Virus record (IMG/VR): IMGVR_UViG_3300045988_149043
Coordinates: 1-14,295 of that record
Origin: a virus
DNA length: 14,295 nucleotides
Direction: 5' to 3' (one strand)
The notes under the pieces were generated by a model. It had not been told where the DNA came from. It did not search any database and saw only the letters and a program-made list of their open reading frames with translations. This document shows positions 1 to 14,295 of the stretch, in pieces. A program made the position numbers and the translations under genes. Position 1 is the stretch's first letter. Every line of letters starts with the position of its first letter.

Positions 1-7067: not shown

Positions 7068-7694
7068 TTATTTACCGACAATTTTAATAGTTTCGATCGG
7101 TTTATCATAAATATGAATATCTCCGCCAGTTACTACCTCGCCAGTATCGGGCGTAAAGAATCCAAAGCTGATACTTGTGTCGCTCTCGTCATATTTTGCA
7201 ACGGCGAGAGAGAGAATATAATGCAAGCGTTCGGCAATGCTGGTTTTAGCACAGTTGGCACCTTCAATGTATCGGGTGCCAGCATCCATGGGTTTGGTGA
7301 TAACATACAGATCCGCACCCAACCACACAAGATCGTTAATATTACGGTTTGCGCTTGCTGTGGTTTTGAGTTTTTCATCCGCAGGAGTAATTGCCAGTTT
7401 TACGTTTGCCCAGAGTTCGGAGAAGTTGCCAATTTTCGTCCAATATTTGGTGTTTTCAATCTCAACCCCAACGGGCACTGGTTGTACACTCAAATATCCA
7501 TCGCCGTTAGTGTCCAGAACTACACAGTTTTTAGGATACTGGCGTGTAATATCCCATTGCAACGGGTTTGCATAAGTGATTGAATTGAGTACAATAAAAT
7601 CAGCAATCGTTTTGTTTTGGTCTTTCAGAGTTTTCAAAATCCAATCAAGATTAAGATTGTGAAAATCACTGTACGGCCATTCTTCAGTAAACAT
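7068..7694 (-). CDS. Putative tail / receptor-binding structural protein (208 aa)
   Basis: I prefer ATG 7694 (SD-like GGCGGTG 5 nt upstream) to ATG 7712, which has an AT-rich upstream with no SD. The N-terminal NLNLDWIL...WDITRQY...YLSVQPVPVGVEIENTKYW pattern recalls N-terminal anchor domains of Firmicutes prophage tail fibres. That is recollection only. The gene lies in the tail module. Confidence 0.4.
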   Translation of the reverse strand: MFTEEWPYSDFHNLNLDWILKTLKDQNKTIADFIVLNSITYANPLQWDITRQYPKNCVVLDTNGDGYLSVQPVPVGVEIENTKYWTKIGNFSELWANVKLAITPADEKLKTTASANRNINDLVWLGADLYVITKPMDAGTRYIEGANCAKTSIAERLHYILSLAVAKYDESDTSISFGFFTPDTGEVVTGGDIHIYDKPIETIKIVGK

Positions 7695-7727
7695 CGTGTC
7701 ACCGCCTTTCATAATTATTATACATTA

Positions 7728-8339
7728 TTAGTACACCAAAATCAAGAACTGCTGCTTGAACTTATCAACTAGATACTCGTACATGTTCCAATCAGCAACA
7801 CGGCGTTCTTCTTCAATCATTTGCTGGGATGTGGTCACGCCGATATTGCCATGTACTCGCCCTGTGTGTTTTAACTCTTCGTTGCTGTTGCCCTCGCTGT
7901 TTCCAATTTGGGTGCTCTCGTTATTGCTGTCATTATCATTTTGACCGCTGGTAACAAGGTTGCCGCTGTCAAAACCTGCTGCCTTGCTAATATCGGTACT
8001 GTGATTTTTGCCGGTGCCAACGTCCTTACTTTGCACCTTGCTGTTAGTTTGGTTATTGTCTGTCCAGTCCTCCATCCGGTCATAGTTTTCAATCGGATTG
8101 TATTCGAGTTTGGTTGTATTCCACATTTTTGCCCAACTGTCCAGATGTGCGCTTGACCAAATGCCAATGACAAAGCGCATGGTGGCCGGGTTTGAGAAAA
8201 GCACTTCCATTTCCGCGGTTTCCATCAACAGGTTGTTAATGTATAACTGTTTATCCATGCCGTCCGGCAACACAAGCTCGTTAAAAATTGTGTTGTCGTA
8301 CTGGTACAGCCCTAACAGTGACAAGGTCGCTCTACTCAT
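7728..8339 (-). CDS. Putative lower collar / head-tail connector protein (203 aa)
   Basis: ATG 8339 overlaps the portal stop (ATGAGTAG, 8-nt overlap). The longer ORF to 8450 would run deep into the portal gene. The gene is immediately downstream of the portal, as phi29 gene 11 is. The central Asn/Ser/Gly-rich stretch could form an extended tube hairpin. The call is positional. Confidence 0.45.
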   Translation of the reverse strand: MSRATLSLLGLYQYDNTIFNELVLPDGMDKQLYINNLLMETAEMEVLFSNPATMRFVIGIWSSAHLDSWAKMWNTTKLEYNPIENYDRMEDWTDNNQTNSKVQSKDVGTGKNHSTDISKAAGFDSGNLVTSGQNDNDSNNESTQIGNSEGNSNEELKHTGRVHGNIGVTTSQQMIEEERRVADWNMYEYLVDKFKQQFLILVY

Positions 8340-9243
8340 CTTCGCCGCCCTCACTTTCCGCGCTGACTTGTGGCTTGTTGCGCCACTCAACACCAAGCTT
8401 AACGCCAAACATTTTGCTTGTCTGTGCAAAACTCTTTTGCAGCTGGTCAAGCCACAAGTCTGCTTTGCTGGTTACTTCAACGTTGTTCGCGTTGACCTCA
8501 TCGCTGATAAGGCGCTCTTTTTTGTCCGTGTTCGCGTTGGGAATACCAACATCCGTATCAAACATCATTTCCCACTTGCGCAGGTCCGCCAACGCATCCC
8601 CCGCAATATAATTTTGACCCACATTTTGCTGAAACGGTATCCAAGAGGGGTTGCCGCTCTGTACATCATACAATGCTGTATCGACAAATGTTGCAGGCTC
8701 ACCGCTTGCCACCCGGTCAAACAGTTTCTTTTGACTTTCTGCCGTGTTTTTATTTTTTCCAAAAAATACATAGGACAAGCGGCTGTTGACAAGGTTTACG
8801 CCTGCGGTCTCCGCGGTTAAGGCCATCATATCTGCGTAAAAACCCACCAAATCCATGACGCTGCCATAATCAGGTTGCAACTTGATAAGCGTGCATTGCG
8901 TGCCAATATCCAGACTGCGCAACCCCCTGAGCAGGGGATTTGTGACAAGGGCGCGTTTGGGCTGGTAAAAAATGTTGTACCCTTCAAGCCCGCATTGCTG
9001 TGGGATAACTCCGTATTTGTCGGTGTTAATCACAGCAATATAGCCGATGCCGTACAGGACATACAAAAAGTAGTCCCGATCCCATGTTTCGGGCAAATCC
9101 CACTTAAAAACAGACATTGCTTTTTGCAGCAGGTAGCGGGCAAAAAAGCGTTGCAGCTCTGTGTTTTTGGTGTGTACTGTGCTGGGGCTGTGCTGGCTTA
9201 CCTCTGCGTTGATATAATCATACATGTATGGAGCTGCCTGCAT
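8332..9243 (-). CDS. Portal (upper collar / connector) protein, phi29 gp10-like, 303 aa
   Basis: Several blocks align by eye with my memory of phi29 gp10 (309 aa). For example, [37 protein letters not shown] matches [45 protein letters not shown] matches FEWENLPPT, and both have an acidic C-terminal tail. The start overlaps the M23 gene stop (TAATG). Confidence 0.9.
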   Translation of the reverse strand: [303 protein letters not shown]

Positions 9244-9794
9244 TATTTACACCCCTCTTTCAATTTGAATAACAGCCACACCGGGATTGGTTTTTTCCCC
9301 GGCGTGGGCGGCTCTGGGCCTGGGCCGGGCGGGTTGTCTGCGCTCCATGTTACATCATACTTACCAACCGCGTTCGGGATGCCCAAAATCTGGGATGGAT
9401 CTTGACGGTATCGAGTAGAGCGACCGCCTACCCAATATTCCCAATGGGTATGCACACCGGTTGCGTTGCCGGTCTGACCCTGTGTGCCGATCAAGTCGCC
9501 CGCTTTGAGCACCTCTCCGACCTTATGTGTTTGCGCCTTAAAATGTGCAGCCAACCAATAACGCTTGTTGCCCATATCGACTACGATATAGTTACCCCAA
9601 CTGTCATTACCTGTTTTGCCGCCTTGCCAAGTGTGCGCCGTTACAATCGTCCCGGCCTGCGGTGCAAACGCCAAAAAATCAGTTGGATGCTTGGTGTCAA
9701 TGCCGCCGTGGTGAGAGCCGTCCGAATAATACGGGTATGCTGCGGTCACTGTGATTGTGCTTTCATCGGTAATACACTGCGGATAGCTTGCCAT
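9243..9794 (-). CDS. M23 (LytM-type) metallopeptidase, probable virion-associated peptidoglycan hydrolase (183 aa)
   Basis: SD AAGGAG is upstream of ATG 9794. M23 signatures are present: HHGGID (HxxxD) and GNATGVHTHWE (HxH). A Pro/Gly-rich linker PPGPGPEPPTPGKKP lies near the C-terminus. The gene is embedded between the tail-knob and portal genes; the phi29 gp13 C-terminal domain is also an M23 peptidase. Confidence 0.85.
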   Translation of the reverse strand: MASYPQCITDESTITVTAAYPYYSDGSHHGGIDTKHPTDFLAFAPQAGTIVTAHTWQGGKTGNDSWGNYIVVDMGNKRYWLAAHFKAQTHKVGEVLKAGDLIGTQGQTGNATGVHTHWEYWVGGRSTRYRQDPSQILGIPNAVGKYDVTWSADNPPGPGPEPPTPGKKPIPVWLLFKLKEGCK

Positions 9795-9809
9795 GTATAA
9801 TCAACTCCT

Positions 9810-11285
9810 TTACTCAAAATAAAAACCGTTGTTTAGATGTTCGCGGATTGCGCTAATTTCCATTGAGGTTGCCGGTGCAGAAAAATCACTGTCGGAACAC
9901 ATGATATAGCCGGACAAGCTGCCGATTTTGCGTTTTTCACATAACGGATACCCGCGATGCTCTGGGGCTTGGTCAACCAGATTCCAAAACTTGCATTGCA
10001 AATATGGAGTGATACCATATTCCGCAACGCCGCCCTGCCCACCTTTTGAAACACTTTCCGCGGTTGCCTGTTGTGCGCCACTCTGGATGCCGTTGCCAAT
10101 TGCTGCGGCATTTTGGCCTAAACCTAATGTGTCCGCGCCGTTAATCCAGTTATGCACTTTTTGAGTAATGTCCGCCGCTTGCTGGAAAAATGCCTGTGCG
10201 CCGCCGACTAACCCGCCAACGGTGGCCTGCACAACTCCGCTCTCGGTTGTAACCATGCTTGCGATCTGCCCGATCTGCGCCTGTACAGCGCAGCACCCGG
10301 AAAGAGTCTGGAAAGGTCTGTCTCCGTCTTTAAGCTGCAAGGTCATGTTGCCGGTATAGAGATCAAACACAATGCTGATTGTTAAGCTATCCATATTATA
10401 CAGCTTGCTTGCATCAATATCAATCAGCCCAAAACCCGGCATATATAATTTGTATTCGCTGTATGGTGCCGCACGCATAAATTTGTGTTTCGCGTCTGCC
10501 TGCTGGTGGCGCGGAATAGCAATGGTATGTTCCCACGTTACGCGATCATGATTTTCATCCAGCACAAAAAACCCTGTGCCAGCGTCAATTGACCACCAAC
10601 CAAGCGGTACGCTTGACAGGGGTTTAAGATCTGACGGCAAAACATTAACAGGCAGCCACATCAAGTATGATATATATTGTATAGGATTAAACAAGGCTTT
10701 GGATAGACTCGCGCTAATCTCGTTAGGGTCAATCTGCAAGTAGTCGGCGCTTGCAAGTAATTTTTGCGCAAAATTATACATTGCGCCCGGCGTACAAAGC
10801 AGCGTGGTGTTTGTGCCAAACTTGGCCTGATCTCCACCGGCCTGCACCGACATAACAAATGTGCCGCGCGAAAGTTGGTCTGTAAAAAGCCCGGTAATAT
10901 CCAGATGTGCTTGATTACACCCAGCCAATGTGGGGTATGTTGTATCAACAACATTTGGATTGACAGCGCTTGCAGCTCGCACAATATACTCTGTACTATT
11001 AGCTATCTCATTGCGCCAGCTTGCCAGAGGGTCAACGGTCATACTTGCATACCACATGCCCGCCGTCCATGTCCAGTTGTCAACAAAATAAAATCTGCCA
11101 AAATCGGGAATGTATGCATAGTTCCACGCGTGAGGGCTTTCTGTCTGCCCGAACGCTACAAAACCGATCTCCGGCGCTAACATGCTGCAAGATTCCCGCA
11201 ACTGACCCTGCACGCCTTTTGACGTGCCAGACGGGCGGGCGGTGCTGTTCAATTTTTTGGCAAATTGATATAGCGTGATATTCAA
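9810..11285 (-). CDS. Tail knob / distal tube protein, phi29 gp9-like (about 491 aa)
   Basis: The C-terminus HRGYPLCEKRKIGSLSGYIMCSDSDFSAPATSMEISAIREHLNNGFYFE matches, in pattern, phi29 gp9 HKYGYKINRVKKPNL...[33 protein letters not shown]. A Gly/Ala/Gln-rich segment precedes it, as in gp9. I prefer the TTG start at 11285 (SD GAGGTG 5 nt upstream). The upstream ATG 11318 and GTG 11327 lie inside the terminator hairpin. Confidence 0.75.
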   Translation of the reverse strand: MNITLYQFAKKLNSTARPSGTSKGVQGQLRESCSMLAPEIGFVAFGQTESPHAWNYAYIPDFGRFYFVDNWTWTAGMWYASMTVDPLASWRNEIANSTEYIVRAASAVNPNVVDTTYPTLAGCNQAHLDITGLFTDQLSRGTFVMSVQAGGDQAKFGTNTTLLCTPGAMYNFAQKLLASADYLQIDPNEISASLSKALFNPIQYISYLMWLPVNVLPSDLKPLSSVPLGWWSIDAGTGFFVLDENHDRVTWEHTIAIPRHQQADAKHKFMRAAPYSEYKLYMPGFGLIDIDASKLYNMDSLTISIVFDLYTGNMTLQLKDGDRPFQTLSGCCAVQAQIGQIASMVTTESGVVQATVGGLVGGAQAFFQQAADITQKVHNWINGADTLGLGQNAAAIGNGIQSGAQQATAESVSKGGQGGVAEYGITPYLQCKFWNLVDQAPEHRGYPLCEKRKIGSLSGYIMCSDSDFSAPATSMEISAIREHLNNGFYFE

Positions 11286-11300
11286 AATCTCACCTCTTTC

Positions 11301-11331
11301 AAAAATACCCCGTGCCATGACTGACACGGGG
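11301..11331 (-). terminator. Intrinsic terminator / attenuator after the major capsid gene
   Basis: On the - strand, stem CCCCGTG pairs with CACGGGG (plus-strand 11308-11314 and 11325-11331) with a 10-nt loop, followed by UAUUUUU (11307-11301). It lies between the capsid stop (11345) and the knob SD and start. Confidence 0.65.
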
Positions 11332-11344
11332 CTATTATTAAGAG

Positions 11345-12559
11345 TTAGTCAAGCAGCAACACAACGGCTTTTTCGGTATTGTCTTGGATGGTCTTGATGG
11401 TCGCATGCTCTGCGGTGTTCCAATAGCCACCGTCAATGTTGAGCGGGGTCGTTGCGCTCCACATGTTGGTATAGCAATAACCAAGTGCATCACGGTCATG
11501 CATGATGCCAAAAATACCAGCCTGTTCCACAGCTTTGGATGCCTTTTTGACCGCGCCTGCGGTGCTGGTGTATACCGGCGTGATGCTCACGCTGTCGGGG
11601 GTTTCGATGCTCTGCCAGAAATTGATACCCTCAAACTTGGCAAGTTTGAGGTAGTCATCGTGGAACGTGGTGGACAGCGCCATGGTGCGCATCTGCTCGT
11701 ATGCCTTGCTATACAGAGCCACGCGCAGGTCGCTGCCGCGGGTATGACGCAGAACGGGTTTTGCGTTAATGACGGTCTGGTACAGCTGGCTGCGCTCACC
11801 CATAAAACGGGCAATCACGTTGAGGCGGGCGTAAACCCAACGCATAAAGGGCGCGAAATTGTTGGGCTGATAAACGCTCTGCGCCGACAAGCTTAAACCG
11901 GTTTCGGCGTTGTACTCTGACAACAGATGCACAACGCGGGAATTCTGACCCTCGTCAAGGATTGCCGCAATAAAGTTCGCCTGCATGCCACGGGCAACCG
12001 CTTCACGATAAGATTCTTTATCATTGTTGCGCTCCGTCATGTTCATGGCGTTAAAGCGCATAAACTCATCAGCAGAGGACATAGCCAAATCAAACTGATC
12101 CTTAAACGTGGTATAGCGCTGCTGGTAGACTGCGGTGCCATAAAAGTTGGTCTGCAAGACTTCCTGCTTGCTGATTTTGTACATATCCACGCTTTCGCCG
12201 TTGCCAAGAGCGTTGGCGGCGTGATTTGTCGCATCATACGCGACAGGCCAAATAAAACGCTGGTCATCCTGCATCTTGGCAGCAATGGGGCTGATTTTGC
12301 GCAGTGCGTTGCCGTATCGCGGCAAATCCATTTCCAGACTGGTCAAGGGGCTTGTGTAGTCGCGCACGGCGTAAATAGACCTGCTCCAAATCTGCGACAG
12401 GGCGTTGATAATAGGGTCATACCCGGTTTTAAGGGCGGTCTGTGCAACCGAAACAAACTGTTCGGGGGTTGCAATATCCGTAATCACTTTCTGTCCGGTT
12501 GCCTGTTCAACGGCCTCGCCGAGGATAGTTGCGGCCTGGGAAATAGTCATATCATTCAC
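11345..12559 (-). CDS. Major capsid protein, phi29 gp8-like (HK97 fold inferred), 404 aa
   Basis: GTG 12559 follows GAGGTGTAAACC, the same SD and spacer that precede ATG 13281. The gene sits between the scaffold candidate and the tail knob, as in phi29. The C-terminal block LGYCYTNMW...GGYWNTAEHA resembles gp8 FMVYDN...GLYWNYYYHVW. No C-terminal Ig-like extension is visible. Confidence 0.8.
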   Translation of the reverse strand: MNDMTISQAATILGEAVEQATGQKVITDIATPEQFVSVAQTALKTGYDPIINALSQIWSRSIYAVRDYTSPLTSLEMDLPRYGNALRKISPIAAKMQDDQRFIWPVAYDATNHAANALGNGESVDMYKISKQEVLQTNFYGTAVYQQRYTTFKDQFDLAMSSADEFMRFNAMNMTERNNDKESYREAVARGMQANFIAAILDEGQNSRVVHLLSEYNAETGLSLSAQSVYQPNNFAPFMRWVYARLNVIARFMGERSQLYQTVINAKPVLRHTRGSDLRVALYSKAYEQMRTMALSTTFHDDYLKLAKFEGINFWQSIETPDSVSITPVYTSTAGAVKKASKAVEQAGIFGIMHDRDALGYCYTNMWSATTPLNIDGGYWNTAEHATIKTIQDNTEKAVVLLLD

Positions 12560-12569
12560 GGTTTACACC

Positions 12570-12914
12570 TCATTTCTGTTCAGCGGGTTTGGGCGGCAAG
12601 ATAATGCTTGCAAGCACTTCTTTTGCGGTCTGCGGCTTTGGCTGTTCGGTCGCCGCAATATTCATGGTTTTAATCTGCGCACCCAGTGCATTGATTGCGG
12701 CGATAATGCCGTCTGCATCCTGTGCAGGTGCAGCGGGTGCAGTGGGTGCAGCAGGTGCAGCGGGTGCAGCGGGTGCAGCAGGTGCAGCGAGTGCAGCAGG
12801 TGCAGCGAGTGCAGCAGGTGCAGCGGGTGCAGCATTGTCAAGAGTGACAAGTTTTGCGAGGTCGTCTTTGGTGTAGCCTGCACGGCACAGAGCAATAATA
12901 TCATCAATATTCAT
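12570..12914 (-). CDS. Putative scaffolding protein with an Ala-Pro repeat linker (114 aa)
   Basis: SD AGAGGTG is upstream of ATG 12914. The gene is immediately upstream of the capsid gene, as phi29 gene 7 is, and is small. The N-terminus IDDIIALCRAGYTKDDLAKL and the C-terminus look helical, separated by (AAP/AAL)n. The call is positional. Confidence 0.5.
   Translation of the reverse strand: MNIDDIIALCRAGYTKDDLAKLVTLDNAAPAAPAALAAPAALAAPAAPAAPAAPAAPTAPAAPAQDADGIIAAINALGAQIKTMNIAATEQPKPQTAKEVLASIILPPKPAEQK
12722..12835. repeat. Tandem 9-bp repeat (GTGCAGCRR on the + strand), about 12.5 copies
   Basis: Read directly: GTGCAG, then GTGCAGCGG, GTGCAGTGG, GTGCAGCAG, GTGCAGCGG (x2), GTGCAGCAG, GTGCAGCGA, GTGCAGCAG, GTGCAGCGA, GTGCAGCAG, GTGCAGCGG, GTGCAGCAT. 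It encodes AAPAAPAALAAPAALAAPAAPAAPAAPAAPTAPAAPA in the scaffold candidate. Confidence 0.95.
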
Positions 12915-12919
12915 GTGTA

Positions 12920-13129
12920 TTACACCTCTTTCAATACGGTTGTTTTGGCGGGGTCATTGATAAGTTTTACAAGCGTGTCTTTGTCGCCTGCCGTCATAGG
13001 GCCGCATACTGCGTTTTGATTGTAATTGTGGGTGTACTCGCTATAATAGCCGATACCCAAATGTTTACACTTGCTGTATACAATCCACGCCTGCGCGCTG
13101 GTAATGTCGGCATACATTACAACATACAT
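12920..13129 (-). CDS. Hypothetical late protein (69 aa)
   Basis: ATG 13129 overlaps the stop of the upstream 50-aa ORF (TAATG). It is tightly packed in the late operon. I recognised no motif. Confidence 0.5.
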   Translation of the reverse strand: MYVVMYADITSAQAWIVYSKCKHLGIGYYSEYTHNYNQNAVCGPMTAGDKDTLVKLINDPAKTTVLKEV

Positions 13130-13281
13130 TATGCATCACCGTCCGTTTTGCTCATGTGCTCGCAGAGTTTTACGATAGCAGCGGTATTTTCTTTGATAGT
13201 CGTGTTACTCTGCCACCACATCAGCAAAAACGCCGCAATCGGGAAACCCACCTGCTGGATAATAGTACTGATTTCTTCCAT
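13129..13281 (-). CDS. YvrJ-like small membrane protein (50 aa), possible holin-like or lysis-associated peptide
   Basis: This ORF is below the track's size cut-off; I translated it by hand as MEEISTIIQQVGFPIAAFLLMWWQSNTTIKENTAAIVKLCEHMSKTDGDA. SD GAGGTG lies 6 nt upstream of ATG 13281. It has one hydrophobic segment, and the pattern vGFPI(x)nLL...L resembles YvrJ-family proteins (recollection). It is the first gene of the late operon. Confidence 0.5.
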   Translation of the reverse strand: MEEISTIIQQVGFPIAAFLLMWWQSNTTIKENTAAIVKLCEHMSKTDGDA

Positions 13282-13318
13282 GGTTTACACCTCGCTTTCA
13301 GGGGGGCGGACGGAATAC

Positions 13319-13399
13319 AAAAAGCGGGAAAAGACTCTTGACCCGCTACAAGGTCGTGCGCCGGATTCCGTCCGTATAGCTCGCGCATCTTTTCCCGCT
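13319..13399 (-). ncRNA. Candidate promoter-proximal structured RNA of about 80 nt (pRNA-like three-way junction, or a terminator/attenuator)
   Basis: Folded by hand on the - strand:
- Terminal helix: 12 bp, AGCGGGAAAAGA (13399-13388) with UCUUUUCCCGCU (13334-13323), followed by UUUUGUAUU.
- Hairpin 1: UGCGC/GCGCA plus CGGA/UCCG, with a 5' bulge GAGCUAUA.
- Hairpin 2: GACC/GGUC with loop UUGUAGCG.
- The bulge GCUAUA is complementary to the loop UGUAGC. Confidence 0.35.
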
Positions 13400-13402
13400 C
13401 TT

Positions 13403-13431
13403 ATAGTATCATATTTACTTGTTGGTGTCAA
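13403..13431 (-). promoter_or_regulatory. Near-consensus sigma-70/sigma-A promoter upstream of the late operon
   Basis: On the - strand: TTGACA (13431-13426), a 17-nt spacer, then TACTAT (13408-13403), with an extended -10 TG at 13411-13410 (TGaTACTAT). The predicted start is around 13396-13399. Confidence 0.7.
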
Positions 13432-13433
13432 GG

Positions 13434-13616
13434 TTAAAAATAAAATTTCCACTCCATATTGGGATTGACTAGCAGTGTATCAAACTCATGTTTTGCGAGT
13501 GCATAAGGCAAGTTACCATATTCACCGTTATAAATGCAACGGTCGTCATCATACACGCGAATACTTGTTTTAGGCTGCATTGACAGACACGCCCGGTAAA
13601 AGTCACTAATTGTCAT
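13434..13616 (-). CDS. Small right-arm early protein (60 aa), paralog of the 295-543 ORF
   Basis: ATG 13616 overlaps the upstream ORF's stop (ATGA). MTISDFYRACLSMQPKTSIRVY...GEYGNLP parallels ITPLDFYRMCYTLSPDIMVSVY...GEFRSMP in the left-arm ORF. Confidence 0.6.
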   Translation of the reverse strand: MTISDFYRACLSMQPKTSIRVYDDDRCIYNGEYGNLPYALAKHEFDTLLVNPNMEWKFYF

Positions 13617-13756
13617 TTGTAGACCACTTCCATTTGGATTGACTCGTCAGAAATGCCCATAAAACACATATAATCATTTTGCGCGGTCATTGCTTCCAAC
13701 ATACTTGCGCCCGCATATACCTGTACATGATTAAGCATATCAATCACAAAAATCAT
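13613..13756 (-). CDS. Hypothetical small early protein (47 aa)
   Basis: Translated by hand as MIFVIDMLNHVQVYAGASMLEAMTAQNDYMCFMGISDESIQMEVVYK. SD GAGGAG lies 8 nt upstream of ATG 13756. Its stop is coupled (ATGA) to the next ORF. It is below the track's size cut-off. Confidence 0.45.
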   Translation of the reverse strand: MIFVIDMLNHVQVYAGASMLEAMTAQNDYMCFMGISDESIQMEVVYK

Positions 13757-13840
13757 CGTTGTTTACTCCTCTCAAAATATCAATCACAGCCCCAAGAACC
13801 CATAACAGATTGAGCATGTTTCAAACCATTCTTTCATGTT

Positions 13841-14002
13841 TCAAATCTCCCGCACAAACTCGCGCTCGCACATGGTGCCAATGGCACTTGCAGGGATACG
13901 CTCAATAATAAGACTATGCCCTGTGTCGGTAAGATAATAACGATAGTTGCGGGTATCCACGATACGATTACAAATCAACTTTGCCATAAACTCTTTAGTC
14001 AT
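13841..14002 (-). CDS. Small right-arm early protein (53 aa), unknown function
   Basis: The A of ATG (14002-14000) is the innermost ITR-R base. The ITR-encoded SD GGGAGA lies 7 nt upstream. The track's longer ORF to 14062 starts inside the ITR with no RBS. Confidence 0.55.
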   Translation of the reverse strand: MTKEFMAKLICNRIVDTRNYRYYLTDTGHSLIIERIPASAIGTMCEREFVREI

Positions 14003-14295
14003 TTCAAATTCTCCCTTTCTGTGTCGGTGTGATGTATAGCGATATGTACCCTTATGGTACAATTATAGTATAGCACAAAGCACCTTGCAGGTACATGGAC
14101 TATATGACCATACTATGCACATTTGTATCATTCTTATAACTAGCAATTGTTACTATGTACACCGGCACACACTCCCCTGCCATGCTTGCAGGTGTGCGCG
14201 CACCATGGACATATGTTCGCAGGACATGTACAAGCAACTGTACAGAAATCTGTAACGGTGGGAACCGGAATATTACAGAATTCTGTCTACTACGC
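14002..14295. repeat. Right inverted terminal repeat (ITR-R), 294 bp
   Basis: Perfect reverse complement of 1-294. The inner boundary abuts the ATG (14002-14000, - strand) of the first right-arm ORF. Confidence 0.95.

What the first reader, a model, noticed from the sequence alone, without database searches (positions are those of the whole stretch)
13282..13433. Strong promoter followed by an ~80-nt terminator-bounded RNA with a three-way junction and complementary loops: candidate packaging RNA or late-operon attenuator
This is the only sizeable non-coding gap on the right arm (about 150 nt). It starts with a near-consensus promoter, TTGACA-17-TGaTACTAT.

The predicted transcript would begin within the 5' arm of a 12-bp helix, so 9-12 bp would remain pairable. 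That helix pairs AGCGGGAAAAGA (13399-13388) with UCUUUUCCCGCU (13334-13323) and is followed by a U-tract. The transcript could therefore end as an RNA of about 80 nt whose 5' and 3' ends pair with each other.

Inside the helix I can fold two hairpins. One has an asymmetric 5' bulge GAGCUAUA (13382-13375). The other has an apical loop UUGUAGCG (13351-13344). Bulge GCUAUA and loop UGUAGC can form 6 pairs, one of them G-U.

This layout (end-paired helix, three-way junction, a bulge loop complementary to a hairpin loop) is the established architecture of phi29 pRNA. pRNA bridges the portal and the gp16 ATPase, and its rings form through a 4-nt loop-loop pairing. This genome encodes gp10-like and gp16-like proteins. 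As far as I recall, pRNAs are documented only for Bacillus phi29 relatives, and they are longer (about 120-174 nt).

There is an alternative reading. The same hairpin would terminate both right-early read-through and transcripts from this promoter just ahead of the late genes, making it an attenuation or antitermination checkpoint.

A second 10-bp pairing interleaves with the first: CGGACGGAAU (13374-13365) with AUUCCGUCCG (13316-13307). The arm order is A-B-A'-B', which means either a pseudoknot or a mutually exclusive alternative fold.
Basis: partly seen in the sequence, partly recalled or inferred. Interest (0 to 1): 0.8.

Follow-up and report, generated by a model that had tools for sequence, protein, structure and literature searches.

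The report
Miniature pRNA-like RNA in gut phages
The flagged gap encodes a real, previously undescribed ~75-nt folded RNA that every relative of this small phi29-like gut phage carries. It has the same layout as the phi29 DNA-packaging RNA at about half the size, so it may be the first packaging RNA found outside Bacillus phages.

Summary
On the minus strand, a near-consensus promoter (13431-13403) starts a ~75-80-nt RNA. Helix P1 closes a three-way junction and is followed by UUUUU.

The fold is strongly conserved. Covariance models found it in about 130 related 13-14-kb phi29-like phage genomes. These include all ~104 IMG/VR relatives that contain the region. On 61 sequences, 96% of pair cells are paired and 23 of 25 pairs show changes on both sides.

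It occurs in 71 distinct sequence combinations. The apical loop CGGAA is almost invariant. Rfam has no match.

The topology equals that of phi29 pRNA, but the RNA is half as long. The portal and the full-length ATPase are phi29 gp10 and gp16 homologues.

The promoter at the base of P1 is conserved in most clades. The U-tract terminator is not.

The second pairing (13374-13366 with 13315-13307) also covaries, but only in about 40% of clades. Its partner always lies just upstream of the ribosome-binding site.

Best reading: a miniature pRNA-like packaging RNA co-transcribed with the late operon (about 0.42). Main rival: a cis-regulatory late-operon leader (about 0.3). Function is inferred, not shown.

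The parts
13403..13431 (-). Sigma-70-type promoter: TTGACA (13431-13426), 17-nt spacer, extended -10 TGaTACTAT (13411-13403). The predicted start is around 13399-13396, inside the 5' arm of P1.
   Evidence: 10 of 12 matches plus TG. A promoter in the same position relative to P1 is present in most clades. The hexamers are conserved while the spacer is only 65% identical.
13387..13400 (-). P1 5' arm (GAGCGGGAAAAGAU). It pairs with 13335-13322.
   Evidence: fold. All 12 modelled P1 pairs change on both sides across relatives. L011 carries a G-C to U-A swap and L008 a G-C to G-U change.
13383..13386 (-). P2a 5' arm GCGC. It pairs with 13361-13358.
   Evidence: 100% of cells are paired. The first pair G-C is invariant and the last pair C-G is 93% conserved.
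13375..13382 (-). 8-nt bulge GAGCUAUA on the 5' side only. GCUAUA (13380-13375) pairs with hairpin loop UGUAGC (13350-13345).
   Evidence: 71 distinct complementary combinations. In L008, A to G in the bulge and G to A in the loop both keep pairing. The A just 5' of P2b is 97% conserved.
13362..13374 (-). P2b hairpin: CGGA (13374-13371), apical loop CGGAA (13370-13366), UCCG (13365-13362).
   Evidence: All four stem pairs covary and 100% of cells are paired. The loop CGGAA is 98-100% invariant in 61 sequences. Rare variants are CAGAA, UGGAA and CGAAA.
13358..13361 (-). P2a 3' arm GCGC.
13340..13355 (-). P3 hairpin: GACCU (13355-13351), loop UGUAGC (13350-13345), GGGUC (13344-13340). It is flanked by J2/3 AC (13357-13356) and J3/1 AAGA (13339-13336).
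   Evidence: 4 of 5 pairs change on both sides. Junction nucleotides vary even among close relatives.
13322..13335 (-). P1 3' arm (GUCUUUUCCCGCUU).
13315..13323 (-). U-tract UUUUU plus GUAU. With P1 as the stem it looks like an intrinsic terminator.
   Evidence: It is 100% identical in 11 relatives while the adjacent linker is 77% identical. It is not conserved outside a few clades. Function as a terminator is inferred.
13307..13315 (-). 'Anti-P2b' segment UUCCGUCCG. It is complementary to CGGACGGAA (13374-13366), that is, the P2b 5' arm plus the apical loop.
   Evidence: One search shows 7-10 bp in all window-clade genomes. It covaries in other clades, for example AGCCGGA/UCCGGCU, GGCCGGA/UCCGGCC, CCCGGA/UCCGGG and AUCCCGG/CCGGGAU. 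It is present in about 40% of clades.
13279..13293 (-). Shine-Dalgarno GAGGUG (13293-13288) and ATG (13281-13279) of the first late gene (50-aa holin-like protein, 13281-13129).
   Evidence: One search matches phrog_4898, holin, E 6.7e-7.

Best explanation
The gap encodes a small structured RNA of about 75 nt between the P1 ends. It is a universal component of a very large family of 13-14-kb phi29-like phages from gut and rumen.

**How it is made.** It is transcribed from the strong promoter that also drives the late (lysis and structural) operon, and transcription starts at the base of closing helix P1. In the window clade, P1 plus UUUUU probably ends a fraction of transcripts. That would release a free RNA of about 75-80 nt, while read-through gives the late mRNA.

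**What I think it does.** I consider it most likely a miniature functional analogue of phi29 prohead RNA (pRNA).
- The 5'-side bulge of one molecule would pair with the P3 hairpin loop of the next, as the CE bulge and D loop do in pRNA, to build a ring on the prohead.
- The invariant CGGAA loop on the short distal helix, the counterpart of the pRNA E loop, would anchor it to the capsid/portal vertex.
- P1, the counterpart of the A helix, would dock the gp16-like ATPase.

**Shown:** the RNA, its fold, both long-range pairings, its universality, its promoter, and that the motor proteins are homologous to those of phi29.

**Inferred:** termination, release of a free RNA, intermolecular pairing, prohead binding and a role in packaging.
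For: 1. **Topology.** It is identical to the Rfam pRNA structure displayed on phi29. Both have a closing helix and a three-way junction. In both, the second helix is interrupted by a bulge on the 5' side only, and the 3' nucleotides of that bulge abut a 4-bp distal helix with a small loop. Both then have a third hairpin.
2. **Covarying bulge-loop pairing.** As in pRNA, the bulge is complementary to the loop of the third hairpin and the pair covaries. There are 71 combinations with a mean run of 4.31, against 2.6-2.7 in controls (0 of 2000; examples).
3. **Invariant distal loop.** CGGAA is invariant. In phi29 the E loop is the capsid-contact site (PMC8104870).
4. **Homologous motor proteins.** The ATPase family profile matches gp16 over its full length, NTD and CTD (7jqq, E 7e-25, positions 10-327 to 7-317). 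The portal matches gp10 (1h5w, E 6e-9). The genome also has a protein-primed PolB and 294-bp ITRs. In phi29 the ATPase docks through pRNA (PMC5066667).
5. **Universality.** All IMG/VR relatives that contain the region have it. It is visible down to 25-35% ATPase identity. That fits an essential part rather than an optional regulator.
6. **Stand-alone gene features.** The predicted transcription start is at the base of P1 in most clades. A terminator sits right after the element in at least three separate clades. These are the window clade (P1 plus U5), L202/L204 (promoter plus P1 plus U8) and the L108 group (a separate hairpin terminator).
7. **Gene neighbourhood.** In 71 co-oriented genomes the gene abuts the ATPase gene, with a median of 17 nt from the stop codon to P1.
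8. **No competitor.** No other structured non-coding candidate or pRNA-like hit exists in the genome.
Against: - There is no covariance-model homology to pRNA in either direction.
- The RNA is 63-90 nt, against 117-174 nt for pRNA. P2a is 4 bp against 9 for the C helix, P3 is 4-5 against 6, and P1 is 9-14 against about 25. By my own rough geometry a 5-mer ring would be borderline too small for a 6.6-nm connector end (dimensions from PMC12084888).
- The portal N-terminus is not basic. It reads MQAAPYMYDYINAEV, with no RKR.
- Most clades have no terminator after P1, so a free RNA would need processing.
- In the L021 clade the RNA lies inside the operon, after the holin gene.
- About 40% of clades keep a covarying pairing between the CGGAA loop/P2b arm and a site next to the ribosome-binding site. 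That looks cis-regulatory.
- The RNA is always on the late-gene strand, just upstream of late genes.
- Intramolecular pairing of bulge and loop cannot be excluded.
Confidence: 0.42

Rival explanations
1. Cis-acting leader of the late operon: an RNA switch or attenuator. The three-way junction, with an intramolecular bulge-loop pseudoknot, forms a compact domain at the 5' end of the late mRNA. A phage or host factor, or possibly a ligand, recognises it through the CGGAA loop. Binding or folding decides two things. One is whether transcripts stop at P1/U-tract, in clades that have one. The other is whether the P2b arm and loop pair with the 'anti-P2b' site next to the ribosome-binding site. Together these would set the timing or level of lysis and structural gene expression.
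For: - The element is always on the late-gene strand and directly upstream of late or lysis genes. The RBS lies 3-45 nt after P1.
- The promoter-element coupling is conserved.
- Two mutually exclusive pairings of the P2b 5' arm, with its own 3' arm and with the downstream site, both covary. That is the signature of a switch.
- Terminators occur after the element in some clades.
- When the early arm is inverted, the element stays with the late operon.
Against: - The anti-P2b site is absent from about 60% of clades, yet the RNA and the CGGAA loop are universal.
- The anti-P2b site lies downstream of the terminators, so it cannot control termination.
- It does not cover the Shine-Dalgarno sequence.
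- Junction nucleotides, where riboswitch pockets usually sit, vary even between near-identical genomes.
- The first downstream gene differs between clades: holin types, endolysin-like, CW_7-like.
- In distant clades about 100 nt, including a palindrome, separate the RNA from the first late gene.
Confidence: 0.3
2. 5'-end protective or processing element, in the manner of a 5' stabiliser or an exonuclease-resistant knot. A flush 5'-terminal helix, a compact junction tied by one or two pseudoknots, would shield the long late mRNA from 5'-end-dependent RNases (RNase J1/Y in Clostridia-type hosts). In the L021 clade it would shield the structural-gene part of that mRNA.
For: - The predicted transcription start is at the very base of P1 in most clades.
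- The loop-to-3'-tail pairing across P1 gives the A-B-A'-B' arrangement seen in exonuclease-resistant RNAs (own knowledge).
- The internal position in front of structural genes in the L021 clade still fits.
- Hosts are probably Clostridia. MAG bin labels are mostly Clostridia, Shine-Dalgarno sites are strong, and a CW_7-like protein is present.
Against: - A simple 5' hairpin would be enough for this role. It does not explain an invariant apical loop or a covarying bulge-loop pairing maintained over deep divergence.
- Terminators right after the element in several clades would defeat mRNA protection.
Confidence: 0.1
3. Processive antitermination RNA, in the manner of HK022 put or Bacillus EAR. 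The nascent structure binds the RNA polymerase that made it and lets it read through terminators inside the ~8.5-kb late operon.
For: - The element is promoter-proximal, and intra-operonic in the L021 clade, as put and EAR are (own knowledge).
- Terminator-like hairpins lie inside the late operon, for example 11332-11307 after the capsid gene.
- It is universal.
Against: - There is no resemblance to the two-hairpin put layout (own knowledge).
- It is odd for such an element to end in its own terminator (window and L202 clades).
- A conserved bulge-loop Watson-Crick pairing is not a known feature of put.
Confidence: 0.08
4. Trans-acting antisense regulator processed or terminated from the operon leader, in the manner of P1/P7 C4 or P4 CI RNA. 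The CGGAA loop and P2b arm would base-pair with the complementary site next to the RBS of the first late gene.
For: A covarying 6-10-nt complementarity exists between the loop/arm and a site 5-15 nt upstream of the Shine-Dalgarno sequence in about 40% of clades. That site is always downstream of the terminator where one exists.
Against: - The target site is missing in most clades.
- A genome-wide search for other targets gave only noise.
- There is no Rfam C4 match.
Confidence: 0.05

Closest known systems
phi29 prohead/packaging RNA (pRNA; Rfam RF00044)
   Same: - Encoded by a phage with protein-primed replication, a gp10-type portal and a full-length gp16-type ATPase.
- A closing helix formed by the 5' and 3' ends, with the transcription start at its base.
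- A three-way junction.
- A second helix interrupted by a 5'-only bulge (7-9 nt) whose 3' nucleotides abut a 4-bp distal helix with a small apical loop.
- A third hairpin whose loop is Watson-Crick complementary to that bulge, with covariation between phages.

   Different: - No detectable sequence or covariance-model homology.
- About 75 nt, against 117-174 nt. The helices are 4, 4-5 and 9-14 bp, against 9, 6 and about 25 bp.
- J2/3 is 2 nt and J3/1 is 4-5 nt, against UUU and 0.
- The bulge-loop pairing is 3-6 bp, against 4.
- The gene sits at the head of the late operon next to the ATPase gene, and is often co-transcribed with mRNA. It is not a stand-alone early gene at the genome end.
- The portal lacks the RKR N-terminus.
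- Intermolecular pairing and prohead binding are untested.
P1/P7 C4 and P4 CI antisense RNAs (own knowledge)
   Same: A small RNA derived from the leader of the operon it controls. The ends are paired, and a loop is complementary to a site near the RBS further down the same transcript.
   Different: The target site is present in only about 40% of clades. There is no RNase P-type 3' end and no Rfam match. This RNA also has an internal bulge-loop pairing and an invariant loop that those RNAs lack.
Three-way-junction riboswitch aptamers tied by a loop/internal-loop pseudoknot, for example THF-I (own knowledge)
   Same: A three-way junction closed by P1, with a hairpin loop pairing to an internal loop of the neighbouring helix. 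It lies in a 5' leader, and an alternative pairing reaches towards the RBS.
   Different: Junction nucleotides are variable and the apical loop is invariant, the opposite of a ligand pocket. The RNA is found only in one phage family. There is no Rfam match.
HK022 put / Bacillus EAR processive antitermination RNAs and flavivirus-type exonuclease-resistant RNAs (own knowledge)
   Same: A promoter-proximal or intra-operonic compact RNA in front of a long operon. The loop-to-3'-tail pairing across the closing helix resembles the second pseudoknot of xrRNAs.
   Different: The helix layout is different. There is no evidence of RNA polymerase or nuclease interaction. Some clades have their own terminator.

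Membership tests
phi29 pRNA (RF00044) | Encoded by a phi29-like phage: protein-primed PolB, gp10-type portal, gp16-type ATPase without a working nuclease. | tested here: met
   PolB phrog_1907. ATPase matches 7jqq at E 2e-10. The family profile matches gp16 residues 7-317 at E 7e-25. The portal matches 1h5w at E 6e-9. 294-bp ITRs.
phi29 pRNA (RF00044) | Match to the Rfam covariance model (sequence plus structure homology). | tested here: not met
   No hit at the gathering score or at E<=10 on the region, or at E<=5 on the whole window. The positive control, phi29, scores 145 bits. The reciprocal search with model R2 on phi29 found nothing significant.
phi29 pRNA (RF00044) | Topology: closing helix, three-way junction, helix 2 with a 5'-only bulge followed by a 4-bp helix and loop, then hairpin 3. 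| tested here: met
   The fold matches the structure line. It is supported by covariation.
phi29 pRNA (RF00044) | Size and helix lengths: 117-174 nt, A helix about 25 bp, C helix 9 bp, D helix 6 bp. | tested here: not met
   63-90 nt between the P1 ends, median 75. P2a is 4 bp, P3 is 4-5 bp and P1 is 9-14 bp.
phi29 pRNA (RF00044) | Bulge (CE) and hairpin-loop (D) sequences are complementary and covary between phages. | tested here: met
   71 distinct combinations. The mean Watson-Crick run is 4.31, against 2.70 and 2.56 in the two controls (0 of 2000 each).
phi29 pRNA (RF00044) | That pairing is intermolecular and builds a ring on the prohead. The RNA is required for packaging. | not testable with these tools
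   This needs native gels or AUC, trans-complementation of loop mutants, prohead RNA extraction, RNase sensitivity of packaging, and cryo-EM.
phi29 pRNA (RF00044) | A discrete small RNA with its own promoter and a defined 3' end. | tested here: inconclusive
   A promoter with its start at the base of P1 is present in most clades. A terminator right after the element is found only in the window, L202/L204 and L108 groups, plus a minority of U-rich tails (at least 5 U in 31 of 118 contexts). No expression data are available.
phi29 pRNA (RF00044) | Basic RKR motif at the portal N-terminus, needed for pRNA binding (PMC12084888). | tested here: not met
   The window portal starts MQAAPYMYDYINAEV. 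The family motif is non-basic. The phi29 N-terminus MARKRSNTYRS was verified. The cryo-EM work reports little pRNA-portal contact (PMC8104870), so the weight of this feature is disputed.
Intrinsic terminator / transcription attenuator | G+C-rich stem immediately followed by a U-tract. | tested here: met
   Window: GCGGG/CCCGC at the stem base plus UUUUUGUAU, invariant in 11 relatives. The stem encloses a 53-nt branched insert, so the simple scan (loop of 8 or less) does not list it.
Intrinsic terminator / transcription attenuator | Conserved in relatives, with a competing antiterminator structure formed before the terminator. | tested here: not met
   Most clades have no U-tract. The only conserved alternative partner lies 3' of the U-tract.
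Riboswitch | Highly conserved junction or internal-loop nucleotides forming a pocket, and occurrence upstream of functionally related genes in cellular genomes. | tested here: inconclusive
   Junction strands vary (R-N and N-N-R-A), while the apical loop is invariant. All loci found are phage contigs. Cellular genomes were not scanned with the RNA model itself.

The most novel reading that the evidence does not exclude
This is the first packaging RNA outside the Bacillus phi29 group. It would be a ~75-nt 'mini-pRNA' that is universal in a family of hundreds of 13-14-kb phi29-like phages of gut and rumen Clostridia and other hosts. It would be made as the 5' end of the late transcript and released by termination or processing. 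It would assemble on the prohead by bulge-loop kissing and dock the gp16-like ATPase. In about 40% of clades it would also pair with the late-mRNA leader, which could couple packaging capacity to late-gene translation.
Probability: 0.4. Interest if true: 0.9.

Novelty: new variant of a known kind. Interest (0 to 1): 0.8.

Why it matters
pRNA is the only known RNA that is an integral part of a viral DNA-packaging motor. Reviews state that it is unique to phi29 and its Bacillus relatives.

A covariation-proven RNA with the same topology at half the size has now turned up. It is universal in a very large, uncultured family of phi29-like phages whose portal and ATPase are homologous to those of phi29. 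That has three consequences.

- It makes the question 'do other gp16-type motors need an RNA?' directly testable.
- It gives dozens of natural sequence variants of the interlocking loops, which are useful for RNA nanotechnology.
- It bears on whether pRNA is an ancient or a lineage-specific invention.

If the RNA is instead a late-operon switch, it is still a new, deeply conserved phage regulatory RNA class with two covarying long-range pairings. It would sit in front of the lysis and structural genes of abundant gut phages.

Tried and rejected
- **Rfam.** The gathering-score scan and the permissive E-value scans of the region and the whole window gave only chance-level hits: sRNA-Xcc1 at E 0.67 and HCV_5BSL1 on an unrelated hairpin.
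- **Exact 16-mer scan of IMG/VR.** It found only the 10 close relatives plus about 20 chance hits in unrelated contigs. blastn found the element only in relatives more than 87% identical. Covariance models were needed to go further.
- **Genome-wide search for further antisense targets of the CGGAA loop/P2b arm.** 7-9-mers occur at chance level. Only the leader site is consistent.
- **CsrA-type GGA hairpin.** Rejected, because several clades have CAGAA.
- **Self-cleaving ribozyme (hammerhead, twister-sister).** Rejected. The junction strands are variable and there is no Rfam hit.
- **Small protein.** ORFs of 55 aa overlap the element (13285-13452 and 13221-13388). Rejected, because the substitutions are compensatory in helices and indels are frequent.
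- **AlphaFold model of the ATPase.** A profile search against PDB replaced it.
- **Supplements of the IMG/VR structured-RNA catalogue (PMC10690425).** They are not held, so I could not check whether this motif is one of its 10,006 anonymous candidates.
- **Ring-size geometry and cis-versus-trans feasibility.** I reasoned these by hand only and treat them as undecided.
Full report
**1. What the window is**

The 14,295-bp window is a complete linear phage genome with perfect 294-bp inverted terminal repeats.

- On the + strand it encodes a protein-primed family-B DNA polymerase (1023-3203), an SSB-like protein, and a 354-aa packaging ATPase (3733-4797).
- On the - strand it encodes a late operon. 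This runs from a 50-aa holin-like protein (13281-13129) through a scaffold-like protein, the capsid protein (12559-11345) and the upper-collar/portal protein (9243-8332), and continues to the last late gene, a 661-aa ORF ending at 4834.
- The ATPase is a homologue of phi29 gp16 (7jqq, E 2e-10). A profile of the family aligns with gp16 residues 7-317, covering both domains (E 7e-25).
- The portal is a homologue of phi29 gp10 (1h5w, E 6e-9) and of two other picovirus portals.
- The closest GenBank record is an unannotated human-faecal phage, MT835998.1, at 87% identity.

**2. Checking the observation**

The features, in order on the - strand, are:

| Feature | Coordinates | Sequence |
|---|---|---|
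| Promoter -35 | 13431-13426 | TTGACA |
| Extended -10 | 13411-13403 | TGaTACTAT |
| P1 | 13400-13387 with 13335-13322 | 14 bp |
| P2a | 13386-13383 with 13361-13358 | GCGC/GCGC |
| 5'-only bulge | 13382-13375 | GAGCUAUA |
| P2b | 13374-13371 with 13365-13362 | CGGA/UCCG |
| P2b apical loop | 13370-13366 | CGGAA |
| P3 | 13355-13351 with 13344-13340 | GACCU/GGGUC |
| P3 loop | 13350-13345 | UGUAGC |
| U-tract | 13323-13319 | UUUUU |
| Downstream segment | 13315-13307 | UUCCGUCCG |

The downstream segment is complementary to 13374-13366.

RNAfold returns exactly this three-way junction for 13318-13401. The energy is -35.1 kcal/mol and the z-score is -3.58. With longer flanks the z-score is only -1.2, so thermodynamics alone would not be convincing. 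Rfam has no match, at the gathering score or at permissive E-values.

**3. Comparative evidence for the fold**

I retrieved relatives in three ways: with the capsid protein (35 IMG/VR loci), with an ATPase alignment (more than 534 IMG/VR relatives, of which the best 80 were fetched), and from GTDB genome contigs (68 contigs binned into MAGs).

Ten close relatives carry an almost invariant copy. The RNA is 97.2% identical in pairwise comparisons, the promoter spacer 65% and the linker to the RBS 77%. The few changes fall into three groups:
- in junction strands;
- compensatory changes in helices (L011 G-C to U-A in P1, L008 G-C to G-U);
- changes that keep the bulge-loop pairing (L008, bulge A to G and loop G to A).

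A covariance model built from these sequences (R1) found diverged copies. Two rounds of rebuilding (R2, R3) then found the element in all IMG/VR relatives that contain the region. The only four negative loci are contigs cut off before the region. R3 also found it in 41 of the 68 MAG-binned contigs, down to about 35% ATPase identity. By eye the same fold follows the ATPase stop codon in relatives at 25-34% identity.

On 61 distinct sequences:
- 96.2% of pair cells are standard pairs, against 60.7% after shuffling;
- 23 of 25 pairs show changes on both sides;
- the covariation score is 0.94, against 0.23 for shuffles and 0.10-0.17 for slid registers;
- P2a and P2b are paired in 100% of cells.

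These alignments were fitted to the model, which favours the structure. The size of the effect and the slid controls leave no doubt.

**4. The two long-range pairings**

*Bulge to P3 loop.* The 3' part of the bulge is complementary to the P3 loop in every clade, with different sequences. Examples are GCUAUA/UGUAGC, GAACA/UGUUC, GGACA/UGUCC, GAGU/ACUC, GACC/GGUC, UGUGC/GCACA, GUCCA/UGGAC, AGUCA/UGACU, GAAACA/UGUUUC and UUGCA/UGCAA. Over 71 distinct bulge/loop combinations the longest strict Watson-Crick run averages 4.31. Shuffled loops give 2.70 and partners permuted between sequences give 2.56 (0 of 2000 in both tests).

Where it is present, the segment lies between P1 (or a terminator) and the Shine-Dalgarno sequence, and it covaries with the P2b 5' arm. 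Examples are CGGACGGAA/UUCCGUCCG, AGCCGGA/UCCGGCU, GGCCGGA/UCCGGCC, CCCGGA/UCCGGG and AUCCCGG/CCGGGAU. This pairing competes with P2b. Because it lies 3' of the U-tract, it cannot be an antiterminator.

**5. Consensus and context**

Near-invariant positions are:
- the first and last pairs of P2a (G-C and C-G);
- an A after P2a;
- C-A at the 3' end of the bulge, paired with U-G in the P3 loop;
- the apical loop CGGAA (98-100%; rare variants CAGAA, UGGAA, CGAAA);
- the first P3 pair G-C;
- one A in J3/1.

The junction strands are otherwise variable. The RNA is 63-90 nt between the P1 ends, with a median of 75.

A near-consensus sigma-70 promoter, often with an extended -10, ends 0-6 nt before the model hit in most clades. 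That places the transcription start at the base of P1. In 71 genomes where the early and late modules are co-oriented, P1 starts a median of 17 nt after the ATPase stop codon, so the promoter overlaps the end of the ATPase gene.

Where the early module is inverted (the window clade, the L021 clade, L167/L172), the RNA stays with the late operon. In the L021 clade the holin gene lies between the promoter and the RNA.

A terminator directly after the element is found in only a few groups:
- the window clade (P1 plus U5);
- L202/L204 (promoter plus P1 plus U8);
- the L108 group (a separate hairpin terminator);
- a minority of other contexts with U-rich tails.

**6. Interpretation**

Three things are shown.
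- This is a new, deeply conserved structured RNA.
- It heads the late transcript.
- It has two covarying long-range pairings.

Its function is not shown.

I displayed the Rfam pRNA structure on phi29 itself. It reads:
- A helix;
- C helix, 9 bp;
- a 9-nt bulge on the 5' side only, whose last nucleotides abut the next helix;
- a 4-bp E helix with a small loop;
- UUU;
- D hairpin;
- back to the A helix.

The new RNA has exactly this order of elements, including the one-sided bulge, the 4-bp distal helix and the covarying bulge/hairpin-loop complementarity. That complementarity is the hallmark of pRNA (PMC5066667).

In the phi29 cryo-EM structure the E loop is the capsid-contact site, and the prohead-binding domain is 74 nt (PMC8104870). 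The invariant CGGAA loop occupies the E-loop position.

phi29 gp16 docks through pRNA, and the ATPases here are full-length gp16 homologues. Taken with the element's universality and its stand-alone promoter/terminator arrangement in several clades, this makes a miniature pRNA analogue the single most likely function. I put it at about 0.42.

Several things count against it:
- no covariance-model homology in either direction;
- half the size;
- by my own rough geometry, a ring that would be borderline small for a 6.6-nm connector end (dimensions from PMC12084888);
- a non-basic portal N-terminus in place of RKR;
- no defined 3' end in most clades;
- the internal position in the L021 clade;
- the leader-directed second pairing.

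The main rival, at about 0.3, is a cis-acting late-operon leader or switch in which the bulge-loop pairing is an intramolecular pseudoknot. Lesser rivals are a 5' protective knot, a put/EAR-like antitermination RNA and a C4/CI-like antisense RNA.

There the U-tract is invariant, but it is not a conserved property of the family.

**7. Novelty**

Reviews state that pRNA is unique to phi29 and related Bacillus phages (PMC11476376, PMC5066667). I found no paper describing this RNA.

A 2023 catalogue lists 10,006 anonymous candidate structured RNAs from IMG/VR. It highlights four highly expressed gut-phage RNAs of 64-86 nt and does not mention pRNA (PMC10690425). This motif may be among them, but the supplements are not held, so I could not check.

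I rate it a new variant of a known kind: pRNA-like in architecture, not a demonstrable member of the pRNA family. If the pRNA analogy fails, it would be a new class.

Noticed in passing
window 1-294 and 14002-14295: Perfect 294-bp inverted terminal repeats. The window is a complete linear genome of the protein-primed type. The 73-aa ORF 13841-14062 runs into the right repeat.
   Followed up: partly
window 3674-3708 (+): A very stable 14-bp hairpin (AAAAGGGCGGCGG...CCGCCGCCCUUUU, z-score -5.5) with A- and U-tracts on either side, just upstream of the ATPase gene. It looks like a bidirectional terminator inside the early arm. PMC10690425 mentions candidate structured RNAs upstream of Podovirus_gp16 genes.
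   Followed up: no
window 4799-4829 and 11307-11332 (-): A strong terminator-like hairpin lies where the early (+) and late (-) transcription units converge. Another lies directly after the capsid gene inside the late operon.
   Followed up: no
window 12570-12914 (-): The scaffold-like 114-aa protein has a long (P/A)-rich repeat linker (PAAPAALAAPAAL...). Its ends are conserved in distant relatives while the linker length varies.
   Followed up: no
L021, L023, L025-L028 (for example L025:22-344): In this clade the holin-like gene sits between the late promoter (TTGACA-16-TATACT) and the RNA. The gene after the RNA encodes a CW_7-like (KWGNG) cell-wall-binding protein.
   Followed up: partly
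L108, L109, L113-L115, L118, L120, L100, L107 (about 3-40 nt after the RNA): A separate canonical terminator hairpin (AGGCGGU...ACCGCCUGUUUUAUU) lies between the RNA and the anti-P2b site and RBS.
   Followed up: partly
L194, L195, L201 (about 60-110 nt after the RNA): A perfect palindrome ATGTCAATTATTGACAT lies just upstream of the first late gene's RBS, in distant relatives binned with Bacteroidales MAGs. It is possibly an operator.
   Followed up: no
L144-L211 (GTDB genome contigs): Whole 12-14-kb phage genomes of this family are binned into MAGs of many taxa. Most are Clostridia (Acutalibacteraceae, Acetatifactor, Christensenellaceae, Ruminococcus), but some are Prevotella, Bacteroidales, Treponema and Alphaproteobacteria. 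Bin labels are therefore weak host evidence, and these contigs contaminate the MAGs.
   Followed up: no
portal N-termini, window 9243-9150 (-) and relatives: A conserved non-basic N-terminal motif, (A)PxxYDYIN...PSTVHxxNTxL, replaces the RKR-rich N-terminus of phi29 gp10. The most distant relatives (L193, L194, L206) have basic N-termini instead.
   Followed up: partly
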